Shown here: one piece after another, positions 1 to 64,000 of the stretch
Position numbering within the stretch: position 1 is the stretch's first letter
How the letters are laid out: each line of letters opens with the position of its first letter
NCBI RefSeq assembly: GCF_003018255.1
Contig: NZ_CP027440.1
DNA length: 64,000 bases
Direction: 5' to 3' (one strand)
Origin: Escherichia coli
GTDB taxonomy: Bacteria > Pseudomonadota > Gammaproteobacteria > Enterobacterales > Enterobacteriaceae
The notes under the pieces: model-generated
The model's input: the letters and a program-made list of their open reading frames with translations, nothing else
Databases searched by the model: none
What the model was told of the DNA's origin: nothing
Program-made: the position numbers and the translations under genes

Positions 1-243
1 ATCTGCAACTTCCGTCTGGATTACGCTCCCATTGAGCAACAGTGGGATTTGCTCTTCGCTGATTACTTTGCCGAAGATCTCAAGCTGCTCGCCCCGTTAG
101 CAAAAGATGGGCTGGTGGATGTGGATGAGAAGGGAATACAGGTGACGGCGAAAGGTCGCTTGCTGATCCGCAACATTTGCATGTGCTTTGATACCTATCT
201 GCGCCAGAAAGCGCGGATGCAGCAGTTCTCTCGGGTGATTTAA
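1..243 (+). CDS. hemN: Oxygen-independent coproporphyrinogen III oxidase HemN, C-terminal part (5' end outside window)
   Basis: Frame open from base 1 to the stop at 241-243; ORF-track peptide ends ...QQFSRVI; position upstream of glnG as in E. coli. Confidence 0.75.
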   Translation: MCNFRLDYAPIEQQWDLLFADYFAEDLKLLAPLAKDGLVDVDEKGIQVTAKGRLLIRNICMCFDTYLRQKARMQQFSRVI

Positions 244-310
244 ATTGTGAATGGCGCTTCGTTTACAAAGTAGAAAACGAAAGCGCCATCAATGTGCTGA
301 GAACAAGATT

Positions 311-399
311 GCCTGATGCGCTACGCTTATCAGGCCTGCAAAATCTGTTGAAAATATTGCTTTTGTAGGCCGGATAAGGCGTTCACGCCGCATCCGGCA
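311..399. repeat. REP/BIME palindromic elements (gcctgatgcgctacgcttatcaggcc ... gtaggccggataaggcgttcacgccgcatccggca)
   Basis: Typical E. coli REP consensus read directly in the hemN-glnG intergenic region. Confidence 0.7.
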
Positions 400-432
400 T
401 GAACAAAGAGCACTTCATCAGCAATCTGAAAC

Positions 433-543
433 TCAACTAAACAGCCCAATCATCGCGGCACACAGCACGGCAGCAACAGCAGTTTGCGGTGTGTGGCTGT
501 CAACTGCGCCACTCGATACCAGATTAATTATTGATTCCAGCAT
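433..543 (-). CDS. yshB: Small protein, 36 aa (MLESIINLVSSGAVDSHTPQTAVAAVLCAAMIGLFS), YshB-like
   Basis: Hand-translated minus-strand ORF (ATG at 541-543, stop at 433-435), below the ORF-track length cutoff; identity from recollection of a small gene in this intergenic region. Confidence 0.4.
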   Translation of the reverse strand: MLESIINLVSSGAVDSHTPQTAVAAVLCAAMIGLFS

Positions 544-654
544 AATGACTCTCCCCGTTTTCCGGGCAAGATCATACTGAACTTATCGGAACAGTAAAGC
601 GCAAAACACCAGCAATTTGCGCTCAATAATCAATCTTTACACACAAGCCGTGAA

Positions 655-2064
655 TCACTCCATCCCCAGCTCTTTTAACTTCCGCGTCAGAGTGTTACGC
701 CCCCAGCCGAGTAGCCGCGCCGCTTCCTGTTTATGCCCTTGCGTATGTCGCAACGCGGTCGTCAGTAACGTCCGCTCCAGCTCAGGCTGCGCTTCGGAAA
801 GCAGATTTTGATGACCGGAACGCAGCGCTCTGTCTGCCCACTGCGCTAAAAGTGTCGCCCAACTGTCCGGTTGCATTTGAGAAGTACTCTCCGCAACCGT
901 TGATTCAAACAGTTCACCGGGCAAATCCTGAATCAACACTTCCTGCCCGGCGGCCATCACCGTTAGCCAGCGACAGGTGTTTTCCAGCTGGCGCACGTTC
1001 CCCGGCCACGCCAGGCGCGTCAGCGCGGCTTCGGTTTCCGGATGCAGCAACTTCGCTTCTACGCCCAGTTCGCGCGCGGCAACCTGTAAAAAATGGCGTG
1101 CCAGACGGGGAATATCTTCCCGACGCTCACGCAGTGGCGGCAGATGAACGCGGATGACGTTCAGGCGGTGGAACAGATCCTCACGGAACTTACCTTCCTG
1201 CACCCGCTGTTCAAGATTCTGGTGAGTGGCAGCGATAATCCGCACATCTACTTTCACCGGCGCATAGCCGCCAACGCGATAAAACTGACCATCTGCCAGT
1301 ACGCGCAGCAAACGCGTCTGCACATCCAGCGGCATATCGCCAATTTCATCGAGGAATAATGTGCCACCATCAGCCTGTTCAAAACGCCCCTGACGAATGG
1401 TATTCGCGCCGGTAAATGCGCCTTTCTCGTGACCAAACAGTTCGGATTCGATCAAATCCTTCGGGATAGCCGCCATATTGAGCGCGATAAACGGCGCTTT
1501 GGCTCGCGGACTGTGGCGATGCAGGGCATGAGCGACCAGTTCTTTACCGGTGCCGGACTCGCCGTTAATCAGCACGCTAATAGAAGAACGCGAAAGCCGA
1601 CCGATAATCCGGAACACGTCCTGCATGGCTGGCGCTTCACCGATGATATCGGTCGTTGGGCCGTTAAGCTGAACATTACGCGGCTGCTGCTGTTCCTGGT
1701 AATGACTGATGGCGCGCTCAACCAGCGCCACGGCTTCGTCGATATCAAACGGTTTGGGCAGATAATCAAATGCCCCTTGTTGATAGGCGCTGACGGCAGC
1801 ATCCAGATCGGAATGTGCGGTCATAATGATGACCGGAAGCATCGGATGGCGCTGTTTAATCTGCTTGAGCAGCGCCAGCCCGTCCATTCCCGGCATACGG
1901 ATATCTGAAAGCAGCACATCCGGCGTTTTGCTCGCCAGCGCCTCCAGTACCTCCGCGCCGTTCTCAAATGTTGTACAGGTTAAACCCGCTCCAGCGAGCG
2001 CACGTTCAAGCACCCAACGGATGGAACTATCGTCATCGACTACCCAGACTATCCCTCGTTGCAT
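655..2064 (-). CDS. glnG: Nitrogen regulation response regulator NtrC (NRI), sigma54 activator, 469 aa
   Basis: ORF 655..2124; start placed at internal Met ([23 protein letters not shown]...) giving 469 aa; receiver, AAA+ (GESGTGKE) and HTH domains. Confidence 0.93.
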
Positions 2065-2075
2065 AAACGTCACCT

Positions 2076-3125
2076 TTATTTCCTGATAGGCAGGTAAACC
2101 GAGAACTCGGTATGACCTGGCCAACTGGTAAATTCAATTTTGCCTGAATGCTGATCAATCAAATTACGGGCGATGGATAAGCCAAGCCCGGTGCCACCTT
2201 CGCGGCCGCTGACCATCGGGTAAAACAGCGTATCCTGCAAATGAGGCGGAATACCTGGCCCGTTATCTTCCACATCAATTCGCGCCGCCAGCCGATAGCG
2301 CTCGCCGTGTAAGGTCAGTTGAAACGCTGTGCGGGTACGCAGAATGATTTCACCACCCTCCGGCCCCAGCGCCTGTAGCGCATTGCGCACAATATTCAGC
2401 AAGACCTGTTCAATTTGATCCGGGTCGTGCGCCAGTTCCGGCAGGCTGGGGTCGTAATCCCGAATCAACCGCACGTTGTCCGGCAGTTCCATCGACACCA
2501 GCGTCACCACGCGTTCAGCTACTTTATGAATACTTTCGGTAACGCGCGTACCGGGCAGTTGCGGTCCCAACAGACGGTCGACCAGATTTCGCAGCCGGTC
2601 CGCCTGTTCGATAATCACTTTGGTATATTCGAGTAGTGACGGGTCAGGTAATGCTTTGCTGAGCAGCTGCGCCGCGCCACGTAAACCGCCAAGCGGATTT
2701 TTAATCTCATGTGCCAGGCCGCGCACTAAATCACGGGCAGCAACCTGCTGGGCGTGCTGTAGCTGTTCCTGACTTAAGCGGCGCTGGTTATCCATCGGTG
2801 CCATCTCCAGCAGGATCATGCCGTCCGGCATACGCTGGGCCGTCACAGAAAGGATATGCGAGCGCCCGTCGATGACCAGCGTCACTTCGTTATCAGTAAA
2901 ACCTTGCCCCGCCTCCAGACTTTCTTGCATCAGCTCGATATTTAATGAGAAGTAGCTCAACAGTTCCGGTAACGGTGTACCAAACAATTTGCGGGAGCTT
3001 TGGGCGAGCAGTTGTTGCGCGGCGGGGTTGGCGTAATGGATCGCCAGGTTGTCATCGATTAACAAAATACTGTTAATCAGCGAGTTGAGGATCTGCCCAG
3101 CATCGGGCTGCGTGCCTGTTGCCAT
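2076..3125 (-). CDS. glnL: Nitrogen regulation sensor histidine kinase NtrB (NRII), 349 aa
   Basis: ORF-track peptide [25 protein letters not shown]... with H-box HEIKNPLGG; 11-nt gap to glnG. Confidence 0.93.
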
Positions 3126-3213
3126 AAAGCAGTCTCCTGAACAGGTTGCACCATTTTAGTGCATTATAGCTTTTTACGGATAAAAAGCGCGAAGCATCAG
3201 AGAATTGACGGAG

Positions 3214-3238
3214 AAAAAAGCCCATGCAGAGATGGGCT
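3214..3238 (-). terminator. Rho-independent terminator of glnA (hairpin gcccatctctgcatgggc followed by a T-run on the minus strand)
   Basis: Plus-strand aaaaaag-cccatgcagagatgggc read at 3214-3237. Confidence 0.6.
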
Positions 3239-3298
3239 GAAAGTTTCCACGGCAACTAAATCCCGGCGTTGTTGCGCCGGGTAGTACAACTTCAACTA
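3214..3298 (-). ncRNA. glnZ: glnA 3'UTR, candidate 3'UTR-derived sRNA (GlnZ-like)
   Basis: Region between the glnA stop and its terminator; 3'UTR-derived sRNAs from glnA are described in enterobacteria; no structure-level confirmation here. Confidence 0.3.
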
Positions 3299-4708
3299 TT
3301 AGACGCTGTAGTACAGCTCAAACTCTACCGGGTGCGGAGTCATACGCACGCGGTCATCTTCTTCGCGACGCAGAGCGATGTACGCATCGATCGCTTCATC
3401 AGTGAACACGCCACCGGCTTTCAGGAACTCACGGTCCAGATCCAGTTCGTTCAGTGCTTCTTCCAGAGAACCAGCAACCTGTGGGATCTCTTTCGCTTCT
3501 TCCGGCGGCAGGTCATACAGGTTTTTGTCCATCGCTTCGCCCGGATGGATCTTGTTCTTGATACCGTCAAGACCGGCCATCAGCAGGGCAGCAAAGCACA
3601 GGTACGGGTTAGCCGCCGGGTCCGGGAAACGTACTTCGATACGACGTGCTTTCGGAGAAGAAACCACTGGAATACGGATAGACGCAGAACGGTTACGCGC
3701 AGAGTAAGCCAGCATTACCGGTGCTTCGTAGCCCGGGACCAGACGCTTGTAAGAGTTGGTGGTCGGGTTTGCCAGGGCGTTAATCGCTTTCGCGTGTTTG
3801 ATGACGCCGCCAATGTAGTACAGCGCCTGTTCAGACAGACCTGCATATTTGTCGCCCGCGAACAGGTTAACGCCATTTTTAGCCAGCGACATATGGCAGT
3901 GCATACCGGAGCCGTTATCACCGAACATCGGTTTTGGCATAAAGGTCGCGGTTTTACCGAAGCGGTGCGCTACGTTGTGCACAACATATTTGTAGATCTG
4001 AATTTCGTCAGCTTTTTTGGTCATGGTATTGAAGCGGGTAGCCACTTCGTTCTGACCAGCAGTCGCTACTTCGTGGTGATGGGCTTCAACCACCAGACCC
4101 ATCTGTTCCATCACCAGACACATTTCAGAACGAATATCCTGAGCAGAGTCTACCGGCGGAACCGGGAAGTAACCGCCTTTCACTGCCGGACGGTGACCTT
4201 TGTTACCACCTTCGTATTGGGTGGAGGAGTTCCATGCGCCTTCGATATCGTCGATAGCAACGTGAGAACCGGAGATAGATGATCCGAAACGGATGTCATC
4301 GAACAGGAAGAATTCAGGTTCTGGCCCGAACAGTACGGTGTCGGCAATGCCAGTGGAACGCAGGTAATCTTCGGCGCGCTTCGCAATAGAGCGCGGGTCA
4401 CGGTCATAGCCTTGCAGGGTGCCAGGTTCAAGGATGTCGCAACGGATAATCAGGGTAGAATCGGCGAAGAACGGGTCAATCACTGCGGTGGATGCGTCTG
4501 GCATCAGCACCATGTCGGATTCGTTAATGCCTTTCCAGCCGCCAATCGAGGAGCCGTCAAACATTTTGCCTTCTTCGAAGAATTCAGCATTCACCTGATG
4601 AGCAGGGATAGTGACGTGCTGTTCTTTACCTTTGGTATCGGTGAAGCGCAAATCAACAAACTTCACTTCGTGCTCGTTCAGCATCGTCAGTACGTGTTCA
4701 GCGGACAT
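3299..4708 (-). CDS. glnA: Glutamine synthetase, 469 aa
   Basis: ORF-track peptide [35 protein letters not shown]...; ATG read at 4706-4708. Confidence 0.97.
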
Positions 4709-4791
4709 ACTTTAACTCTCCTGGATTGGTCATGGTCGTCGTGGTAACGAAATCTGCAATTATTTTGGCCGTGTCGCCGTAAAAAAGATAA

Positions 4792-4808
4792 AGCGAAAAC
4801 TGTGCCAA
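4792..4808 (-). promoter_or_regulatory. glnAp2 sigma54 promoter (-24/-12 element TTGGCACagtttTCGCTT on the minus strand)
   Basis: Plus-strand aagcgaaaactgtgccaa at 4791-4808 is the reverse complement of the GG-N10-GC sigma54 consensus, about 85 nt upstream of the glnA ATG. Confidence 0.75.
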
Positions 4809-4860
4809 CTTTTAAATTGCCCCTAAAAGGCGTTATCATGCTTAACATCGTGCAAAAGGG

Positions 4861-4929
4861 CTGCACCATGATGTGAATGTTGCACCAATATAGTGCTTCA
4901 ATGGAAACATTAAGCACCATATTGGTGCA
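4861..4929. promoter_or_regulatory. NtrC (NRI) upstream activator sites for glnAp2
   Basis: TGCACC...GGTGCA-type dyads read at 4881-4896 (tgcaccaatatagtgc) and 4914-4929 (gcaccatattggtgca), plus a further tgcacc repeat from 4861. Confidence 0.65.
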
Positions 4930-5080
4930 ATGACCTTTGGATAACCCTTTTTATGCTCCGTGAAAGCGATCACAAAGGGACTCTGCAATACTTGTTTGCG
5001 GAGGATGTTTGTGATCCTGTTTTGTAGTGCGATTAATCCGTGTACAATAACGCGCTATTTCTAATGCCTGAGGCAAAGTT

Positions 5081-6904
5081 GTGATCGAAAAATTGCGTAA
5101 TATCGCCATCATCGCGCACGTAGACCATGGTAAAACCACCCTGGTAGACAAGCTGCTCCAACAATCCGGTACGTTCGACTCTCGTGCCGAAACCCAAGAG
5201 CGCGTGATGGACTCCAACGATTTGGAGAAAGAGCGTGGGATTACCATCCTCGCGAAAAACACCGCTATCAAATGGAATGATTACCGTATCAACATCGTTG
5301 ATACCCCGGGGCACGCCGACTTCGGTGGTGAAGTTGAACGTGTAATGTCCATGGTAGACTCAGTGCTGCTGGTGGTTGACGCATTTGACGGCCCGATGCC
5401 GCAAACGCGCTTCGTAACCAAAAAAGCGTTTGCTTACGGCCTGAAGCCGATTGTTGTTATCAACAAAGTTGACCGCCCTGGCGCGCGTCCTGATTGGGTT
5501 GTGGATCAGGTATTCGATCTGTTCGTTAACCTCGACGCGACCGACGAGCAGCTGGACTTCCCGATCGTTTACGCTTCTGCGCTGAACGGTATCGCGGGTC
5601 TGGACCACGAAGATATGGCGGAAGACATGACCCCGCTGTATCAGGCGATTGTTGACCACGTTCCTGCGCCGGACGTTGACCTTGACGGTCCGTTCCAGAT
5701 GCAGATTTCTCAGCTCGATTACAACAGCTATGTTGGCGTTATCGGCATTGGCCGCATCAAGCGCGGTAAAGTGAAGCCGAACCAGCAGGTTACTATCATC
5801 GATAGCGAAGGCAAAACCCGCAACGCGAAAGTCGGTAAAGTGCTGGGCCACCTCGGTCTGGAACGTATCGAAACCGATCTGGCGGAAGCTGGCGATATCG
5901 TGGCGATCACGGGCCTGGGCGAACTGAACATTTCTGACACCGTTTGCGACACGCAAAACGTTGAAGCGCTGCCGGCACTCTCCGTTGATGAGCCGACCGT
6001 TTCTATGTTCTTCTGCGTTAACACCTCGCCGTTCTGCGGTAAAGAAGGTAAGTTCGTAACGTCTCGTCAGATCCTGGATCGTCTGAACAAAGAACTGGTA
6101 CACAACGTTGCGCTGCGCGTAGAAGAAACCGAAGACGCCGATGCGTTCCGCGTTTCTGGTCGTGGCGAACTGCACCTGTCTGTTCTTATCGAAAACATGC
6201 GTCGTGAAGGTTTCGAACTGGCGGTATCCCGTCCGAAAGTAATCTTCCGTGAAATCGACGGTCGTAAACAAGAGCCGTATGAAAACGTGACGCTGGACGT
6301 TGAAGAACAGCATCAGGGTTCTGTGATGCAGGCGCTGGGCGAACGTAAAGGCGACCTGAAAAACATGAATCCAGACGGTAAAGGCCGCGTACGTCTCGAC
6401 TACGTGATCCCAAGCCGTGGTCTGATTGGCTTCCGTTCTGAGTTCATGACCATGACTTCCGGTACTGGTCTGCTGTACTCCACCTTCAGCCACTACGACG
6501 ACGTACGTCCGGGCGAAGTGGGTCAGCGTCAGAACGGTGTACTGATCTCTAACGGTCAGGGTAAAGCGGTCGCGTTCGCGCTGTTCGGTCTGCAGGATCG
6601 CGGTAAGCTGTTCCTCGGTCACGGTGCAGAAGTTTACGAAGGTCAGATTATCGGTATTCATAGCCGCTCTAACGACCTGACTGTAAACTGCCTGACCGGT
6701 AAGAAACTGACCAACATGCGTGCTTCCGGTACTGACGAAGCCGTTGTTCTGGTTCCGCCTATCCGCATGACTCTGGAACAAGCTCTGGAGTTCATCGATG
6801 ATGACGAACTGGTAGAAGTGACTCCGACCTCTATCCGTATTCGTAAACGTCACCTGACGGAAAACGATCGTCGTCGCGCCAACCGCGCACCGAAAGACGA
6901 TTAA
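5081..6904 (+). CDS. typA: Ribosome-dependent translational GTPase TypA/BipA, 607 aa, GTG start
   Basis: ORF-track peptide (V)[25 protein letters not shown]...; gtg read at 5081. Confidence 0.96.
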
Positions 6905-6927
6905 TTTCGCTTTTCAGTCATAAAAAA

Positions 6928-6954
6928 CCTGCCATCGCTGGCAGGTTTTTTTTT
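6928..6954 (+). terminator. Rho-independent terminator of typA (cctgccatcgctggcagg plus T9)
   Basis: Hairpin and T-run read directly downstream of the typA stop. Confidence 0.8.
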
Positions 6955-7120
6955 ACCTGTCGTGAGCGCACACCAATGCGAGTATCTCCCTTATAAGTCT
7001 GTGATTACGTCAATAGAGAGCTTTGTCACAATTATCTGCAAAGTCATACGCCGTTAATTGCTTTCTTTTTTGGCGTAAGCGTAAGATGCCTCATCTGGTT
7101 TAAACCAAAAGGATTAAACA

Positions 7121-7831
7121 ATGGCGGAGAATCAATCCACCGTAGAAAATGCAAAAGAGAAACTGGATCGGTGGTTGAAAGATGGCATCACCACGCCGGG
7201 TGGAAAACTCCCTTCAGAAAGAGAGCTGGGAGAACTGCTGGGCATTAAACGTATGACGCTGCGCCAGGCGTTGTTGAACCTCGAGGCAGAATCCAAAATC
7301 TTCCGTAAGGATCGTAAAGGGTGGTTCGTGACCCAGCCGCGATTTAATTACAGTCCAGAGCTGTCGGCGAGCTTTCAGCGGGCTGCAATTGAGCAAGGGC
7401 GGGAGCCTTCCTGGGGGTTTACCGAGAAAAGCCGTACCAGAGATATTCCCGAGACGCTCGTGCCACTGATTACAGTGACACCATCAACTGAACTCTATCG
7501 CATCACCGGCTGGGGAGCGCTGGAAGGACATAAAGTTTTCTATCACGAAACATATATTAATCCTGAAGTTGCCCCGGGTTTTATTGAACAACTTGAAAAC
7601 CACTCATTTTCTGCAGTCTGGGAAAAGTGCTACCAAAAAGAGACGGTAGTAAAAAAATTGATTTTCAAACCCGTCAGAATGCCGGGCGATATCAGCAAGT
7701 ATCTTGGCGGTTCTGCGGGTATGCCAGCGATCTTAATTGAAAAGCATCGCGCCGACCAGCAAGGCAATATTGTCCAGATAGATATTGAATATTGGCGATT
7801 TGAGGCCGTAGACCTCATCATTAATCTGTAG
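7121..7831 (+). CDS. yihL: GntR-family transcriptional regulator, 236 aa
   Basis: N-terminal winged-HTH (SERELGELLGIKRMTLRQAL); matches K-12 YihL in length and position. Confidence 0.85.
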   Translation: MAENQSTVENAKEKLDRWLKDGITTPGGKLPSERELGELLGIKRMTLRQALLNLEAESKIFRKDRKGWFVTQPRFNYSPELSASFQRAAIEQGREPSWGFTEKSRTRDIPETLVPLITVTPSTELYRITGWGALEGHKVFYHETYINPEVAPGFIEQLENHSFSAVWEKCYQKETVVKKLIFKPVRMPGDISKYLGGSAGMPAILIEKHRADQQGNIVQIDIEYWRFEAVDLIINL

Positions 7832-7838
7832 GTGTTTT

Positions 7839-8819
7839 ATGGTGACAATAAATAACGCAAGAAAGATTCTACAACGTGTCGACACTCTTCCTCTTTATTT
7901 ACATGCTTATGCCTTTCATTTAAATATGCGGCTGGAAAGAGTGTTGCCTGCTGATTTACTTGATATCGCAAGTGAAAATAATCTACGTGGCGTCAAAATC
8001 CATGTTCTGGATGGCGAGCGTTTTTCTCTTGGTAATATGGACGATAAAGAACTCTCTGCCTTTGGGGATAAAGCCCGCCGTCTGAACCTTGATATTCATA
8101 TTGAAACCAGCGCTTCAGATAAGGCATCTATTGACGAAGCCGTCGCCATTGCGTTGAAAACTGGGGCATCGTCCGTACGTTTTTATCCACGTTATGAAGG
8201 TAATTTGCGCGACGTATTATCGATCATCGCTAACGACATTGCCTATGTACGGGAAACGTATCAGGACAGCGGCCTGACTTTTACGATCGAACAGCATGAA
8301 GATTTAAAAAGCCATGAGCTGGTGTCGCTGGTCAAAGAAAGTGAGATGGAATCTCTTTCCTTACTGTTTGATTTTGCGAACATGATCAATGCAAATGAGC
8401 ATCCCATCGACGCTTTAAAAACGATGGCACCGCATATTACCCAGGTCCATATCAAAGATGCCTTGATCGTTAAAGAAGAGGGTGGCCTGGGTCATAAAGC
8501 CTGTATTTCAGGTCAGGGTGATATGCCGTTCAAAGCGTTATTAACGCACCTTATCTGCCTGGGTGATGATGAGCCGCAGGTGACGGCATATGGCCTGGAA
8601 GAAGAGGTTGATTACTATGCGCCGGCGTTCCGCTTTGAAGACGAAGATGATAATCCGTGGATCCCTTATCGCCAGATGAGTGAAACACCATTGCCAGAAA
8701 ATCATTTACTGGATGCGCGGTTACGTAAAGAAAAAGAAGATGCAATTAATCAGATAAATCATGTGCGTAATGTACTACAACAAATCAAACAAGAGGCAAA
8801 CCATCTTCTGAACAACTAA
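7839..8819 (+). CDS. yihM: Sugar-phosphate isomerase/epimerase (xylose-isomerase-like TIM barrel) family protein, 326 aa
   Basis: ORF-track peptide; position and length match K-12 YihM. Confidence 0.8.
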   Translation: MVTINNARKILQRVDTLPLYLHAYAFHLNMRLERVLPADLLDIASENNLRGVKIHVLDGERFSLGNMDDKELSAFGDKARRLNLDIHIETSASDKASIDEAVAIALKTGASSVRFYPRYEGNLRDVLSIIANDIAYVRETYQDSGLTFTIEQHEDLKSHELVSLVKESEMESLSLLFDFANMINANEHPIDALKTMAPHITQVHIKDALIVKEEGGLGHKACISGQGDMPFKALLTHLICLGDDEPQVTAYGLEEEVDYYAPAFRFEDEDDNPWIPYRQMSETPLPENHLLDARLRKEKEDAINQINHVRNVLQQIKQEANHLLNN

Positions 8820-8920
8820 TAAGTTTTAACTCATACGCTGTTAATAAAACCATTCCATATGAATGGTCGGTATCTTATTGCCTTTAAAACAGTGATTTTA
8901 AAAATCGCTTAGGGGATGTT

Positions 8921-10186
8921 ATGCTCACGAAAAAGAAATGGGCGTTATTTAGTCTATTAACATTGTGTGGCGGTACAATTTATAAATTACCGTCTCTGAA
9001 AGATGCGTTTTATATCCCGATGCAGGAATATTTCCATTTGACCAATGGTCAAATTGGTAATGCTATGTCGGTAAACTCATTTGTCACCACAGTGGGCTTT
9101 TTTCTGTCTATTTATTTTGCCGATAAACTACCGCGCAGATACACCATGTCATTCTCACTCATTGCGACAGGATTACTGGGTGTTTATTTGACGACAATGC
9201 CGGGGTATTGGGGCATCCTCTTTGTCTGGGCGCTATTTGGCGTTACTTGCGACATGATGAACTGGCCGGTCTTGCTCAAGTCGGTAAGTCGATTGGGCAA
9301 TAGCGAACAACAAGGTCGGTTGTTTGGCTTCTTCGAAACAGGGCGTGGCATTGTCGATACCGTGGTGGCATTTTCTGCGTTGGCAGTATTTACCTGGTTT
9401 GGCAGTGGCTTATTGGGTTTTAAAGCAGGCATCTGGTTCTATTCCCTTATTGTGATTGCCGTAGGCATTATCATTTTCTTTGTCCTGAATGACAAAGAAG
9501 AGGCACCGTCCGTTGAGGTGAAAAAAGAAGACGGAGCATCGCAAAACACCAGTATGACCTCGGTGCTGAGAGATAAAACCATCTGGCTTATCGCTTTCAA
9601 CGTCTTCTTCGTTTACGCGGTTTACTGTGGCCTAACATTCTTCATTCCATTCCTGAAAAACATCTATCTATTGCCCGTTGCTCTGGTGGGGGCTTACGGC
9701 ATCATTAACCAATACTGTCTGAAAATGATTGGAGGACCGATTGGTGGCATGATTTCAGATAAGATCCTGAAATCGCCGAGTAAATATCTATGCTACACCT
9801 TTATCATAAGTACCGCTGCGCTCGTACTGTTGATTATGCTGCCGCACGAAAGTATGCCGGTCTATTTAGGGATGGCATGTACGCTGGGCTTTGGCGCTAT
9901 AGTCTTCACACAGCGAGCCGTATTTTTTGCACCTATCGGCGAAGCAAAAATTGCTGAAAATAAAACAGGCGCGGCGATGGCGTTGGGTAGCTTTATTGGT
10001 TACGCCCCGGCGATGTTCTGCTTCAGTCTGTATGGCTACATTCTGGATTTAAATCCGGGGATTATTGGCTACAAAATCGTGTTTGGCATTATGGCCTGCT
10101 TCGCATTCTGTGGTGCGGTGGTTTCCGTAATGCTGGTTAAGCGTATTAGCCAACGTAAGAAAGAGATGCTGGCGGCTGAAGCTTAA
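8921..10186 (+). CDS. yihN: MFS transporter, 421 aa
   Basis: Polytopic membrane protein; position and length match K-12 YihN. Confidence 0.85.
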   Translation: MLTKKKWALFSLLTLCGGTIYKLPSLKDAFYIPMQEYFHLTNGQIGNAMSVNSFVTTVGFFLSIYFADKLPRRYTMSFSLIATGLLGVYLTTMPGYWGILFVWALFGVTCDMMNWPVLLKSVSRLGNSEQQGRLFGFFETGRGIVDTVVAFSALAVFTWFGSGLLGFKAGIWFYSLIVIAVGIIIFFVLNDKEEAPSVEVKKEDGASQNTSMTSVLRDKTIWLIAFNVFFVYAVYCGLTFFIPFLKNIYLLPVALVGAYGIINQYCLKMIGGPIGGMISDKILKSPSKYLCYTFIISTAALVLLIMLPHESMPVYLGMACTLGFGAIVFTQRAVFFAPIGEAKIAENKTGAAMALGSFIGYAPAMFCFSLYGYILDLNPGIIGYKIVFGIMACFAFCGAVVSVMLVKRISQRKKEMLAAEA

Positions 10187-10245
10187 TTAGTGGCCGGATG
10201 TGCTTAATCCGGCCAACGAAAACCGTATCAACCGAAGTTTCAATT

Positions 10246-11034
10246 TCAGGATACTTCTTGCTCGGCAACCACCAGTTCAACATTCTCTTCACTTAACAAC
10301 TGGCAGAAAGAATTGGGAGGCGGGGCATCAGTAAAAAAAGCCCTGACATTCCGTGCATTGCCAATTGAAACGGCAGCAGACGCGGTAAACTTCGTATGAT
10401 CGGCCACTAACAATGTATTCCGCGCATGTTTAATCATCGTTCTCGCGACTAACGCTTCATTGACATCAAATTCCAGTAGGGTGCCGTCATGTTCAATGGC
10501 ACCTATACTGGTGATTAAATAATCTGCGCGGAAGCCTTCAATAAAATCCACGGCTCCTGGGCCGATAATCCCACCGTTATGAGCGCGTAAAGTGCCTCCC
10601 GGCACCATCACTTCAATATCCTGATTCTTATAAAGAATCTGTGCCACACGCAGGCTATTAGTGATAATGCGTAAATCACGCCGGTTGAGTAATGCCCTGG
10701 CAACGGCTTCTACGGTTGTACCGATGGTGATAAAGACGGTACAGCGTTCGGGAAGGTAATCGGCGACTGCCTCAGCGATCGCCCGTTTCTCGGCGGTGAG
10801 CGAAAGTTCCCGTTGCTCAAAAGCGGTATTCATGACGCTGGAGACGCGCCCGGCCCCTCCATGATGACGGGTGATCAAGCCCTGCTCACTGAGTTTTCGG
10901 ATATCCCGGCGCACGGTTTGCGTTGAAACATCCAGCAGTTGTGCCAGTTCTTCAATATTCATATAACCGCGTTCTGCGATTAGATGAACGAGTTGGTCAT
11001 GGCGTGGATTACCTGTCACTTCGATGATACTCAT
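10246..11034 (-). CDS. DeoR-family transcriptional regulator (YihW/CsqR-like), 262 aa
   Basis: N-terminal HTH (IEELAQLLDVSTQTVRRDIRKL) and DeoR C-terminal sugar-phosphate-binding domain; ATG read at 11032-11034 with upstream RBS. Confidence 0.8.
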   Translation of the reverse strand: MSIIEVTGNPRHDQLVHLIAERGYMNIEELAQLLDVSTQTVRRDIRKLSEQGLITRHHGGAGRVSSVMNTAFEQRELSLTAEKRAIAEAVADYLPERCTVFITIGTTVEAVARALLNRRDLRIITNSLRVAQILYKNQDIEVMVPGGTLRAHNGGIIGPGAVDFIEGFRADYLITSIGAIEHDGTLLEFDVNEALVARTMIKHARNTLLVADHTKFTASAAVSIGNARNVRAFFTDAPPPNSFCQLLSEENVELVVAEQEVS

Positions 11035-11073
11035 GAATACTCCCTTGCCCCTCCTCGGTAGATGTTTACCATT

Positions 11074-11970
11074 TTACGCATAAAGTGACAAAAATGATTC
11101 GGTTTGCTCACGATTAGGAATGCCGGCCCGACCGCCAGGCTGGGTACATTTCATCGCGGCAACCGCACTGGCAAAACGAATAGCCTCTTTTGTTGGCATT
11201 TTTTCTGCCAACGCTACCGCGAGTGCGCCGTGAAAAACATCGCCTGCTCCAGTGGTATCAACCACATTGACAGAAAATGCCTCCTGTTGACACAAATGAC
11301 CATCTTCAATCCACAACGATCCTTCAGAACCCAGCGTAACATACACTTTACCTGCTGTTTGTGTCGTTGCCTGGAACAAACCTTCTTCAGGTGACTGCAG
11401 GCCAGTCATGCGTTTCAGCCCAGGTGTTGAGAACACGGCGTGATCGGCAAGCGCGACAAGTGGAGAAATATCCTGCGGTGTCATATCGGCGTCTAAAAGC
11501 GTTGTCACACCCGCAAGGCGCGCTAGCGAGAATGCTTTTTCAGTACCGCTATGCCAGCGAACATCGGCCAGAATCAGATCATAACGAGAGAAATCGATCG
11601 CTTCTAACCATTCGGCATCAGTACCGAGATCAGGACTTGGATAATTAACGATAATCCGTTCGCCATGCTGATCAACGAGGATCGCTGATTGCGACGAACG
11701 GGCGTTAGGATATCGGCGGCAAAATGCGGTATTGACGCCCCAACCCTCAAGTTCTGCAAGTAAGGTATTTCCACAACTGTCATCGCCGACGCGACCGATG
11801 AAATCAACCTCCACGCCAAGCTTTGCGATTGCAACAGCGGCTGTTGCTGCCGGGCCGCCACCAATCTCAAGATAATGATTTGCCTGATATTTCCCGCCGC
11901 CCTCCGGCAGAGTGGGCAAAGAATAAATCCTGTCCTGAACTGTGATACCCACGCATGCAATTCTGGTCAT
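11074..11970 (-). CDS. PfkB-family sugar kinase (YihV / 6-deoxy-6-sulfofructose kinase-like), about 298 aa
   Basis: ORF 11074..12021; start placed at internal ATG ([13 protein letters not shown]...); PfkB signature [18 protein letters not shown]. Confidence 0.8.
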
Positions 11971-12142
11971 ATTTGTCTTGTCCTGTTTAATTTTGTCGTC
12001 TTTGGTCAATTTAAATGACACAAATGATCAAATTAGTGATGCGTGTCGTGTTTTTGAACATAAATTACAAATATGCTCAAAAACAGACGAAAACGAATTT
12101 TCAATTGTCATTATTTTGTCAATGTCAGACAGGAGAGTATTC
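11971..12142. promoter_or_regulatory. Divergent intergenic control region between the kinase/regulator and reductase/aldolase operons, with TTGTCA direct repeats
   Basis: AT-rich 172-bp region; TTGTCA read at 12105-12110 and 12116-12121 (11-bp spacing), tgtcag at 12123-12128; RBS aggagag at 12131-12137. Confidence 0.4.
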
Positions 12143-13021
12143 ATGGCAACCATTGCATTTCTCGGGCTGGGGCAGATGGGTAGCCCAATGGCTAACAATC
12201 TATTGCAAAAAGGGCATTCATTGCAGGTATTTGATGTCAATGCACAGGCCGTCGATGTGCTAGTTACGCAGGGGGCCACTGCGGCACAAACCCCAGCGGA
12301 AGCAGCAGCAGGCGCTGAATTTATCATCACTATGCTTCCCAATGGTGACATTGTTCGACAGGTTCTGTTGGGGGAAAAAGGCGTCTGTGAGGCTGTTTCA
12401 TCTGACGCGTTATTGATTGATATGTCGACTATTCATCCCTTACAGACCGATGCATTAATACGGGAGTTACAAGAAAAAGGCATCAGTATGATGGACGCTC
12501 CCGTGGGCAGAACGTCCGTGAATGCGATTGATGGCACATTGCTGATTTTAGCGGGTGGCACTGATGAGCAGATTGCACGTGCACGCCCGATTCTCATGTG
12601 CATGGGTAATGAACTGGTCGAGGCTGGCGGCCCAGGAATGGGGATCCGCGTGAAGCTAATTAACAACTATATGAGCATTGCGCTTAATGCGCTGTCCTCC
12701 GAGGCCGCTGTGTTATGTGAGTCACTGGGATTAAATCTTGATGTCGCAATTAAGGTGATGAGTGGTACGGCAGCAGGGAAAGGACATTTTACGACCACCT
12801 GGCCTGGCAAAGTGCTGAAAGGCGATCTTTCACCCGCCTTCATGGTGGATCTGGCGTTGAAAGATCTGCGTATTGCAGTTGACGTCGCTCGGGAGACGGG
12901 GGCACCGCTCAATATGGGGATTGCAGCAGAAAGTTATTACGCCGCAGCAAGTCAAGACGGCAAAGGGCGGCAGGATTGGAGTGCCCTGCTAAATCAGGTT
13001 CGCCAGCAGGCTGGTCTTTAA
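12143..13021 (+). CDS. NAD(P)-dependent HIBADH-family reductase (YihU / 3-sulfolactaldehyde reductase-like), about 292 aa
   Basis: ORF 11942..13021; start placed at ATG 12143 ([20 protein letters not shown], Rossmann GxGxxG). Confidence 0.8.
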
Positions 13022-13045
13022 TTTTATCTATTAACAGGAGTTTCT

Positions 13046-13933
13046 ATGTCATCCCACTTCACCCCATTTACGCTGAAAGATATCTCCCGCCCAGGTGGTG
13101 GATTCGCCATGTTAGCTGTCGATCAGCGTGAGGCCATGCGCCTGATGTTTGCGGCAGCAGGGCAGCCAAAACCCATCGCCGACAGTGTACTCACCGATTT
13201 TAAAGTTGCCGCGACCCGAATCCTTTCTCCTTATGCTTCTGCCGTTCTGGCGGATAAACAATTTTGTCTTGAACAAATAGTCGAGCAGGGCGCTGTGGCT
13301 AATTCTTGCGGCCTGATTGTCGCTGCCGATCTTTTTATCCCAGGTAATGGCATCCCGGTTGATAGCGTTGAAATAGATATGTCCGTCGACCCGCATAAAG
13401 CCCGTGAAATGGGGGCTAAGGCAATGAAATTACTTGTACTCTGGCGTGAAGATGAACCCGCAGAGGAACGTCTGGCAATGGTTGATAAATTTGTTCGTCG
13501 CTGCCGTAGTGCCGGGCTGGTTAGCATTATTGAACCTGTGGTGCGTCCACCTCGTCGCGGTTGGGACTTTGATCGTGAAAGCGCCATTGTTGCCGCCGCC
13601 GCAGAGCTTGGTGGAACAGAGGCTGATCTTTACAAAGCCGAGATGCCATTAGGGGGCAAAGGCGATGAAAAAACCTTACTTGCCGCCTGTCAGCAACTTA
13701 ACGATCAGATGAAGATGCCGTGGGTAATTCTTTCTTCTGGCGTTGATGCCGATATTTTTGGCCGTGCAGTAAGTATTGCCATGAAAGGTGGTGCGTCGGG
13801 CTTCCTGGCTGGACGAGCGGTATGGGCGTCGGTTGTTGGTGCACAAGATCCACAAACCATGCTGCGCGATGTCTCCGTTCCACGCTTGCAACGGCTGGCT
13901 GAAATTGTCGATGAAGGTATCGCGCAACGCTAA
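13046..13933 (+). CDS. Class I aldolase of the LacD/DeoC family (YihT / sulfofructose-phosphate aldolase-like), 295 aa
   Basis: ORF-track peptide [29 protein letters not shown]...; family assignment from recollection. Confidence 0.7.
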
Positions 13934-13965
13934 TCCCCTATGGATATCGATTCTGGAGAATAACA

Positions 13966-14976
13966 ATGGATAAAATTACCCAGGTTTTATTTTCAGATAT
14001 TGGGAAAGTCACCACTCAATATGTTGAAGTACCACACCAGCAACTTAAACCGCACGAAGTACGGATTGCGCCCGTGTTCTACGGGATATGCGGTTCGGAT
14101 CTGCATGTTCTGAAAGGCGGTCATCCGTTTGCCAAGCCGCCTGTCGTCCCCGGTCATGAAATTGCAGCGCGCGTTACGGAAGTGGGCAGCGACGTTAAAA
14201 ATGTACAGCCGGGCGATCATGTTGTGGTCGATCCCATCATGGCTTGCATGGAATGCCGAGCCTGCAAAGCAGGACGTTTTAATCTTTGTGAACCACCGCA
14301 GGTTGCTGGTTTTCGCGCACCGGGCTTTGCTCGCTCACAACACATTGTTCCTGCGCGTAATTGCCATGTCGCACCAGCCTCTTTACCGCTAAAAGTGTTG
14401 GCCTTTGCCGAACCGGCGGCTTGTGCTCGTCACTGCGTTAACCGAATGCCGAAAGCTTCTCTGGAAAGCGTACTGGTGATTGGTGCCGGAACGATAGGCT
14501 TATCCATCGTGCAGGCACTGCGCATTATGGGGGCAGGTAAGATTACCGTGATTGAACCTGACGCTGCCAAACGCGCGCTGGCGTTAAAGCTGGGCGCAGC
14601 AGAAGTTTGGGCACCAGGTGAGCTGGCCGCAGATGTGAGATTTACGGGGGCGATTGATGTCGTTGCAGCGCAGGCCACGCTTAACGATGCATGTACCCGT
14701 GTATATGCCGGAGGCACCGTCGTGTGCATGGGCGTACCAAGTGGGCCGCGTGAAATACCATTACCGATGATGCAACGTTTCGAGCGTGACTTGCTCAACT
14801 CTGGCATGTACATCCCTGAAGATTTCGATGCTGTTATCGAATGGCTGGCGGATGGGCGGTTTGATACCAGTGAACTGGTTACCGATTTATTTGCCATTGA
14901 GGATGCAGCGGCGGCATTCGAACGCGCGCAGCAAAATGACTCCATAAAGGTCATGCTGCAATTTGCGCCGGAATGA
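13966..14976 (+). CDS. Zn-dependent medium-chain alcohol/polyol dehydrogenase (sorbitol/galactitol-1-phosphate dehydrogenase-like), 336 aa
   Basis: Catalytic-zinc motif CGSDLH...GHE, structural-zinc cysteines CMECRACKAGRFNLC, NAD-binding VIGAGTIGL. Confidence 0.8.
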   Translation: MDKITQVLFSDIGKVTTQYVEVPHQQLKPHEVRIAPVFYGICGSDLHVLKGGHPFAKPPVVPGHEIAARVTEVGSDVKNVQPGDHVVVDPIMACMECRACKAGRFNLCEPPQVAGFRAPGFARSQHIVPARNCHVAPASLPLKVLAFAEPAACARHCVNRMPKASLESVLVIGAGTIGLSIVQALRIMGAGKITVIEPDAAKRALALKLGAAEVWAPGELAADVRFTGAIDVVAAQATLNDACTRVYAGGTVVCMGVPSGPREIPLPMMQRFERDLLNSGMYIPEDFDAVIEWLADGRFDTSELVTDLFAIEDAAAAFERAQQNDSIKVMLQFAPE

Positions 14977-15045
14977 TTTTCTAAATCTCTGTCTGGCGCT
15001 GCGTCACGTCAGCGCCACCCTACAACAATTAAAAAGGACACTGCG

Positions 15046-16479
15046 ATGAGTCAAATCACCAGTCCTGCAACTTATTCAATTAGTCGGCCACAGGACGTAA
15101 TTGATATTGTTAATAAGAACTCTGCAATCAACACCAGTATCGGCGTTATTTTTATTGCTTTGGGCGGCATATTGATTGATGCCTACCAGGTGGCGATGGT
15201 GGGGTTTGGTAATAAATACATTGCCGCTCAATTCGGCATTTCTCCGGGTCTTGCTGCGACCGTCAATGCGTCAGTATTAATCGCCGCGTTAATTGGCGGT
15301 TTATTAGCGAACCGAGTAATAAACCGCTTTGGGCAAAAGCGGGCATTTATTATTGGCATGGGGCTGTGCACCATCGGTGCTGCAGCGGTAGCTATTGCTC
15401 CCAGTATCTGGTGGGTGCTGGTGTGCCGCGTCATCATGGGCTTTGGTTTAGGCATCGACTTCCCTTTGGCAACTAATGCCGTGGCAGAGCTTCGTGGTTC
15501 AACGTCGAAGAAAACCGGAACGTCGGTCAACCTCTGGCAAATGGCCTGGTATGTTTCGACAACCGTTGTTTATTTGGTGCTTTTGCCGCTGCTTCTGTCG
15601 GGTATCGCTGAAGAACAATTGTGGCGTTACGGAATATTCATCGGAGCTATTTTTGCAGTCATCTTCATGATTTTGCGTTACTTCTTTATTGGTGAATCCG
15701 CAATGTGGGCCGCACGCGTTGGGCGTTACCAGGAAGCGTGCGACATTCTGGGAAAACGTTATGGTGTTCAGGCTCGCGTTGCGGCATCGGGTACAACAGA
15801 AGCGAAATTCTCGGAAAAAGCAGAGAATAAATACAGTGGTGGATATGGCATCTTATTTAATGATCGTTACCGCAAACGCACCATTCTTGGCTGTGTCGTG
15901 GCAACCATGCAGGCGTGGCAATATAACGCCGTAGGTGTTTATCTTCCTCTTACGTTGGCGGGAATAATAAGTGGCGGGCTTACTGGCGCGTTGACCGGTT
16001 CTGCCGTCGTGAATGCCCTTTGTGGGGTGACAGGTGGGATGATCGGCTCGTTTATTCTCCAACGACTGGGTACTCGCCGACAGTCGATGTATGGATTTGC
16101 TGTTGTGACCTTAGCATTGCTGTCGTTAGGCGCACTGGCAACGACTAATCCTTGGCTGTCTTTAGGGTTATTGGGATCAATTATTTTCTTCCATTCAGCG
16201 GGTCCTGGTGGGCTGGGCATGACCATTGCCACACTCTCTTATCCTCCCGCTATTCGCCCTACTGGGGTCGGATTTGCCCGCGCTATTATGCGCACAGGGG
16301 CAATTGCAGGACTCATTTTCTGGCCGATGCTGTGGGGTGCGTTGAAAACTGAAGCGTTTTACTGGTTGGCAATCGTGCCATTCCTGGGATTCCTAACCTG
16401 TGTATTGATTAATTGGGAACCACTGGGTGCAAATGTTGATGCTGAGGACGCAGAGGTTCTGGCTGAATTGAAGAAATAA
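15046..16479 (+). CDS. MFS transporter, 477 aa
   Basis: Multiple hydrophobic segments; MFS motif A (GGLLANRVINRFGQKRAF). Confidence 0.8.
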   Translation: MSQITSPATYSISRPQDVIDIVNKNSAINTSIGVIFIALGGILIDAYQVAMVGFGNKYIAAQFGISPGLAATVNASVLIAALIGGLLANRVINRFGQKRAFIIGMGLCTIGAAAVAIAPSIWWVLVCRVIMGFGLGIDFPLATNAVAELRGSTSKKTGTSVNLWQMAWYVSTTVVYLVLLPLLLSGIAEEQLWRYGIFIGAIFAVIFMILRYFFIGESAMWAARVGRYQEACDILGKRYGVQARVAASGTTEAKFSEKAENKYSGGYGILFNDRYRKRTILGCVVATMQAWQYNAVGVYLPLTLAGIISGGLTGALTGSAVVNALCGVTGGMIGSFILQRLGTRRQSMYGFAVVTLALLSLGALATTNPWLSLGLLGSIIFFHSAGPGGLGMTIATLSYPPAIRPTGVGFARAIMRTGAIAGLIFWPMLWGALKTEAFYWLAIVPFLGFLTCVLINWEPLGANVDAEDAEVLAELKK

Positions 16480-16577
16480 TTTAATGCGCATCGGCTTAAG
16501 CCGATGCGCATTAATTCAAACTGCCCACGTTTAGTGGTTCGTATCCCAGATTTCTCGCCTACCAGGAGAGGAAAATT

Positions 16578-17927
16578 ATGTCTGAAAAGTTACCCGCACC
16601 GCGTGAAGGGCTTTCCGGTAAAGCCATGAGACGTGTCGTTATGGGCAGTTTCGCAGGCGCGTTAATGGAATGGTATGACTTCTTTATTTTTGGCACGGCA
16701 GCAGGACTGGTATTTGCACCGCTGTTTTATCCAGACAGCGATCCTTTTATAGGTCTTATAGCTTCCTTTGCGACCTTTGGTGTCGGTTTTCTGACTCGTC
16801 CTTTAGGGGGCATCGTCTTTGGTCATTTTGGCGATAAAATCGGGCGAAAAATAACACTTATCTGGACGCTGGCTATTGTCGGTTGCTCCACATTTTTGAT
16901 TGGTTTTATTCCGACGTATCAGGAAATTGGCATTTGGGCACCGCTTGTATTAATGGTGCTGCGTTTGATTCAGGGCTTTGGTCTTGGTGGCGAGTACGGT
17001 GGAGCGGCATTGATGACCATAGAATCAGCGCCCGAATCCCGACGCGGATTTTTAGGTTCACTCCCGCAAACGGCTGCGTCTGTGGGTATTATGCTGGCAA
17101 CCGGTATTTTTGCTCTCTGTAACCATTTTCTTACTTCGGAGCAGTTTCTCTCCTGGGGATGGCGCATTCCGTTTTGGCTTTCTGCGGTGATGTTGATCGT
17201 TGGGCTGTTTATCCGCCTACATACCGAAGAAACGCTGGATTTTCAAAAGCAAAAAACGACGAATAATAAAGAAAAGTCCGTTCCTCCGTTGATTGAATTA
17301 TTCAAAAAACATCCACGAAATATTTTATTGGCACTGGGTGCGAGGCTGGCGGAAAGTGTCTCCTCTAATATTATTAATGCCTTTGGTATTGTCTATATTT
17401 CCAGCCAATTAGCATTGTCGCGAGATATTCCCCTGACGGGTATGTTGATTGCCTCGGCGATCGGTATTTTCAGTTGTCCATTGGTTGGATGGTTATCAGA
17501 TCGTATAGGTCAAAAAAGTCTGTATTTGTCGGGAGCAGGATTTTGTGTCCTGTTCGCGTTTCCTTTCTTCTTATTATTGGATAGCAAAAGTACGCTCATC
17601 ATCTGGTGCAGTATGATCCTCGGCTACAACTTAGGTCCGACGATGATGTTTGCCGTGCAGCCAACACTTTTCACCCGCATGTTCGGTACCAAAGTACGAT
17701 ATACCGGCCTTTCTTTTGCTTATCAATTTTCCGCGATTCTTGGCGGACTAAGCCCCCTTATCGCCTCAAGTTTGCTGGCGCTAGGGGGAGGAAAACCGTG
17801 GTATGTCGCTCTGTTTTTATTTGCTGTCTCAGTTCTTTCCTTTGTTTGCGTCTGGCTGATTGAGCCGACCGATGAACAAGAAACCGCTTCTTACCGCTAC
17901 ATCAGGGAACAATCTCATGAAAACTGA
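16578..17927 (+). CDS. MFS transporter of the metabolite:H+ symporter type (ProP/KgtP/ShiA-like), 449 aa
   Basis: Characteristic N-terminus EWYDFFIFG and GHFGDKIGRK loop motif. Confidence 0.75.
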   Translation: MSEKLPAPREGLSGKAMRRVVMGSFAGALMEWYDFFIFGTAAGLVFAPLFYPDSDPFIGLIASFATFGVGFLTRPLGGIVFGHFGDKIGRKITLIWTLAIVGCSTFLIGFIPTYQEIGIWAPLVLMVLRLIQGFGLGGEYGGAALMTIESAPESRRGFLGSLPQTAASVGIMLATGIFALCNHFLTSEQFLSWGWRIPFWLSAVMLIVGLFIRLHTEETLDFQKQKTTNNKEKSVPPLIELFKKHPRNILLALGARLAESVSSNIINAFGIVYISSQLALSRDIPLTGMLIASAIGIFSCPLVGWLSDRIGQKSLYLSGAGFCVLFAFPFFLLLDSKSTLIIWCSMILGYNLGPTMMFAVQPTLFTRMFGTKVRYTGLSFAYQFSAILGGLSPLIASSLLALGGGKPWYVALFLFAVSVLSFVCVWLIEPTDEQETASYRYIREQSHEN

Positions 17928-18804
17928 ACGAAAAAACGAGCATTACCTGGCGCTACAACAGGCGTTTGACGCGCCATGGCCTGGGCCTGTAGGAGAGTTA
18001 GTGATGCTGGAAAAAGGCAATATTCACCTGCAGATTTATCCGCATGATGGTGCCAGGATAACCTCGTTAAAGGCATTTGGTTCTGAAGTATTACGCCAAT
18101 GGCAGCCGCAGCGCAGAGCTTTTCAGTATGGCTGTTTCCCAATGGTGCCGTGGGCAGGGCGACTGGGGAATGCGACGCTGAATGCTGGTGGGCAATGTTA
18201 TTCTTTACCCGCCAATAAACCACCACATGCGTTGCATGGTATGGCTTGTTACTCAACGTGGGAAATCATCGACAAAACAGCAGATTCCCTGACTTTACGT
18301 ATGCCCCTGGCTTCACCGTGGCCCTGGCAAGGGGAAGTGATTCAGACTTTTTTGCTGGAGAACGATGCGCTGGTTTTGCAACTGGAAGTCCATTCATATG
18401 CCGATACATTCCCGGCCTCCGCAGGCTGGCATCCGTGGTTTGCGAAAAAGCTGACTCCGCAAAATACAGAATCGTTGCAGGTGCTTTTTGATGCGGACTG
18501 GCAAGAAGAAGCGGGTAGTGATGAACTGCCAACTGGAAATCGTATCTCTCCTCAAGTCGGTCCCTGGGATGACTGTTTTGGTTTTTATGACGGGGTGAAG
18601 GTTAAGTTACTGTGGCCTGGTAAACTCGCGATGACCATGACCTCTTCTGCAAACAGTCTGGTGGTATTTGATAAACAGCCCGATGCCACCTGTATTAACC
18701 CGCTGACTCAGGCACCTAACGCAATAAATCTAACGCCGGAATTTGTGACACCAGATAAGCCGCTGGTCATCGAAACTCGTTGGCAATTTACACCTGAATC
18801 TTAA
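17872..18804 (+). CDS. Aldose 1-epimerase (mutarotase)-like protein (YihR-like), about 310 aa; alternative ATG at 17917
   Basis: ORF 17860..18804 begins at a TTG; ATG codons at 17872 and 17917; start overlaps the end of the upstream transporter gene. Confidence 0.65.
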   Translation: MNKKPLLTATSGNNLMKTERKNEHYLALQQAFDAPWPGPVGELVMLEKGNIHLQIYPHDGARITSLKAFGSEVLRQWQPQRRAFQYGCFPMVPWAGRLGNATLNAGGQCYSLPANKPPHALHGMACYSTWEIIDKTADSLTLRMPLASPWPWQGEVIQTFLLENDALVLQLEVHSYADTFPASAGWHPWFAKKLTPQNTESLQVLFDADWQEEAGSDELPTGNRISPQVGPWDDCFGFYDGVKVKLLWPGKLAMTMTSSANSLVVFDKQPDATCINPLTQAPNAINLTPEFVTPDKPLVIETRWQFTPES

Positions 18805-18944
18805 CCATTCATCTATTGCGAAAAAGACAGTGAAATTACTCTGCTTTTTCGCAATCAGCATCACAAGATTACCCTTATTGCCACATAGCCAAACCCATCC
18901 TTTCCCGCTACAGTTAATTTCTTGTGGCGCGAAAGGAGGCAAAA

Positions 18945-19544
18945 ATGCTCTATATCTTTGATTTAGGTAATGTGATTGTCGATATCGACTTTAACCGTGT
19001 GCTGGGGGCCTGGAGCGATTTAACGCGTGTTCCACTGGCTACGCTTAAGAAGAGTTTCCACATGGGCGAGGCGTTTCATCAGCATGAGCGTGGGGAAATT
19101 AGCGACGAAGCGTTCGCAGAGGCGCTGTGTCATGAGATGGCCCTGCCGCTAAGCTACGAGCAGTTCTCTCACGGCTGGCAGGCGGTGTTTGTCGCGCTGC
19201 GCCCGGAAGTGATCGCCATCATGCATAAACTGCGTGAGCAGGGGCATCGCGTGGTGGTGCTTTCCAATACCAACCGCCTGCATACCACCTTCTGGCCGGA
19301 AGAATATCCGGAAATTCGTGATGCTGCTGACCATATCTATCTGTCGCAAGATCTGGGGATGCGCAAACCCGAAGCACGAATTTACCAGCATGTTTTGCAG
19401 GCGGAAGGTTTTTCACCAGACGATACGGTCTTTTTCGACGATAACGCCGATAATATAGAAGGAGCTAATCGGCTAGGCATTACTAGTATTCTGGTGAAAG
19501 ATAAAACCACCATCCCGGACTATTTCGCGAAGGTGTTATGCTAA
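18945..19544 (+). CDS. yihX: HAD-family alpha-D-glucose-1-phosphate phosphatase, 199 aa
   Basis: ORF 18924..19544; start at internal Met ([17 protein letters not shown]...), HAD motif I. Confidence 0.9.
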
Positions 19545-20410
19545 AAACCATTCAGGACAAAGCCAGGCATCGTACCCGTCCACTATGGGCCTGGCTAAAA
19601 CTACTCTGGCAACGCATTGATGAGGACAACATGACAACCCTGGCAGGTAACCTTGCCTATGTGTCGTTGCTCTCATTAGTGCCGCTGGTTGCCGTTGTTT
19701 TTGCGCTTTTCGCCGCTTTTCCCATGTTTTCCGACGTCAGCATTCAGTTGCGTCACTTTATTTTTGCCAACTTTCTGCCTGCTACTGGCGATGTTATTCA
19801 GCGGTATATCGAACAATTTGTTGCCAATTCCAACAAGATGACCGCCGTTGGGGCGTGTGGGCTGATCGTCACAGCATTATTGCTGATGTACTCCATCGAT
19901 AGCGCGTTGAATACCATCTGGCGCAGCAAACGAGCGCGACCAAAAATTTACTCGTTTGCCGTGTACTGGATGATTTTAACGCTGGGGCCGCTGCTGGCAG
20001 GGGCCAGTCTGGCGATCAGTTCCTATCTGCTCTCCCTGCGCTGGGCGAGCGATCTCAATACTGTCATCGACAACGTGCTGCGTATTTTTCCGCTGCTGTT
20101 GTCGTGGATCTCCTTCTGGTTGCTGTACAGCATTGTTCCTACCATCCGCGTACCTAACCGCGACGCGATTGTCGGCGCGTTTGTCGCCGCACTCCTGTTC
20201 GAAGCAGGAAAGAAAGGTTTCGCGCTTTATATCACCATGTTCCCGTCATATCAGCTCATTTACGGCGTGCTGGCGGTGATCCCCATTCTCTTTGTCTGGG
20301 TCTACTGGACATGGTGTATCGTCTTGCTTGGCGCGGAAATTACTGTCACTCTCGGGGAATACCGCAAATTAAAACAAGCTGCTGAACAAGAAGAAGACGA
20401 CGAACCATGA
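19538..20410 (+). CDS. yihY: Inner-membrane protein YihY (formerly called RNase BN, rbn), 290 aa
   Basis: ORF-track peptide [21 protein letters not shown]...; overlaps yihX by 7 nt. Confidence 0.9.
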
Positions 20411-20844
20411 TTGCATTAATTCAACGCGTAACCCGTGCCAGCGTCACCGTGGAGGGAGAAGTGACGGGCGAAATTGGCGCGGGACTTTTGGTGTTATTGG
20501 GTGTCGAAAAGGATGACGACGAACAGAAAGCAAACCGTCTGTGCGAGCGTGTGCTCGGCTACCGCATCTTTAGCGATGCCGAAGGCAAGATGAATCTCAA
20601 CGTGCAACAGGCGGGCGGCAGTGTACTGGTGGTTTCCCAGTTTACCCTTGCCGCAGATACCGAACGGGGGATGCGTCCAAGTTTCTCCAAAGGTGCATCA
20701 CCGGATCGCGCAGAGGCGTTATATGACTATTTCGTCGAACGCTGCCGTCAGCAAGAGATGAACACGCAAACAGGACGCTTCGCTGCGGATATGCAGGTAT
20801 CGCTGGTCAATGATGGCCCCGTGACATTCTGGTTGCAGGTATGA
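20407..20844 (+). CDS. dtd: D-aminoacyl-tRNA deacylase, 145 aa
   Basis: ORF-track peptide [19 protein letters not shown]...; 4-nt overlap with yihY. Confidence 0.93.
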
Positions 20845-21830
20845 GCCAGCTTCCAGGGTTGTCACGGGAAACAAGAGAGAGTATCGCTATGTATCACCTT
20901 CGGGTTCCACAAACAGAAGAAGAATTAGAGCGTTACTATCAGTTTCGCTGGGAAATGTTGCGTAAGCCCCTGCATCAACCGAAAGGTTCGGAACGCGACG
21001 CGTGGGATGCGATGGCGCATCACCAGATGGTCGTCGACGAGCAGGGTAATCTGGTGGCGGTAGGCCGACTGTATATTAATGCCGACAATGAAGCGTCCAT
21101 TCGCTTTATGGCCGTTCATCCCGACGTGCAGGACAAAGGGTTAGGAACGCTGATGGCGATGACCCTCGAATCTGTGGCGCGTCAGGAAGGTGTTAAGCGC
21201 GTGACCTGTAGCGCCCGCGAAGACGCGGTGGAGTTTTTCGCCAAGCTGGGGTTTGTTAATCAGGGAGAAATCACCACGCCAACCACCACGCCGATTCGCC
21301 ATTTTTTGATGATTAAACCCGTTGCCACTCTGGATGATATTTTGCATCGCGGCGACTGGTGCGCGCAGCTGCAACAGGCGTGGTATGAACACATCCCGCT
21401 GAGTGAAAAAATGGGCGTGCGCATTCAGCAATATACCGGGCAAAAATTTATCACCACCATGCCGGAAACAGGCAATCAGAATCCGCATCACACGCTGTTT
21501 GCCGGGAGTTTATTCTCGCTGGCAACGCTCACCGGTTGGGGGCTTATCTGGCTGATGCTGCGCGAACGCCACCTCGGCGGAACGATTATTCTGGCGGATG
21601 CGCATATCCGCTACAGCAAGCCGATTAGCGGCAAACCTCATGCGGTAGCCGACCTTGGTGCCTTAAGCGGCGATCTCGACCGTCTGGCGCGCGGACGAAA
21701 AGCACGGGTGCAGATGCAAGTAGAAATCTTTGGCGACGAGACGCCGGGTGCAGTGTTTGAAGGCACGTATATCGTTCTGCCCGCGAAGCCATTTGGCCCG
21801 TATGAAGAGGGCGGGAACGAAGAAGAGTAG
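20841..21830 (+). CDS. yiiD: GNAT acetyltransferase / thioesterase-domain protein YiiD (FabY), 329 aa
   Basis: ORF-track peptide; 4-nt overlap with dtd. Confidence 0.88.
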
Positions 21831-21847
21831 GGGCGTTTTACTTGACT

Positions 21848-21876
21848 GAAAAGGTTTTCAATCTGAAAACCTTTTC
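21848..21876. terminator. Bidirectional hairpin terminator between yiiD and the esterase gene (gaaaaggttttcaatctgaaaaccttttc)
   Basis: Inverted repeat read directly between the two convergent stops. Confidence 0.6.
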
Positions 21877-21893
21877 TGGGCCCTGGTCCGGAG

Positions 21894-22877
21894 TTACCTT
21901 CCCGCTCTCCAGGCAACATCCCGTAGCGCCGATCGCGCAGCCTCGCTGATACCACCTAACTGAAAAAATCCGTGGATAACGCCAAGGTAGCGTTGGCAGG
22001 TGCATTGCACTCCTTGCCCTGTCATGCGGTGATACAACGCTTCACCTTCATCGCAAAGTGGGTCGTATTCAGCGGTAATGATATGTACAGGTGGCAAGCC
22101 ATTGAAATCATCGCGCCAAAGAGGGCTGGCTTCAGGATGCCTGCGTTCAATGCCTGGCAGGTACATCTCAAAGCCGCTCAGTAAAGTGTCGCGTGTGATG
22201 ATGTAATCGTGACCATTGCGTATGTAGCTTTCGAAATGCGCAGTCGCATCAAGCATGGGATAAATTAAGATGAGTTGTGCTGGTTGCCACTCGCCAGCAC
22301 GCTTCAATCGCAAAGCAGTTACCAGCGCCAGATGCCCTCCCGCACTGTCACCGGCAAGAGTTATTCGTTGTTTATCAACGCCGAGTCGTTCGGCGTGTTG
22401 CCGGACTAATTCTGCACCTCGTTGTGCATCATCATGGGCGGCGGGGAAAGTATGTTCCGGTGCCAGCCGATACTGGACGGCAATAATCCGACATTGCCCG
22501 TAATAGGCTAACTGGCGCAGCTGGTTGTCGTGAGTTGCGAACCCGCCGCTAACAAAACAGCCACCGTAGTAATAAATTATCGTCGGGAGTAATGTCGGGG
22601 CATTCAGCGGTGACACTATTCGTAAGGTCATCCCTTCAAGTTCGATAGTCTGAATATCTACCCGCGTTTCTGTCTCACCCGCAAGGACAGCGCTGGCGAT
22701 ATAGCCCTCTCTGCGCTGCGTAATACTTTGTTGGCGCGATGAGGGGCGACCCGCAGCGATAAACTCTTCGACTAACTCTGCAATTCCTTTTTCCAGTGCC
22801 ATAGTAGAACTCATTTTGCTGTATGAATGTACAGTTTTATACACCCGTTTTTGCTGGATGGATACAGGGAAATTCAC
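21894..22877 (-). CDS. Alpha/beta-hydrolase, hormone-sensitive-lipase (Aes-like) family carboxylesterase, up to 327 aa
   Basis: GDSAGG nucleophile-elbow motif; ORF starts at a GTG (22877), first in-frame ATG at about 22814. Confidence 0.75.
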   Translation of the reverse strand: MNFPVSIQQKRVYKTVHSYSKMSSTMALEKGIAELVEEFIAAGRPSSRQQSITQRREGYIASAVLAGETETRVDIQTIELEGMTLRIVSPLNAPTLLPTIIYYYGGCFVSGGFATHDNQLRQLAYYGQCRIIAVQYRLAPEHTFPAAHDDAQRGAELVRQHAERLGVDKQRITLAGDSAGGHLALVTALRLKRAGEWQPAQLILIYPMLDATAHFESYIRNGHDYIITRDTLLSGFEMYLPGIERRHPEASPLWRDDFNGLPPVHIITAEYDPLCDEGEALYHRMTGQGVQCTCQRYLGVIHGFFQLGGISEAARSALRDVAWRAGR

Positions 22878-22976
22878 GGGCGTGAAAAATCTGGAAAGCG
22901 CCTCGCAAATGTAAAGACAAACCCGGCAGAGACGTGGTTTTGCTGGAGCACTATCAGTAAGCTAGTGGTTTCAAGG

Positions 22977-22993
22977 GTACGTCAATGACGTAC
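22977..22993. promoter_or_regulatory. Perfect 17-bp palindrome (gtacgtcaatgacgtac) upstream of the toxin-antitoxin pair; candidate operator
   Basis: Read directly; lies between the divergent esterase gene and the toxin gene, upstream of a TATAAT at 23024-23029. Confidence 0.4.
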
Positions 22994-23030
22994 AAAAAGG
23001 ATTGTTACTCTAAGCCAATGGCGTATAATT

Positions 23031-23342
23031 ATGCTCTTCATCGAAACGGAAATTTTTACTGAAGATGTTCAAAAACTGCTGACCGACGATGAATTCAGTC
23101 GTTTTCAGTTTTTCCTGGCCTTGAATCCTGACTATGGTGAGGTAATACCTGAAACTGGTGGGTTAAGAAAGGTTCGATGGGTGTCAGGAGGAAAGGGGAA
23201 ACGTGCTGGTGTCAGGGTTATTTACTTTCATCAGGTTAAACATTATGAGATCAGATTACTGCTTATTTATCGTAAGGGTATTAAAGATGATCTGTCTCCC
23301 CAGGAAAAAGCAATGCTCCGGTTGTTAAATACGAGGTGGTAA
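23031..23342 (+). CDS. RelE/ParE-superfamily (HigB-like) type II toxin, 103 aa
   Basis: Small basic protein (MLFIETEIFTEDVQKLL...) immediately followed, with no gap, by an XRE-family HTH gene. Confidence 0.6.
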   Translation: MLFIETEIFTEDVQKLLTDDEFSRFQFFLALNPDYGEVIPETGGLRKVRWVSGGKGKRAGVRVIYFHQVKHYEIRLLLIYRKGIKDDLSPQEKAMLRLLNTRW

Positions 23343-23633
23343 ATGGATAAGGCACTTTTTGAGCGGTTGACTCACAGCATGGCCCAGATGAATGAAATTA
23401 TTGAAGGAACGCGACAGCCTTCGCGGACTTTTGAAGTTGATGCTATGAAAATCAAAGAAATACGCCGCGCTTCAGGGTTGTCACAATCTAAATTTGCCGA
23501 TCTTATTTCTGTAAGCGTAGACACGTTGCGTAACTGGGAGCAGGGGCGACGTTCACCGACCGGGCCTGCAAAGGCTTTGCTGCGAGCGATTGCCAATGAT
23601 CCGCAACATGTGCTGCAAGCACTTAACCGTTAG
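23343..23633 (+). CDS. XRE-family HTH antitoxin (HigA-like), 96 aa
   Basis: HTH (IRRASGLSQSKFADLISVSVDTLRNWEQG); start codon abuts the toxin stop (tggTAAATGg). Confidence 0.6.
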   Translation: MDKALFERLTHSMAQMNEIIEGTRQPSRTFEVDAMKIKEIRRASGLSQSKFADLISVSVDTLRNWEQGRRSPTGPAKALLRAIANDPQHVLQALNR

Positions 23634-24237
23634 AGGCATGGTTATGCCATACAGAAAGCACCAGCATTCAGAACTCCTGTGAAAGCGGCGTAGTGCCACC
23701 TGCTCAGGAGTTTTGCTATGACCCGTAATCGTGCTGACCGTTGCCACCCTATGATGCGATTAAAAAAACTCATCGTCGCGCCGATGATTGACGTCAATGC
23801 TATCGGATGATACCGGGGGTGTTCCGGAAGGAATTCCTTGTTTCCCGAACTGTTACCAACAAAATTATAACGATAAGCAAGTAAAGACCGGTTGGTGGCA
23901 GTACTGACCGGTCTGTGATGGATGATTAATTTCACCTTAAATCCTGGTGCTGTTAGGATGCTGACATTTTTCGGCTACACCATTCAGATTATGCAAATAA
24001 AGATCCAATCAAAAGATAAATATCCCTGAATATAATATATTTATAGCACCCATATCTCATCCTGGGCGATAACCCAACCATTTTTGATTAACAAATGAAA
24101 CAACTGCAACGTTCTTATTATTTCTGGAAAACGTCTCGCAAAAACAAAACAGCATGCAAAAATCCGCTTTTTTTAAATGATTTTTCGGCGTAATTTTCGC
24201 ACATACATTAATGAGTAATATATGTAAGGTATTGGTA

Positions 24238-24456
24238 ATGGCGATGAATACGGTTTTTCTTCATTTATCAGAAGAGGCAATTAAACGGCTGAACAAGCTT
24301 AGGGGCTGGCGTAAGGTTTCACGATCTGCAATTTTACGCGAAGCGGTTGAGCAATATCTGGAGCGGCAGCAATTTCCGGTGCGTAAAGCAAAGGGTGGCA
24401 GGCAAAGGGGGGAGACAGTAGTTGTTGATGATCAGTGTAAGGAGCATAAGGAATGA
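24238..24456 (+). CDS. yiiE: Ribbon-helix-helix (CopG-like) small regulator, 72 aa
   Basis: ORF 24211..24456 with start at internal Met (MAMNTVFLHLSEEAIKRLNKLRGW...); name from recollection of K-12. Confidence 0.55.
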   Translation: MAMNTVFLHLSEEAIKRLNKLRGWRKVSRSAILREAVEQYLERQQFPVRKAKGGRQRGETVVVDDQCKEHKE

Positions 24457-24670
24457 CAAAAAATTTATTATTCTTGAATATAAAAACCAGATGCCCTTAT
24501 TCTGGTATTAATACAAAGCTGTTTTACTTGAACTTATAATAACTGCAACTGTTACATCATATCTGGAAAACGCCTCGCGAAATACGAGAGATTTTGCGGG
24601 AATAGCAGGTGTCGTCATACCCTATGAACTGTAATCCGGGCGACCAGCGCCACCCGGAAAACGTCAGAGA

Positions 24671-25600
24671 TTACTCCCCTTCACCCGGAAACAGGAACGG
24701 GTTGATGGAACTACGGGCATAGCCTTCTTGCTCCATTCGCGCGTCCAGTACCAGAGAGGCGAGGTCATCTGCCACGGCTTCAACTTTCGGTTCTTTTTCC
24801 TGATAAAGAATCTTCAGGTAAGTGCCGCAGTCATCGCAGCTTTCGGCTTTAATCGCGGCCTGTTCGTCATCCAGCGACCAGTAATGCAGTTTGCCGCTTT
24901 GTTCACAGTTGCTGCATTTTACGCGTACTACGTGCCATTCAGTTTCACACAGGTTGCAGTGCAGGTAACGCAGCCCCTGAGTGGTGCCAATTTGCACCAT
25001 GCTGGACACCGGCATAGAACCACAAACCGGGCAATATTGACGTTGTTCGCCATATTCCGCACGCGCTTTGCCGGGGATCAGATTGGCCATCTGCGCCCAG
25101 TAGAGCGACAGTGCAGCCCAGATAAACGGCGCTTTATCGCTGCTGACGGACGAGAAATCAGAGGCAAACAGTGCGCTGGCCATATCTTCCAGCTCCTGAG
25201 TCGATGCCTTCTCCAGATTCTCAATCACTGCCAGCGCCGGGCCGCTCATTTCAGGTTTCAGCTCAGCAATCAGCGCCATCAGCAGCTTTTGCCAGTGCTT
25301 ATCACGCGGCAGAACGTGAATATCCAGCGGGGGCTTGCCCTGTGCGCTGGCTTCTTTAATGCGCGCGGTCAGATCCATCTCCAGCGGATGGTCGTACAGC
25401 ACCACTTCCTGGGCGTGGGCGATAAGCGCAGCAAAGCGCAGGTAATCACCCAGCGGATTATTTTCTGCCAGCTCGCGCAGACGCTCGGCGCGGCGGTTGT
25501 ATAAATTCTTGAGCCGAGGGAACAATAACGGCGGAATCATATCCGCCGTACGTTTCTCGCTCGAACCCAGCTCATCTTGCGGGATTATGCGAATACTCAT
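24671..25600 (-). CDS. fdhE: Formate dehydrogenase accessory protein FdhE, 309 aa
   Basis: CxxC cysteine clusters ([31 protein letters not shown]). Confidence 0.93.
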
Positions 25601-26232
25601 TCAGCTTTCTTTTCCGTTGTCTTGCGGACCTCACGGTACCAGCGCGGGTGATGTTTCTTCGCCCAGGCGCTGGTCACCCATCCTTCCACCATGGCGGTAA
25701 TCGTGCCTTTCACCCAAAGGGCGGCGTAGATATGCACCATGATAACCACAATTAACGCCACTGCGGCAAATGAATGCAGCATTAACGCGAATCGGATCAC
25801 CGGGATTGAGAAAGCAGGCGCAAAATAAGGACGCCAGATAATCACGCCGCTCACCAGCAACAGGACCAGGAAAATAATCGCCGCCCAGAAAACGCATTTC
25901 TGACCGAAGTTATAACGCCCGGTGTCACCTACTTCCTCGTTGACGACGATCTTACGAATATTCTTCGCCCAAAAGATATCATCCCGATTGATTAGGTTGT
26001 GATGCCAGTAACGGAAAAACATGATGATGAACGAGGCAAACATAACCACGCCGACAAACGGGTGCAGAATTCGCGCCAGCTGCGGTGTGCCCATGATTTG
26101 CATCAACCAGTTGAAGGACGGGAACAAAAAGCCCAGCCCGCTCACCGCCGCCAGGATGAAGCAGAAGGCGGTGATCCAGTGGTTGATACGTTCCGGCGCG
26201 GTGTAGCGCACGATGGTGTCACGTCGTTTCAT
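25597..26232 (-). CDS. fdoI: Formate dehydrogenase-O cytochrome b556 subunit, 211 aa
   Basis: Polytopic membrane protein; 4-nt overlaps with fdoH and fdhE. Confidence 0.93.
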
Positions 26233-27131
26233 TTGCGCTCCTCGTCTTTCTCTTCGTGCAGATTATTCTCTTCCTCATCCGCACGGTTCGGACCGACACC
26301 CACGTAGTGGAATATACTGGCTGCGAAGGTAGCCGCAAAGCCAACAGCTGCGAGCGGTTTCCAGATGCCTTTCCAGAATTTCACGGTTTCGCTGATTTCC
26401 GGGTTCTCCGGCAAGCCATGATACAGATTTGGCTTGTCAGCATGGTGCAGCACGTACATAACATGTGTACCACCGACGCCTGCCGGGTCGTACAAACCCG
26501 CATTGTCGTAACCACGGGTTTTCAGCTCCGCCACGCGCTCGCTCGCCAGCGTTTTCATCGACTCTTTCGTACCGAAGTGAATCGCGCCCGTTGGGCAGGT
26601 CTTCACGCAGGCCGGTTCTTGCCCAACCACCACGCGGTCAACGCACAACGTACATTTGTAGACGCGGTTGTCTTCCGGGTTGAGGCGCGGAATGTCGAAC
26701 GGACAGCCCGCAATGCAATAACCGCAGCCGATGCACTGCTCGGACTGGAAGTCGACGATACCGTTGGCATACTGAATAATTGCCCCTTCCGCCGGGCACG
26801 CTTTCAGGCAGCCTGGATCGGAACAGTGCATACAGCCGTCTTTGCGGATCAGCCATTCCAGTTTGTCGTTCTGCTCCACTTCCGAGAATCGCATCACCGT
26901 CCACGATTTGGCACTTAAATCATTGGGGTTGTCGTACACCCCAATGTTATTGCCGACGGTATCGCGAATGTCGTTCCACTCTGAACACGCCACCTGACAG
27001 GCTTTACAGCCGATACAGGTGGTAACGTCGATGAGTTTCGCCACTTCTTCCTGGAAGTCCCGCGCCTGAGGCGCGGGGGTCAGACCGTTAGTCGCGGAAC
27101 GACGAATGATATCTTGCGATTGATAAGCCAT
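26229..27131 (-). CDS. fdoH: Formate dehydrogenase-O iron-sulfur subunit, 300 aa
   Basis: Four ferredoxin-type Cys clusters in the ORF-track peptide. Confidence 0.93.
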
Positions 27132-27143
27132 ATGTCGTCTCCG

Positions 27144-30100
27144 TTACACCTTTTCCACATTCACAAGGAAGGACTTAAACTCCGGCGTCTGCGTGTTCGC
27201 ATCACCGACGAATGGCGTCAACGTATTGGCAATAAAGCCTTTTTTCGCAACACCTTCATAGCCCCAGTGAATCGGAATACCGATGGTATCGATATCTTTG
27301 CCGTTTGCTTTCAGCGTGCGAATACGTTTGGTCACTACCGCTTTGGCTTTGATATAGCCACGGTTGGAGGAGACTTTCACAGTATCGCCCTGGGCAATGC
27401 CAAGTTTATTCGCCAGCGACTCCCCGATTTCCACAAACTGCTCTGGTTGCAAAATCGCATTCAACAGCGCGTGTTTGGTCCAGTAGTGGAAGTGCTCGGT
27501 CAGACGATAGGTGGTTCCGACATACGGGAACTTATCGGCTTTACCCAATGCTTCGGCGTCGTCTTTAAAGATACGCGCAGCCGGGTTCGAGATAACGTTT
27601 GGATGCAGCGGGTTAGTTCCCAGCGGCGTTTCAAACGGCTCGTAGTGTTCCGGGAACGGACCTTCCGCCATCTTATCGAGGGCAAACAGACGTCCCATGC
27701 CTTCCTGCTGCATGATAAACGGCCCTACGCCGCTGCCCGGAGGCGCTGCGCTGTAGTCCGGAATATCCCAGCCGGTCCACTTAGTGCCGTCCCATTTCAG
27801 CAACTGACGCTTCGGATCCCATGGGTTACCCTGCGGATCTGCGGAGGCGCGGTTATACAGAATGCGGCGGTTAAGCGGCCATGCCCATGCCCAGCCCAGC
27901 GTGTTACCGAGGCCAGACGGATCGGCGTTATCACGACGCGCCATCTGGTTACCTTCTGGCGTCCAGCTACCGGCGAAAATCCAGCAGCCACAGGAGGTCG
28001 TACCGTCATCGCGCAGTTGGGCGAACGAGCTAAGTTGTTGGCCTTTCTTGACGATAACCGCACCGGTTGCCGGATCGGTAATATCGGCCAGCGCCTTACC
28101 GTTGCTCTCCATCGCCACTTCTTCCGACTTCGGCTCATGCGGAATGGCGTAGTTCCAGGTCATATTCAGCACCTGGTCCGGGTTTGCGCCACCCTGTTCG
28201 GCATACATCTTGCGCAAGCGCAGGAAGATACCGGAGAGGATCTCGCCATCAGTCAGCGCAATCCCTGGGGCGTCCGCACCTTTCCAGTGCCACTGTAACC
28301 AGCGACCGGAGTTAACGATTGAACCGTTCTCTTCTGCGAAGCAAGTCGATGGCAGACGGAACACTTCGGTCTGGATCTTCGACGAGTCAACTTCGTTCAG
28401 CTCACCGTGGTTCTGCCAGAAGTTAGAGGTTTCAGTGTTCAGCGGGTCGATGGTGACGAGGAACTTCAGTTTCGACAGACAACCGATCACTTTGTTTTTG
28501 TTCGGGAATGAGGCAACAGGGTTAAAGCCCTGGCAGATATAGCCATTGACCTTGCCTTCTTTCATCATCTCGAAGTATTGCAGGACGTCGTAGCCTTTAT
28601 CCCACTTCGGCAACCAGTCAAAGCCCCAGCTATTTTCCGCCGTCGCTTTATCACCAAAGAATGCCTTCATCATTGAGACGAAGAATTTCGGGTAGTTGCC
28701 CCAGTAGTTGACCTGGCCTTCCAGCAGTGGTTTTGGCGTGTTGGCAGCGAGGTAAGTTTGCAGATCGGTCTGCTTCTCGCTTGGCAACGTCATGTAACCT
28801 GGCAGACTCTGCGACAGCAGCCCCAGGTCGGTCAGCCCCTGAATATTGGAGTGACCGCGCAGGGCGTTAACGCCGCCGCCAGCCATCCCCATATTGCCGA
28901 GCAGCAACTGGATCATCGCCATCGTACGAATGTTTTGCGCACCAATGGAGTGTTGCGTCCAGCCGAGCGCGTAAAGGAACGAGGCAGTTTTATCGTGAGC
29001 ACTGGTCTCAGCGATGTATTCGCAGACTTTCAGGAATGCGTCTTTTGGCGTACCACAGATGTTTTCAACCACATCTGGCGTGTAGCGGGAAACGTGCTGT
29101 TTCAGCAAGTTCCACACGCAACGTGGATGTTGCAGGGTAGTATCGCGTTTGGCGAAGCCGTTTTCGTCCAGTTCGTAAGTCCAGGAGGATTTATCGTACT
29201 TACGTTTTTCCGCGTCATAGCCGGTGAACAGGCCATCTTCAAAGCCGTAATCCTCACGCACGATCAGGCTGGCGTTGGTATAGGCTTCGGTGTATTCGCG
29301 GTTGAATTTTTCATTGTTCAGCAGGTACAGCAATACGCCTGACAGGAAAGCAATGTCAGTACCGGAACGAATAGGGGCATAGTAGTCAGCTACCGCCGCC
29401 GTACGCGTAAAGCGAGGATCGATCACAATCAGCTTCGCGCCATTGTGAATTTTGGCTTCCATCGCCCAGCGGAACCCGACCGGGTGAGCTTCAGCGGCGT
29501 TACCGCCCATCACCACGACGAGGTTGGCGTTCTTGATGTCGACCCAGTGGTTGGTCATCGCACCGCGACCAAATGTTGGAGCAAGACTTGCTACCGTTGG
29601 TCCGTGTCAGACACGCGCCTGGTTGTCGACCGCGAGCATACCCAGCGCGCGGGAGAATTTTTGCGTTAAATAGCCGGTTTCGTTACTCGACGCGGAAGCA
29701 CACAGCATCCCGGTGGAGAGCCAGCGGTTAACGGTCACGCCTTCGGCGTTTTGCGCAATGTAGTTAGCATCGCGGTCTTCTTTCATCAGTTTGGCGATGC
29801 GATCAAACGCCTCTTCCCAACTGATTTGCTGCCATTTATCAGAACCTGGCGCACGGTATTCCGGAAACTTCAGACGGCTTTCGGAGTGGATGAAATCCAC
29901 CAGGCCAGCGCCTTTCGGACAAAGTGCACCGCGGTTGACCGGGTGATCCGGGTCACCTTCGATATGGAAGATAGATGCTTTGGCGTTTTTTGCTCCGTCA
30001 CCGAGGCTGTACATCAACAGCCCACAGCCTACGGAACAATAGGTGCAGGTATTACGGGTTTCGCGGGTGCGCAGCAGTTTATACTGCCGGGTTTCCGCGA

Positions 30101-30194
30101 GTGCTACGCTGGGTGCAAAACCCAGTGCCGCTGCCGTGGTGCCTGCCATACCGCCAGCGCAGATCTTAAAGAACTGCCTTCTGCTGACCTGCAT
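27144..30194 (-). CDS. fdoG: Formate dehydrogenase-O catalytic subunit, selenoprotein with in-frame UGA (Sec) at 29607-29609; about 1016 aa
   Basis: ORF track splits the gene into 29607..30194 (Tat signal MQVSRRQFFKICAGG...) and 27144..29558; both are in the same frame and the sequence after the UGA reads H-G-P-T-V-A-S. Confidence 0.92.
29560..29606 (-). promoter_or_regulatory. Putative SECIS element directing selenocysteine insertion at the fdoG UGA
   Basis: mRNA immediately 3' of the UGA (CACGGACCAACGGUAGCAAGUCUUGCUCC...) in the position of bacterial SECIS hairpins; structure not computed. Confidence 0.5.
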
Positions 30195-30387
30195 GGATTG
30201 CTCCTTGTTTCGACATTGTCACGTCCCATTTACATTCGCTTGCTGCGTGTGCAGGGAGTGGGAGTTATTTTTCTTTGCGGAAGGGGCCGCAAAGGTCCAG
30301 AATTGGCTCAATTTCCCTCCATCCAGGAAGGGTTTGTAACAGAATACCATAATGTTGGTGTGTGTGTTCTTATCTGGTTAAGAGAAA

Positions 30388-31221
30388 GTGAAAAAAACAC
30401 AGCAAAAAGAAATCGAAAATGTGACAAATATCACAGGTGTTCGTCAAATTGAGTTATGGCGGCATGATGATTTACAACACCCACGGTTAGATGAGGTGGC
30501 GGAAGAAGTTCCCGTTGCGCTGGTCTACAACGGTATTTCGCATGTGGTGATGATGGCGTCGCCCAAAGACCTTGAGTACTTTGCGCTCGGTTTTTCGCTT
30601 TCCGAGGGGATAATCGAAAGTCCGCGCGATATCTTCGGCATGGATGTCGTTCCTTCCTGTAATGGTCTTGAAGTTCAAATTGAGCTTTCCAGCCGCCGCT
30701 TTATGGGGTTGAAGGAGCGTCGCCGGGCACTGGCGGGACGTACGGGATGTGGCGTGTGCGGCGTGGAGCAACTTAATGACATCGGAAAACCGGTGCAGCC
30801 GCTACCGTTCACCCAGACGTTTGATCTCAACAAACTGGATGATGCATTACGTCATCTCAATGATTTTCAGCCAGTGGGGCAACTGACCGGTTGTACTCAC
30901 GCCGCCGCCTGGATGTTGCCATCTGGCGAACTGGTCGGCGGGCATGAAGACGTGGGTCGCCATGTGGCGCTGGACAAACTGTTAGGCCGCCGGTCACAAG
31001 AAGGGGAAAGCTGGCAGCAAGGTGCGGTACTGGTTTCCAGCCGTGCCAGTTATGAAATGGTGCAAAAGTCGGCGATGTGCGGCGTAGAGATTTTGTTTGC
31101 GGTGTCTGCCGCGACCACACTTGCTGTAGAAGTGGCTGAACGCTGTAATTTGACGCTGGTGGGCTTTTGTAAACCGGGTCGGGCAACGGTTTATACCCAT
31201 CCGCAGCGTTTGAGCAATTAA
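30388..31221 (+). CDS. fdhD: Formate dehydrogenase sulfurtransferase FdhD, 277 aa
   Basis: ORF-track peptide [28 protein letters not shown]... Confidence 0.93.
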
Positions 31222-31228
31222 TTAAAAT

Positions 31229-31270
31229 AAGTCCTGCGATATATATTAAATTGCAGGACTTATTCATTTC
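31229..31270 (+). terminator. Hairpin terminator after fdhD (aagtcctgc ... gcaggactt)
   Basis: 9-bp inverted repeat read directly after the fdhD stop, followed by a T-rich tract. Confidence 0.55.
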
Positions 31271-31933
31271 GTGAATTTTATTATTTTATTTATAAACAAA
31301 ACGCGTGTAGTGGCGTTAACGCCTGCGTTGCAACCTATTGATGGCGTGGCGGTGAGTTATATTGATGCTGCCGTAGCGTTGGGTAATACCATTAACGAAA
31401 TGGATAAATATTACATCCAGGAAAATTATAAAGACGATGCGTTTGCGAAAGGGAAAACGCTGCACCAGACATTCTTAAAAAATCTGGAAGCCTTTGAACC
31501 TGTAGCAGAATCTTATCATGCGGCGATTCAGGAAATTAATGACAAGCGCCAGCTTACGGAATTGAAAAATATTGAAGAAAGAGAAGGGAAAACATTCCAC
31601 TACTACTCTCTGGCAGTCATGATTTCAGCGAAACAAATTAATAACCTGATATCGCAAGATAAGTTTGATGCAGAAGCGGCAATGAAGAAAGTGTCTGAAC
31701 TGGAAACGCTGGTGGCGCAGGTCAAAGAAGCGGATAAAAGCGGCATGAATTTCTCGTTTATTAATTCGGCAGGCCAGTATCAACTCGAGGCTAAAAAATA
31801 CGTTCGCCGCATCAGAGATAAAGTCCCGTACTCTGACTGGGATAAAGAGCAACTTCAGGACGCAAACTCAAGCTGGATGGCCGAAGACTCATTTCCCGAG
31901 AGCATTATGCGAGTACAACGAAATGGTCGATGA
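31271..31933 (+). CDS. YiiG-position ORF, up to 220 aa from a GTG start; no signal peptide; possibly a 5'-truncated remnant
   Basis: Begins directly after the fdhD terminator; K-12 YiiG as recalled is a longer lipoprotein; first ATG is well inside the frame. Confidence 0.4.
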   Translation: MNFIILFINKTRVVALTPALQPIDGVAVSYIDAAVALGNTINEMDKYYIQENYKDDAFAKGKTLHQTFLKNLEAFEPVAESYHAAIQEINDKRQLTELKNIEEREGKTFHYYSLAVMISAKQINNLISQDKFDAEAAMKKVSELETLVAQVKEADKSGMNFSFINSAGQYQLEAKKYVRRIRDKVPYSDWDKEQLQDANSSWMAEDSFPESIMRVQRNGR

Positions 31934-32353
31934 AATATTTCAGTCAATTGTAATCGCGGAGCGGGTTTGTGATGAGCGCGGATATGTCACGAAGTCGTGA
32001 CAATATAAAGCAGAGTGAAGGATAAATTTTGTGAATAAAGTATCATTATTTAATGATTTTGTGAATGTTTAAATGTCTCAGATAATTTGTTTAAGCGTTA
32101 TTTATATTTGTGGCTTATGAGTCAGCGTGAATCATATCTAATATTTTTTACGATTTTTAGTTAAAAACGGCACTATTGTTATATTCCTCACGTTCCAGGA
32201 AATCAGCGGATTTACTCATATTATGCAGCGGGATACTATCCATCGGCCTGCTGAAGTTGGATTAAAAATTCGAAAGTGCACACCTTATATTTCTCTATAT
32301 ACGTATTCCTTTTGGAAAGCGTAGGGTCTCTTTTATTTCAGGGAACGTAAATA

Positions 32354-33748
32354 ATGAAAAAATCGACATTATCTTTAGCCATCGGTTTATTATTGGCATG
32401 TAGTACCGGAATGGCAAAAACACAGCATTTAACGCTGGAACAACGCATGGCATTGCTGGAAGAACGCCTGGAAGCGGCAGAAATGCGGGCAGCAAAAGCA
32501 GAGAGCCAGGTTAAACAGCTGCAGACACAACAAGCCGCTGAGATCCGCGAAATTAAGGCTGCCCAGGGCAATACGCCGGTAAATGGACAGGCAACGGCGG
32601 AATCTGCAAAGAAAAATTCCACCTCACCTAATCTTTTGCTCTCAGGTTATGGCGATTTAAAAATCTACGGCGACGTAGAATTTAATATGGATGCGGAAAG
32701 TAATCATGGCCTTCTGGCAATGACCAACGCTGATGTGAATAGCGATCCCACTAATGAACAGTGGAATCTCAATGGTCGTATTCTGTTAGGTTTTGATGGT
32801 ATGCGAAAACTGGATAATGGTTATTTCGCCGGGTTCTCCGCACAACCGCTGGGGGACATGCACGGTTCAGTAAATATCGATGATGCGGTATTCTTCTTTG
32901 GCAAAGAAAACGACTGGAAGGTCAAAGTAGGTCGTTTTGAAGCCTACGATATGTTCCCGCTGAATCAGGATACCTTTGTTGAACATTCCGGTAATACTGC
33001 GAACGATCTTTATGACGATGGCAGCGGTTATATCTATATGATGAAAGAGGGCCGCGGGCGCTCTAACGCTGGCGGTAATTTCCTCGTCAGCAAACAACTT
33101 GATAACTGGTATTTTGAATTAAACACGTTACTTGAAGACGGAACATCTTTATATAATGACGGTAATTATCATGGACGCGATATGGAGCAGCAGAAAAATG
33201 TTGCTTATCTGCGTCCAGTAATTGCCTGGTCGCCGACGGAAGAATTCACCGTTTCCGCAGCGATGGAAGCGAACGTAGTAAATAATGCTTATGGTTATAC
33301 CGATAGCAAGGGTAATTTTGTCGATCAGTCCGATCGTACCGGCTATGGTATGAGCATGACCTGGAATGGCCTGAAAACGGATCCGGAAAATGGTGTCGTG
33401 GTTAATCTTAATACCGCCTATTTAGATGCTAATAATGAGAAAGATTTCACTGCCGGGATTAACGCGCTGTGGAAACGTTTCGAGCTCGGTTATATCTACG
33501 CGCACAATAAGATTGATGAATTCAGCGGTGTAGTTTGTGATAACGACTGCTGGATTGATGATGAAGGGACGTACACCATTCACACCATTCATGCGTCTTA
33601 TCAGTTCGCTAATGTGATGGATATGGAGAACTTTAATATTTACCTCGGGACGTATTACTCCATTCTGGATAGCGACGGTGATAAAAAACACGGTGATGAT
33701 ACTGATGACCGTTACGGGGCACGCGTTCGCTTTAAATACTTCTTCTGA
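32354..33748 (+). CDS. Outer-membrane beta-barrel porin with N-terminal coiled-coil extension (carbohydrate-porin-like), 464 aa
   Basis: Signal peptide MKKSTLSLAIGLLLACSTGMA, heptad-rich segment LEQRMALLEERLEAAEMRAAKAESQVKQLQ, alternating beta-strand pattern, C-terminal ...RFKYFF. Confidence 0.7.
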   Translation: MKKSTLSLAIGLLLACSTGMAKTQHLTLEQRMALLEERLEAAEMRAAKAESQVKQLQTQQAAEIREIKAAQGNTPVNGQATAESAKKNSTSPNLLLSGYGDLKIYGDVEFNMDAESNHGLLAMTNADVNSDPTNEQWNLNGRILLGFDGMRKLDNGYFAGFSAQPLGDMHGSVNIDDAVFFFGKENDWKVKVGRFEAYDMFPLNQDTFVEHSGNTANDLYDDGSGYIYMMKEGRGRSNAGGNFLVSKQLDNWYFELNTLLEDGTSLYNDGNYHGRDMEQQKNVAYLRPVIAWSPTEEFTVSAAMEANVVNNAYGYTDSKGNFVDQSDRTGYGMSMTWNGLKTDPENGVVVNLNTAYLDANNEKDFTAGINALWKRFELGYIYAHNKIDEFSGVVCDNDCWIDDEGTYTIHTIHASYQFANVMDMENFNIYLGTYYSILDSDGDKKHGDDTDDRYGARVRFKYFF

Positions 33749-33756
33749 TGAAGTCG

Positions 33757-33781
33757 CGGTGCTGGATATTTTCCGGCACCG
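33757..33781. terminator. Bidirectional hairpin between the porin gene and rhaM
   Basis: Imperfect inverted repeat cggtgctgg...ccggcaccg between convergent stops. Confidence 0.45.
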
Positions 33782-33788
33782 CAACTCA

Positions 33789-34103
33789 TTAAGGCAGGTA
33801 AAACACTTCTTGCAGCTCGCTACTGACTGGGCTGTTATCCGGGTTAGTTGGCATAACGTCGGTCATATATTTCCACCAACGTTGGCAAACATCAGTACTG
33901 GCTACCGCATTCCACCGTTCTTCAGATTCAATCTCTACCGTGGCAAACAGCAGATTACGCGCTTTGTCGAGGTAAATGGCGTAGTTATGCGCACCGTGAG
34001 ATTTCAACACTGCTTCCAGTTCCGGCCAGATTGGATTATGACGACGCTGATACTCTTCGTGGGCGTCGGGGTTAACCTGCATGACAAAGGCTTTGCGGAT
34101 CAT
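33789..34103 (-). CDS. rhaM: L-rhamnose mutarotase, 104 aa
   Basis: ORF-track peptide [30 protein letters not shown]...; ATG read at 34101-34103. Confidence 0.93.
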
Positions 34104-34112
34104 GTTTGCTCC

Positions 34113-34937
34113 TTACAGCGCCAGCGCACTGGCGAGTGGTGTAACGCCGAAACGCTGGCCGAGCGCTATCAGCTCTTCACGACTGATGGTCTGTTTCATG
34201 CCGCCCATCGAATAAACCTTCACTAATACTTGTGCTGATTTTTCTGCGGTGTCGATTAAACCGAATGTTTCATCCAGTGTCGGACCGCTGCCGAAGACGC
34301 CGTGGAAGGGCCACAACACCAGCGAATGTTTTTGCATTTCCTGTGCGGTCGCCTGGCCGATTTCGTCGGTGCCGGGCACCATCCACGGCAAAATGCCGAC
34401 GCCATCCGGGAACACTACCAGACATTCGGTGCTGCCTTCCCACAGTTGGCGAGTGAAGACCGCGGTGTCGTTTTCCAGTACGTAGGTAAGGGCGATCAGG
34501 TTGGTGGCATGGCAGTGCATGATCACCCGATCTTTACCGTTGGTGGCTTTAATGCGCTCGCAGTGGGAGAGAAAGTGAGCCGGAAGTTCGGAAGTGGGGA
34601 CGGCTTTGTTGGTTAACCCCCAAAGAATGTGGTAGCCCGCGCCGTCGCTGTCGACTTTTACGATGCCTAAGTTAGCCGCAGGATCAAGCTGGACGTTACG
34701 GAAGAATTTGCCTGAGCCGGTGACAATAAACGGTGTATTTGCCAGTAAAGGCATGGGCTGGCTGAGCGGGATATAGCGCGGTTGTTGGTGAAAATTGTCG
34801 TGATATGGTGCGATATCGGCGTCATCCAGGCGCAGCGTCAGGTTGCCGCCGTTGCGCTCGTCCCAGCCTTTCAGCCAGGCGTCGGTGGTGGCTTTAATCA
34901 TTCCCTGGACAAACCAGGACTGAGTAATGTTTTGCAT
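34113..34937 (-). CDS. rhaD: Rhamnulose-1-phosphate aldolase, 274 aa
   Basis: ORF 34113..35030 with start at internal ATG ([32 protein letters not shown]...). Confidence 0.93.
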
Positions 34938-34969
34938 GTTCGGTGTTCCTGTTAATTGGACGTCCGTGC

Positions 34970-35118
34970 CTGTTGCCGGATATACGATCTGTAGGCCGGA
35001 TAAGGCACTCGTGCCGCATCCGGCAATCAATGCCTGATGCGACGCTGTCGCGTCTTATCAGGCCTACAACTATTGCCGACCCGTAGGCCGGATAAGGCAC
35101 TTGTGCCGCATCCGGCAG
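34970..35118. repeat. REP/BIME cluster in the rhaD-rhaA intergenic region
   Basis: Repeated gtaggccggataaggc...gccgcatccggca and gcctgatgcgacgc...cttatcaggcctac units. Confidence 0.75.
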
Positions 35119-35121
35119 TGT

Positions 35122-38134
<3,013 letters not shown>

Positions 38135-38971
38135 ATGACCGTATTACATAGTGTGGATTTTTTTCCGTCTGGTAACGCGTCCGTGGCGATAGAACCCCGG
38201 CTCCCGCAGGCGGATTTTCCTGAACATCATCATGATTTTCATGAAATTGTGATTGTCGAACATGGCACGGGTATTCATGTGTTTAATGGGCAGCCCTATA
38301 CCATCACCGGTGGCACGGTCTGTTTCGTACGCGATCATGATCGGCATCTGTATGAACATACCGATAATCTGTGTCTGACCAATGTGCTGTATCGCTCGCC
38401 GGATCGATTTCAGTTTCTCGCCGGGCTGAATCAGTTGCTGCCACAAGAGCAGGATGGGCAGTATCCGTCTCACTGGCGCGTTAACCACAGCGTGTTGCAG
38501 CAGGTGCGACAGCTGGTTGCACAGATGGAACAGCAGGAAGAGGAAAATGATTTACCCTCGACCGCCAGTCGCGAGATCTTATTTATGCAATTACTGCTCT
38601 TGCTGCGTAAAAGCAGTTTGCAGGAGAACCTGGAAAACAGCGCGTCACGTCTCAACTTGCTTCTGGCCTGGCTGGAGGACCATTTTGCCGATGAGGTGAA
38701 TTGGGATGCCGTGGCGGATCTATTTTCTCTTTCGCTGCGTACGCTACATCGGCAGCTTAAGCAGCAAACGGGACTGACGCCTCAGCGTTACCTGAACCGC
38801 CTGCGACTGATGAAAGCCCGACATCTGCTACGCCACAGCGAGGCCAGCGTTACTGACATCGCCTATCGCTGCGGATTCAGCGACAGTAACCACTTTTCGA
38901 CGCTTTTTCGCCGAGAGTTTAACTGGTCACCGCGTGATATTCGCCAGGGACGGGATGGCTTTCTGCAATAA
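38135..38971 (+). CDS. rhaS: AraC-family activator RhaS, 278 aa
   Basis: ORF-track peptide [44 protein letters not shown]... Confidence 0.93.
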
Positions 38972-39044
38972 CGCGAATCTACTCAACGTATTTGTACGCC
39001 ATATTGCGAATAATCAACTTCGTTCTCTGGCCGAGGTAGCCACG

Positions 39045-39893
39045 GTGGCGCATCAGTTAAAACTTCTCAAAGATGATTTTTTTGCCAGCGACCAGCAGGC
39101 AGTCGCTGTGGCTGACCGTTATCCGCAAGATGTCTTTGCTGAACATACACATGATTTTTGTGAGCTGGTAATTGTCTGGCGCGGTAATGGTCTGCATGTA
39201 CTCAACGATCGCCCTTATCGCATTACCCGTGGCGATCTCTTTTACATTCATGCTGACGATAAACACTCCTACGCTTCCGTTAACGATCTGGTTTTGCAGA
39301 ATATTATTTATTGCCCGGAGCGGCTGAAGCTGAATCTTGACTGGCAGGGGGCGATTCCGGGATTTAGTGCCAGCGCAGGGCAACCACACTGGCGCTTAGG
39401 TAGCGTGGGGATGGCGCAGGCGCGGCAGATTATCGGTCAGCTTGAGCATGAAAGTAGTCAGCATGTGCCGTTTGCTAACGAAATGGCAGAGTTGCTGTTC
39501 GGGCAGTTGGTGATGTTGCTGAATCGCCATCGTTACACCAGTGATTCGTTGCCGCCAACATCCAGCGAAACGTTGCTGGATAAGCTGATTACCCGGCTGG
39601 CGGCCAGCCTGAAAAGTCCCTTTGCGCTGGATAAATTTTGTGATGAGGCATCGTGCAGTGAGCGCGTTTTGCGTCAGCAATTTCGCCAGCAGACTGGAAT
39701 GACCATCAATCAATATCTGCGGCAGGTCAGAGTGTGTCATGCGCAATATCTTCTCCAGCATAGCCGCCTGTTAATCAGTGATATTTCAACCGAATGTGGC
39801 TTTGAAGATAGTAACTATTTTTCGGTAGTGTTTACCCGGGAAACCGGGATGACGCCCAGCCAGTGGCGTCATCTCAATTCGCAGAAAGATTAA
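39045..39893 (+). CDS. rhaR: AraC-family activator RhaR; GTG start giving 282 aa (alternative upstream starts at 38934 or 38955)
   Basis: ORF 38934..39893; GTG at 39045 precedes [17 protein letters not shown]; longer alternatives would overlap rhaS. Confidence 0.85.
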
Positions 39894-40924
39894 TTCGCCA
39901 TGCCCATGCCGACGATGTTGGCGGCGACAATAATCACCACACAACCGAGGCTCAACACCGTTACCGGACGGCGACCTGCATTGTTCCACTCTTTCAGCAC
40001 CAACCCGACGATACCGCCGCACAATACATAGAAGCTCATATGCAGCATCCAACTGATGTAGTCATACTGCGCCGGAATACGCGCGTGGCCCCAGGCATAG
40101 AAAAAGAATTGCAGATACCACATCAACCCGCCCAGTGCTGAGAGTAACACATTGTGAATGATCAGCGGTTTTGCCAGCGAGAAGTCGGCTTTTAGCGACA
40201 AATCCTTCACTTTTGCCAGACGAATGAAGCAGAAACCGAGGTTAATGATCGCGCCGCCGCCCATGATGACAACATAGCTTGGCAGAGCGACATACAGTGG
40301 ATCGACGCCCAGTGCAGCAGCGGCTTCATGCATCGGTTTTGCGGCGTTCATCGCAAAGGACATCCCGGCAGAGAAAATGCCGCACATCACCGCCAGCACC
40401 AGCCCTTTTTTCAGGTTGAACTCTTCGGCTTTAATGCCCATCTTGCGCTCTTTCAACTGCCCGGCGCGAGTTACAATCCCTACGCCAATCAGCGCCACCA
40501 GAACGCCGAGCAACGTCATGCGTCCGCCTTCGGTATTAATCAGCACATCGAAATTGCCGTTGATAATTGGCGTCATCAGCGTACCGACAATCAACGTAAT
40601 GCCAATGGCGATGCCAATTCCCATCGACATGCCGAGATAACGCATGGTCAGGCCGTAGTTGATATTACCGATCCCCCACATAGCGCCGAACAGAAAAACA
40701 GGCAGCAGCGTAGAGAGACTAAACGAGCTGTAATACGCCCAGAAATTCGGTAGTAACAGGGCGCTGATGGCCCACGGCAGGATAATCCACGAAACAATCC
40801 CACCGACTGACCACATGGTTTCCCATGACCATTTTTTTACTTTTTTGAACGGAGCGTAAAAACAGGCTGCACTGGCCGCGCCGATCAAATGCCAAAATAT
40901 CCCCATCGTAATCGCGTTACTCAT
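39890..40924 (-). CDS. rhaT: L-rhamnose:H+ symporter, 344 aa
   Basis: Polytopic membrane protein, peptide [29 protein letters not shown]... Confidence 0.93.
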
Positions 40925-41115
40925 CTTCTTATCCTCATCATTTTTCGTCGCGTCACATCTCCGACGAGATGAGTGTAAAAATCGTGCTGTCGATTAACCT
41001 TTCGCCTATTGCCGCCGCTGCCGATTTACTGGCAATCACGGCATTAAGTGGGTGATTTGCTTCACATCTTGGGCATTTTCCTGCAAAACCATACCCTTAC
41101 GAAAAGTACGGCATT

Positions 41116-41151
41116 GATAATCATTTTCAATATCATTTAATTAACTATAAT
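41116..41151 (+). promoter_or_regulatory. sodA promoter region: Fur-box-like element (gataatcattttcaatatcatt) and -10 TATAAT at 41146-41151
   Basis: AT-rich GATAAT/ATCATT repeats typical of Fur sites, upstream of sodA. Confidence 0.5.
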
Positions 41152-41208
41152 GAACCAACTGCTTACGCGGCATTAACAATCGGCCGCCCGACAATACTGG
41201 AGATGAAT

Positions 41209-41829
41209 ATGAGCTATACCCTGCCATCCCTGCCGTATGCTTACGATGCCCTGGAACCGCACTTCGATAAGCAGACCATGGAAATCCACCACACCAAACA
41301 CCATCAGACCTATGTCAACAACGCCAACGCGGCGCTGGAAAGCCTGCCAGAATTTGCCAACCTGCCGGTTGAAGAGCTGATCACCAAACTGGACCAGCTG
41401 CCAGCAGACAAGAAAACCGTACTGCGCAACAACGCTGGCGGTCACGCTAACCACAGCCTGTTCTGGAAAGGTCTGAAAAAAGGCACCACCTTACAGGGTG
41501 ACCTGAAAGCGGCTATCGAACGTGACTTCGGCTCCGTTGATAACTTCAAAGCAGAATTTGAGAAAGCGGCAGCTTCCCGCTTTGGTTCCGGCTGGGCATG
41601 GCTGGTGCAAAAAGGCGATAAACTGGCGGTGGTTTCTACTGCTAACCAGGATTCCCCGCTGATGGGTGAAGCTATTTCTGGCGCTTCCGGCTTCCCGATT
41701 CTGGGCCTGGATGTGTGGGAACATGCTTACTACCTGAAATTCCAGAACCGCCGTCCGGACTACATCAAAGAGTTCTGGAACGTGGTGAACTGGGACGAAG
41801 CAGCGGCACGTTTCGCGGCGAAAAAATAA
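41209..41829 (+). CDS. sodA: Manganese superoxide dismutase, 206 aa
   Basis: ORF 41203..41829; start at the second ATG ([33 protein letters not shown]) with GGAG RBS 6 nt upstream. Confidence 0.96.
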
Positions 41830-42088
41830 TCATTTGCCGCCTGCTGCAATGAGGCGTTTACGCCGCATATCAGCTTAAAAAATGAACCATCGCCAACGGC
41901 GGTGGTTTTTTTGTGATCAATTTCAAAATAAAAACAATGATCCGATAAAAATAAAACGATGTTTCAATTGATGTGGTTTTGATCACTTTTATTGATTAAA
42001 TGAATGTCTATCTTCGTTTCCATCAACACTGATGCTCCATTGAGGAATTACGCATCAGCCCTTAAAAATATGCCGACAGGTGATGGAA

Positions 42089-43072
42089 ATGCAGATAAAA
42101 CGCTCGATTGAGAAAATCCCGGGGGGGATGATGCTCGTCCCGCTATTCCTTGGCGCACTGTGCCACACCTTCTCGCCGGAGGCGGGGAAATATTTTGGAT
42201 CATTCACCAACGGGATGATTACCGGTACGGTGCCCATTCTGGCGGTGTGGTTTTTTTGCATGGGGGCGTCAATAAAATTAAGCGCGACGGGAACGGTATT
42301 GCGTAAATCCGGTACGCTGGTGGTAACAAAAATTGCCGTCGCGTGGGTGGTTGCGGCAATTGCCTCGCGCATTATTCCGGAACATGGTGTTGAAGTTGGA
42401 TTCTTTGCCGGACTTTCAACGCTGGCGCTGGTGGCGGCGATGGATATGACCAACGGCGGACTTTACGCTTCCATCATGCAGCAGTACGGCACAAAAGAAG
42501 AAGCTGGGGCATTTGTGTTGATGTCATTGGAGTCCGGGCCGCTCATGACGATGATTATTCTGGGCACTGCCGGGATTGCCTCGTTTGAACCGCATGTTTT
42601 CGTCGGCGCAGTATTACCGTTCCTGGTGGGCTTTGCCCTTGGGAACCTTGACCCTGAATTACGAGAATTTTTCAGCAAAGCGGTGCAGACGCTGATTCCA
42701 TTCTTTGCCTTCGCACTGGGTAATACCATTGATTTGACTGTAATTGCCCAGACAGGTTTGCTGGGGATCCTGTTGGGTGTGGCAGTAATTATCGTGACCG
42801 GTATTCCGTTGATTATCGCTGATAAATTGATTGGCGGTGGCGATGGCACTGCCGGAATTGCCGCTTCCAGTTCCGCAGGGGCCGCGGTAGCGACACCTGT
42901 GCTGATTGCAGAAATGGTGCCTGCGTTTAAACCGATGGCTCCGGCAGCAACTTCGCTGGTCGCGACGGCGGTCATTGTGACTTCGATTCTGGTGCCAATT
43001 CTTACCTCTATCTGGTCACGTAAAGTCAAAGCCAGAGTGGCGAAAATCGAAATTTTAGGTACGGTGAAATAA
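42089..43072 (+). CDS. kdgT: 2-keto-3-deoxygluconate permease, 327 aa
   Basis: ORF 42080..43072; start at ATG 42089 ([24 protein letters not shown]...). Confidence 0.9.
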
Positions 43073-43220
43073 ACCAACTTCCTTAATCCCCACAGCCGGA
43101 TGAACTAACGTTCGTCCGGTTTTCAATTGCGTTTCTGCCTGGATACTTACCGCGAAAACAGCACGCCTGACATAAAATAAATATGGTCTAATGGGGAAAT
43201 TTCTCGTGGAGAGGGAACAG

Positions 43221-43895
43221 ATGCGATATCCGGTTGATGTATACACAGGCAAGATTCAGGCTTATCCCGAAGGCAAACCCAGCGCAATTGCCAAAATCCA
43301 GGTTGATGGTGAGTTGATGCTGACGGACCTGGGGCTGGAAGGTGACGAACAGGCGGAGAAAAAGATCCACGGCGGGCCAGACAGAGCGCTGTGTCATTAT
43401 CCTCGTGAGCATTATCTCTACTGGGCGCGGGAATTTCCGGAACAGGCGGAGCTGTTTGTTGCGCCTGCGTTTGGCGAAAATCTCTCAACCGACGGTCTGA
43501 CGGAAAGTAATGTTTATATTGGTGATATTTTCCGCTGGGGAGAGGCATTAATTCAGGTCAGCCAGCCACGCTCACCTTGCTATAAACTCAATTACCATTT
43601 TGATATCAGCGATATAGCGCAGTTGATGCAAAACACGGGTAAAGTGGGGTGGTTGTATAGCGTAATTGCACCAGGGTTGGTATCTGCTGATGCGCCGCTG
43701 GAGTTGGTTTCCCGTGTCAGCGATGTGACCGTGCAGGAGGCTGCCGCCATCGCATGGCATATGCCGTTTGATGACGATCAGTATCACCGTTTACTCTCCG
43801 CCGCAGGGTTATCGAAAAGCTGGACGCGAACGATGCAAAAGCGCCGACTGAGCGGCAAGCTCGAAGATTTTTCCCGCCGTTTGTGGGGAAAATAA
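43221..43895 (+). CDS. yiiM: MOSC-domain protein YiiM, 224 aa
   Basis: ORF 43191..43895; start at internal Met (MRYPVDVYTGKIQAYPEG...). Confidence 0.88.
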   Translation: MRYPVDVYTGKIQAYPEGKPSAIAKIQVDGELMLTDLGLEGDEQAEKKIHGGPDRALCHYPREHYLYWAREFPEQAELFVAPAFGENLSTDGLTESNVYIGDIFRWGEALIQVSQPRSPCYKLNYHFDISDIAQLMQNTGKVGWLYSVIAPGLVSADAPLELVSRVSDVTVQEAAAIAWHMPFDDDQYHRLLSAAGLSKSWTRTMQKRRLSGKLEDFSRRLWGK

Positions 43896-43902
43896 CCCCG
43901 GA

Positions 43903-44045
43903 GTGTAGGCCTGATAAGACGCTATCAGCGTCGCATCAGGCATCCTGCTCAAATGCCGGATGCGGCGTAAACGCCTTATCCTGCCTACAAAACCCATAAA
44001 TTCAACAGGTTTTGTAGGCCTGATAAGCGTAGTGCATCAGGCATT
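43903..44045. repeat. REP/BIME cluster between yiiM and cpxA
   Basis: gtaggcctgataagacgc...gcatcaggc and gccggatgcggcgtaaacgccttatc units read directly. Confidence 0.75.
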
Positions 44046-44066
44046 TTTTTTACCTGAATGTTGACG

Positions 44067-45440
44067 TTATGACCGCTTATACAGCGGCAACCAAATCACC
44101 AGCCGTAAACCGCCCAGCGGGCTGTCTTCTGCCTTCACCCAGCCACGATGCTGCTGAATGGCGGTTTCTACAATCGCCAGCCCCAAACCTGTACCGCCAG
44201 ATTCACGATCGCGTGCTTCATCGGTCCGATAGAATGGACGGAAAATCTGTTCGCGATCTTCCGGGCTAACGCCAGGACCATCGTCGTCCACCGTAATGGT
44301 GATACCGTCTTTATCTACCGCAAAGCCCACTTCAATCTTCGTATGGGAATAACGCAGAGCATTACGAACAATGTTTTCCAGCGCACTTTCCAGGGCGTTC
44401 GGGTTGCCGTACAGCGGCCACGGCCCAGGTGGGAAGTTAACCGTCAACGACTTGCCCATTTGCTCGGCTTCGAACGCCGCGTTATCCAGCACTTCACTCC
44501 ACAACTGGTTGGCTTTGATGGTCTCGCTAACCAGCGCATTTTTCTGCTGATTACGTGACATCACCAACAGATCGTTGATCATGCTGTCCAGACGTTGCGC
44601 TTCGGTTTCAATACGCTCCAGTTCCTTGCTTTCACCGCTACGACGGCGCAGTAACGCCGTACCCAGTTGCAGACGCGTCAGCGGGGTGCGCAGTTCGTGA
44701 GAGATATCAGAAAGTAGACGCTGCTGAGAGGTCATCATGCGCTCCAGCGCGGTGACCATCTGGTTAAAACTGGCACCGGCGGCAAGGAATTCCTGTGGCC
44801 CCGCTTCCAGTTCCGGGTGCTGGCGTAAGTTTCCCTGGGCAACTTCATCGGCAGCGTTTTTCAGCTTACGCGCCGGTTTTGCCAGACTCCAGGCCAACCA
44901 CAACAGCAGCGGCGTACTGACCAGCATGGTGACAATCAGCAGTAATAGCGGGCGGTCAAACAGTAAGTTTATGAAATCGGATTGAGAACTGCTGGCCGGA
45001 CGAATCAGATAAAGTTGGTAATTATCTTCGCCATCACGCACGGAGAACGGACCGACCAGTTCCACGCGGCCATACTTTTTCTTCTGCGGATGATCGGCGT
45101 TATCGGCCTGACCAATAAAGTTACGAATGATCTGCATTTCGCTGCGTTCAGCGCCGATCACGCGGCCTTCGGTGGTCACCAATAACAAACGCTGTCCTGG
45201 CGGTGCCCACTTATCAATCGCCCGGAACAGACGCCGCCACCACATTAAATCGTTGGGCGGATCGTTCGCCAGCTCCGCTTCAACATGCTGCTCAATCATC
45301 AGACCCTGACGCTGTTCGCTATCCAGAAGCTCGGTCATCTGGCGTGAATCGAGCTTGGGTAACATCAAAACCAACATCAACACCAGCGCCAGCGTCAGCC
45401 AGAAGATGGCGAAGATGCGCGCGGTTAAGCTGCCTATCAT
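44067..45440 (-). CDS. cpxA: Envelope-stress sensor histidine kinase CpxA, 457 aa
   Basis: ORF-track peptide MIGSLTARIFAIFWLTLALVLMLVLMLPKLDSRQ... Confidence 0.95.
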   Translation of the reverse strand: MIGSLTARIFAIFWLTLALVLMLVLMLPKLDSRQMTELLDSEQRQGLMIEQHVEAELANDPPNDLMWWRRLFRAIDKWAPPGQRLLLVTTEGRVIGAERSEMQIIRNFIGQADNADHPQKKKYGRVELVGPFSVRDGEDNYQLYLIRPASSSQSDFINLLFDRPLLLLIVTMLVSTPLLLWLAWSLAKPARKLKNAADEVAQGNLRQHPELEAGPQEFLAAGASFNQMVTALERMMTSQQRLLSDISHELRTPLTRLQLGTALLRRRSGESKELERIETEAQRLDSMINDLLVMSRNQQKNALVSETIKANQLWSEVLDNAAFEAEQMGKSLTVNFPPGPWPLYGNPNALESALENIVRNALRYSHTKIEVGFAVDKDGITITVDDDGPGVSPEDREQIFRPFYRTDEARDRESGGTGLGLAIVETAIQQHRGWVKAEDSPLGGLRLVIWLPLYKRS

Positions 45441-46135
45441 GAAGCAGAAACCATCAGATAGCCACGACCACGCAGGGTTTTAAACCACGGGTGACCATCC
45501 TTACGATCCGGCAGTTTACGACGCAGGTTGGAAATATGCATATCGATAGCGCGGTCGAAAGGCGTCAGGCGCTTGCCCAGCACTTCCTGGCTTAAATGCT
45601 CACGGGAAACCACCTGACCCAGATGCTGTGCCAGCAAATAGAGCAGGGTAAACTCAGTACCGGTTAACTCCAGTGTTTGCCCGTCGAAGGTGGCTTCCTG
45701 GCGACCAGGATTGAGACTTAAGGCATCAACTTCCAGTGTCGGTGAACCGTTGTCGTTGTTTTGCTGTTGTTCGCTCCAGTGCGAACGGCGCAGGATCGCG
45801 CGAATACGTGCCACCAGCTCACGATCATTAAACGGTTTCGGGAGATAGTCATCTGCGCCCAGCTCAAGGCCGAGAACGCGATCAAGTTCACTGCCGCGCG
45901 CCGTCAACATAATGACAGGCGTCTGGTGTGTCTGGCGAAGTGCTTTTAATGTGTCGATACCATTTTTCTTCGGCATCATTACATCAAGCAAAAGTAAATC
46001 AATGCTGTCGTCCAGAAGATCAAGCGCCTGTTCCCCATCGTGGGCAACAATCACGTTGAAGCCTTCCATCTCGAGCAGCTCCTTTAATAGGGAAGTCAGC
46101 TCTCGGTCATCATCAACTAACAGGATTTTATTCAT
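45437..46135 (-). CDS. cpxR: Envelope-stress response regulator CpxR, 232 aa
   Basis: ORF-track peptide MNKILLVDDDRELTSLLKELLEMEGFNV...; 4-nt overlap with cpxA. Confidence 0.95.
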   Translation of the reverse strand: MNKILLVDDDRELTSLLKELLEMEGFNVIVAHDGEQALDLLDDSIDLLLLDVMMPKKNGIDTLKALRQTHQTPVIMLTARGSELDRVLGLELGADDYLPKPFNDRELVARIRAILRRSHWSEQQQNNDNGSPTLEVDALSLNPGRQEATFDGQTLELTGTEFTLLYLLAQHLGQVVSREHLSQEVLGKRLTPFDRAIDMHISNLRRKLPDRKDGHPWFKTLRGRGYLMVSAS

Positions 46136-46190
46136 TGTTTAAATACCTCCGAGGCAGAAATTACGTCATCAGACGTCGCTAATCCATGAC

Positions 46191-46205
46191 TTTACGTTGT
46201 TTTAC
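46191..46205 (-). promoter_or_regulatory. CpxR box (GTAAA-N5-GTAAA) in the cpxR-cpxP divergent region
   Basis: Plus-strand tttacgttgttttac is the reverse complement of GTAAAacaacGTAAA; an additional GTAAA at about 46236. Confidence 0.65.
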
Positions 46206-46284
46206 ACCCCCTGACGCATGTTTGCAGCCTGAATCGTAAACTCTCTATCGTTGAATCGCGACAGAAAGATTTTGGGAGCAAATG

Positions 46285-46785
46285 ATGCGCATAGTTACCG
46301 CTGCCGTCATGGCCTCAACGCTGGCAGTCAGTTCATTAAGCCACGCTGCTGAAGTCGGTTCAGGCGATAACTGGCATCCGGGTGAAGAACTTACGCAGCG
46401 CAGTACGCAGAGCCATATGTTCGACGGCATAAGTTTAACCGAACATCAGCGTCAGCAGATGCGAGATCTTATGCAACAGGCCCGGCACGAACAGCCTCCT
46501 GTTAATGTTAGCGAACTGGAGACAATGCATCGCCTTGTCACCGCAGAAAATTTTGATGAAAACGCTGTGCGCGCACAGGCAGAAAAAATGGCGAATGAGC
46601 AAATTGCTCGTCAGGTTGAGATGGCAAAAGTCCGCAACCAAATGTATCGCCTGTTAACGCCGGAGCAGCAAGCGGTTTTAAATGAGAAACATCAACAACG
46701 AATGGAGCAGTTGCGTGACGTGACGCAATGGCAAAAAAGTTCATCGTTGAAGCTATTGAGTAGTAGCAACTCACGTTCCCAGTAG
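46285..46785 (+). CDS. cpxP: Periplasmic Cpx-pathway inhibitor/adaptor CpxP, 166 aa
   Basis: ORF 46282..46785; peptide [36 protein letters not shown]... Confidence 0.93.
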
Positions 46786-46794
46786 TAAACCCTG

Positions 46795-46852
46795 TTTTCC
46801 TTGCCATAGACACCATCCCTGTCTTCCCCCACATGATGTGGGGGTTTTTTTT
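46795..46852 (+). ncRNA. cpxQ: cpxP 3'UTR-derived sRNA (CpxQ-like), ending at the cpxP terminator
   Basis: Segment from the cpxP stop to the terminator hairpin cccccacatgatgtggggg plus T8 (46826-46852); CpxQ is known to be processed from this 3'UTR. Confidence 0.45.
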
Positions 46853-46933
46853 ATCCTCAATTTGCCTGCTGCTTAATGCATTGCAGATGATTTGCTTCCG
46901 TTATACTAGCGTCAGTTGATAGCGGGAGTATTT

Positions 46934-47836
46934 ATGAATCAATCTTATGGACGGCTGGTCAGTCGGGCGGCGATTGCTGCAACGGCGATGGCTTCACTGC
47001 TATTGCTGATTAAAATTTTTGCATGGTGGTATACCGGGTCGGTGAGTATTCTCGCCGCGCTGGTGGATTCGCTGGTGGATATCGGCGCGTCGTTGACGAA
47101 TTTACTGGTGGTGCGATATTCCCTGCAACCTGCCGACGATAATCACTCGTTTGGTCACGGTAAAGCTGAGTCCCTCGCGGCGCTGGCGCAAAGTATGTTT
47201 ATCTCCGGTTCAGCACTATTCCTGTTTTTGACGGGTATTCAACATCTGATATCTCCAACACCGATGACAGATCCAGGCGTCGGGGTTATCGTGACAATTG
47301 TGGCGCTAATTTGTACGATTATCCTTGTCTCGTTTCAGCGTTGGGTGGTGCGCCGGACGCAAAGCCAGGCGGTGCGGGCTGATATGCTACATTACCAGTC
47401 TGATGTTATGATGAACGGTGCAATTCTGCTGGCGCTGGGGTTGTCCTGGTACGGCTGGCATCGCGCCGATGCTCTGTTTGCATTGGGAATCGGCATCTAT
47501 ATTTTATATAGCGCGTTACGCATGGGATATGAGGCGGTACAGTCATTACTGGATCGCGCATTGCCTGATGAAGAACGGCAAGAAATTATTGATATCGTGA
47601 CTTCCTGGCCGGGTGTTAGCGGCGCTCACGATCTTCGCACGCGGCAGTCAGGGCCGACCCGCTTTATTCAGATTCATTTGGAAATGGAAGACTCTCTGCC
47701 TTTGGTTCAGGCACATATGGTGGCGGATCAGGTAGAGCAGGCTATTTTACGGCGTTTTCCGGGATCGGATGTGATTATCCATCAGGACCCCTGTTCCGTC
47801 GTACCCAGGGAGGGTAAACGGTCTATGCTTTCATAA
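46934..47836 (+). CDS. fieF: Cation-diffusion-facilitator Fe/Zn efflux transporter FieF (YiiP), 300 aa
   Basis: ORF 46916..47836; start at internal Met ([36 protein letters not shown]...). Confidence 0.92.
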
Positions 47837-48016
47837 TCAGTATAAAAGAGAGCCAGACCCGCATTTTGTGTATAAAATACCGCCATTTGGCCTGACCTGA
47901 ATCAATTCAGCAGGAAGTGATTGTTATACTATTTGCACATTCGTTGGATCACTTCGATGTGCAAGAAGACTTCCGGCAACAGATTTCATTTTGCATTCCA
48001 AAGTTCAGAGGTAGTC

Positions 48017-48979
48017 ATGATTAAGAAAATCGGTGTGTTGACAAGCGGCGGTGATGCGCCAGGCATGAACGCCGCAATTCGCGGGGTTGTTCGTTCTGCG
48101 CTGACAGAAGGTCTGGAAGTAATGGGCATTTATGACGGCTATCTGGGTCTGTATGAAGACCGTATGGTACAGCTAGACCGTTACAGCGTTTCTGACATGA
48201 TCAACCGTGGTGGTACGTTCCTCGGTTCTGCGCGTTTCCCGGAATTCCGCGACGAGAACATCCGCGCCGTGGCTATCGAAAACCTGAAAAAACGTGGTAT
48301 CGACGCGCTGGTGGTTATCGGCGGTGACGGTTCCTACATGGGTGCAATGCGTCTGACCGAAATGGGCTTCCCGTGCATCGGTCTGCCGGGCACTATCGAC
48401 AACGACATCAAAGGCACTGACTACACTATCGGTTTCTTCACTGCGCTGAGCACCGTTGTAGAAGCGATCGACCGTCTGCGTGACACCTCTTCTTCTCACC
48501 AGCGTATTTCCGTGGTGGAAGTGATGGGCCGTTATTGTGGCGATCTGACTTTGGCTGCGGCTATTGCCGGTGGCTGTGAATTCGTTGTGGTTCCGGAAGT
48601 TGAATTCAGCCGTGAAGACCTGGTAAACGAAATCAAAGCGGGTATCGCGAAAGGTAAAAAACACGCGATAGTGGCGATTACCGAACATATGTGTGATGTT
48701 GACGAACTGGCGCATTTCATCGAGAAAGAAACCGGTCGTGAAACCCGCGCAACTGTGCTGGGCCACATCCAGCGCGGTGGTTCTCCGGTGCCTTACGACC
48801 GTATTCTGGCTTCCCGTATGGGCGCTTACGCTATCGAGCTGCTGCTGGCAGGTTACGGTGGTCGTTGCGTAGGTATCCAGAACGAACAGCTGGTTCACCA
48901 CGACATCATCGACGCTATCGAAAACATGAAGCGTCCGTTCAAAGGCGACTGGCTGGACTGCGCGAAAAAACTGTATTAA
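48017..48979 (+). CDS. pfkA: 6-phosphofructokinase I, 320 aa
   Basis: ORF 47921..48979; ATG at 48017 ([26 protein letters not shown]...). Confidence 0.96.
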
Positions 48980-49034
48980 TGATTTCGGAAAAAGGCAGAT
49001 TCCTTTAGCCTGAAACCGATGACAGAAGCAAAAA

Positions 49035-49135
49035 TGCCTGATGCGCTTCGCTTATCAGGCCTACATGAATTCTGCAATTTATTGAATTTGCGAACTTTTG
49101 TAGGCCGGATAAGGCGTTCGCGCCGCATCCGGCAT
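49035..49135. repeat. REP/BIME elements after pfkA
   Basis: gcctgatgcgcttcgcttatcaggcctac and gtaggccggataaggcgttcgcgccgcatccggca read directly. Confidence 0.75.
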
Positions 49136-49298
49136 GGACAAAGCGCACTTTGTCAGCAATATGAGGCGGATTTCTTCCGCCTTTTTAATCCCCCTACATA
49201 TACCCGCAAGTTATAGCCAATCTTTTTTTATTCTTTAATGTTTGGTTAACCTTCTGGCACGCTTTGCTCATCACAACACAACATAAGAGAGTCGGGCG

Positions 49299-50288
49299 AT
49301 GAACAAGTGGGGCGTAGGGTTAACATTTTTGCTGGCGGCAACCAGCGTTATGGCAAAGGATATTCAGCTTCTTAACGTTTCATATGATCCAACGCGCGAA
49401 TTGTACGAACAGTACAACAAGGTATTCAGCGCCCACTGGAAACAGCAAACTGGCGATAACGTGGTGATCCGTCAGTCCCACGGTGGTTCAGGCAAACAAG
49501 CGACGTCGGTAATCAACGGTATTGAAGCTGATGTTGTCACGCTGGCTCTGGCCTATGACGTGGACGCGATTGCGGAACGCGGGCGGATTGATAAAGAGTG
49601 GATCAAACGTCTGCCGGATAACTCCGCACCGTACACTTCCACCATTGTTTTCCTGGTGCGTAAGGGCAATCCGAAGCAGATCCATGACTGGAACGATCTG
49701 ATTAAACCGGGTGTTTCGGTGATCACGCCTAATCCGAAAAGCTCTGGTGGCGCGCGCTGGAACTACCTGGCAGCCTGGGGCTACGCGCTGCATCACAACA
49801 ACAACGATCAGGCAAAAGCACAGGATTTTGTTCGGGCACTGTATAAAAACGTCGAAGTTCTGGATTCTGGCGCGCGCGGCTCCACTAATACCTTTGTCGA
49901 GCGCGGGATTGGCGATGTACTGATTGCCTGGGAAAACGAAGCTCTGCTGGCAGCGAATGAACTGGGGAAAGATAAATTCGAAATTGTCACGCCGAGTGAG
50001 TCTATCCTCGCAGAGCCAACCGTGTCGGTGGTCGATAAAGTGGTCGAGAAAAAAGGCACCAAAGAGGTGGCGGAAGCCTACCTGAAATATCTCTACTCGC
50101 CAGAAGGTCAGGAAATTGCCGCGAAAAACTACTACCGTCCGCGCGATGCTGAGGTGGCGAAAAAGTACGAAAATGCGTTTCCAAAGCTGAAGTTATTCAC
50201 CATTGATGAAGAGTTCGGCGGCTGGACGAAAGCGCAAAAAGAGCATTTTGCTAACGGCGGTACGTTCGATCAGATTAGCAAACGCTGA
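49299..50288 (+). CDS. sbp: Periplasmic sulfate-binding protein, 329 aa
   Basis: Signal peptide [19 protein letters not shown] followed by the mature binding protein. Confidence 0.93.
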
Positions 50289-50393
50289 TTTCTCCAGGAT
50301 AATTATCAAACCCGGTGGTTTCTCGCGACTGGGTTTTTTATTTGTCACGATTTTGCGTTACCCTTGCATCTCTTTGAGGTACAGGGAAAAAAG

Positions 50394-51149
50394 ATGAAAA
50401 AAGCGGGTCTTCTTTTTTTGGTGATGATAGTTATCGCCGTTGTGGCTGCCGGTATTGGTTACTGGAAATTAACCGGTGAAGAGTCGGATACATTACGTAA
50501 GATTGTCCTTGAGGAATGTTTGCCCAATCAGCAGCAAAATCAAAATCCTTCGCCATGTGCGGAAGTCAAACCCAATGCCGGATACGTGGTTTTAAAAGAT
50601 CTTAATGGCCCACTGCAATATCTGTTGATGCCAACGTATCGTATTAACGGTACTGAAAGTCCTTTGTTGACCGATCCTTCAACGCCGAACTTCTTTTGGT
50701 TGGCCTGGCAGGCGCGTGATTTTATGAGCAAAAAATACGGCCAGCCGGTTCCCGATCGCGCGGTTTCTTTGGCGATCAACTCTCGCACCGGGCGTACGCA
50801 AAACCATTTTCATATTCATATCTCTTGTATTCGTCCTGATGTGCGCGAACAGCTGGATAACAATCTGGCGAACATCAGCAGCCGCTGGTTGCCACTGCCA
50901 GGTGGTTTGCGCGGGCATGAATACCTGGCGCGTCGGGTAACGGAAAGCGAACTGGTACAACGCAGCCCATTTATGATGCTTGCAGAAGAAGTGCCTGAGG
51001 CGCGGGAACATATGGGAAGCTACGGGCTGGCGATGGTGCGGCAGAGTGATAACTCATTTGTATTGCTGGCGACACAACGAAATCTACTGACGCTTAACCG
51101 TGCTTCAGCCGAGGAAATCCAGGATCATCAGTGTGAGATTTTGCGTTAA
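50394..51149 (+). CDS. cdh: CDP-diacylglycerol pyrophosphatase, 251 aa
   Basis: ORF 50364..51149; start at internal Met ([24 protein letters not shown]...). Confidence 0.9.
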
Positions 51150-51171
51150 GGCGAGGAGTTAAGGAAAGTAA

Positions 51172-51194
51172 GTGCCGGATATGAAATCCGGCAC
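51172..51194. terminator. Bidirectional hairpin terminator between cdh and tpiA (gtgccggatatgaaatccggcac)
   Basis: Perfect 8-bp stem read between the convergent stops. Confidence 0.65.
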
Positions 51195-51203
51195 CTGTCA
51201 GAC

Positions 51204-51971
51204 TTAAGCCTGTTTAGCCGCTTCTGCAGCTTTAACGATCACTGCGAAAGCGTCAGCTTTCAGAGAAGCACCGCCAACCAGCGCGCCGTCGATGTCTGGT
51301 TGAGCAAACAGTTCTGCAGCGTTAGACGCGTTTACAGAGCCGCCGTACTGAATGATCACTTGTTCAGCGATGTTAGCGTCAACTTTAGCGATGTGGTCAC
51401 GGATGAATTTGTGAACAGCCTGTGCCTGAGCCGGAGTTGCAGATTTGCCAGTACCGATTGCCCATACGGGTTCGTAAGCGATAACCGCACCTTCGAATGC
51501 CGCAGCACCCTGAGTTTTCAGTACCGCGTCGATCTGACGTGCACAAACTTCTTCAGTTTTGCCCGCTTCGTTTTCAGCTTCGGTTTCACCGATGCACAGA
51601 ACCGGAGTCAGACCCTGCTCTTTCAGCACCGCGAATTTTTTCGCGATCAGTTCGTCAGACTCTTTGTGGTAAGTACGACGTTCAGAGTGGCCGATGATGA
51701 TGTACTGTGCGCCGATGTCTTTCAGCATAGCAGCAGAGGTTTCACCGGTGAATGCGCCGGACAGGTTCAGGTCCACGTTTTGCGCACCCAGCATGATGTG
51801 GCTGCCTTCAGCTTCACGCTTCGCCATATCGATGTACATTTCCGGTGGTGCGATTGCAACCGCACAGCCAGCAACACCTGCCAGCTCTTTACGCAGGTTA
51901 GATACCAGCTCGTGAACCATGTGGCGGCTGCCGTTCAGTTTCCAGTTACCCATCACTAAAGGATGTCGCAT
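51204..51971 (-). CDS. tpiA: Triosephosphate isomerase, 255 aa
   Basis: ORF-track peptide [32 protein letters not shown]... Confidence 0.97.
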
Positions 51972-52078
51972 TTTAATTCTCCACGCTTATAAGCGAATAA
52001 AGGAAGATGGCCGCCCCGCAGGGCAGCAGGTCTGTGAAACAGTATAGAGATTCATCGGCACAAAGGCTTTGCTTTTTG

Positions 52079-52678
52079 TCATTTATTCAAACCTTCAAGC
52101 GATTCAGATAGCGCCAGCTTAATCGGTTCAACAGCGAAGGTCAGCCCCTTTTCGCCGTTGTCCGCGACAACATAACGCAGTGCACCTTCTGTCTCGGTGT
52201 AATAACGTTTGTTTTTCCCCGCCGTTAGTAGCGCCTGCAGTTTTTTCTGGCTTTGAGTTTTGGTCATTAATGGGGTGAGTGTGCGGATCACCGCTGCCAT
52301 GTATGCCTGAGCTTTCGCTTTCGCGGCTTTTTGCTCTGGCCCCTGGATGGGTAGCCAGGTCATTTGAATGCTTTTGATTTTTAAGGTACCGCGCTCCAGC
52401 GCAGTAGAAGCATACAAGTTCTCGTTAATTTTACTTGCTGCACGAGTGAGATTGGCTTTGTCGGGACTGCTGTCGATGGCACGAAATTCGTTCAGTGGCA
52501 GGCTGGGATTCTGGCTGTTAAAGTCTTCTCGAAACTGGCTGATGGAGAGATCGAAAGTAGGGGCTCCAGCCAGCAGATAAGGCGCGGTCGTTGCCGTATC
52601 TGGTGTTTGTGCATGCGCCGTTGTTGTAACGGTTAATGCAGAACATAAGAGAAAAAACAGCGTACACCCTGGCTTCAT
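52079..52678 (-). CDS. yiiQ: Exported DUF1454-family protein YiiQ, 199 aa
   Basis: Signal peptide MKPGCTLFFLLCSALTVTTTAHA. Confidence 0.85.
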   Translation of the reverse strand: MKPGCTLFFLLCSALTVTTTAHAQTPDTATTAPYLLAGAPTFDLSISQFREDFNSQNPSLPLNEFRAIDSSPDKANLTRAASKINENLYASTALERGTLKIKSIQMTWLPIQGPEQKAAKAKAQAYMAAVIRTLTPLMTKTQSQKKLQALLTAGKNKRYYTETEGALRYVVADNGEKGLTFAVEPIKLALSESLEGLNK

Positions 52679-52778
52679 TGACAGTACCTTTTGTTATGAC
52701 TGGCTCCGATTAAAACGATATCTGTCGCCCTTGTCAAAAGGGTAGAATCCTGGAAAAGACAACCATCAAGGAACTTAC

Positions 52779-53219
52779 ATGACCATACAGCAATGGTTAT
52801 TCTCATTTAAAGGGCGTATTGGACGCCGTGATTTCTGGATTTGGATAGGCCTGTGGTTTGCAGGCATGCTGGTGCTTTTCTCACTGGCGGGTAAAAATTT
52901 ACTCGATATTCAGACCGCGGCGTTTTGCCTTGTGTGCTTGCTTTGGCCAACAGCGGCAGTAACCGTTAAGCGCTTGCATGATCGCGGGCGTTCCGGCGCA
53001 TGGGCATTTCTGATGATTGTGGCGTGGATGCTGCTGGCGGGTAACTGGGCAATTTTACCGGGTGTCTGGCAATGGGCGGTGGGGCGTTTTGTCCCGACAT
53101 TGATTCTGGTGATGATGCTTATCGATCTTGGTGCGTTTGTTGGCACACAAGGCGAAAATAAATATGGTAAAGATACCCAGGATGTGAAGTATAAAGCCGA
53201 CAATAAATCAAGTAATTAA
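52779..53219 (+). CDS. yiiR: DUF805-family inner-membrane protein YiiR, 146 aa
   Basis: ORF-track peptide MTIQQWLFSFKGRIGRRDFWIWIGLWFAG... Confidence 0.85.
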   Translation: MTIQQWLFSFKGRIGRRDFWIWIGLWFAGMLVLFSLAGKNLLDIQTAAFCLVCLLWPTAAVTVKRLHDRGRSGAWAFLMIVAWMLLAGNWAILPGVWQWAVGRFVPTLILVMMLIDLGAFVGTQGENKYGKDTQDVKYKADNKSSN

Positions 53220-53430
53220 CCTTTAATATATCTCTTATCGCTATTTTTTTCCGGGATTGTTATTTCCACGATGCAAGTGACAATGCCCGGAAAATCCTTC
53301 TGAACTCTTCACCTTAAGCAATATCAAAAAAAATGGTAATCCATAAGATCATTACTTGTTTGTTCTTCCTTTAACGGCGCATTATTCTTAAGTCGTAATC
53401 GACAGAGAGGCGAATATACAGAGGTGCCCT

Positions 53431-53730
53431 ATGAAAGATGTCGTAGATAAATGCAGTACTAAAGGATGTGCGATTGATATCGGTACGGTGATTGATAACG
53501 ACAACTGTACCAGTAAGTTTTCGCGCTTTTTTGCCACCCGCGAAGAAGCAGAGTCCTTTATGACCAAACTGAAAGAGCTTGCCGCCGCTGCATCCTCTGC
53601 AGATGAAGGGGCCAGCGTGGCCTATAAGATTAAGGATCTGGAAGGGCAAGTTGAGCTTGATGCGGCCTTCACCTTCTCATGCCAGGCCGAGATGATTATT
53701 TTTGAGTTATCACTGCGTTCGTTAGCTTGA
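53431..53730 (+). CDS. yiiS: DUF406-family protein YiiS, 99 aa
   Basis: ORF-track peptide [26 protein letters not shown]... Confidence 0.8.
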
Positions 53731-53756
53731 TGGAGTTGCTTTAGAAGGAGTTAAAT

Positions 53757-54185
53757 ATGGCTTATAAACACATTGGCGTGGCAATTTCCGGGAATGAAGA
53801 AGATGCCTTACTGGTGAATAAAGCCCTGGAGCTCGCCAGACATAATGACGCTCACCTGACGTTAATTCATATTGATGATGGCTTAAGCGAGTTGTATCCG
53901 GGTATCTACTTCCCTGCAACAGAAGATATTCTTCAATTGTTGAAGAATAAGTCGGATAACAAGCTGTATAAACTGACGAAAAATATTCAATGGCCGAAGA
54001 CAAAACTGCGTATTGAACGCGGAGAAATGCCGGAAACACTGCTGGAAATTATGCAAAAAGAGCAGTGCGACCTCCTTGTCTGTGGTCATCACCACTCATT
54101 TATCAACCGTTTGATGCCGGCATATCGCGGGATGATCAATAAGTTGAGTGCGGATTTGCTCATCGTGCCGTTTATCGATAAGTAA
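53757..54185 (+). CDS. uspD: Universal stress protein D, 142 aa
   Basis: ORF-track peptide [40 protein letters not shown]... Confidence 0.9.
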
Positions 54186-54189
54186 CCGC

Positions 54190-54936
54190 TTACCAGTAAT
54201 GCTCCGCTGTCATATGGCCCGGTCGGCGACGTAAATGTTTCGTCATCTGCCGGGTCTCTTTCAGTAACTGTTGCGTATCGCGCACCATCTGTGGATTGCC
54301 GCACAGCATCACATGGCTGGTTTCTTTATTCATCGGCAGGCCAACCGCGCTTTCCAGTTCACCACTTTCAATTAATGCCGGTATCCGTCCGGTGAGCGAC
54401 CCCGCTGTCGTTTCCCGACTGACCACCGTCTGAATGCGCAGTTTGCCTTCGTAGCGTTTTTCCAGTTCTTGCATCAGTGGCAAATAGCTTAAGTCGGCGG
54501 CATAACGTGCGGCGTGAACCAGGACCAGATTTTTGAAGCGCTCTAAATCTTTGCCCAGTTGCAGAATCGATAAATAAGGGCCAATCGCTGTACCGGTTGC
54601 CAGCATCCATAGCGTTTCGCAATCTGGTACTTCATCCAGCACAAAGAAGCCAGCTGCTTCGCTAACCACCTGCACTTCATCGCCCGGTTTCAGTGCCGCC
54701 AGTCGTGGGCTTAATTTGCCATCGGGGACGGTGACCAGGTAAAACTCCAGATCGGGATTATCGGGCGAGTTAACATAGGAGTAGGCGCGCTGGACGCGTT
54801 CGCCGTCGATTTCAAGGCCAAGCTTGGTGAATTGCCCGGCGGTAAACGGAAGCACGGGGGCGTGAACGGTGAGACTAAACAGGGCGTCGGTCCAGTTCTG
54901 CACTTTAGTGACTTTGCCTGTTACCCAATCAGCCAT
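54190..54936 (-). CDS. fpr: Ferredoxin/flavodoxin-NADP+ reductase, 248 aa
   Basis: ORF-track peptide MADWVTGKVTKVQNWTDALFSLTVHAPVLPFTAGQFTKLG... Confidence 0.93.
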   Translation of the reverse strand: MADWVTGKVTKVQNWTDALFSLTVHAPVLPFTAGQFTKLGLEIDGERVQRAYSYVNSPDNPDLEFYLVTVPDGKLSPRLAALKPGDEVQVVSEAAGFFVLDEVPDCETLWMLATGTAIGPYLSILQLGKDLERFKNLVLVHAARYAADLSYLPLMQELEKRYEGKLRIQTVVSRETTAGSLTGRIPALIESGELESAVGLPMNKETSHVMLCGNPQMVRDTQQLLKETRQMTKHLRRRPGHMTAEHYW

Positions 54937-54983
54937 GTTTTTCTCCTGTTTTGATTGACTTGCCTTATCTTCGTTCTCCGAAC

Positions 54984-55010
54984 AAAAAAATTCCAGTCCC
55001 GAAGGACTGG
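54984..55010 (-). terminator. Rho-independent terminator of glpX (ccagtccttcgggactgg plus T-run on the minus strand)
   Basis: Plus-strand aaaaaaa-ttccagtcccgaaggactgg read downstream of the glpX stop. Confidence 0.7.
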
Positions 55011-55032
55011 AAGGCTCAATCGATCAAATCAA

Positions 55033-56043
55033 TCAGAGGATGTGCACCTGCATTTCTGGGTCTTTGCGATCCAGATAGTGGATAGACTGAATGCGGCGAA
55101 TGGTGCGTGACTTGCCGCGGATCAGCAGCGTTTCGGTAGTCGCGATATTGCCTTTGCGGCTAATACCTTCCAGCAGATCACCTTTGGTGATGCCGGTGGC
55201 AGAAAAGATGACGTTGTCGCTGCGCGCCATATCGCCCAAACGCAATACTTTACCGGCTTCGATGCCCATCGCTTTGCAGCGTGCCAGCTCCTGCTCGCCA
55301 ATGCGACGATTCTCTTCGTTGTCGCCTTTGACGTCATGACGCGCCAGCAGACGACCGTTCATGTCACCATCTAATGCGCGGATCACCGCCGCAGAAACCA
55401 CGCCTTCCGGCGCGCCACCAATACCGTACAGCACGTCAACTTCGCTGTCTGGCATACAGGTGAGAATTGAGGCTGCAACGTCGCCGTCCGGAATAGCAAA
55501 TACGCGCACGCCGAGTTGCTGCATTTCTGCGATAACGGCATCGTGGCGCGGTTTTGCCAGAATCGTTACCGTCAGTTCGCTCAACGGTTTGCCGAGCGCC
55601 GCCGCAACATTGCGCAGGTTATCCGCCAGCGGCAGGTTCAGATCAATGGTGCCTTTGGCTCCCGGTCCGACGATCAGCTTCTCCATATACATATCTGGCG
55701 CGTTGAGGAAGCAGCCTTTATCGCCTACTGCCAGCACCGCCAGCGCGTTAGCCTGGCCCATCGCCGTCATGCGCGTGCCTTCAATCGGATCAACAGCAAT
55801 ATCTACCGCGTCGCCGCGACCAGTACCGACTTTTTCACCAATGTAGAGCATCGGTGCTTCGTCGATTTCACCTTCACCAATAACGATGGTGCCGTCAATG
55901 TTGACCTGGTTGAGCATAATACGCATGGCGTTTACCGCCGCGCCGTCCGCGGTGTTTTTATCGCCGCGTCCTAACCATTTGTAGCCAGCCAGCGCCGCTG
56001 ATTCGGTGACGCGGGAAAATTCGATGGCAAGTTCTCGTCTCAT
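55033..56043 (-). CDS. glpX: Fructose-1,6-bisphosphatase class II (GlpX), 336 aa
   Basis: ORF 55033..56172; start at internal Met (MRRELAIEFSRVTESAALAGYKWLGRGDKN...). Confidence 0.92.
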   Translation of the reverse strand: MRRELAIEFSRVTESAALAGYKWLGRGDKNTADGAAVNAMRIMLNQVNIDGTIVIGEGEIDEAPMLYIGEKVGTGRGDAVDIAVDPIEGTRMTAMGQANALAVLAVGDKGCFLNAPDMYMEKLIVGPGAKGTIDLNLPLADNLRNVAAALGKPLSELTVTILAKPRHDAVIAEMQQLGVRVFAIPDGDVAASILTCMPDSEVDVLYGIGGAPEGVVSAAVIRALDGDMNGRLLARHDVKGDNEENRRIGEQELARCKAMGIEAGKVLRLGDMARSDNVIFSATGITKGDLLEGISRKGNIATTETLLIRGKSRTIRRIQSIHYLDRKDPEMQVHIL

Positions 56044-56109
56044 AGTAAACTCTAAGCAGTAAGGAATGGCGCGAAGTGTAGCACAGGGGAAGGGCGGGAT
56101 TATTGATGT

Positions 56110-56172
56110 GTGCGGGGTTGCCCCCGCACGATTCAGGACTACCGGATGCGGCATAAACGCTTCATCCGGCAT
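56110..56172. repeat. REP-like palindromic element between glpK and glpX
   Basis: gcggggttgcccccgc hairpin and ccggatgcggcataaacgcttcatccggca read directly. Confidence 0.55.
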
Positions 56173-56177
56173 TTACA

Positions 56178-59225
<3,048 letters not shown>

Positions 59226-59280
59226 TTACGCTTCATCTTTCGCGTAATTTCTTTACTGTGTAGGCCAACAGGTAACGCAG

Positions 59281-59310
59281 AAAAAAGGCACCTTGCGGTG
59301 CCTTTTTTAT
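59281..59310. terminator. Bidirectional terminator between zapB and rraA (aaaaaa-ggcaccttgcggtgcc-tttttt)
   Basis: Perfect hairpin flanked by A- and T-runs. Confidence 0.8.
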
Positions 59311-59795
59311 CATTCAATATCCAGCGGATCTTCTGAAAGAATAATCCCGGTATTGTCGGCGTAAAGATGGTCGCCGGAGAAGAAGGTTACACCGCCAAAA
59401 TTGACGCGGACATCGCTTTCGCCAATGCCTTCGCCAGCGGCACCAACCGGAATTGCGGCCATTGCCTGGATGCCGATATCCAGCTCTTCCAGGTCATCTA
59501 CCTGACGCACCGCGCCGTAAATGACCAGACCTTCCCATTCATTTTGTACTGCCAGACGCGCCAGTTCAGCATCGACCAGTGCGCGACGAACAGAACCACC
59601 GCCATCGACGACAAGAACACGACCACGGCCATTCTGTTCGAGCAGATCGTACAGCAACCCGTTGTCCTCGAAACATTTTACCGTGATTATTTGTCCGCCA
59701 AACGACGCCCGTCCGCCAAAGTTGGAGAACAGCGGTTCCACGACGTTAACATCTTCTTGATAGATGTCACAAAGCTCGGAAGTATCGTATTTCAT
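59310..59795 (-). CDS. rraA: RNase E inhibitor RraA, 161 aa
   Basis: ORF-track peptide [36 protein letters not shown]... Confidence 0.93.
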
Positions 59796-59887
59796 AGGCT
59801 TAACATTCAGTTGCTGCGAGAATTTTCAGTATATCGCGCTATGTAGGCTGTTGGCAAAATCATCAATTGTTAATTGATATTTGTCAG

Positions 59888-60814
59888 TTATGCTGCCCAC
59901 TGGCTTAGGAATATCCCTAAAACAAACAGCAGGTTAGTCAGTAACGCTCCCTTGACAGTGCGTTCCAGCATCGGTCGCATCGCCACCGGGTCCATTTCCC
60001 GCATCACATAACGGGCTTGCTTCACCAGTAATGGTGCCGCCAGCAGGAACAGCCAGCCCCACAGGCTATGCAGCGAAAAGAGATTAAACAGCGCCAGGCA
60101 CACCAGAGAGCCCATCAGCAGGCAGGCATGATAACGACGCGCGTTCACTTCACCTAAGCGCACCACCAGCGTGTTTTTGCCATTTTCGCGGTCGCTATTG
60201 ATATCACGCAGGTTATTAATGTTCAGTACTGCCGTTGCCAGCAGGCCGCATGCGGTCGCCGGAAGGATCAGCGCCGGAATCAATGTATGAGCCTGTAAAT
60301 ACCAGCTGCCCATGACGCTCAACCAGCCAAAGAAAACCAGTACGGAAATATCACCCAGACCGATATAACCATAAGGACGATTGCCCACGGTGTAGGTGAT
60401 AGCGGCAATGATCGACAACCCGCCAAGAATCAGGAAACCGACAAAATCGGCCAGTGTATGGCACGCCACTGCAACCAGTGCCAGCCCGGAGAGACAGATG
60501 AGCACGACGGTAATAATGAGCGCCCGTTTCATCTCTTGCTGGGTAATGACCCCTTTTTGCATGCCGCGTAGCGGTCCGATACGGTCAGGTTTATCGCTGC
60601 CTTTTACCGCATCGCCGTAATCATTGGCGAGGTTAGAAAGGATCTGTAATAGCCCGGCGGTAATCAGTGCCAGCAGGGCGACCAGCGGATCGAAGTGACC
60701 TTGCCACCATGCCAGCGCCGTCCCGACGATAATTGCAGCAAAGGCGAGGGGGAGGGTTTTAGGTCGTAAACTTTCCAGCCACGCCTGAGTTCGGCTAATT
60801 TGTTGTTCAGTCAT
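59888..60814 (-). CDS. menA: 1,4-dihydroxy-2-naphthoate octaprenyltransferase, 308 aa
   Basis: ORF 59888..60826; start at internal Met (MTEQQISRTQAWLESLRPKTLPLAFAAIIVG...). Confidence 0.9.
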   Translation of the reverse strand: MTEQQISRTQAWLESLRPKTLPLAFAAIIVGTALAWWQGHFDPLVALLALITAGLLQILSNLANDYGDAVKGSDKPDRIGPLRGMQKGVITQQEMKRALIITVVLICLSGLALVAVACHTLADFVGFLILGGLSIIAAITYTVGNRPYGYIGLGDISVLVFFGWLSVMGSWYLQAHTLIPALILPATACGLLATAVLNINNLRDINSDRENGKNTLVVRLGEVNARRYHACLLMGSLVCLALFNLFSLHSLWGWLFLLAAPLLVKQARYVMREMDPVAMRPMLERTVKGALLTNLLFVLGIFLSQWAA

Positions 60815-60880
60815 AATACGCGCCAATAAAAATGGGGCCTTTCAGCCCCATCAAACAATGATGAAAATGATTGAACGCGA

Positions 60881-62212
60881 TTATAGGATAAAACGGCTCA
60901 GATCTTCATCTGCCACCAACGCATCCAGATGTTTGCTCACATAATCTGCGTCAATAGTGATGGTTTGACCGCTTAAATCGCTGGCGTCGTAGGAAATCTC
61001 TTCCATTAAACGCTCCAGAACGGTATGTAAACGACGAGCACCGATGTTTTCGGTAGATTCGTTCACCTGCCATGCCGCTTCCGCGATGCGCTTAATACCG
61101 GAGTCGGTAAACTCGATATTTACGCCTTCAGTCGCCATCAGTGCTTTGTACTGCACGGTAATAGAGGCATTCGGCTCGGTCAGAATACGCTCGAAGTCGC
61201 TGGTGGTCAGTGCCTGCAGCTCAACGCGGATTGGCAGACGACCTTGCAGTTCCGGGATCAGGTCAGACGGTTTCGCAATCTGGAACGCGCCAGAAGCGAT
61301 AAACAGAATGTGGTCAGTTTTGACCATCCCGTGTTTGGTGGAAACGGTGCAACCTTCTACCAGCGGCAGCAGGTCACGCTGAACACCTTCACGAGAAACA
61401 TCCGGACCGGAAGACTCGCCGCGCTTACAGATTTTGTCGATTTCGTCGATAAACACGATCCCGTGCTGCTCAACAGCGTCGATAGCGTCTTGCTTCAGCT
61501 CTTCCGGATTCACCAGTTTCGCCGCTTCTTCTTCAATCAGCAGCTTCATGGCGTCTTTGATTTTCAGCTTACGCGCTTTTTGCTTCTGACCGCCCAGGTT
61601 CTGGAACATGGACTGCAGCTGGCTGGTCATCTCTTCCATGCCCGGAGGAGCCATAATTTCAACGCCCATCGGTGCTGCGGCAAGATCGATCTCGATTTCT
61701 TTGTCATCAAGCTGGCCTTCACGCAGTTTTTTGCGGAATGCCTGACGAGCAGCGGACGGTTCCTGCTGCTGTTCGGTCTGTCCCCAGTTGTTTTTAGCCG
61801 GTGGGATCAGTACGTCGAGAATACGTTCTTCTGCCAGTTCTTCAGCGCGATAACGGTTTTTCTCGATAGCCTGGACACGTACCATTTTCACGGCGGCATC
61901 GGTCAGATCGCGAATAATAGAATCCACTTCCTTACCGACATAGCCCACTTCGGTGAATTTGGTCGCTTCAACTTTGATGAACGGCGCATTCGCCAGCTTA
62001 GCCAGACGACGGGCGATTTCAGTTTTACCGACACCGGTCGGGCCGATCATCAGGATATTTTTCGGGGTCACTTCATGGCGCAGCTCTTCGTTGAGCTGCA
62101 TGCGACGCCAGCGGTTACGCAGAGCAATCGCCACGGAACGCTTGGCGTTGTCCTGGCCGATGATGTGCTTATCCAGTTCGCTGACGATTTCGCGTGGGGT
62201 CATTTCAGACAT
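60881..62212 (-). CDS. hslU: ATP-dependent protease ATPase subunit HslU, 443 aa
   Basis: Walker A GPTGVGKT; peptide [37 protein letters not shown]... Confidence 0.97.
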
Positions 62213-62221
62213 GGGAGATCC

Positions 62222-62752
62222 TTACGCTTTGTAGCTTAATTCTTCGATGGTGTGGAAATGGTTGGTATAGATGCAAATGTCGCCTGCAATATCCAACGCC
62301 TTTTCAGCAATTTCACGGGCGCTAAGTTCAGTGTTTTCTAACAGCGCGCGCGCCGCAGCCTGGGCGTAAGGGCCGCCGGAGCCGATAGCAATAAGATCGT
62401 TTTCTGGCTGCACCACGTCACCGTTACCGGTGATGATAAGCGAAGCGGTTTCATCCGCGACTGCCAGCAGTGCTTCAAGTTTGCGCAGCATGCGATCGGT
62501 ACGCCAGTCTTTTGCCAGCTCAACGGCGGCTTTGACCAGATGGCCCTGATGCATTTCCAGTTTACGTTCAAACAGTTCGAACAGCGTAAAAGCATCCGCA
62601 GTACCGCCCGCAAAGCCCGCGATGACTTTGTCGTTGTACAGACGGCGGACCTTTTTCACGTTGCCTTTCATTACGGTATTGCCCAACGTGGCCTGACCAT
62701 CACCAGCGATGACCACATGGCCGTTACGGCGTACGCTTACTATAGTTGTCAC
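62222..62752 (-). CDS. hslV: ATP-dependent protease subunit HslV, 176 aa
   Basis: N-terminal Thr protease peptide [31 protein letters not shown]... Confidence 0.97.
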
Positions 62753-62820
62753 GAGCTGACCCCTTGGTTACGAATACAGAGTACAAACCCCGTACAAAAG
62801 TACGGGGCATAATGCAATTA

Positions 62821-62848
62821 TAGATGGGGGGGATTTTGAGGGTTTCAA
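62821..62848 (-). promoter_or_regulatory. hslVU sigma32 heat-shock promoter (TTGAAAcc-N13-CCCCATCTA on the minus strand)
   Basis: Plus-strand tagatggggg (62821-62830) and ggtttcaa (62841-62848) are the reverse complements of the sigma32 -10 and -35 consensus. Confidence 0.7.
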
Positions 62849-63804
62849 CCCCCGGCGGCGAGCCGAATGCAGTTTGTATGACCCGCCATCTTCAAGCGAT
62901 TGAGGGTGCTGTCTGCGTTCTCTTTGCCTTTCACCGGGCCAATGACCACACGATTCCAGCCATTGTTGGTGGTGATTTTCGAGTCAAAGCCTTCAAACGC
63001 CAGCTGAGCACGTACCGTCTCTGCCTGTTCCGCGCCTCTGAACGAACCGCACTGCACCATCCAGCGGCGTTCGTCTTTTTTCTCCGCCGTCGGTTTTGGC
63101 GCGTCAGCGGCACGAGCAACCGGCGCAGCTTGCTGCGGCTTCGACTGCGCGGTCGTGTGCGCAGGGGTTTGCAGCAGATCCTGGTACGGCTGCTGAGTAG
63201 AAGCCGGTTTAGACTGGCGCGGTTGCGCCTGTACCGGCGCGGCTTGCGACGTACGCGTCTGCTGCTGCCAGCTTTGTTCAGTCGTACGCGACTGCTGAGC
63301 CAGGCGTTGCTGCTCCGCTAATTGCTGCGCCTGACGCTGGCGCTGTAGCGTTTGCTGACGCTGTTCCGGCGTCTGTTCATTCCACGGAACTTCAACCAGC
63401 TGCGTTGGCTGCTGGCGCATATCAGCCTGCATTTGCTCAAGAAGCTGGCGTTGTTCTGGTGTCAGTTGCTCCGGCGTTTTCACTTCACCACCGGCAGAAG
63501 GTTCTGTAGGCGCACGCACACCCGGCTGGCGACTTTCCAGCTCTTTGATGTAGCGCCAGCGTTCTTCTGGTTTTGGTGGTAGTCCGTTTCCGGTCACTTT
63601 CTGGCTTTGCAGTGTCTCGGACTCTTCTTTCTTGTGATGCGTAATGAAGTACAGACCACCGATAAAGGTCACAAGAACGGCGGCAGCAATAGCGACCATA
63701 GCGGGAGAAACCGCAGGCAGATTTCGTTGCTTTTTCCGTGAGGTGCTCTTTTTTCGCCGCGAAGGTGCCGGTTGGCTGCGGCGTACATAATCTCGTTGTG
63801 CCAC
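62845..63804 (-). CDS. ftsN: Cell-division protein FtsN, 319 aa
   Basis: ORF-track peptide MAQRDYVRRSQPAPSRRKKSTSRKKQRNLPAVSPAMVAIAAAVLV... with Q/P-rich periplasmic linker and C-terminal SPOR domain. Confidence 0.93.
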   Translation of the reverse strand: MAQRDYVRRSQPAPSRRKKSTSRKKQRNLPAVSPAMVAIAAAVLVTFIGGLYFITHHKKEESETLQSQKVTGNGLPPKPEERWRYIKELESRQPGVRAPTEPSAGGEVKTPEQLTPEQRQLLEQMQADMRQQPTQLVEVPWNEQTPEQRQQTLQRQRQAQQLAEQQRLAQQSRTTEQSWQQQTRTSQAAPVQAQPRQSKPASTQQPYQDLLQTPAHTTAQSKPQQAAPVARAADAPKPTAEKKDERRWMVQCGSFRGAEQAETVRAQLAFEGFDSKITTNNGWNRVVIGPVKGKENADSTLNRLKMAGHTNCIRLAAGG

Positions 63805-63895
63805 TATCGTTTCGCTGTATTTATTCGTTCGTCAGCCCGCCATGTTACTTAAGCGGCGGGCCTTTGACCAGTCACGGCAGTCTTAAAGGTTTACT

Positions 63896-64000
63896 TTAAG
63901 GTAACGCGCGTGTTGATCCCCGGATGATAAGTTCGCAGTCCATTAAACGAGAGCCACTGCCAACGTGTTGCCCCTGCATTTGATCAAGCAATAACAGCAT
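63896..64000 (-). CDS. cytR: LacI-family repressor CytR, C-terminal 34 codons (5' end outside window)
   Basis: Hand translation of the minus strand from 64000 gives ...LLLLDQMQGQHVGSGSRLMDCELIIRGSTRALP with stop at 63896-63898; identity from gene order and recollection. Confidence 0.55.
   Translation of the reverse strand: MLLLLDQMQGQHVGSGSRLMDCELIIRGSTRALP

What the first reader, a model, noticed from the sequence alone, without database searches (positions are those of the whole stretch)
433..543. 36-codon small-protein ORF between hemN and glnG
A minus-strand ORF (MLESIINLVSSGAVDSHTPQTAVAAVLCAAMIGLFS) lies below the ORF-track cutoff and matches the position where a small gene (yshB) is annotated in E. 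coli as I recall; it has a hydrophobic C-terminal half.
Basis: partly seen in the sequence, partly recalled or inferred. Interest (0 to 1): 0.2.

Follow-up and report, generated by a model that had tools for sequence, protein, structure and literature searches.

The report
Known small membrane protein gene yshB
The 36-codon reading frame is the already annotated E. coli gene yshB, a real, conserved and experimentally detected small membrane protein between glnG and hemN, so the finding is correct but ordinary.

Summary
The minus-strand ORF at 433..543 exists exactly as described and encodes MLESIINLVSSGAVDSHTPQTAVAAVLCAAMIGLFS. RefSeq annotates these coordinates as yshB (WP_000893994.1), between hemN and glnG. 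The protein scores 72.1 bits against the NCBIfam equivalog small_YshB (cut-off 34).

An ORF this short is not evidence of a gene by itself. Conservation is the evidence:
- 5425 of 5426 complete E. coli genomes carry one copy at 95% identity or more. The two diverged copies examined (3 and 5 base differences expected from their identity) encode the identical protein.
- A homologue sits 100-150 nt downstream of glnG in 35 species-representative genomes from six Enterobacterales families. Lengths are 35-41 aa, so all length changes keep the frame.
- Codon-position differences are 0.33/0.15/0.57, and dN/dS is about 0.23.
- A TTTACT-N16-TATGAT promoter and a G-rich Shine-Dalgarno block are conserved across 18 loci from about a dozen genera.

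Published work reports intact-protein detection by top-down mass spectrometry, cleavage by the intramembrane protease RseP, an own promoter that nitrogen limitation does not induce, and a role in Salmonella intracellular replication.

The molecular function remains unknown. I infer a C-terminally anchored helix that packs against a partner membrane protein through a conserved Ala/Cys face. Verdict: already known, low interest.

The parts
433..543 (-). yshB coding sequence: 36 codons plus a TGA stop at 433-435, ATG at 543-541
   Evidence: Searches give the ORF and translation. One search gives the RefSeq annotation at the same bases. One search gives NF033841 at 72.1 bits. Searches show purifying selection on this frame.
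549..556 (-). Shine-Dalgarno block GGGGAGAG; the GGAG core at 554-551 lies 7 nt before the ATG
   Evidence: Read from the sequence. The G-rich block is conserved at the same distance from the ATG in nearly all of the 18 aligned loci, with one exception where an insertion intervenes.
571..598 (-). Sigma-70-type promoter: -35 TTTACT (598-593), 16-nt spacer, -10 TATGAT (576-571). The inferred transcription start is near 564, giving a leader of about 20 nt.
   Evidence: Consensus scan. The CTTTACT block is invariant and the -10 region (GTATGAT in 16 of 18 rows) nearly so across the 18 loci. PMC9731577 states that yshB has its own promoter. The start site is inferred, not measured.
598..623 (-). 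Hairpin AGCGCAAA-N10-TTTGCGCT followed by TTTACTGTT. It is probably the glnALG operon terminator and abuts the yshB -35 hexamer.
   Evidence: Inverted repeat I4, fold, and sequence conservation across genera. The terminator role is inferred. The fold of the wider 86-nt stretch is not better than shuffles (z -0.16).
296..410 (.). REP (repetitive extragenic palindrome) elements in the yshB 3' region, variable between E. coli strains
   Evidence: Inverted repeats I1 and I2. About 39 matching places per genome. Partial naRNA4/REP match at 368-404. Strong fold, z -8.4. The K-12 derivative has a different REP content.
247..292 (.). Perfect-stem hairpin ATGGCGCTT...AAGCGCCAT between the convergent hemN and yshB genes, a likely shared (bidirectional) terminator
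   Evidence: Inverted repeat I3 and fold. Nearly invariant between the three E. coli strains aligned. The terminator function is inferred.

Best explanation
This is yshB, a real protein-coding gene for a 36-residue small inner-membrane protein.

Shown here or in the cited papers:
- It is transcribed from its own conserved sigma-70-type promoter, just downstream of the glnALG operon and convergent with hemN.
- It is translated from a conserved GGAG ribosome-binding site.
- The intact protein is detectable in E. coli.
- The protein is a substrate of the site-2 intramembrane protease RseP.

Inferred mechanism (my estimate is about 50%):
- The protein consists of a short N-terminal amphipathic helix (residues 2-13), a conserved H-[ST]-P-Q hinge, and a C-terminal membrane helix (about residues 17-35).
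- The invariant or near-invariant small residues A22, A24, A25, C28 and A29 lie on one helical face.
- Through this face it packs against a larger membrane protein, or against itself, and modulates that partner. Other enterobacterial small membrane proteins work this way (MgrB-PhoQ, AcrZ-AcrB, MgtS-MgtA, CydX-CydAB).
- RseP-dependent cleavage limits its level.

The partner is unknown.
For: Identity:
- Annotated as yshB at exactly these bases.
- NF033841 equivalog at 72.1 bits against a cut-off of 34.

Constraint within E. coli:
- One copy at 95% identity or more in 5425 of 5426 complete genomes.
- The K-12-derived copy (97.3% identical, about 3 base differences) and the most divergent copy (95.5%, about 5) both encode WP_000893994.1, so those changes are synonymous.

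Constraint across species:
- Homologue in the same place and orientation in 35 species genomes of Enterobacteriaceae, Erwiniaceae, Yersiniaceae, Pectobacteriaceae, Hafniaceae and Budviciaceae.
- Lengths of 35-41 aa, so all indels are in frame. Pairwise differences by codon position are 0.334/0.145/0.572.
- Median dN/dS is 0.23. Every other frame carries stops in most of the 10 species sampled.
- Promoter hexamers, Shine-Dalgarno block and the ATGCTGGAA start are conserved across the 18 aligned loci.

Protein features:
- No K or R, a hydrophobic C-terminus, and conserved small residues on one face at 300-100 degrees of the helical wheel.
- The AlphaFold2 model has helices 2-13 and 17-35, with pLDDT 85 for the C-terminal half.

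Literature:
- RseP cleaves YshB in all four assays, in vivo and in vitro (PMC10470546).
- Top-down mass spectrometry detects YshB, and the authors note it lacks tryptic sites (PMC12529367).
[quoted passage not shown] The Salmonella homologue is involved in intracellular replication (PMC9731577 citing Bomjan 2019).
- It is predicted at more than 11,000 copies per cell in stationary phase (PMC7549839).
Against: - The mechanism has no direct evidence. No partner is known, and the family has no relative among solved structures.
- The uncharged hydrophobic stretch is only 16 residues, which is short for a membrane span.
- With no positive charges, the topology cannot be predicted.
- The RseP assays used N-terminally tagged constructs, which the authors warn can alter topology.
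- The structural model has only moderate confidence (mean pLDDT 73.6, pTM 0.35).
- The gene is cleanly absent from the locus in many Enterobacterales, so any function is dispensable.
Confidence: 0.9

Rival explanations
1. The ORF is a chance reading frame in a non-coding spacer, and the annotation is propagated by homology only.
For: ORFs of this size are abundant by chance, with 45 of at least 20 aa in 3 kb. There is no Pfam family. Only 15 hits at E up to 0.001 were found among 1.84 billion representative proteins.
Against: The frame is preserved with in-frame indels across six families. The third codon position varies four times more than the second. dN/dS is 0.23. E. coli nucleotide variants are synonymous in the two copies examined. 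The ribosome-binding site and start are conserved. The intact protein was detected by top-down mass spectrometry.
Confidence: 0.01
2. The functional product is a small regulatory RNA, alone or together with the peptide (a dual-function transcript), and conservation reflects RNA structure or base-pairing.
For: The locus lies where Pseudomonas has the sRNA NrsZ downstream of ntrBC. From my own memory of the Bomjan 2019 abstract, which I could not read here, the Salmonella gene was found during an sRNA screen.
Against: No Rfam family matches the ORF or leader at gathering or at E up to 1. The transcript folds no better than shuffles, z +0.91. The substitution pattern is that of a protein, with wobble positions free and amino acids kept.
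Confidence: 0.04
3. YshB is a type I toxin-like or pore-forming hydrophobic peptide (Hok/Ibs/Ldr/TisB-like) that depolarises the membrane when it accumulates.
For: It is small and hydrophobic. In the RseP screen it falls in class I with HokB and HokE as a substrate, and RseP suppresses HokB toxicity.
Against: No promoter-like site was found on the opposite strand within the gene, and no antitoxin RNA family matched. It is a single-copy gene in a fixed syntenic position rather than a mobile or multicopy one. It has no positively charged residues, which typically flank the transmembrane helices of such toxins (the comparison is from my own knowledge). It is reported as tolerated at about 11,000 copies per cell.
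Confidence: 0.05
4. The ORF is a leader or regulatory peptide whose translation controls a neighbouring gene.
For: Its size is typical of leader peptides.
Against: There is no co-directional gene downstream. The next gene, hemN, is convergent and separated by REP elements and hairpins. The amino-acid sequence itself is conserved, which is unusual for most leader peptides.
Confidence: 0.01

Closest known systems
YshB of E. coli K-12 and Salmonella (NCBIfam NF033841, small_YshB; WP_000893994.1)
   Same: The amino-acid sequence is identical to the RefSeq E. coli protein, including a K-12 derivative. Position, orientation, promoter and neighbours are the same.
   Different: Nothing in the gene itself. 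This strain has a different REP content in the 3' spacer from K-12, 189 nt against 228 nt between yshB and hemN.
Small single-pass membrane regulators of enterobacteria (MgrB, AcrZ, MgtS, CydX, PmrR)
   Same: Comparable size of 30-50 aa, one hydrophobic helix, and its own small transcription unit. It appears alongside MgrB and CydX in the RseP substrate screen. This is the model for the inferred mechanism.
   Different: There is no sequence relationship. The partner is unknown. YshB lacks any K or R flanking the helix, and its hydrophobic stretch reaches the very C-terminus. The functions of the comparators are from my own knowledge.
Hok-family and other type I toxins
   Same: Small hydrophobic peptides cleaved by RseP.
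   Different: No antisense RNA signal, single syntenic copy, no cationic residues, and reported high copy number without toxicity.

Membership tests
YshB family small membrane protein (NCBIfam NF033841) | Whole-protein score above the curated cut-off of the equivalog model | tested here: met
   72.1 bits against a cut-off of 34, E 2.4e-20, covering residues 1-36.
YshB family small membrane protein (NCBIfam NF033841) | Sequence identity with the annotated E. coli YshB at the same chromosomal position | tested here: met
   RefSeq CDS yshB WP_000893994.1 lies on exactly window 433-543. The same protein accession is annotated in a K-12 derivative.
YshB family small membrane protein (NCBIfam NF033841) | Synteny: immediately downstream of glnG on the same strand, convergent with hemN | tested here: met
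   The homologue sits immediately downstream of glnG in all 35 species loci that carry it. The convergent hemN follows within 240-412 nt in 29 of them, lies 831 and 2204 nt away in Budvicia and Edwardsiella, and was not found within the fetched flank in four.
YshB family small membrane protein (NCBIfam NF033841) | Family motif M-L-[ED]-S ... H-[ST]-P-Q-x-A-x-A-A-x-L-C-A and a length of 35-41 aa | tested here: met
   M1, A24 and C28 are invariant. S4, P19, Q20, A22, A25 and A29 are at least 90% conserved in 32 sequences.
YshB family small membrane protein (NCBIfam NF033841) | The protein is actually made | not testable with these tools
   Literature only: top-down mass-spectrometry detection in E. 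coli (PMC12529367). The original tagging study (Hemm 2008) is not in the held library.
YshB family small membrane protein (NCBIfam NF033841) | Membrane insertion | not testable with these tools
   Supported indirectly. The C-terminal helix is hydrophobic, and the intramembrane protease RseP cleaves tagged YshB in vivo and in vitro.
Type I toxin-antitoxin peptide (Hok/Ibs/Ldr-like) | Overlapping or adjacent antisense RNA gene | tested here: not met
   No promoter-like site on the + strand within or next to the ORF. No Rfam match apart from REP.
Leader peptide / attenuator | Co-directional regulated gene immediately downstream | tested here: not met
   The downstream gene hemN is convergent.
Lipoprotein signal peptide | Lipobox [LVI][ASTVI][GAS]C after a positively charged n-region | tested here: not met
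   The residues before C28 are A-V-L, with L at position -1 where G, A or S is required. The protein has no K or R. The lipobox consensus is from my own knowledge.

The most novel reading that the evidence does not exclude
YshB is an ancestral Enterobacterales accessory subunit of a still unidentified membrane complex. It docks through the invariant A24/C28 small-residue face and is turned over by RseP. Its repeated clean loss in lineages such as Yersinia, Rahnella, Pseudocitrobacter, Cedecea and many Erwiniaceae would then track loss or change of that partner. A weaker extension is that the family reaches Vibrionaceae, through a small ORF beginning MLESLF in the same glnG-hemN spacer of Photobacterium pectinilyticum.
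Probability: 0.4. Interest if true: 0.35.

Novelty: already known. Interest (0 to 1): 0.08.

Why it matters
It matters little as a discovery. The gene has been annotated since the 2008 small-protein surveys and is named by NCBI's annotation pipeline in essentially every E. coli genome. Its value is as a positive control: a reader without tools correctly spotted a real 36-codon gene below normal ORF cut-offs. The open question is biological rather than genomic. The molecular partner and function of YshB are unknown, even though it is conserved, reportedly abundant, and required for full Salmonella virulence. The presence/absence map and the conserved Ala/Cys face reported here give concrete handles for that question.

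Tried and rejected
I therefore fetched loci with the GlnG C-terminus, which is unbiased with respect to yshB presence.
- The phmmer search of 1.84 billion representatives gave only 15 hits. Small ORFs are rarely called by gene finders, so this says little about distribution.
- Pfam gave no match. A profile search of PDB sequences gave no meaningful match.
- The primary papers were not in the held library: Bomjan 2019 (PMC6689311), and my remembered PMC ids for Hemm 2008, Hemm 2010 and Fontaine 2011. Their content is cited only through papers that cite them.
- An sRNA reading was tested and rejected.
- A stop-to-stop six-frame profile search of the loci without a hit found no degraded yshB remnant.
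- The Photobacterium candidate was tested by profile comparison. It reached only 18% probability, with the match confined to the N-terminus, so homology is not established.
- I did not run a fold search. A 36-residue two-helix model would give meaningless matches.

Full report
**Observation.** The window carries a minus-strand ORF at 433..543. It has an ATG at 543-541, 36 sense codons and a TGA stop at 435-433. An ORF of this length is not remarkable by itself, since the first 3 kb hold 45 ORFs of at least 20 aa. The question is therefore whether anything beyond the open frame supports a gene.

**Identity.** A 461-base query spanning the spacer matched 5425 of 5426 complete E. coli genomes. 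Every listed record that covers the ORF annotates hemN, yshB and glnG under the match.
- In a record 100% identical to the window, the CDS 'yshB, YshB family small membrane protein', WP_000893994.1, occupies locus 1694-1804. That equals window 433-543, minus strand.
- It lies between hemN (ending at window 243, plus strand) and glnG (minus strand), with glnL beyond.
- The protein passes NCBIfam equivalog NF033841 (small_YshB) at 72.1 bits against a curated cut-off of 34.
- Pfam has no model for it.

**Constraint within E. coli.** The 111-base ORF alone is present once in 5425 of 5426 genomes, always at 95% identity or more. A K-12 derivative (97.3% identical, about three base differences) and the most divergent listed copy (95.5%, about five) both carry protein accession WP_000893994.1. 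Those substitutions are therefore synonymous.

**Constraint across species.** The peptide was too short for the homology tools. I instead fetched 80 loci from species-representative genomes using the C-terminal 200 residues of GlnG, which does not presuppose yshB.
- tblastn and a profile built from the first hits found a YshB homologue 100-150 nt downstream of glnG, on the same strand, in 35 of these loci.
- The genera are Escherichia, Phytobacter, Citrobacter, Kluyvera, Enterobacter, Pluralibacter, Siccibacter, Mangrovibacter, Superficieibacter, Shimwellia, Pantoea, Mixta, Erwinia, Serratia, Acerihabitans, Pectobacterium, Hafnia and Edwardsiella, plus Budvicia more weakly.
- Lengths are 35, 36, 37, 38, 39, 40 or 41 aa, so every length change keeps the frame.
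- Mean pairwise differences by codon position are 0.334, 0.145 and 0.572.
- Pooled pN/pS is 0.37. Median Jukes-Cantor-corrected dN/dS over 194 unsaturated pairs is 0.23. The other five frames carry stops in most of the 10 species sampled.

**Presence and absence.**
- Where yshB is present and hemN follows directly, the glnG-hemN spacer is 240-412 nt.
- In 20 Enterobacterales loci without yshB the spacer is only 32-148 nt. These include Pseudocitrobacter, Pseudescherichia, Cedecea, several Pantoea and Erwinia, Rosenbergiella, Tatumella, Rahnella and Yersinia.
- Two exceptions lack yshB but have longer spacers: Erwinia psidii at 413 nt and Pantoea sp. 1.19 at 214 nt.
- A stop-to-stop six-frame profile search found no degraded remnant.
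- The gene is thus old in the order but dispensable and repeatedly absent from this locus. Only 2.5 kb of flank was searched, so relocation is not excluded.
- No homologue was found downstream of glnG in Shewanella, Vibrionaceae, Halomonas or other gammaproteobacteria.

**Expression signals.** The consensus scan found one promoter-like site on the minus strand: TTTACT (598-593), a 16-nt spacer, and TATGAT (576-571).
- In an alignment of the glnG-yshB spacer from 18 loci of about a dozen genera, CTTTACT is invariant and the -10 region (GTATGAT in 16 of 18 rows) nearly so, while surrounding bases vary.
- The G-rich Shine-Dalgarno block (GGGGAGAG at 556-549, with the GGAG core 7 nt before the ATG) and the ATGCTGGAA start are also conserved.
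- Just upstream, a hairpin AGCGCAAA-N10-TTTGCGCT (623-598) abuts the -35 hexamer. I read it as the terminator of glnALG, which is an inference.
- Downstream lie REP elements (about 296-410) and a perfect-stem hairpin at 247-292 next to the hemN stop. This region folds far better than shuffles, z -8.4.
- The coding transcript itself does not fold better than shuffles, z +0.91.
- No Rfam family matches the ORF or leader at gathering or at E up to 1. Only a partial REP-derived naRNA4 match appears, at 368-404.

**The protein.**
- It has no lysine or arginine, two acidic residues and one histidine. GRAVY is 1.12.
- The only long uncharged hydrophobic run is T21-S36, at the very C-terminus.
- Across 32 family members M1, A24 and C28 are invariant. 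S4, P19, Q20, A22, A25 and A29 are at least 90% conserved.
- On a helical wheel T21, A22, A24, A25, C28, A29 and I32 fall within one sector of roughly 300 to 100 degrees. A face of small residues like this is what tight helix-helix packing requires, which is an inference.
- AlphaFold2 with the family alignment gives helices 2-13 and 17-35 with a break at residues 14-16. Mean pLDDT is 73.6 overall and 85 for the C-terminal half, so confidence is moderate.
- No relative has a solved structure.

**Literature.**
- PMC10470546 screened 37 small membrane proteins. It places YshB in class I, cleaved by RseP in all four assays: plasmid-borne and chromosomal RseP with HA-MBP fusions, a 3xFLAG fusion, and purified enzyme in vitro. 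It also notes further periplasmic cleavage by unidentified proteases. The authors caution that tags can change topology.
- PMC12529367 detected YshB by top-down proteomics and notes that it lacks tryptic sites, which agrees with the sequence.
[quoted passage not shown] It cites Hemm 2008 for the gene and Bomjan 2019 for a role in intracellular replication.
- PMC7549839 cites a prediction of more than 11,000 copies per cell in stationary phase. It also reports that a C-terminally His-tagged version was not detectable.
- Two other mentions are incidental: lower expression in a mouse colitis model, and a neutral SNP in the yshB-glnG spacer in an evolved strain.
- The primary papers were not available to read.

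**Explanation.** That this is yshB, a translated and selected small-protein gene, is as secure as sequence analysis can make it. Published protein-level data back it. How the protein works is not known.
- My best inference, at about 50%, is the pattern established for other enterobacterial small membrane proteins. A C-terminally anchored helix binds a larger membrane protein, or oligomerises, through the conserved Ala/Cys face. It modulates that partner, and RseP limits its level.
- Four rival readings are each contradicted by specific results above: a chance ORF, an sRNA, a type I toxin and a leader peptide.

**Comparison and novelty.** The protein is identical to the known E. coli YshB and meets every family feature that could be tested here. 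Nothing about the gene in this window departs from the reference. Only the REP content of its 3' spacer differs from K-12, at 189 against 228 nt. The finding is correct, already known and of low interest.

Noticed in passing
window 296-410; compare L082 511-740: The yshB-hemN spacer is built of REP elements and differs between E. coli strains. It is 189 nt here against 228 nt in a K-12 derivative and in strain AST85. Those two have an extra REP right after the yshB stop and lack 10 nt further on.
   Followed up: partly
window 598-623 (- strand): A hairpin AGCGCAAA-N10-TTTGCGCT, conserved across genera, sits directly against the yshB -35 hexamer. It is probably the glnALG terminator, so operon termination and yshB initiation share a few bases.
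   Followed up: partly
L005, L008, L014, L022, L024, L026, L029, L033-L035, L039-L042, L044, L046, L050, L051, L053, L055, L059 (glnG-hemN spacer): yshB is cleanly absent from this locus in 20 Enterobacterales species genomes (spacer 32-148 nt, no remnant). It is present in 35 others (spacer 240-412 nt where hemN follows directly). This suggests an ancestral gene that was repeatedly lost.
   Followed up: partly
L069 3386-3514 (+), Photobacterium pectinilyticum: A 42-aa ORF, MLESLFSFSVAMPAVSEIAANGPGHFAAGILALIAAVNMFHG, lies between glnG and the convergent hemN. It has the YshB-like N-terminus MLESL and a hydrophobic tail. Similarity is not significant (HMM E about 4; hhalign probability 18%).
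   Followed up: partly
L036 3104-3516 (Erwinia psidii); L047 3107-3320 (Pantoea sp. 1.19): These two loci have long glnG-hemN spacers (413 and 214 nt) but no recognisable yshB. Their content was not examined further.
   Followed up: no
window 4892-4999 (+): Rfam ES222 sRNA match at 133 bits, beyond the glnA end of the glnALG operon.
   Followed up: no
window 29554-29612 (-): Rfam SECIS_3 selenocysteine insertion element at 84.3 bits, which implies a selenoprotein gene here.
   Followed up: no
window 34994-35064 (+), 43908-43985 (-), 49057-49098 (-), 62750-62807 (-): Other Rfam matches above gathering score: two naRNA4 (REP-derived) copies, ES036 sRNA and the ClpQY (hslVU) promoter element.
   Followed up: no
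E. coli genome collection: Two of the 5425 yshB matches are on records labelled plasmid, and one complete genome has no match at all. Neither was examined.
   Followed up: no

Follow-up and report, generated by a model that had tools for sequence, protein, structure and literature searches.

The 64,000-nucleotide stretch of Escherichia coli DNA analyzed here, referred to below as the window, carries the glnALG operon on its minus strand, with typA (5081-6904) divergent from it. The operon's glnA gene codes for the 469-residue glutamine synthetase (open reading frame 3299-4708, minus strand) and ends in a TAA stop codon at 3301-3299; it is followed on the same strand by a glnA-glnL spacer (3126-3298), by glnL (2076-3125, starting at position 3125) and by glnG (655-2064), in a layout equal to that of the annotated locus of O157:H7 EDL933, whose RefSeq annotation has no feature in the glnA-glnL spacer. 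The interval under study, 3214-3298, lies on the operon's own strand, 3' of glnA and 5' of glnLG, and glnA would provide the parental mRNA of any RNA derived from it. A 337-residue open reading frame running antisense to glnA (3269-4282, plus strand) was dismissed as a mirror of that gene. At the far end of the operon, 3' of glnG, a 36-residue open reading frame (MLESIINLVSSGAVDSHTPQTAVAAVLCAAMIGLFS; 433-543, minus strand) occupies the place where the EDL933 annotation has yshB, a small membrane protein.

Upstream of glnA, a pattern match with a single mismatch places an intact sigma-54 promoter core, TGGCACAGTTTTCGCT, at 4792-4807 (minus strand), and reading of the sequence further upstream reveals TGCACC-type sites at about 4850-4935 (minus strand); we take these elements to be glnAp2 and the NtrC sites of the E. 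coli glnA promoter, respectively. The loose sigma-54 pattern is not enriched in the window (41 matches versus 43 expected), and it is position together with the one-mismatch match, and these alone, that identify glnAp2. The divergent glnA-typA spacer also holds a full-length match to the Rfam ES222 sRNA (4892-4999, plus strand; 133 bits against a gathering score of 62), which has the orientation of typA and shares positions with the NtrC enhancer sites in the promoter region of glnA. Further Rfam matches at gathering threshold elsewhere in the window correspond to SECIS_3, a selenocysteine insertion element (29554-29612, minus strand), two REP-derived naRNA4 elements (34994-35064, plus strand, and 43908-43985, minus strand), ES036 (49057-49098, minus strand) and the ClpQY (hslVU) promoter element (62750-62807, minus strand).

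The glnA-glnL spacer itself accommodates the glnL promoter region (3147-3168, minus strand), where a perfect TATAAT hexamer (3163-3168) overlaps a palindromic NtrC-type site, TGCACTAAAATGGTGCA (3147-3163). Hexamer and palindrome are invariant in all aligned E. coli alleles and correspond to the classical autoregulated glnLp; our promoter scan missed this promoter. We dismissed a 60-residue open reading frame at 3073-3255 (minus strand), which would start at a UUG within the seed described below, crosses both the terminator and the glnL promoter and is devoid of a ribosome-binding site.

The 3214-3298 interval is the complete glnA 3'UTR: its 85 nucleotides begin, on the minus strand, at the first base past the TAA codon (3298) and finish with the final U of a U6 tract (3214). 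The sequence-only reading had delimited it exactly but had loosely described it as the region between stop codon and terminator, when in fact the terminator is part of it. Read from 3298 to 3214, the RNA begins with UAGUUGAAGUUGUACUA and continues with a first hairpin of seven G-C pairs (CCCGGCG-CAACAA-CGCCGGG; UTR nucleotides 18-37, window positions 3262-3281), an AUUUAG linker, the 12-mer UUGCCGUGGAAA, a CUUUC stretch, a second hairpin (AGCCCAU-CUCUGC-AUGGGCU; 3238-3219) and a closing UUUUU. The second hairpin, with its 7-bp stem, 6-nt loop and U6 tract, constitutes a Rho-independent terminator (3214-3238, minus strand) and the presumed Hfq-binding 3' end of the molecule, and the usual Hfq features are found in the sequence, namely a U6-tailed terminator preceded by a U-rich stretch. 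The 12-mer covers UTR nucleotides 44-55 (3244-3255, minus strand), has one single exact occurrence in the 64-kb window and lies within an extended conserved block of 21 nt, UUUAGUUGCCGUGGAAACUUU (3240-3260, minus strand), which also includes U41 (3258) and G46 (3253; equivalent to G12 of the K-12 RNA). The 85-mer has a minimum free energy of -28.3 kcal/mol (z = -2.27 versus dinucleotide shuffles), and in the predicted fold the two hairpins, whose stems have an unpaired probability of about 0, enclose a mostly unpaired seed (mean unpaired probability 0.61).

This exact sequence is already known as a published, experimentally characterized sRNA. By 5' and 3' RACE in EDL933, Jia et al. (2021) delimited an RNA with a length of "exactly 85 nt", which they named EsrF and whose first base is the T adjoining the glnA stop codon, while its 3' end falls in the terminator (PMC8092317). 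Miyakoshi et al. (2022) distinguished three E. coli glnA 3'UTR types, of 197 nt in K-12, 85 nt in O157 and 230 nt in O111, and found by northern blot, with glutamine as the sole nitrogen source, that the O157 and O111 types yield GlnZ of the expected sizes; they further reported that the O157 UTR is functional after a swap into K-12, linked a U at position 41 to aceE regulation, with U41G affecting aceE, and defined the seed as 5'-UUGCCGUGGAAA-3', which is matched exactly at 3244-3255 (PMC9731577). Walling et al. (2022) described a class I GlnZ with its seed directly 5' of the terminator and few bases past the stop codon and showed that the EDL933 RNA is induced by nitrogen depletion and represses glnP, sucA and aceE, with compensatory mutants in support (bioRxiv 10.1101/2022.04.01.486790).

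The final part of glnA together with the entire spacer, searched as a 205-nt query, has 100% identity in EDL933, in SE15 and in thousands of genomes of the species. Among 5,426 complete E. coli genomes, 5,425 contain a match. Compared with the EDL933 GlnZ/EsrF RNA, the RNA of the window has the same length, 5' end, terminator, seed and U41, with no sequence difference over the whole glnA-glnL spacer; the host strain belongs to a different E. coli lineage (its closest complete genome is 99.7% identical over the window's first 25 kb). With high confidence, we therefore assign 3214-3298 (minus strand) to the 85-nt O157-type or class I GlnZ (EsrF), an Hfq-dependent sRNA from the glnA 3'UTR. The sequence-only reading, which had proposed a GlnZ-type 3'UTR-derived sRNA and left its confirmation to seed conservation, is borne out by the identity of the spacer to that of EDL933, where the 85-nt RNA was RACE-mapped, by alignment with the described GlnZ RNAs (100% to EDL933, with the 21-nt block identical to that of K-12 GlnZ) and by the exact published seed, recovered across the order as detailed below. 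Only its designation as a "candidate" proved outdated, since the RNA has already been published and characterized for this exact sequence.

The published accounts of the 85-nt RNA disagree on how it is made and regulated. According to the EsrF model of Jia et al. (2021), a separate promoter within the glnA 3' end gives rise to the RNA as a primary transcript, which is repressed by NtrC and accumulates at high ammonium. In this model the RNA acts mainly through its GGGAUUUAG motif (UTR nucleotides 35-43; 3256-3264), which pairs with the flhB 5'UTR to increase flagellar gene expression and virulence. The model draws on resistance to TEX, on a glnA promoter deletion that was without effect and on REMSA with motif mutants (PMC8092317), and the motif is indeed present in the window, with its complement CUAAAUCCC found at -93 of K-12 flhB. 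In contrast, two independent groups saw the EHEC/O157 RNA induced by nitrogen limitation rather than excess, found GlnZ lost upon glnA promoter deletion in K-12 or upon RNase E inactivation, and state their disagreement with Jia et al. (PMC9731577; bioRxiv 10.1101/2022.04.01.486790). In the window, no sigma-70-like promoter 5' of 3298 (minus strand) passes our scan, a conservative one that misses the known glnL promoter as well, and on reading the sequence the candidate -10 hexamers upstream fit TATAAT at only 3 of 6 positions. Furthermore, the 7-bp GC hairpin sequesters the GGG of the flhB motif, whose unpaired probability is about 0, and the flhB duplex is no better than those of shuffled sequences (115 of 1000 as good). 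The EsrF model is, in our judgment, very improbable. The flhB pairing would nevertheless be compatible with the GlnZ identity as an extra target, so that biogenesis and regulation alone would be the competing claims.

To follow the 3'UTR across related bacteria independently of its own sequence, we located glnA 3' ends in a single genome of each species through the degenerate codons that specify the GlnA C-terminus (EFELYYSV*), which gave at least 120 loci, 75 of which belong to Enterobacterales genera and retain at least 100 nt downstream; the seed was then sought within 450 nt of the stop codon. Among the matches listed, the exact 12-mer is present in 53 of the 75 Enterobacterales, with one mismatch in 8 and two mismatches in another 8, against a chance expectation for an exact 12-mer within 450 nt of about 3e-5 per locus. 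The 16 loci with one or two mismatches nearly always have their seed adjoining a GCCCAUC/GAUGGGC terminator, and seed and terminator occur together in 69 of the 75 species, again among the matches listed; the groups bearing this cassette include Yersinia, Serratia, Erwinia/Pantoea, Pectobacterium/Dickeya, Edwardsiella and Hafnia. The same module was found in 0 of 41 named non-Enterobacterales gammaproteobacteria among the matches listed (Rheinheimera, Cellvibrio, Marinomonas, Alkalimonas and others), and two unclassified "Proteobacteria" metagenome-assembled genomes that do carry it have Enterobacter-like downstream sequence. The exceptions among the 75 are Budvicia, an insect-symbiont Pantoea and one Enterobacter sp., in which the seed is lost or degraded, together with Rosenbergiella, where a three-mismatch variant still adjoins the terminator. 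Among the mismatched seeds, Photorhabdus and Xenorhabdus share a variant one G short, GUUGCCGUGAAAC.

The distance from stop codon to seed ranges from 10 to 321 nt (median 64) and the orthologous UTR length outside the block varies from 50 to more than 360 nt, whereas the seed-to-terminator arrangement is nearly fixed. A covariance model of seed and terminator, built from 59 non-Escherichia sequences only, retrieves a sole site in the 64-kb window, at 3214-3265 (minus strand; 64.6 bits, E 3.8e-17), the next best score being 11.1 bits. Together with the single occurrence of the seed and a fold more stable than those of shuffled sequences, this lone site indicates that the feature is more than a product of chance.

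Could the 3'UTR act exclusively in cis, terminating and stabilizing the glnA mRNA and setting read-through into glnLG, with no function in trans? The UTR does contain a strong terminator, whose deletion slightly lowers GlnA (PMC9731577), but a terminator leaves unexplained the exact, order-wide conservation of a 12-21-nt single-stranded block while the rest of the UTR varies. Moreover, swaps between UTR types are reported to leave GlnA and NtrC levels unchanged, and mutations in the seed with compensatory changes in the targets altered expression of sucA, glnP and aceE (PMC9731577; bioRxiv 10.1101/2022.04.01.486790). As these compensatory-mutation experiments contradict it, we assign a purely cis-acting role a negligible probability.

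The terminator hairpin of the GlnZ cassette is itself conserved in more than its capacity to fold: base pairing of its stem is preserved in 59 of 59 orthologues, 2 of the pairs being compensatory, while the primary sequence GCCCAUC/GAUGGGC is kept in 58 of 59 species. One could envisage a second, sequence-specific role for this hairpin beyond termination and generic Hfq binding (it could, for example, contact a protein or an RNA, or determine processing), with the allele-specific 5' parts of the RNA, among them the GC hairpin of the window allele, tuning extra targets such as flhB; we consider this improbable.

Rfam 15 has no GlnZ family. Its best match here, the RF02766 entry Ysr49 (Yersinia sRNA 49), aligns to the window at 3214-3318 (minus strand) with 34.1 bits (E 5.8e-4) against a gathering score of 95: the 3' half of the model coincides with the GlnZ seed and terminator (GCCGUGGAAACUUU and the hairpin), while the 5' half is unaligned. 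At the gathering threshold there is no Ysr49 match anywhere in the 64-kb window, and given the sub-threshold score and the unaligned 5' half, the window sequence is not a Ysr49 member as Rfam defines the family. In Yersinia nurmii and Y. artesiana, Ysr49 is likewise absent at the gathering threshold, and under relaxed thresholds only it matches the glnA 3' end in both, with 44 and 33 bits (positions 3117-3267 of our locus L086 and 1916-2013 of locus L106, both minus strand). Based on the location of these matches at the Yersinia glnA 3' ends, we propose that Ysr49 is probably the Yersinia orthologue of GlnZ, a link for which our literature search returned no precedent.

The K-12-type GlnZ (class III; 194-197 nt) shares with the window allele its locus, parental gene, terminator, 21-nt UUUAGUUGCCGUGGAAACUUU block and validated targets. 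Its seed block, however, lies 5-25 nt past the stop codon, with about 110 nt of inserted, REP-containing sequence between the block and the terminator, whereas in the window the seed adjoins the terminator and has a GC hairpin on its 5' side. In the alignment only the O157- and O111-type alleles have this hairpin, which the K-12 type lacks; directly 3' of it, O111-type alleles carry an insertion of 145 nt that extends the UTR from 85 to 230 nt (positions 372-516 of locus L003). About 994 complete E. coli genomes contain the insertion with at least 95% identity, and in about 286 genomes a copy of 80-90% identity resides at a different locus, between nfi and hemE (positions 601-732 of locus L130), which suggests that the insertion is a small, repeated element of intergenic regions. 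The short allele of the window is the commonest in E. coli, with an estimate, obtained by subtraction, of about 2,860 of 5,425 complete genomes.

In Salmonella enterica (class II; a 185-nt 3'UTR giving GlnZ1 and GlnZ2), the seed is placed directly 5' of the terminator, as it is here, but the 5' part of the RNA is longer than in the window allele. The Salmonella RNA is processed by RNase E and represses sucA and glnP, while an extra G beside its seed abolishes aceE regulation and adds deoD as a target (PMC9731577); at the equivalent position the window has U41 (3258), corresponding to the aceE-competent state. The K-12-type order (seed at the stop codon, GCCUG...CAGGC hairpin, insertion) is also observed in E. 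albertii, a Citrobacter sp. and S. enterica subsp. diarizonae. That UTR classes cross genus boundaries in this way suggests either ancient polymorphism or exchange.

To evaluate target recognition, we took the target leaders from K-12, as the respective genes lie outside the window, and paired them with the seed region of the RNA (nucleotides 38-60), using 1000 shuffled seeds as a control. Running RNAduplex on the whole 85-mer against whole intergenic regions had produced meaningless long duplexes with interior loops and was abandoned in favor of this seed-only analysis. The best sucA duplex spans -48 to -27 relative to the start codon (-20.4 kcal/mol), with 20 of 1000 shuffled seeds as good; that of glnP spans -22 to -11 (-18.4 kcal/mol; 38 of 1000) and that of aceE -105 to -91 (-20.8 kcal/mol; 6 of 1000), so that the native seed outperforms 98%, 96% and 99% of the shuffled controls, respectively. 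The pairing sites in the K-12 leaders coincide with the published ones, upstream of the region where translation initiates in sucA and just 5' of the Shine-Dalgarno sequence in glnP, and the predicted aceE site contains the validated C-99 of the K-12 leader (PMC9731577).

Expression, processing, Hfq dependence and repression in the strain analyzed here would follow by analogy from the literature on the identical O157 sequence and on the K-12 swaps. GlnZ is reported to be induced in an NtrC-dependent manner and to associate with Hfq, with RNase III involved at sucA and aceE; its accumulation depends on RNase E, and release of the sRNA from the mRNA is required (PMC9731577). Under nitrogen limitation, NtrC and sigma-54 would activate glnAp2, giving a glnA mRNA that would end at the 3214-3238 terminator. 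Cleavage by RNase E near the stop codon would then free the 3'UTR as a stable RNA, and we note from the sequence that the RACE-mapped 5' end (UAA|UAGUU) matches the RN|WUU motif of RNase E only in part. Presented as a single strand between the GC hairpin and the terminator, the UUGCCGUGGAAA seed would pair with the sucA, glnP and aceE leaders, and the resulting repression would divert 2-oxoglutarate to glutamate and glutamine synthesis while limiting glutamine import. In this architecture GlnZ resembles CpxQ, SdhX, NarS and SroC, Hfq-dependent sRNAs released by RNase E from 3'UTRs, which likewise combine a seed with the parental terminator under control of the parental promoter (PMC9731577), although their parental genes, seeds and regulons are unrelated to those of GlnZ.

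For the window itself the finding is of annotation value only, and the spacer downstream of glnA is to be labelled glnZ (O157-type / EsrF). At the level of the order, the conservation of the seed-terminator cassette would support an Rfam family for GlnZ that absorbs Ysr49, and the Photorhabdus/Xenorhabdus variant, along with the species whose seed is lost or degraded, offers cases in nature on which co-evolution with the sucA and glnP sites can be tested. More generally, GlnZ ties nitrogen status to carbon flux, in that the mRNA for glutamine synthetase also frees an sRNA, and this sRNA reduces 2-oxoglutarate dehydrogenase (sucA) and pyruvate dehydrogenase (aceE) as well as the import of glutamine (glnP).

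Follow-up and report, generated by a model that had tools for sequence, protein, structure and literature searches.

What does E. coli encode between yihN and yihX when the K-12 genes ompL-yihOPQRSTU-yihV-csqR are not there? In the 64-kb stretch of E. coli DNA analysed here (the window, 64,000 nucleotides) the same two flanking genes enclose a different set, which could be a rearranged K-12 cluster, a remnant of one, or a pathway in its own right.

Eight intact genes lie between yihN and yihX

DNA homology to K-12 was lost (blastn) at window positions 10237/10238 and 18877/18878, and all eight ORFs between these points, assigned to families with NCBIfam and Pfam, agree with the RefSeq gene calls of E. 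coli NRG857C (Table 1). The different gene set described by an earlier sequence-only reading was thus confirmed. While the flanks are nearly identical to K-12 at the amino acid level (YihN 99.3%, YihX 98.0%), four products are only 67-73% identical to their K-12 counterparts (CsqR 71.5%, YihV 67.3%, YihU 72.6%, YihT 66.7%). Because these identities lie at 66.7-72.6%, the cassette is neither a rearranged K-12 cluster nor a K-12 allele. The other four products, a zinc MDR dehydrogenase, two MFS transporters (MFS1 and MFS2) and an aldose-epimerase-like protein, are without a K-12 counterpart. A tblastn search of the whole 64-kb window with K-12 proteins gave no match for YihQ, YihS, YihO, YihP or OmpL, whose absence the same reading had claimed, and the sole match to YihR was partial (27%).

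Table 1. Features of the yihN-yihX interval (window positions).
Feature	Position	Strand	Basis or remark
Whole alternative cassette	10238..18877 (8640 bp)		substitutes the 11.9-kb K-12 ompL-csqR segment
DeoR-family repressor, YihW/CsqR homologue (262 aa)	10246-11034	-	DeoR/GlpR NCBIfam matches
PfkB kinase, YihV-type, predicted sulfofructose 1-kinase (298 aa)	11074-11970	-	67.3% identity to K-12 YihV
Divergent promoter/operator region, kinase and reductase genes	11971..12142		conserved core of ~90 nt
HIBADH-family reductase, YihU-type, predicted sulfolactaldehyde reductase (292 aa)	12143-13021	+	72.6% identity to K-12 YihU
Class I (DeoC/LacD-fold) aldolase, YihT-type, predicted sulfofructose-1-phosphate aldolase (295 aa)	13046-13933	+	66.7% identity to K-12 YihT
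Zn-dependent MDR dehydrogenase, polyol/aldonate type (336 aa), predicted ketose-forming entry enzyme	13966-14976	+	NCBIfam, Zn sites, structure
MFS transporter 1 (477 aa), sugar-porter/aromatic-acid-symporter-like	15046-16479	+	weak NCBIfam matches only
Perfect 17+17 nt palindrome, intercistronic MFS1/MFS2 stem-loop	16481..16514		
MFS transporter 2 (449 aa), metabolite:H+ symporter family, ShiA-like	16578-17927	+	NCBIfam
Aldose-1-epimerase-fold protein (295 aa)	17917-18804	+	Pfam PF01263, E = 4.6e-21

[quoted passage not shown] We found no functional assignment of the cassette in the literature.

The sulfonate pockets of the kinase, aldolase and reductase are conserved

We compared the window proteins with the pocket residues known from YihV, YihT and YihU crystal structures, and all published sulfonate-binding and catalytic residues are kept; in the kinase these are the triad K27/N109/R138, accompanied by D13, S95, D162 and D244 (PMC8006165). 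The aldolase, which is 74% identical to that of the Rhodopseudomonas palustris cassette, has the Schiff-base K193 together with S226, S227, R253 and A26, and these are retained in all cassettes examined. In the reductase R123, K171, N174 and S178 are conserved, although K171 and N174 are general to the HIBADH family. Pocket-residue conservation is to some degree expected at 67-73% identity. The reductase scored 580 bits on the equivalog model for sulfolactaldehyde 3-reductase (NF012005, cut-off 348), versus 218 bits on the tartronate semialdehyde reductase model. The three products therefore belong to the YihV, YihT and YihU types, as proposed from the sequence. Of the suggested 6-substituted (sulfo- or deoxy-) hexose or hexitol substrates, the sulfo form is favoured, while a 6-deoxy substrate devoid of sulfonate is disfavoured by the conserved pockets.

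The repressor and its counterpart in the sulfoquinovose (SQ) cluster of Yersinia aldovae are 75% identical. The core of the divergent control region is conserved in Citrobacter and between yihU and yihV of K-12 (e.g., ATAAATTACAAATA and TCAAAAACAGAC), and a simple scan of the region found no consensus sigma-70 site. In strain Nissle 1917 the regulator homologue binds yihU/V intergenic DNA, from which SQ partially releases it in vitro; binding at the short cassette is weaker, SQ is no inducer of it by RNA-seq and qRT-PCR, and the strain shows some growth on SQ (PMC12608037). Operator DNA common with K-12, a weak in vitro response to SQ and no induction by SQ in vivo are compatible with a related but different effector.

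A dehydrogenase-transporter module recurs across three phyla

The best NCBIfam matches of the dehydrogenase (YdjJ-like, IolM, Tdh and IdnD) are all below cut-off. Its catalytic Zn ligands C42/H64/E65, the structural C94/C97/C100/C108 and a GAGTIGL motif with E197 and D199 vary little or not at all, and the NAD ribose position is occupied by an acidic residue. The top Foldseek matches of its AF2 model (pLDDT 90.6) were 4EJ6, YdjJ (5VM2), IdnD (6DKH), RspB (4ILK), HpsP (8WWD) and sorbitol dehydrogenases, at identities of 24-28%. Structurally the protein comes closest to polyol and aldonate dehydrogenases, and it resembles that enzyme type. Sorbitol, xylitol, L-idonate and galactitol-1-phosphate dehydrogenases oxidise the hydroxyl adjoining a terminal CH2OH; the same reaction here would yield a 1-hydroxy-2-ketose, as the sulfofructose kinase requires, this regiochemistry being an extrapolation because of the low identity to any characterised enzyme. 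Four basic residues (K57, R117, R271 and R274) are invariant in the window-type family, whereas most of 64 paralogues have S, Q, D and L at these positions, a hint that the ligand may be anionic.

MFS1 lies directly 3' of the dehydrogenase gene in 14 of 16 cassettes (the exceptions are two Prauserella loci), with 64-91% identity across phyla, and we tentatively regard it as the substrate importer. MFS2 (56-87% identity across phyla) scored 407 bits on TIGR00883 (cut-off 443) and 410 bits on the ShiA model (cut-off 538); it may export DHPS or serve as a second carrier of anions. The hairpin between the two transporter genes is retained in three Citrobacter loci, its sequence differing. The epimerase-like gene overlaps the 3' end of MFS2 by 11 nt, and its product is just 27% identical to YihR. 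Two catalytic His and the Asp are retained, and the catalytic Glu, present in some orthologues, is Asn in E. coli; of the 'mutarotase' proposed earlier, the PF01263 fold stands while the role is doubtful.

The cassette was found by megablast, at full length, in 1325 of 5426 complete E. coli genomes (about a quarter), and the K-12-type cluster in 3884. Beyond the species, the aldolase, dehydrogenase, MFS1, MFS2 and usually the epimerase-like gene co-occur at 45-94% identity in three phyla, in Citrobacter, Budvicia, Leminorella (Budviciaceae), Vibrio, Sutterella, Streptomyces, Prauserella, a Propionibacteriaceae MAG, Rhodopseudomonas and Pleomorphomonas; the carriers include Alphaproteobacteria and Actinobacteria. 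YihS, SqvD, GH31, GPH transporters and OmpL were absent within 10 kb from all 15 loci examined. The dehydrogenase, transporter and epimerase-like genes are thus a conserved module replacing the isomerase/glycosidase module beside the same kinase-reductase-aldolase-regulator set, and its recurrence supports the earlier suggestion of a distinct, possibly uncharacterised sulfo-EMP-like pathway with a dehydrogenase and different transporters.

Around this module the enzymes vary. Budvicia and Leminorella have, instead of the class I aldolase, a class II enzyme 78% identical to YaSqiA, a biochemically validated class II SFP aldolase (PMC10665668), and the Vibrio class II aldolase (365 bits to HpSqiA) keeps Q51, H83 and A257. 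In a Jejubacter variant an aldehyde dehydrogenase replaces the reductase; MFS2 is absent too, and the MDR gene is retained. Such swaps of aldolase type and reductase mirror known sulfo-EMP variation. No HIBADH was detected in the Prauserella cassette cluster. The kinases and HIBADHs of alphaproteobacterial and actinobacterial cassettes are unrelated paralogues (27-33% identical), the kinase lacking the KRN triad and the HIBADH the YihU pocket residues, so that in these groups it is the aldolase that points to a sulfonate. Between E. coli and Citrobacter the cassette has diverged as much as the flanking yihN and yihX, and strong purifying selection acts on each of the eight genes (dN/dS 0.015-0.10), from the dehydrogenase (0.015-0.028) to the least constrained epimerase-like gene (0.09-0.10).

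Proposed pathway, rival explanations and known systems

We propose, at a probability of roughly 45%, that the cassette is a functional and ancient alternative to the K-12 cluster, namely a sulfo-EMP variant whose entry would be the NAD-dependent oxidation of a reduced sulfosugar to sulfofructose. The enzymes that are kept and the genes that are exchanged point to a sulfonated nutrient. An MFS carrier would take up an anionic polyol in its free form, most probably a 6-deoxy-6-sulfohexitol (such as reduced sulfoquinovose or sulforhamnose), and the Zn dehydrogenase would oxidise the hydroxyl adjoining its terminal CH2OH with NAD+, giving 6-deoxy-6-sulfofructose. The YihV-type kinase would then form sulfofructose-1-phosphate, which the YihT-type aldolase would split into DHAP and sulfolactaldehyde; the YihU-type reductase may use the NADH of the entry step to make DHPS, exported by the second MFS carrier. 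For an alditol no mutarotase would be required, which leaves the conserved PF01263 gene without an explanation, and sulfohexitols are not known as natural products, a full-text search for such names having found none.

The published description of the allele as truncated, SQ-unresponsive and weakly bound by its regulator (PMC12608037) would suit a decaying SQ-cluster remnant without a present catabolic role. However, nothing is truncated: four additional intact genes are present, the yih-like genes differ far more from K-12 than the flanks do, and the selection on all eight genes, the synteny over three phyla and the full-length copies in a quarter of the genomes contradict such decay, which makes it very improbable. 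Another possibility is that free SQ is the substrate, the dehydrogenase and the epimerase-like protein replacing YihS, e.g., by reduction and oxidation via an alditol or keto intermediate. The right module is located exactly as the mutarotase, isomerase and SQase are in canonical clusters, an aldose-epimerase fold is usually present and suggests a cyclic aldose, and the Nissle results on regulator release and growth agree with it. We nevertheless consider it unlikely, since in that strain SQ does not induce the cassette, the conversion of aldose to ketose is redox-neutral and would need a second oxidoreductase that the cassette lacks, and in E. coli an Asn stands in for the mutarotase fold's catalytic Glu.

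Genes for DeoR, PfkB, aldolase, MDR and MFS proteins occur together in the E. coli ydj cluster, and by a similar logic an aldonate such as L-gulonate could undergo oxidation to a keto-uronate and phosphorylation at C1 before being split into DHAP and tartronate semialdehyde, which the HIBADH would reduce to glycerate. The nearest characterised MDR relatives are indeed aldonate dehydrogenases (IdnD, RspB, YdjJ), MFS2 belongs to an organic-acid symporter family, and sulfonate motifs are missing from the kinases and HIBADHs of Alphaproteobacteria and Actinobacteria, these HIBADHs scoring about equally on the two reductase models. A carboxylated substrate is nonetheless doubtful, as both aldolase types are of SFP-specific kinds (the YihT-type at 56-74% identity with R253 kept, the SqiA-type through its likeness to the validated enzyme), and the E. 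coli kinase and reductase carry the full triad and the sulfolactaldehyde score; YihT-type and SqiA-type aldolases are reportedly inactive on FBP (PMC8006165, PMC10665668). The dehydrogenase might instead serve as a second, perhaps enantiomer-specific, sulfolactaldehyde reductase or as a DHPS dehydrogenase, resembling the MDR enzyme HpsP, by which S-DHPS is oxidised to sulfolactaldehyde (PMC11131964); the entry step would then be encoded elsewhere, or sulfofructose itself would be imported. HpsP is among the closest structural matches (Foldseek E = 3.5e-29, phmmer E = 6e-30), and YihS equilibrates SQ, sulfofructose and sulforhamnose, so that sulfofructose could exist in SQ-degrading communities. 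Yet the 26% identity to HpsP is no better than that to a dozen other MDR enzymes, and the MDR gene co-varies with the transporters and aldolase and not with the reductase, persisting in both Jejubacter and Prauserella; we judge this improbable.

The validated SQ clusters of Y. aldovae and Hafnia paralvei share with the window the same DeoR-PfkB/HIBADH-aldolase module, with identities of 67-75% between the window and Y. aldovae for the regulator, kinase and reductase. Those clusters continue with an epimerase, an isomerase, a GH31 enzyme, two GPH transporters and a porin, whereas the window continues differently: where the right module of K-12 holds a mutarotase, SQ isomerase, sulfoquinovosidase, GPH transporters and porin, that of the window holds an MDR dehydrogenase, two MFS transporters and an epimerase-like protein.

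Gene content of the yihN–yihX locus and its two alleles

Between yihN and yihX the window carries eight genes, referred to here as the cassette (table below). Our ORF list gives the same eight as RefSeq does for E. coli O83:H1 NRG857C, where a copy of the cassette is 99.1% identical, and NCBIfam and Pfam profiles confirm the product families. In K-12 MG1655 the same flanks enclose ompL-yihOPQRSTU-yihV-csqR. The DNA is 98-99% similar to K-12 through window position 10237 and again from 18878; inside the cassette only the regulator-kinase-reductase and the aldolase stretches can be aligned to K-12, inverted and at 65-67%. The proposal of the sequence-only reading, that gene set and order differ at this locus, is thus borne out by ORFs, annotation and K-12 breakpoints alike.

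Genes of the cassette and its flanks in the window
Feature	Position	Strand	Basis or remark
yihN	8921-10186		left flank of cassette
DeoR regulator	10246-11034	-	ORF list and RefSeq annotation of NRG857C copy
PfkB kinase	11074-11970	-	ORF list and RefSeq annotation of NRG857C copy
HIBADH reductase	12143-13021	+	ORF list and RefSeq annotation of NRG857C copy
DeoC/LacD-fold aldolase	13046-13933	+	ORF list and RefSeq annotation of NRG857C copy
Zn-dependent MDR dehydrogenase	13966-14976	+	ORF list and RefSeq annotation of NRG857C copy
MFS transporter 1 (MFS1)	15046-16479	+	ORF list and RefSeq annotation of NRG857C copy
MFS transporter 2 (MFS2)	16578-17927	+	ORF list and RefSeq annotation of NRG857C copy
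PF01263 aldose-epimerase-fold protein	17917-18804	+	ORF list and RefSeq annotation of NRG857C copy
yihX	18945-19544		right flank of cassette

At the protein level, the identity to K-12 is 71.5% for CsqR (YihW, the regulator), 67.3% for YihV (sulfofructose kinase), 72.6% for YihU (sulfolactaldehyde reductase) and 66.7% for YihT (sulfofructose-1-phosphate aldolase). The epimerase-fold protein matches YihR at 27% across half its length, and the dehydrogenase, MFS1 and MFS2 have no counterpart in the K-12 cluster. When the K-12 proteins YihQ, YihS, YihO, YihP and OmpL were used in tblastn, no match was obtained in the whole 64-kb window, in agreement with the absences read from the sequence. A merely rearranged K-12 cluster is ruled out, as the four shared genes are 67-73% identical while the flanks are 98-99%, and the earlier interpretation of a distinct pathway holds.

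No direct repeats or mobile-element signatures were found at the cassette boundaries. In NRG857C, genes of the STM4012-STM4015 family (a radical SAM protein, a hydrolase and others; locus L001, 1-3787) lie directly upstream of the DeoR gene, a neighbourhood resembling that beside the Salmonella yih cluster, whereas in the window (8921-10237) yihN is adjacent instead. Since the left neighbours differ, the left junction of the cassette exists in two or more forms; a number of megablast matches to the cassette begin at query base 39 or 46 and not at 1. A second strain-specific difference lies a few kb away: both the window (21894-22877, minus strand) and NRG857C carry a gene for a 327-aa alpha/beta hydrolase after fabY (yiiD), where K-12 has yiiE and yiiF. 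In Citrobacter sp. R56 (L007, 15360-18098) an additional ORF of 912 aa separates the epimerase-like gene from yihX; with its Pro-rich linker and beta-barrel-like C-terminal region it is probably an autotransporter, and it was found neither in E. coli nor in the other two Citrobacter loci.

By megablast, the full cassette is present in 1325 of 5426 complete E. coli genomes (24%) and the K-12-type cassette in 3884 of them. Together they account for 96% of the genomes, which fits two alternative alleles at one locus. This very polymorphism was described by Kaznadzey et al. (2025, PMC12608037) as a 'long' and a 'short' (yihTUVW) cassette in the same place and in reversed orientation, the short one being present in Nissle 1917 and enriched among pathogens. 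In Nissle 1917 its yih genes were not induced by growth on sulfoquinovose (SQ), as assessed by RNA-seq and qRT-PCR; its YihW, 72% identical to CsqR, bound the yihU/V intergenic DNA more weakly and was released from DNA by SQ less completely, and the authors concluded that the short cassette is probably not involved in SQ degradation any more (PMC12608037). The queries of their homology search were the K-12 yih genes only, and the genes for the dehydrogenase, both MFS carriers and the epimerase-like protein go unmentioned in the main text (PMC12608037). The window agrees with the short cassette in its yih locus, inverted order and CsqR identity, and has these four further genes. The existence of the allele is therefore not new, because the locus polymorphism has been published; the full gene content of the cassette and its meaning go beyond what has been published.

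Core enzymes, dehydrogenase and transporters

The sulfonate pockets of the K-12 enzymes have been mapped to K27, N109 and R138 in YihV, to R253 and A26(H2O) in YihT, with Schiff-base K193 and S226/S227, and to N174, S178 and the R123 backbone in YihU (Sharma et al. 2021, PMC8006165). All these pocket and catalytic residues are kept in the window proteins: the K27-N109-R138 triad and catalytic D244 in the kinase, R123, K171, N174 and S178 in the reductase, and K193, R253, S226, S227 and A26 in the aldolase, the last set also in every cassette examined. The reductase scores 580 bits against the sulfolactaldehyde (SLA) reductase equivalog NF012005 (cut-off 348) and 218 bits against the tartronate-semialdehyde reductase model. 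Together with the identities to K-12, these residues confirm the YihV/T/U-like character ascribed to kinase, aldolase and reductase. The divergent control region between kinase and reductase has a long conserved core in common with the K-12 yihU/yihV intergenic region, which agrees with the published cross-binding of both regulators; a promoter scan of this region found no consensus sigma-70 site.

In the MDR dehydrogenase the catalytic Zn ligands C42, H64 and E65 are invariant, and there is a structural Zn site of C94, C97, C100 and C108. The Rossmann motif is GAGTIGL, and Glu197 and Asp199 are conserved where NAD-specific MDR enzymes have an acidic residue. Against the AF2 model (pLDDT 90.6), polyol and aldonate dehydrogenases reach TM-scores of 0.86-0.91; the best structural matches, all only 24-28% identical, are 4EJ6 (an uncharacterised S. 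meliloti enzyme), 5VM2 (YdjJ), 6DKH (L-idonate 5-dehydrogenase), 4ILK (RspB), 8WWD (the S-DHPS dehydrogenase HpsP) and sorbitol dehydrogenases. The protein scores under the cut-off of every NCBIfam equivalog model. K57, R117, R271 and R274 are invariant in the MDR family, and 64 paralogues mostly have S, Q, D and L there; these four basic residues may give some slight support to an anionic ligand.

MFS1 directly follows the MDR gene at every locus but two from Prauserella, which suggests an import role, and we tentatively regard it as a putative importer. MFS2, a candidate member of the metabolite:H+ symporter family, scores 406.8 bits against the TIGR00883 model of that family (cut-off 443.45) and 409.7 bits against the ShiA model (cut-off 538). 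As it is missing along with the reductase in Jejubacter, export of DHPS, the predicted pathway end product beside DHAP, is suggested, and MFS2 is tentatively a putative DHPS exporter. In the two Prauserella loci MFS2 is present, MFS1 is missing and no HIBADH gene was detected, which agrees only imperfectly with these transporter roles. Two bases past the MFS1 stop codon, at 16481-16514, lies a perfect palindrome of 17+17 nt (TTAATGCGCATCGGCTT/AAGCCGATGCGCATTAA), which has one mismatch in NRG857C. The three Citrobacter loci have a hairpin of different sequence at the same position, a sign that an intercistronic stem-loop between the two MFS genes may be conserved.

The designation of the last product as aldose-1-epimerase-like holds in part. 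Compared with the mutarotase residues of GalM (H104, H175, the D243 region and the general base E309), the protein has the PF01263 domain with both catalytic His and the Asp kept, but the window, Citrobacter, Vibrio and Sutterella proteins carry Asn in place of the general-base Glu ('AVE' in YihR); the mutarotase residue set is thus incomplete in the window protein. Among the orthologues compared at this position (L003, L005, L007, L009, L010, L012 and L013), three others have Glu. Such Asn/Glu variation is unusual for a catalytic residue.

Conservation across phyla and exchange of feeder modules

Among the matches listed, MDR orthologues with 55-94% identity occur in Enterobacterales, Vibrio, Sutterella, Alphaproteobacteria, Streptomyces and a Propionibacteriaceae MAG, and identity is about 45% in Prauserella; the matches listed in a contig profile survey with the MDR alignment were mostly paralogues of 30% identity. 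A common set of DeoR, PfkB kinase, aldolase, MDR, MFS1, HIBADH, MFS2 and epimerase-like genes is found in R. palustris BisB18, Pleomorphomonas, an uncultured alphaproteobacterium, Vibrio rhodolitus, Budvicia, Leminorella and three Citrobacter species. Streptomyces marincola has it without the epimerase-like gene, and in Sutterella, where the contig begins at the aldolase, the aldolase-to-epimerase part is visible. Besides MDR, the cross-phylum core consists of the aldolase (56-74% identity to the window), MFS1 (64-70%), MFS2 (56-66%) and the epimerase-like protein (45-55%). Kinase, HIBADH and regulator of the YihV/YihU/CsqR type are confined to Enterobacterales and Vibrio. In Alphaproteobacteria and Actinobacteria (L003, L004, L012, L013, L014, L015 and L089) these three are unrelated paralogues (24-33%), the kinase and HIBADH without sulfonate motifs, while aldolase, MDR and transporters are orthologous to the enterobacterial ones; half of the pathway is thus replaced there by non-orthologous genes. 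Within 10 kb at 15 loci, we found no SQ isomerase (YihS or SqvD), GH31 enzyme, GPH transporter or OmpL/KdgM porin.

Between E. coli and Citrobacter, dN/dS is 0.015-0.10 for all eight genes; constraint is weakest on the epimerase-like gene, and MDR belongs to the most strongly constrained. Synonymous sites of the cassette genes are saturated equally to those of the flanking yihN and yihX; together with the dN/dS values, this makes the cassette appear old at its present locus and functional. A recent horizontal transfer from Citrobacter is unsupported, as cassette and flanks share this saturated synonymous divergence.

Where a cassette lacks the class I aldolase, a class II enzyme stands in for it. 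The Budvicia and Leminorella enzymes are 78% identical to YaSqiA; that of Vibrio scores 365 bits with HpSqiA against 246 with AgaY and about 209 with FBP aldolases, and keeps Q51, H83 and A257. YaSqiA and HpSqiA are class II sulfofructose-1-phosphate (SFP) aldolases which have been crystallised and kinetically validated and have no FBP activity (PMC10665668). The Jejubacter class II aldolase is only 37% identical to YaSqiA; here an aldehyde dehydrogenase replaces the HIBADH reductase, and MFS2 and the epimerase-like gene are missing. An aldehyde dehydrogenase route is a known alternative fate of sulfolactaldehyde. In a comparison of the Jejubacter enzyme with the PDB, no specific sulfolactaldehyde dehydrogenase match stood out. 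The variation among cassettes copies the known variation of sulfo-EMP pathways.

Co-occurrence of both cassette types was sought through the two SqiA paralogues of Vibrio sp. SS-MA-C1-2, and both lie in canonical SQ clusters. These are two separate clusters (L093 and L094), each with its own SqiA and GH31; one has a glycyl-radical enzyme, its activase and a TauE exporter as neighbours, and the other is flanked by genes for a TRAP transporter and a sulfatase.

The picture is that of a constant processing core, leading from sulfofructose (SF) through SFP to DHAP and SLA and on to DHPS, to which either of two feeder modules is attached. The second of these, the MDR-MFS1-MFS2-epimerase-like set, swaps with the isomerase/glycosidase module, and this swap is newly shown. 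New are also the eight-gene cassette with its dehydrogenase-based feeder, the conservation of this feeder over three phyla, and the strong purifying selection to which it is subject. The sulfo-EMP logic combined with a dehydrogenase and different transporters, as noticed from the sequence, is recovered here as a module swap beside a constant core, a clear example of catabolic operons rebuilt from parts around a kinase, reductase, aldolase and regulator.

Candidate substrate and relation to known systems

Our broader reading, to which we assign a probability of about 0.65, is a working sulfonate pathway entered through MDR and serving something other than SQ glycosides. Polyol-dehydrogenase-type MDR enzymes oxidise the secondary hydroxyl beside a terminal CH2OH to a 1-hydroxy-2-ketose. 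As this is the head group phosphorylated by SF kinase, the simplest scheme would be X + NAD+ -> sulfofructose + NADH, catalysed by MDR, where X would be a 6-deoxy-6-sulfohexitol, i.e., SQ or sulforhamnose in reduced form. Reuse of the NADH by the SLA reductase would make the upper pathway redox-neutral. We give this mechanism slightly less than even odds. One weak point is the usual presence of the PF01263 gene, since a mutarotase would be superfluous for an alditol substrate. A still more tentative proposal is that the cassette may be a route for an unrecognised natural organosulfonate, a reduced sulfosugar such as 6-deoxy-6-sulfo-D-glucitol, by means of a new 'sulfohexitol 2-dehydrogenase'. 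No sulfohexitol is known to occur in nature. A literature search for sulfohexitol compounds or a named pathway (sulfoquinovitol, sulfosorbitol, sulfo-EMP3) retrieved no papers, and a 2026 review of SQ catabolism does not have a dehydrogenase-entry variant among those listed. The sulfofucose pathway (PMC12421959) was dropped, as it is ED-type with different enzymes.

SQ as the substrate of the cassette is contradicted by the missing induction (PMC12608037) and conflicts with the redox bookkeeping. A carboxylated analogue is another rival, e.g., an aldonate converted into a keto-uronate-1-P and further into DHAP and tartronate semialdehyde. The relatives of MDR, the family of MFS2 and the non-YihV/YihU kinase and HIBADH of Alphaproteobacteria and Actinobacteria speak for it, but the aldolases are of the SFP type, and the pockets of the E. 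coli kinase and reductase likewise argue for a sulfonate. MDR could possibly have an HpsP-like role on DHPS or SLA, which would leave unexplained why it travels with the transporters and persists without the reductase. That the cassette is a decaying remnant is contradicted by selection and synteny: it is an intact, selected, widely distributed eight-gene module and not a truncated relic.

In the biological sulfur cycle, sulfoglycolysis is one of the major routes; in the gut it supplies DHPS and, through it, H2S. E. coli serves as its model organism. Under the sulfonate pathway reading, the question on the short yih cassette becomes precise: which reduced sulfosugar is oxidised by MDR to sulfofructose. 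The finding points to a possible new organosulfonate in nature. If this is true, there would be an unseen sulfo-alditol pool in guts, soils and waters, and about a quarter of E. coli (Nissle 1917 and many ExPEC/AIEC) would have a private sulfonate niche unlike that of K-12-type strains. Among the carriers of the alternative cassette are a probiotic strain, Nissle 1917 (PMC12608037), and a pathogenic one, NRG857C.

With sorbitol dehydrogenase, IdnD, RspB, GatD and YdjJ, the MDR enzyme shares the fold, the Zn sites and the NAD-type Rossmann motif, but it stands apart by its low identity and its own invariant K57, R117, R271 and R274. The E. coli ydj cluster, with its DeoR and MFS genes, presumably follows the same logic of dehydrogenase, PfkB kinase and aldolase; the MDR family of the cassette is linked to SFP-type aldolases and not to FBP- or YdjI-type ones. 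The short yih cassette is the same allele at the same locus, in reversed orientation and in B2 and other phylogroups, although it is presented in the main text as a four-gene truncated form, probably unused for SQ (PMC12608037). The hybrid sulfo-EMP1/2 clusters of Yersinia aldovae and Hafnia paralvei (Sharma et al. 2023, PMC10665668), the source of the validated class II SFP aldolases, have the same left module, DeoR-PfkB / HIBADH-aldolase, and regulator, kinase and reductase of the window are 67-75% identical to those of Y. aldovae. They then continue with a mutarotase, SqvD isomerase, GH31 sulfoquinovosidase, two GPH transporters and a KdgM porin, whereas the window continues with MDR, MFS1, MFS2 and the epimerase-like gene. 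In comparison to K-12 sulfo-EMP (Denger et al. 2014; Sharma et al. 2021, PMC8006165), the cassette is inverted, has no sulfoquinovosidase, SQ isomerase, GPH transporters or porin, carries MDR, two unrelated MFS carriers and a divergent epimerase-fold protein in their place, and belongs to an allele not induced by SQ in Nissle 1917 (PMC12608037). Common to both are the locus, a homologous control region, a homologous repressor, SF kinase, SFP aldolase and SLA reductase (67-73%) with conserved sulfonate pockets, and the predicted end products DHAP and DHPS.

Follow-up and report, generated by a model that had tools for sequence, protein, structure and literature searches.

REP elements are known as stabilizers of mRNA 3′ ends, as join-points for rearrangements and as insertion targets of IS elements, and the GTAG/CTAC tetranucleotide at the foot of their stem is the recognition motif of RAYT. 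Intrinsic terminators have a G+C-rich stem with a short loop and a directly following U-tract. At the yih locus of Escherichia coli, a polymorphism between long and short yih cassettes has been published (Kaznadzey et al. 2025, PMC12608037). The same study reports reversed orientation as well as presence in Nissle 1917 and in B2 strains, suggests that the locus is a recombination hotspot, and makes no mention of hairpins, terminators or breakpoints.

The window analyzed here, a 64-kb stretch of an E. coli genome, covers the same locus, and the two alleles that we compared are those described as long and short cassettes. The short form was described as yihTUVW only, whereas we find an 8-gene cluster that is conserved across genera and whose breakpoints can be mapped to the base. 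Its minus strand encodes a DeoR regulator and a sugar kinase; the plus strand encodes a YihU-like reductase, an aldolase, a Zn-dependent alcohol dehydrogenase, two MFS transporters and an aldose-1-epimerase. The annotation assigns all eight genes to metabolism, transport or regulation, and no recombinase, integrase or transposase is found among them. Citrobacter and Phytobacter carry this cassette as well, bordered by yihN (or typA) on one side and yihX on the other; the cassette-type arrangement is therefore old and not the product of a recent insertion or replacement. In the window, a hairpin follows yihN on the left and an inverted repeat follows the epimerase gene on the right; neither is found at the Citrobacter and Phytobacter loci. 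The initial annotation had offered two readings of this pair, recombination junctions of a locus replacement or RNA-stabilizing structures. The features are listed in Table 1.

Table 1. Hairpins, junctions and flanking segments of the cassette-type yih locus (positions in the window)
Feature	Coordinates	Strand	Description
Left hairpin	10191..10215	+	Shortened REP-like palindrome TGGCCGGAT-gtgctta-ATCCGGCCA in the yihN 3′ flank; common to K-12-type and cassette-type alleles
Spacer ACGAAAACCGTATCAACCG	10216..10236		Still common to K-12
Left junction of the strain, CCG|AAG	10235..10238		Secondary 51-bp deletion
Cassette-specific DNA	10237..18877		K-12-type genomes match only query positions 1-338 and 8979-9401
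Right inverted repeat	18815..18855	+	12-bp perfect arms with A5/T5 inner halves and a 17-nt spacer; 3′ of the last gene in the six-gene plus-strand operon
Inner 3-bp stem extension (CAG/CUG)	18828..18843	+	10-nt loop; alone only -1.1 kcal/mol
Cassette-specific tail CAGCATCACAAGATTACCCTTA	18856..18877		Between the right repeat and the right breakpoint
Conserved yihX leader	18878..18944	+	Common to both alleles, Citrobacter and Phytobacter

The left hairpin begins 4 nt past the yihN stop codon (10184-10186) and is extragenic, located in the gap of 59 nt that separates the convergently oriented yihN and DeoR genes. It had been described as gccgga-tgtgcttaa-tccggc at 10193-10213; the position stands, and the stem is longer than the 6 bp given, with a perfect pairing of 9 bp (TGGCCGGAT/ATCCGGCCA, arms at 10191-10199 and 10207-10215) closed by a 7-nt loop. 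Its predicted RNA fold has a free energy of -17.1 kcal/mol (z = -4.2), and none of 200 shuffled sequences was equally stable. Neither tail carries a U-tract (ACGAAAAC on the plus strand, CTAATTAA on the minus strand).

Several features liken this hairpin to REP elements. Besides being extragenic, it has the conserved stem base GCCGGAT...ATCCGGCC and can be aligned to the four full REPs in the window with an internal gap of about 9 nt. The pattern GCCGGAT-N-ATCCGGC occurs six times in the window versus 0.03 times expected, and four of these six occurrences are full 30-nt REP cores; only one other short form, at 51172-51194, was seen there. In K-12 BW25113 the hairpin is followed after 21 nt by a full REP in opposite orientation, i.e., in the alternating arrangement that is typical of BIMEs. 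Unlike a full REP, it is about 9 nt shorter than the 30-nt core and its upper stem is missing. Its foot reads GGCCAAC, versus GGCCTAC in all five full REPs compared (CAAC versus CTAC), so that the other strand shows GTTG instead of GTAG. Since no REP feature is listed between yihN and ompL in the RefSeq annotation of MG1655, the assignment rests on sequence comparison, by which the left hairpin appears to be a decayed, internally shortened REP element of the yihN 3′ flank, probably a dead REP copy.

The 3′ flank of yihN that contains the hairpin is present in 4,257 of 5,426 complete E. coli genomes, most of them with a K-12-type cluster, and in BW25113 the hairpin is identical base for base and sits at the same position after yihN. 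This is the outcome that the initial annotation had named as refuting its reading as a recombination junction. The alignment of the junction with K-12 also speaks against that reading, as it places the left breakpoint at 10236/10237, 21 nt downstream of the hairpin. Exactly where homology to the window stops, K-12 has the full inverted REP mentioned above. Aligning the window with E. coli 600468 (L029), Escherichia sp. L005 and AVS0155 L003 defined a 51-bp deletion at this junction, found in 204 genomes including Nissle 1917, while the full form is found in 424. Because a collapsed remnant of K-12's inverted REP survives there in E. coli 600468 and Escherichia sp. L005, the homology between the two alleles runs through the REP. 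This remnant (TAGGCCGCATCCGGCA) was lost in the deletion, together with a hairpin behind the DeoR gene (AAAATCCGCTGAATCCCCAGCGGATTTTT) that folds with about -17 kcal/mol within a 61-nt stretch and has a U-rich tail on the minus strand. On inspection, the deleted hairpin looks like a terminator, and its counterparts in Citrobacter and Phytobacter are hairpins with an A-tract, a GC stem and a T-tract; the pattern scanner for intrinsic terminators did not call it, and its maximal stem takes in part of the U-run. The loss of this hairpin, which the convergent yihN and DeoR genes had shared, leaves the REP-like hairpin as the sole structure in the 59-nt gap.

At the right border, the perfect 12-bp inverted repeat (ATTGCGAAAAAG / CTTTTTCGCAAT, arms at 18815-18826 and 18844-18855) was confirmed as annotated. 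It begins 10 nt past the epimerase stop codon (18802-18804), and its spacer adds three pairs (C18828-G18843, A18829-U18842 and G18830-C18841). The predicted RNA fold of the whole repeat has a free energy of -17.7 kcal/mol (z = -4.4). A weak CRP-like half-match, AGTGA-N6-TCTGC, was also spotted by eye in the spacer. The claim that no T-run accompanies the structures is correct for both strands of the left hairpin and holds in part for the right repeat: the tail 3′ of its stem, CAGCATC, lacks a T-run, but the 3′ arm has a T5 run as its inner part, with an A5 run as the counterpart in the 5′ arm.

The right repeat thus contains, in order, an A5 run, a small central stem-loop and a T5 run, resembling intrinsic terminators, including the bidirectional type with an A-tract, a stem and a T-tract, and it is located where orthologous clusters carry intrinsic terminators. 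Unlike in such terminators, the central stem amounts to only about -1 kcal/mol, not enough for a terminator hairpin preceding the T5 run, and the stable structure pairs the U-run inside the helix, with no U-tract behind it. In neither hairpin is a G+C-rich stem with a short loop directly followed by a U-tract, and the pattern scanner called neither; they are not canonical terminators. An Rfam covariance-model scan of positions 9900-19300 with E values up to 5 gave no match at either hairpin. Perfect inverted repeats with arms of 12 bp or longer and a loop no longer than 20 nt number 7 in the window, versus 0.07 in dinucleotide shuffles; for arms of 9 bp or longer and loops up to 10 nt, the count is 12 versus 2.2. 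These counts show that both hairpins are nonrandom, yet they are members of a common class of intergenic hairpins. The two are unrelated to each other.

The right repeat was seen only in Escherichia. It is present as a single copy per genome in 1,386 of the 5,426 E. coli genomes, with invariant arms, and in Escherichia sp. L005 the arms are identical and both of the two changes fall in the spacer. In most of 24 orthologous clusters, a hairpin is found no more than ∼70 nt from the stop codon of the epimerase gene, and about seven of these look like standard terminators when the sequences are read. In Citrobacter sp. R56, a hairpin of the same build starts 11 nt after the stop, and its flanks align with those of E. 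coli with a score of 33, versus 17.5 ± 3.5 for shuffled sequences, 4 of 2,000 of which reached this value. Both arms of its outer stem differ from E. coli and still pair; this hairpin is one probable homologue. Within the R56-like lineage, L053 has a stem mismatch and L052 has lost the hairpin through a deletion of ∼20 bp, so that the hairpin is dispensable there. Citrobacter loci in which yihX directly adjoins the epimerase gene (L006, L008, L054 and L055) lack the segment altogether. A widened comparison by protein search and contig look-ups yielded three R56-like loci and two Citrobacter loci without the segment, too few for a covariation test. A metagenome scan for variants of the repeat with the 18-nt flank CAGCATCACAAGATTACC gave 21 matches, of which only one is the real locus (L046, with the majority E. 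coli allele) and the others are chance matches in unrelated genes.

These comparisons bear on whether the right repeat has a function at all. It could be a functionless relic in Escherichia, either an intrinsic terminator that has decayed or a palindrome made perfect by template switching, carried along with the cassette, a possibility that we take seriously while judging it unlikely. In its favor are the weakness of the inner hairpin before the T5 run, the loss or weakening of the hairpin in relatives of the R56 lineage, its absence from Citrobacter loci with the same adjacency of epimerase gene and yihX, and K-12, which likewise has no terminator between csqR and yihX. Nor is there significant constraint relative to Escherichia sp. 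L005, since the 2 changes in 73 nt are not significantly below the ∼7% divergence of the neighboring DNA. On the other hand, the perfect 12-bp complementarity is kept both in E. coli and in a cryptic clade of Escherichia with neighboring genes that differ by 4 to 8%, the R56 counterpart still pairs despite its different arm sequences, and orthologous clusters as a rule have a hairpin here.

Two further explanations were considered. That the hairpins mark or promoted the exchange between the K-12-type cluster and the cassette, as recombination sites, element ends or break-prone cruciforms, appears very unlikely to us, even though the left edge of the polymorphic DNA does coincide with a REP, full in K-12 and a remnant in cassette genomes. 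This boundary REP is not the annotated hairpin, which lies within shared DNA. The right repeat, while absent from K-12-type genomes, is displaced as well, lying 22 nt inside cassette DNA (breakpoint 18877/18878), and variable DNA ends at the yihX leader in every configuration seen. The borders share no words beyond 6 nt (direct) or 7 nt (inverted), the mode of shuffled sequences, and no target-site duplication was found at the breakpoints; related ends with such a duplication, together with a recombinase or multiple copies, would be expected of a mobile element or a site-specific recombination site. The cassette also occupies the yihN (or typA)/yihX position in other genera, where these hairpins are lacking. 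In our reading, neither hairpin is a recombination site or a scar of the locus exchange. A single E. coli O157:H7 strain, TR01 (1 of 5,426 genomes), carries a cassette-type patch of ∼310 bp, mapped by SNP phasing, which starts on the left with an illegitimate join within the right repeat. Exchange tracts between yih alleles might tend to end at break-prone structures formed by the right palindrome and by the REP at the actual left boundary, which would help keep the hotspot, an idea to which we give little credence; if it held, the TR01 chimera would be one example. Similarly improbable is a role of the right repeat as a binding site for a regulator, e.g., the DeoR-type repressor of the cassette or an activator of yihX. 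The repeat is a perfect palindrome ∼30 to 70 nt upstream of the conserved yihX leader, and its build of 12-bp arms and a 17-nt spacer superficially resembles a conserved operator-like palindrome at the divergent promoter (TGTTTTTGA-N19-TCAAAAACA). The sequences of the two differ, however, and their half-sites have opposite polarity (A5...T5 versus T5...A5), for which reason the repeat was dropped as a candidate DeoR operator. Moreover, the rest of the window shows no enrichment of the arm motif (14 matches with at most 2 mismatches, versus 10.6 expected, none of them in the promoter region), and the sequence preceding the same yihX leader is unrelated or missing in K-12 and Citrobacter.

With modest confidence, we favor an explanation in which the left hairpin is a REP-type 3′ stem-loop and the right repeat an operon-end RNA stem-loop. 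Of the two readings in the initial annotation, RNA stabilization is the better one; it is plausible given the REP likeness of the left hairpin and the location of the right repeat at an operon-end position that is occupied by hairpins or terminators in orthologous clusters. From the observed positions, breakpoints, distribution, REP resemblance and positional analogy with other clusters, we infer the following functions at the RNA level. The left hairpin, which predates the split between the two alleles of the locus, most likely acts on the yihN transcript as a stable 3′ stem-loop that blocks 3′-to-5′ exonucleases, as REPs do, and, starting so close behind the stop codon, it may also dampen yihN translation. 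The right repeat would form the 3′-terminal stem-loop of the reductase-to-epimerase operon, an A/U-rich helix with the U-run buried in its stem, and most likely serves as a protective or weakly terminating 3′-end structure before the yihX promoter region.

The hairpins themselves carry little weight: the left is a degenerate REP, the right an unremarkable stem-loop at an operon end. As a by-product, the comparison provides base-level breakpoints of the published polymorphism, on the left at a REP and on the right at the start of the conserved yihX leader. Through the 51-bp deletion, Nissle-like strains have lost the one terminator-like hairpin that stood between yihN and the convergent DeoR-regulator gene, and this loss could bear on the published non-response of the Nissle cassette to sulfoquinovose.

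The window spans the E. coli typA-yihLMN...yihX-yihY-dtd region, whose yihN-yihX interval holds in K-12 the sulfoquinovose cluster (ompL-yihOPQRSTU/yihV-csqR) and in the window, by annotation, eight genes other than the K-12 set. In a megablast search with positions 9900-19300 as the query, the whole stretch was present in 1,325 of 5,426 complete E. coli genomes, while in K-12-type genomes the matches were confined to query positions 1-338 and 8979-9401. This polymorphism has been published as "long" and "short" yih cassettes (Kaznadzey et al. 2025, PMC12608037), in a paper that makes no mention of hairpins, terminators, or breakpoints; its "short yihTUVW cassette" is really the eight-gene cluster (loci L005-L028). 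The eight-gene order is retained in Citrobacter, Mixta, Phytobacter, and Trabulsiella and largely retained in Budvicia, Leminorella, Edaphovirga, Vibrio, and Succinivibrionaceae, and the plus-strand part is found again in some alpha- and betaproteobacteria. The cassette looks like a distinct pathway, with an alcohol dehydrogenase replacing isomerase and sulfoquinovosidase, and not like a truncated K-12 cluster. In Citrobacter and Phytobacter, the same cluster is flanked by yihN (or typA) on one side and yihX on the other, and the arrangement is therefore old.

Coordinates of features at and around the cassette (window positions unless a locus is named)
Feature	Position	Strand	Details
Left hairpin	10191-10215		stem TGGCCGGAT/ATCCGGCCA, 7-nt loop
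Eight-gene cluster	10246-18804		
DeoR-type regulator, sugar kinase	cassette	minus	
YihU-like reductase, aldolase, Zn-dependent alcohol dehydrogenase, two MFS transporters, aldose-1-epimerase	cassette	plus	
Kinase/reductase palindrome	12049-12085		divergent promoter; TGTTTTTGA-N19-TCAAAAACA
MFS-intergenic palindrome	16481-16514		perfect, 15 bp
Second conserved hairpin	about 16551-16573		TTTCTCGCC paired with Shine-Dalgarno sequence of second MFS gene
Right repeat	18815-18855		17-nt spacer
C-rich, G-poor stretch	18856-18935		25 C and 12 G in 80 nt
yihX leader	18878-18944		
Predicted leader hairpin	18898-18912 / 18923-18937		CCTTTC pairs with yihX Shine-Dalgarno sequence
Short hairpin on REP stem base	51172-51194		GTGCCGGAT-atgaa-ATCCGGCAC; between two convergent ORFs
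TR01 patch	L004 2410-2640		corresponds to window positions 18841 to about 19150
typA beside cassette	L003 2930-3010; L009, L011, L016 left flanks		
Extra DNA before yihX leader	L010 11397-14135; L009		R56, C. sedlakii

The initial annotation had placed an inverted-repeat hairpin at each border of the cassette and proposed that they mark recombination junctions or stabilize RNA. Both repeats lie where it put them, and the right one is indeed a perfect 12-bp repeat, but the left stem has 9 bp rather than 6. Predicted RNA folding energies were -17.1 kcal/mol (z = -4.2) on the left and -17.7 kcal/mol (z = -4.4) on the right. Perfect repeats of the 12-bp class numbered 7 in the window versus 0.07 in shuffles, and those of the 9-bp class 12 versus 2.2; both hairpins are non-random, yet they are members of a common class of intergenic hairpins. 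A terminator pattern scan called neither.

K-12 BW25113 is the same as the window from yihN through the left hairpin and for 21 nt more, to ...CAACCG (10236), so that the supposed junction mark sits at the same position in a genome without the cassette, the outcome that the initial annotation had named as its refutation. The yihN 3' flank with this hairpin occurs in 4,257 of the 5,426 genomes. The core pattern of repetitive extragenic palindromic (REP) elements, GCCGGAT-N(3-30)-ATCCGGC, was found 6 times in the window versus 0.03 expected, 4 of these being full 30-nt cores. With these REPs the left hairpin can be aligned across an internal gap of ∼9 nt, its foot reading CAAC where they have CTAC, and we read it as a degenerate REP belonging to the yihN flank. 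The window also holds a second short hairpin built on the REP stem base.

Beyond 10236 the two sequences part, K-12 running into a canonical REP (TAGGCCGGATAAGGCGTTTACGCCGCATCCGGCA), the window into cassette DNA. E. coli 600468 and a cryptic-clade Escherichia (L005) share the yihN-cassette arrangement but carry 51 extra bases between CAACCG and AAGTTTC. These comprise what is left of a collapsed REP (TAGGCCGCATCCGGCA) and, immediately after the DeoR gene, the hairpin AAAATCCGCTGAATCCCCAGCGGATTTTT. Allele homology therefore extends through the REP, and on the left the variable DNA really starts at the 3' end of this REP. The window lacks the 51 bases and has CG/CCG microhomology at the join; as judged from these sequences, its left junction is a secondary deletion. 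This deleted form occurs in 204 genomes, including Nissle 1917, and the full form in 424. In a third form (626 E. coli genomes, e.g., ST131 EC958), typA lies directly beside the cassette without yihLMN, as it also does in C. amalonaticus, C. sedlakii, and Phytobacter, which suggests that yihLMN is the inserted part. The site equivalent to the DeoR-side hairpin is occupied in Citrobacter and Phytobacter by a hairpin of the A-tract/GC-stem/T-tract type; since the E. coli one was not among the scanner's calls, its reading as a terminator is by inspection.

On the right, the two alleles are identical from 18878 on (TTGCCACATAGCC...), so the repeat lies 22 nt inside cassette-specific DNA. The shared block is the yihX leader, conserved in Escherichia, Citrobacter, and Phytobacter alike, and variable DNA stops there in all configurations observed, among them Citrobacter genomes in which an autotransporter gene has been inserted at that point. 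The sequence at which all variable DNA ends, CATAGYCAAAC, may supply the -35 region for a candidate TAGCCA-N17-TACAGT promoter, which the scanner did not call. In R56 (Citrobacter sp.) and C. sedlakii, additional DNA separates the epimerase gene from the leader and reuses the same boundary; in R56 it is a 912-amino-acid autotransporter gene.

The 73-nt segment with the right repeat is single copy in each of 1,386 E. coli genomes, nearly all of which depart from the window at a single position (18827, beside the left arm, as read from the AVS0155 alignment). An epimerase-protein scan with one genome per species gave 24 loci, among which the repeat recurred only in Escherichia sp., with identical arms and two changed spacer positions; the segment was wholly absent from Citrobacter loci where the epimerase gene adjoins yihX. 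Most other clusters have a hairpin within ∼70 nt of the epimerase stop, about seven of which resemble standard terminators by inspection. A hairpin of the same build as the right repeat lies 11 nt past the stop in R56, with GAAATGAAAAG...CTTTTTATTTT enclosing a small inner stem, and the alignment of its flanks with E. coli beats 1,996 of 2,000 shuffles and all 12 control loci.

The idea that the hairpins mark recombination junctions is disfavored by unrelated borders (no shared sequence beyond chance), by the lack of a target-site duplication at them and of annotated recombinase genes in the cassette, and by the age of the arrangement. The sole observation in favor is O157:H7 TR01, a K-12-type locus with a ∼310-bp cassette-type patch unique among the 5,426 genomes. 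On its left side the patch is joined illegitimately within the right repeat, so that csqR is fused to the right arm and loses its stop codon. We read the right repeat as an Escherichia-specific operon-end stem-loop. A canonical terminator is unlikely because the inner stem before the T5 run is weak (-1.1 kcal/mol); the stable fold buries the U-run. Established REP biology and the position point to possible RNA-level roles, namely 3'-end protection and perhaps weak termination. For the right repeat, a neutral relic is a serious rival. The R56 outer stem differs from E. coli in both arms with pairing kept, and the segment shows 2 changes per 73 nt against L005 where neighboring genes differ by 4 to 8%, a difference that is not significant; among R56 relatives, a mismatch (L053) and loss of the hairpin by a ∼20-bp deletion (L052) argue against strong selection.

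C-rich, G-poor stretches are typical of Rho loading sites, and the stretch 3' of the right repeat, at the 98.7th percentile of 80-nt windows in C/G ratio, resembles one in composition. Elsewhere in the cassette, conservation of the MFS-intergenic palindrome extends across genera, and 4 of its stem pairs show compensatory changes. The kinase/reductase palindrome is probably the CsqR/YihW operator; its core, GTGA..TGTC..TTTTT..ATAAATTACAAATA..TCAAAAACAGAC, is conserved in the yihU/V region of K-12 as well as in cassettes from four genera. The hairpins themselves are ordinary, and the value of the analysis lies in the mapped breakpoints and in these side observations.

Follow-up and report, generated by a model that had tools for sequence, protein, structure and literature searches.

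The divergent yihU/yihV control region of the short yih cassette of Escherichia coli: candidate YihW operators, and TTGTCA repeats that are probably not the main operator

The closest described system to the one analysed here is the CsqR operator region in the yihU/yihV spacer of Escherichia coli K-12 (Shimada 2019; Kaznadzey 2018, 2025; Gao 2021), of which our region is the allelic counterpart. According to the literature, CsqR forms large cooperative, aggregate-forming complexes on the K-12 spacer. ChIP-exo of this regulator (YihW) in K-12 gave one strong site, at 4071641-4071681 with S/N 168 (Gao et al. 2021, supplementary file 5). CRP binds the K-12 yihU/V spacer, and position 4071737 (U00096.2) lies within the promoter cluster of the major yihV start at -25/-27 (Kaznadzey 2018, PMC5816610). 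A 'short' yih cassette, reversed in orientation, has been described at the chromosomal position of the K-12 cassette; Nissle 1917 and many pathogenic strains carry it, and its yihU/V spacer was amplified with degenerate primers for EMSA (Kaznadzey et al. 2025, PMC12608037). In those experiments both YihW of Nissle 1917 and CsqR of K-12 bound the short-cassette fragment, and each of the two proteins bound the K-12 and the short-type spacers alike (PMC12608037). Binding to the short cassette was weaker at 37 C and the release induced by sulfoquinovose was weaker, sulfoquinovose does not induce the short cassette, and the yihW promoter region is a weaker target of YihW (PMC12608037).

Our literature search found no site-level mapping for the short cassette. 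Given the EMSA results and the reported CsqR complexes, the role of the region as a whole as operator of the adjacent DeoR regulator is in print; both the control region and the binding of YihW to it are already known. The only DNase I footprint of CsqR is said to be that of Shimada in 2019. A more distant point of reference is GlpR of the glp regulon, a cooperative oligomeric DeoR-type repressor with adjacent operators that overlap the promoter and extend into the leader. Each of its operators is a 20-bp palindrome built on the half-site WATGTTCGWT. The GlpR model NF008154 is the closest named family model of the regulator studied here, at 256 bits, below its cut-off of 331 bits.

The DNA that we analysed, here called the window, is a stretch of 64,000 nucleotides (contig NZ_CP027440.1). 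It belongs to an E. coli chromosome that bears the 'short' yih cassette of the Nissle-1917 type. A 3.8-kb query around the spacer is 100% identical to complete E. coli genomes, and annotation together with family scans gives the order typA-yihL-yihM-yihN, regulator and kinase (minus strand), yihU operon (plus strand), then yihX; at the same chromosomal site K-12 has ompL-yihOPQRSTU and yihVW. As in the K-12 CsqR region, an orthologous kinase-regulator pair diverges from a reductase-aldolase pair. The genes of the cassette and the spacer between them are as follows.

10246-11034, minus strand: yihW-like regulator of the DeoR/GlpR family, 262 aa, 72% identical to K-12 CsqR
11074-11970, minus strand: yihV-like sugar kinase of the PfkB family, with the sulfonate triad K27/N109/R138 conserved (residues: PMC8006165)
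11971-12142, no strand assigned: divergent control region, 172 bp, wholly within the published YihW EMSA fragment (window equivalent 11941-12205)
12143-13021, plus strand: yihU-like sulfolactaldehyde reductase, head of the rightward operon (annotation, family scan and homology)
13046-13933, rightward operon: aldolase (yihT-like)
13966-14976, rightward operon: Zn-dependent alcohol dehydrogenase (Zn-ADH)
15046-16479, rightward operon: MFS transporter 1
16578-17927, rightward operon: MFS transporter 2
17917-18804, rightward operon: aldose epimerase

The four proteins common to the short and K-12 alleles are 67-73% identical. In the predicted HTH segment of YihW (about residues 24-60), 35 of 37 residues are the same in the window protein and K-12 CsqR, and the two YihW proteins are therefore expected to share their DNA specificity. 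In the window, the primers that Kaznadzey et al. 2025 used for EMSA fall at 11941-11960 and 12185-12205; from these matches, the gene order and the 72% YihW identity, the window spacer would be that of Nissle 1917. Of 5426 complete E. coli genomes, 1326 (about one quarter) carry the short-type spacer allele, and two of the 1326 copies are in records labelled as plasmids. A 359-aa GTG-initiated open reading frame across the whole spacer (11942-13021) was rejected, as homology and annotation put the yihU start at the ATG at 12143.

A first-pass annotation of this DNA had described the spacer as a divergent control region with helically phased TTGTCA direct repeats, and had proposed these as a candidate operator array for the adjacent DeoR regulator. 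The spacer limits that it gave are correct (kinase start at 11970 on the minus strand, reductase ATG at 12143), and so are its positions for the two TTGTCA copies and TGTCAG. The repeats, with the yihU Shine-Dalgarno sequence and a further copy at the yihW promoter, are:

11973-11997, plus strand: three TTGTC copies (11973, 11978, 11993) in the yihV leader; the copy at 11978 overlaps the yihV Shine-Dalgarno sequence on the opposite strand
12105-12110, plus strand: TTGTCA copy 1 (TGACAA on the minus strand), at about +23 in the putative yihU leader
12116-12121, plus strand: TTGTCA copy 2, 11 bp start to start from copy 1 (10 bp in about 10% of E. coli alleles)
12123-12128, plus strand: TGTCAG, a third, partial copy, unconserved (35% column identity)
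12131-12135, plus strand: Shine-Dalgarno sequence AGGAG of yihU, invariant among the aligned short-type orthologues
11086-11091, minus strand: TTGTCA(C) directly upstream of the TAAAAT -10 of the yihW promoter, within the 3' end of yihV

An extra TGTC copy lies in the spacer at 12044. The TTGTCA(C) at the yihW promoter is found in both cassette types, its conservation there being confounded by coding constraints.

Over the whole 64-kb window TTGTCA is not enriched, with 37 copies observed and 37.3 expected. On the plus strand of the spacer, TTGTC occurs five times compared to 0.73 expected (P = 0.0002) and TGTC seven times compared to 1.68 (P = 0.0002), and the TGTC excess in the spacer is real. 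A TTGTCA pair at 10-11 bp in the spacer has P = 0.003 for that specific hexamer, but 16% of dinucleotide shuffles contain some exact hexamer twice at a distance of 10 or 11 bp (P = 0.16), and the pair alone is therefore weak evidence. Base autocorrelation of single spacers was uninformative, showing no periodicity above a z of about 3.

The phasing claimed for the repeats holds in the window, where the period is 11 bp, but not throughout the species: 130 of the 1326 genomes with the short-type spacer carry a one-T deletion between the two TTGTCA copies (window 12111-12115) that shortens the spacing from 11 to 10 bp. This 10-bp allele also has C12102A, and it includes the type strain ATCC 11775 (loci L082 and L083 in our set). 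Both hexamers are invariant in six aligned E. coli alleles, which differ elsewhere in the spacer.

The location of the K-12 ChIP-exo site relative to these repeats depends on the coordinate system of the published table, which we judged from its glpA and ssuE entries to be NC_000913.2. The offset to version 3 at the ChIP-exo site we take to be +1977. This value is consistent with the placement of 4071737 by Kaznadzey 2018. With the offset applied, the site corresponds to CGATAAATTACAAATACGATCAAAAACAGACAAGCAAAGCA (positions 13619-13659 of the K-12 locus, L002), from -87 to -47 as counted from the yihU ATG. The -10 hexamer TACGAT and the start mapped at -62/-63 fall inside this interval, which excludes a pair of TGACA motifs at -37 and -27 in the yihU leader, ending 10 bp before that pair. 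In the window the equivalent interval is about 12058-12095, and the TTGTCA pair lies outside it.

Promoter positions in the window were carried over from K-12 by spacer alignment; a scan of 11900-12200 for consensus sigma-70 promoters and terminators found no strong or canonical promoter and no terminator. The candidate operators and promoter elements are listed here.

12009-12014, minus strand: predicted yihV -10, TTAAAT, by homology to the K-12 yihV TSS at -25/-27; putative TSS about 12002-12004
12012-12032, plus strand: O_L, TAAATGACACAAATGATCAAA, putative second copy of the main operator element, overlying the predicted yihV core promoter and 90% conserved among short-type orthologues
12035-12050, no strand assigned: weak CRP-like site AGTGA-N6-TCGTG, 6/10, centre about 12042.5, roughly 40 bp from both putative TSSs; its position is likewise putative
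12049-12085, no strand assigned: inverted repeat TGTTTTTGAACATA / TATGCTCAAAAACA around O_C, with 14-nt arms that are 93% complementary (13/14) and a 9-nt spacer
12061-12081, plus strand: O_C, TAAATTACAAATATGCTCAAA, putative main operator core, orthologous to the K-12 CsqR ChIP-exo site and nearly invariant in 74 loci
12072-12077, plus strand: predicted yihU -10, TATGCT, by homology to the K-12 TSS at -62/-63 (PMC5816610); putative TSS 12082-12083

The K-12-type equivalent of the CRP-like site, AAAAGTGACGGCTGTCAATTTT, matches at 7/10. The inverted repeat encloses AATTACAAA; its outer T5 and A5 tracts are kept in orthologues, and the three adjoining bases vary.

A weight matrix built from the O_C orthologues and run over the short-type spacer gives O_L a score of 17.0, compared to a null 99th percentile of 10.0, and O_L matches O_C at 16 of 20 positions (P about 0.01). 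Neither the TTGTCA pair nor the K-12 TGACA pair is significant with this matrix, and all window scores outside O_L are below -1.8, so that one common motif for O_C and the pairs could not be established. We infer that O_L and O_C are the main anchoring sites of YihW. Among the minor YihW ChIP-exo peaks in K-12, one is found just before the glpA start codon (L087), on AAACGAAC / AAAAACGAAC, a sequence that resembles a GlpR operator, and another is upstream of ssuE (L088), a gene for sulfonate utilisation. No motif shared with O_C or TGACA was established for the sequences under these two peaks; cross-recognition of GlpR sites by YihW is possible.

To place these elements in a comparative frame, we scanned genomes with the two YihW proteins and obtained 79 loci, which were typed by gene content. 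Short-type cassettes (ADH-MFS-MFS) occur in Escherichia, Citrobacter, Phytobacter, Erwinia typographi, Trabulsiella and an Enterobacter sp.; Budvicia and Leminorella have more distant ADH-type clusters, and the rest of the loci are K-12-type. We aligned 74 distinct kinase-reductase spacers, taken from the scan loci, K-12 and the window. Across these 74 the block TAAATTACAAATAyGATCAAA hardly varies, and the window and K-12 have in common the central block ATAAATTACAAATAyGMTCAAAAACAGAC. The window differs from K-12 in that the short type has a clear O_L, the K-12 copy being more degenerate.

Among the short-type orthologues the blocks 12011-12040 and 12057-12094 are about 90% conserved. The repeats give lower values: 76% for the first TTGTCA (with TTGT alone invariant and CA variable), 81% for the second, 35% for TGTCAG and 69% for the left flank. 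Scored as a pair, the TTGTCA repeats match at 10/10 in the short-type cassettes of Escherichia and 9/10 in those of Citrobacter, and are at background (7/10 or less) in those of Phytobacter, the Enterobacter sp., Erwinia and Trabulsiella. The comparison with orthologues that the first-pass annotation had suggested as a check therefore comes out divided, with the motif kept in two genera and not in the other four.

Two rearranged loci were encountered in the scan. L078 (Citrobacter sp. NCU1) has two YihW paralogues and the ADH-MFS-MFS-epimerase block in another arrangement, and it retains O_L-like and O_C-like blocks upstream of yihU. In L007 (Enterobacteriaceae MAG UBA5654), a short-type yihW/yihU is joined to a K-12-type yihOPQ.

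The recurrent element of these spacers is TGACA. In 38 thinned spacers GTCA/TGAC was counted 185 times compared to 66 expected (z = 17.6), GACA/TGTC was also among the top 4-mers, and the top 5-mer other than Shine-Dalgarno sequences was TGACA/TGTCA, with 102 copies compared to 29 expected (z = 15); these z-scores are inflated by the common ancestry of the spacers, yet several copies per spacer lie at non-homologous positions. On average there are about 2.7 copies of TGACA/TGTCA per spacer compared to 0.8 expected, usually with an A-rich 5' flank. The arrangement TGACA-N5-TGACA in the yihU leader is perfect in 39 of 65 K-12-type loci and matches at 9/10 in 13 more, compared to 0.03% in shuffled sequences. 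The K-12-type leader pair keeps a constant distance of 46 bp to the O_C anchor; its flanks, its inner spacer and its distance to the ATG vary. The fetched loci, 1.13 Mb in all, hold 42 exact copies of TGACA-N5-TGACA, and 40 of these are at this spot in the yihU leader. In K-12 itself the pair is at L002:13595-13609 (-37 to -23 from the yihU ATG), and the strict 10-bp phase is seen in many Enterobacterales genera. The available literature yielded no description of this leader pair, which, judging from its conservation, appears to be a well-supported element of CsqR control.

The TTGTCA pair of the window is the reverse complement, TGACAAAATAATGACA (N6), of the K-12-type TGACA pair and occupies an equivalent place, its two copies being 41 and 52 bp from the TTACA of O_C compared to 43 and 53 bp in the K-12 type. 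An ungapped information profile anchored on O_C shows the leader pair blurred by small indels. The two allelic forms thus differ in orientation and period: the K-12-type pair is in the yihU sense with a 10-bp period, unlike the window pair, which is its reverse complement with 11 bp (10 in some alleles).

A reading along the lines of the first-pass annotation, in which the DeoR regulator acts principally through the phased TTGTCA direct repeats as its operator, gains from the fact that TGACA/TGTCA is the top recurrent 5-mer and that K-12-type cassettes keep a strictly phased pair in this place. Against it, the in-vivo ChIP-exo site of the orthologue is on the neighbouring block, both YihW proteins bind both spacers, which share O_C but neither the orientation nor the spacing of the pair, and the repeats are poorly conserved among short-type orthologues. 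We regard this reading as quite improbable. What stands of the proposal is that the region binds YihW, as the published EMSA shows; the repeats are probably not the main operator, given that the ChIP-exo site adjoins them and that the O_C matrix misses them.

Several other functions were considered for the same segment. The Pho box recognised by PhoB has the consensus CTGTCAT-AWAW-CTGTCAY with an 11-bp period. Like the Pho box, the window segment TTGTCAT-TATT-TTGTCAA consists of two TGTCA-containing 7-mers separated by an A/T 4-mer at an 11-bp period, and it matches 11 of the 14 core positions, which could tie the cassette to phosphate starvation. However, there is no -10 at the required distance (GAGAGT at best) and the transcription start would fall at or after the yihU ATG, so the position is wrong with respect to any -10. 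The 10-bp spacing of 130 of 1326 alleles conflicts with the 11-bp period, the K-12-type pairs have a strict 10-bp period on the opposite strand, the pair is unconserved in the other short-type genera, and there is no link to phosphate metabolism. A Pho box is accordingly very unlikely.

It is hardly more convincing to take the segment as a weak site for CRP or another factor (TGTnn-N6-nnnCA), or as a minus-strand -35 TTGACA at 12122-12117, and we attach only a very small probability to these options. The match to TGTGA-N6-TCACA is 7/10, the TGT...CA columns are kept among short-type orthologues (with 8/10 in Trabulsiella), and CRP binding to the K-12 yihU/V spacer has been reported (PMC5816610); but matches of 7/10 arise often in A/T-rich DNA, the window has C in place of the second G of the TGTGA half-site (position 7), and the two halves form a direct instead of an inverted repeat. 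The minus-strand -35 has no -10 partner.

Finally, the repeats lie between the putative TSS and the Shine-Dalgarno sequence and the K-12-type pair is always in the mRNA sense, as would be expected if they acted on the yihU transcript, either by structure formed within its leader or by recruiting an RNA-binding factor there. The folding of the leader is no better than that of shuffled sequences (z = -0.04), Rfam gives only a sub-threshold eukaryotic snoRNA model, and the K-12-type element is present in the window as its reverse complement, an argument for double-stranded DNA as the target if the two elements are equivalent. A role in RNA is extremely unlikely.

A more serious alternative is that the TTGTCA pair is a decaying, functionless relic of a flipped ancestral TGACA-N5-TGACA and that regulation proceeds wholly via O_L and O_C. 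The limits of the ChIP-exo site, the matrix result, which gives the pair no score, the flipped orientation, the spacing that is polymorphic within E. coli and the loss of the pair in four of six short-type genera are all arguments that the repeats are dispensable or decaying. The pair is, moreover, unremarkable when all hexamers are considered, and the short cassette is the one with weak YihW binding and no sulfoquinovose induction. The invariance of the hexamers in six E. coli alleles that differ elsewhere, the 9/10 match retained in Citrobacter, and the significant over-representation of TTGTC and TGTC in the spacer speak against a relic, and we consider this account possible but rather unlikely.

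On balance we favour, with moderate confidence, a reading in which the spacer works in both directions with YihW anchored at O_L and O_C, and in which the TTGTCA repeats are auxiliary low-affinity contacts, not the primary operator, that are evolutionarily labile in the short cassette. The spacer is a shared promoter and operator region for yihV-yihW leftward and for yihU-yihT-ADH-MFS-MFS-epimerase rightward, and the DeoR-type repressor YihW binds it cooperatively, as published EMSA on this fragment shows. Its anchors would be the two direct repeats of about 21 bp, O_L (12012-12032), covering the yihV core promoter with a start at about 12003, and O_C (12061-12081), covering the yihU -10 and a start at about 12083, a position that the K-12 orthologue occupies in vivo. 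Occupancy of both may block RNA polymerase at both promoters by promoter occlusion. The TTGTCA repeats at 12105, 12116 and partly 12123, at about +23 to +45 of the yihU leader, can be seen as reverse-complement copies of an A-tract-flanked TGACA, and could let a YihW oligomer spread from O_C into the leader, with steadier repression or a roadblock as the outcome. As auxiliary contacts of YihW the repeats are plausible. Such an arrangement would resemble the tandem operators of GlpR in having several adjacent operator units that overlap the promoter and reach the transcribed leader; unlike in GlpR, the sequence WATGTTCGWT is absent from the spacer, and the recurrent unit is an A-tract followed by TGACA.

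The functional differences between the cassettes also deserve comment: compared with K-12, the short cassette has a YihW whose binding is weaker at 37 C, and sulfoquinovose does not induce it. All the sulfonate-binding residues reported in PMC8006165 are kept in the window proteins, as read by eye from the protein alignments, namely the YihV triad listed above, YihT K193/S226/S227/R253 and YihU R123/N174/S178. What the literature describes as the 'truncated' short form (yihTUVW) is part of a unit W-V / U-T-Zn-ADH-MFS-MFS that at least six genera conserve, with the aldose epimerase added in E. coli (window 10246-18804 and loci L003-L006, L008-L010, L039, L058 and L065). Together these features suggest that the short cassette may encode an intact pathway for some sulfonated substrate, with a polyol-type dehydrogenase replacing the isomerase and glycosidase. 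Nothing relevant on a sulfonated polyol as substrate for the ADH-containing cassette emerged from a search of the literature.

These results lead us to speculate, tentatively and with considerable doubt, that the short cassette is not a truncated sulfoquinovose cassette but an intact, eight-gene sulfonate pathway found across genera, that its YihW answers to another inducer, and that the flipped and respaced TGACA leader pair reflects a rewired operator array. If this is true, operator rewiring would account for the weaker YihW binding and the lack of induction by sulfoquinovose.

The identification of O_L and O_C as the likely main operators, and of a TGACA leader pair that is present in the K-12 type and flipped in the short cassettes of E. 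coli, adds new detail to a known kind of control region. With the likely main operators located and the TTGTCA repeats secondary to them, there is a basis for the design of footprinting and reporter work, on a yih allele carried by about one quarter of complete E. coli genomes, including Nissle-type strains and many extraintestinal pathogenic ones.
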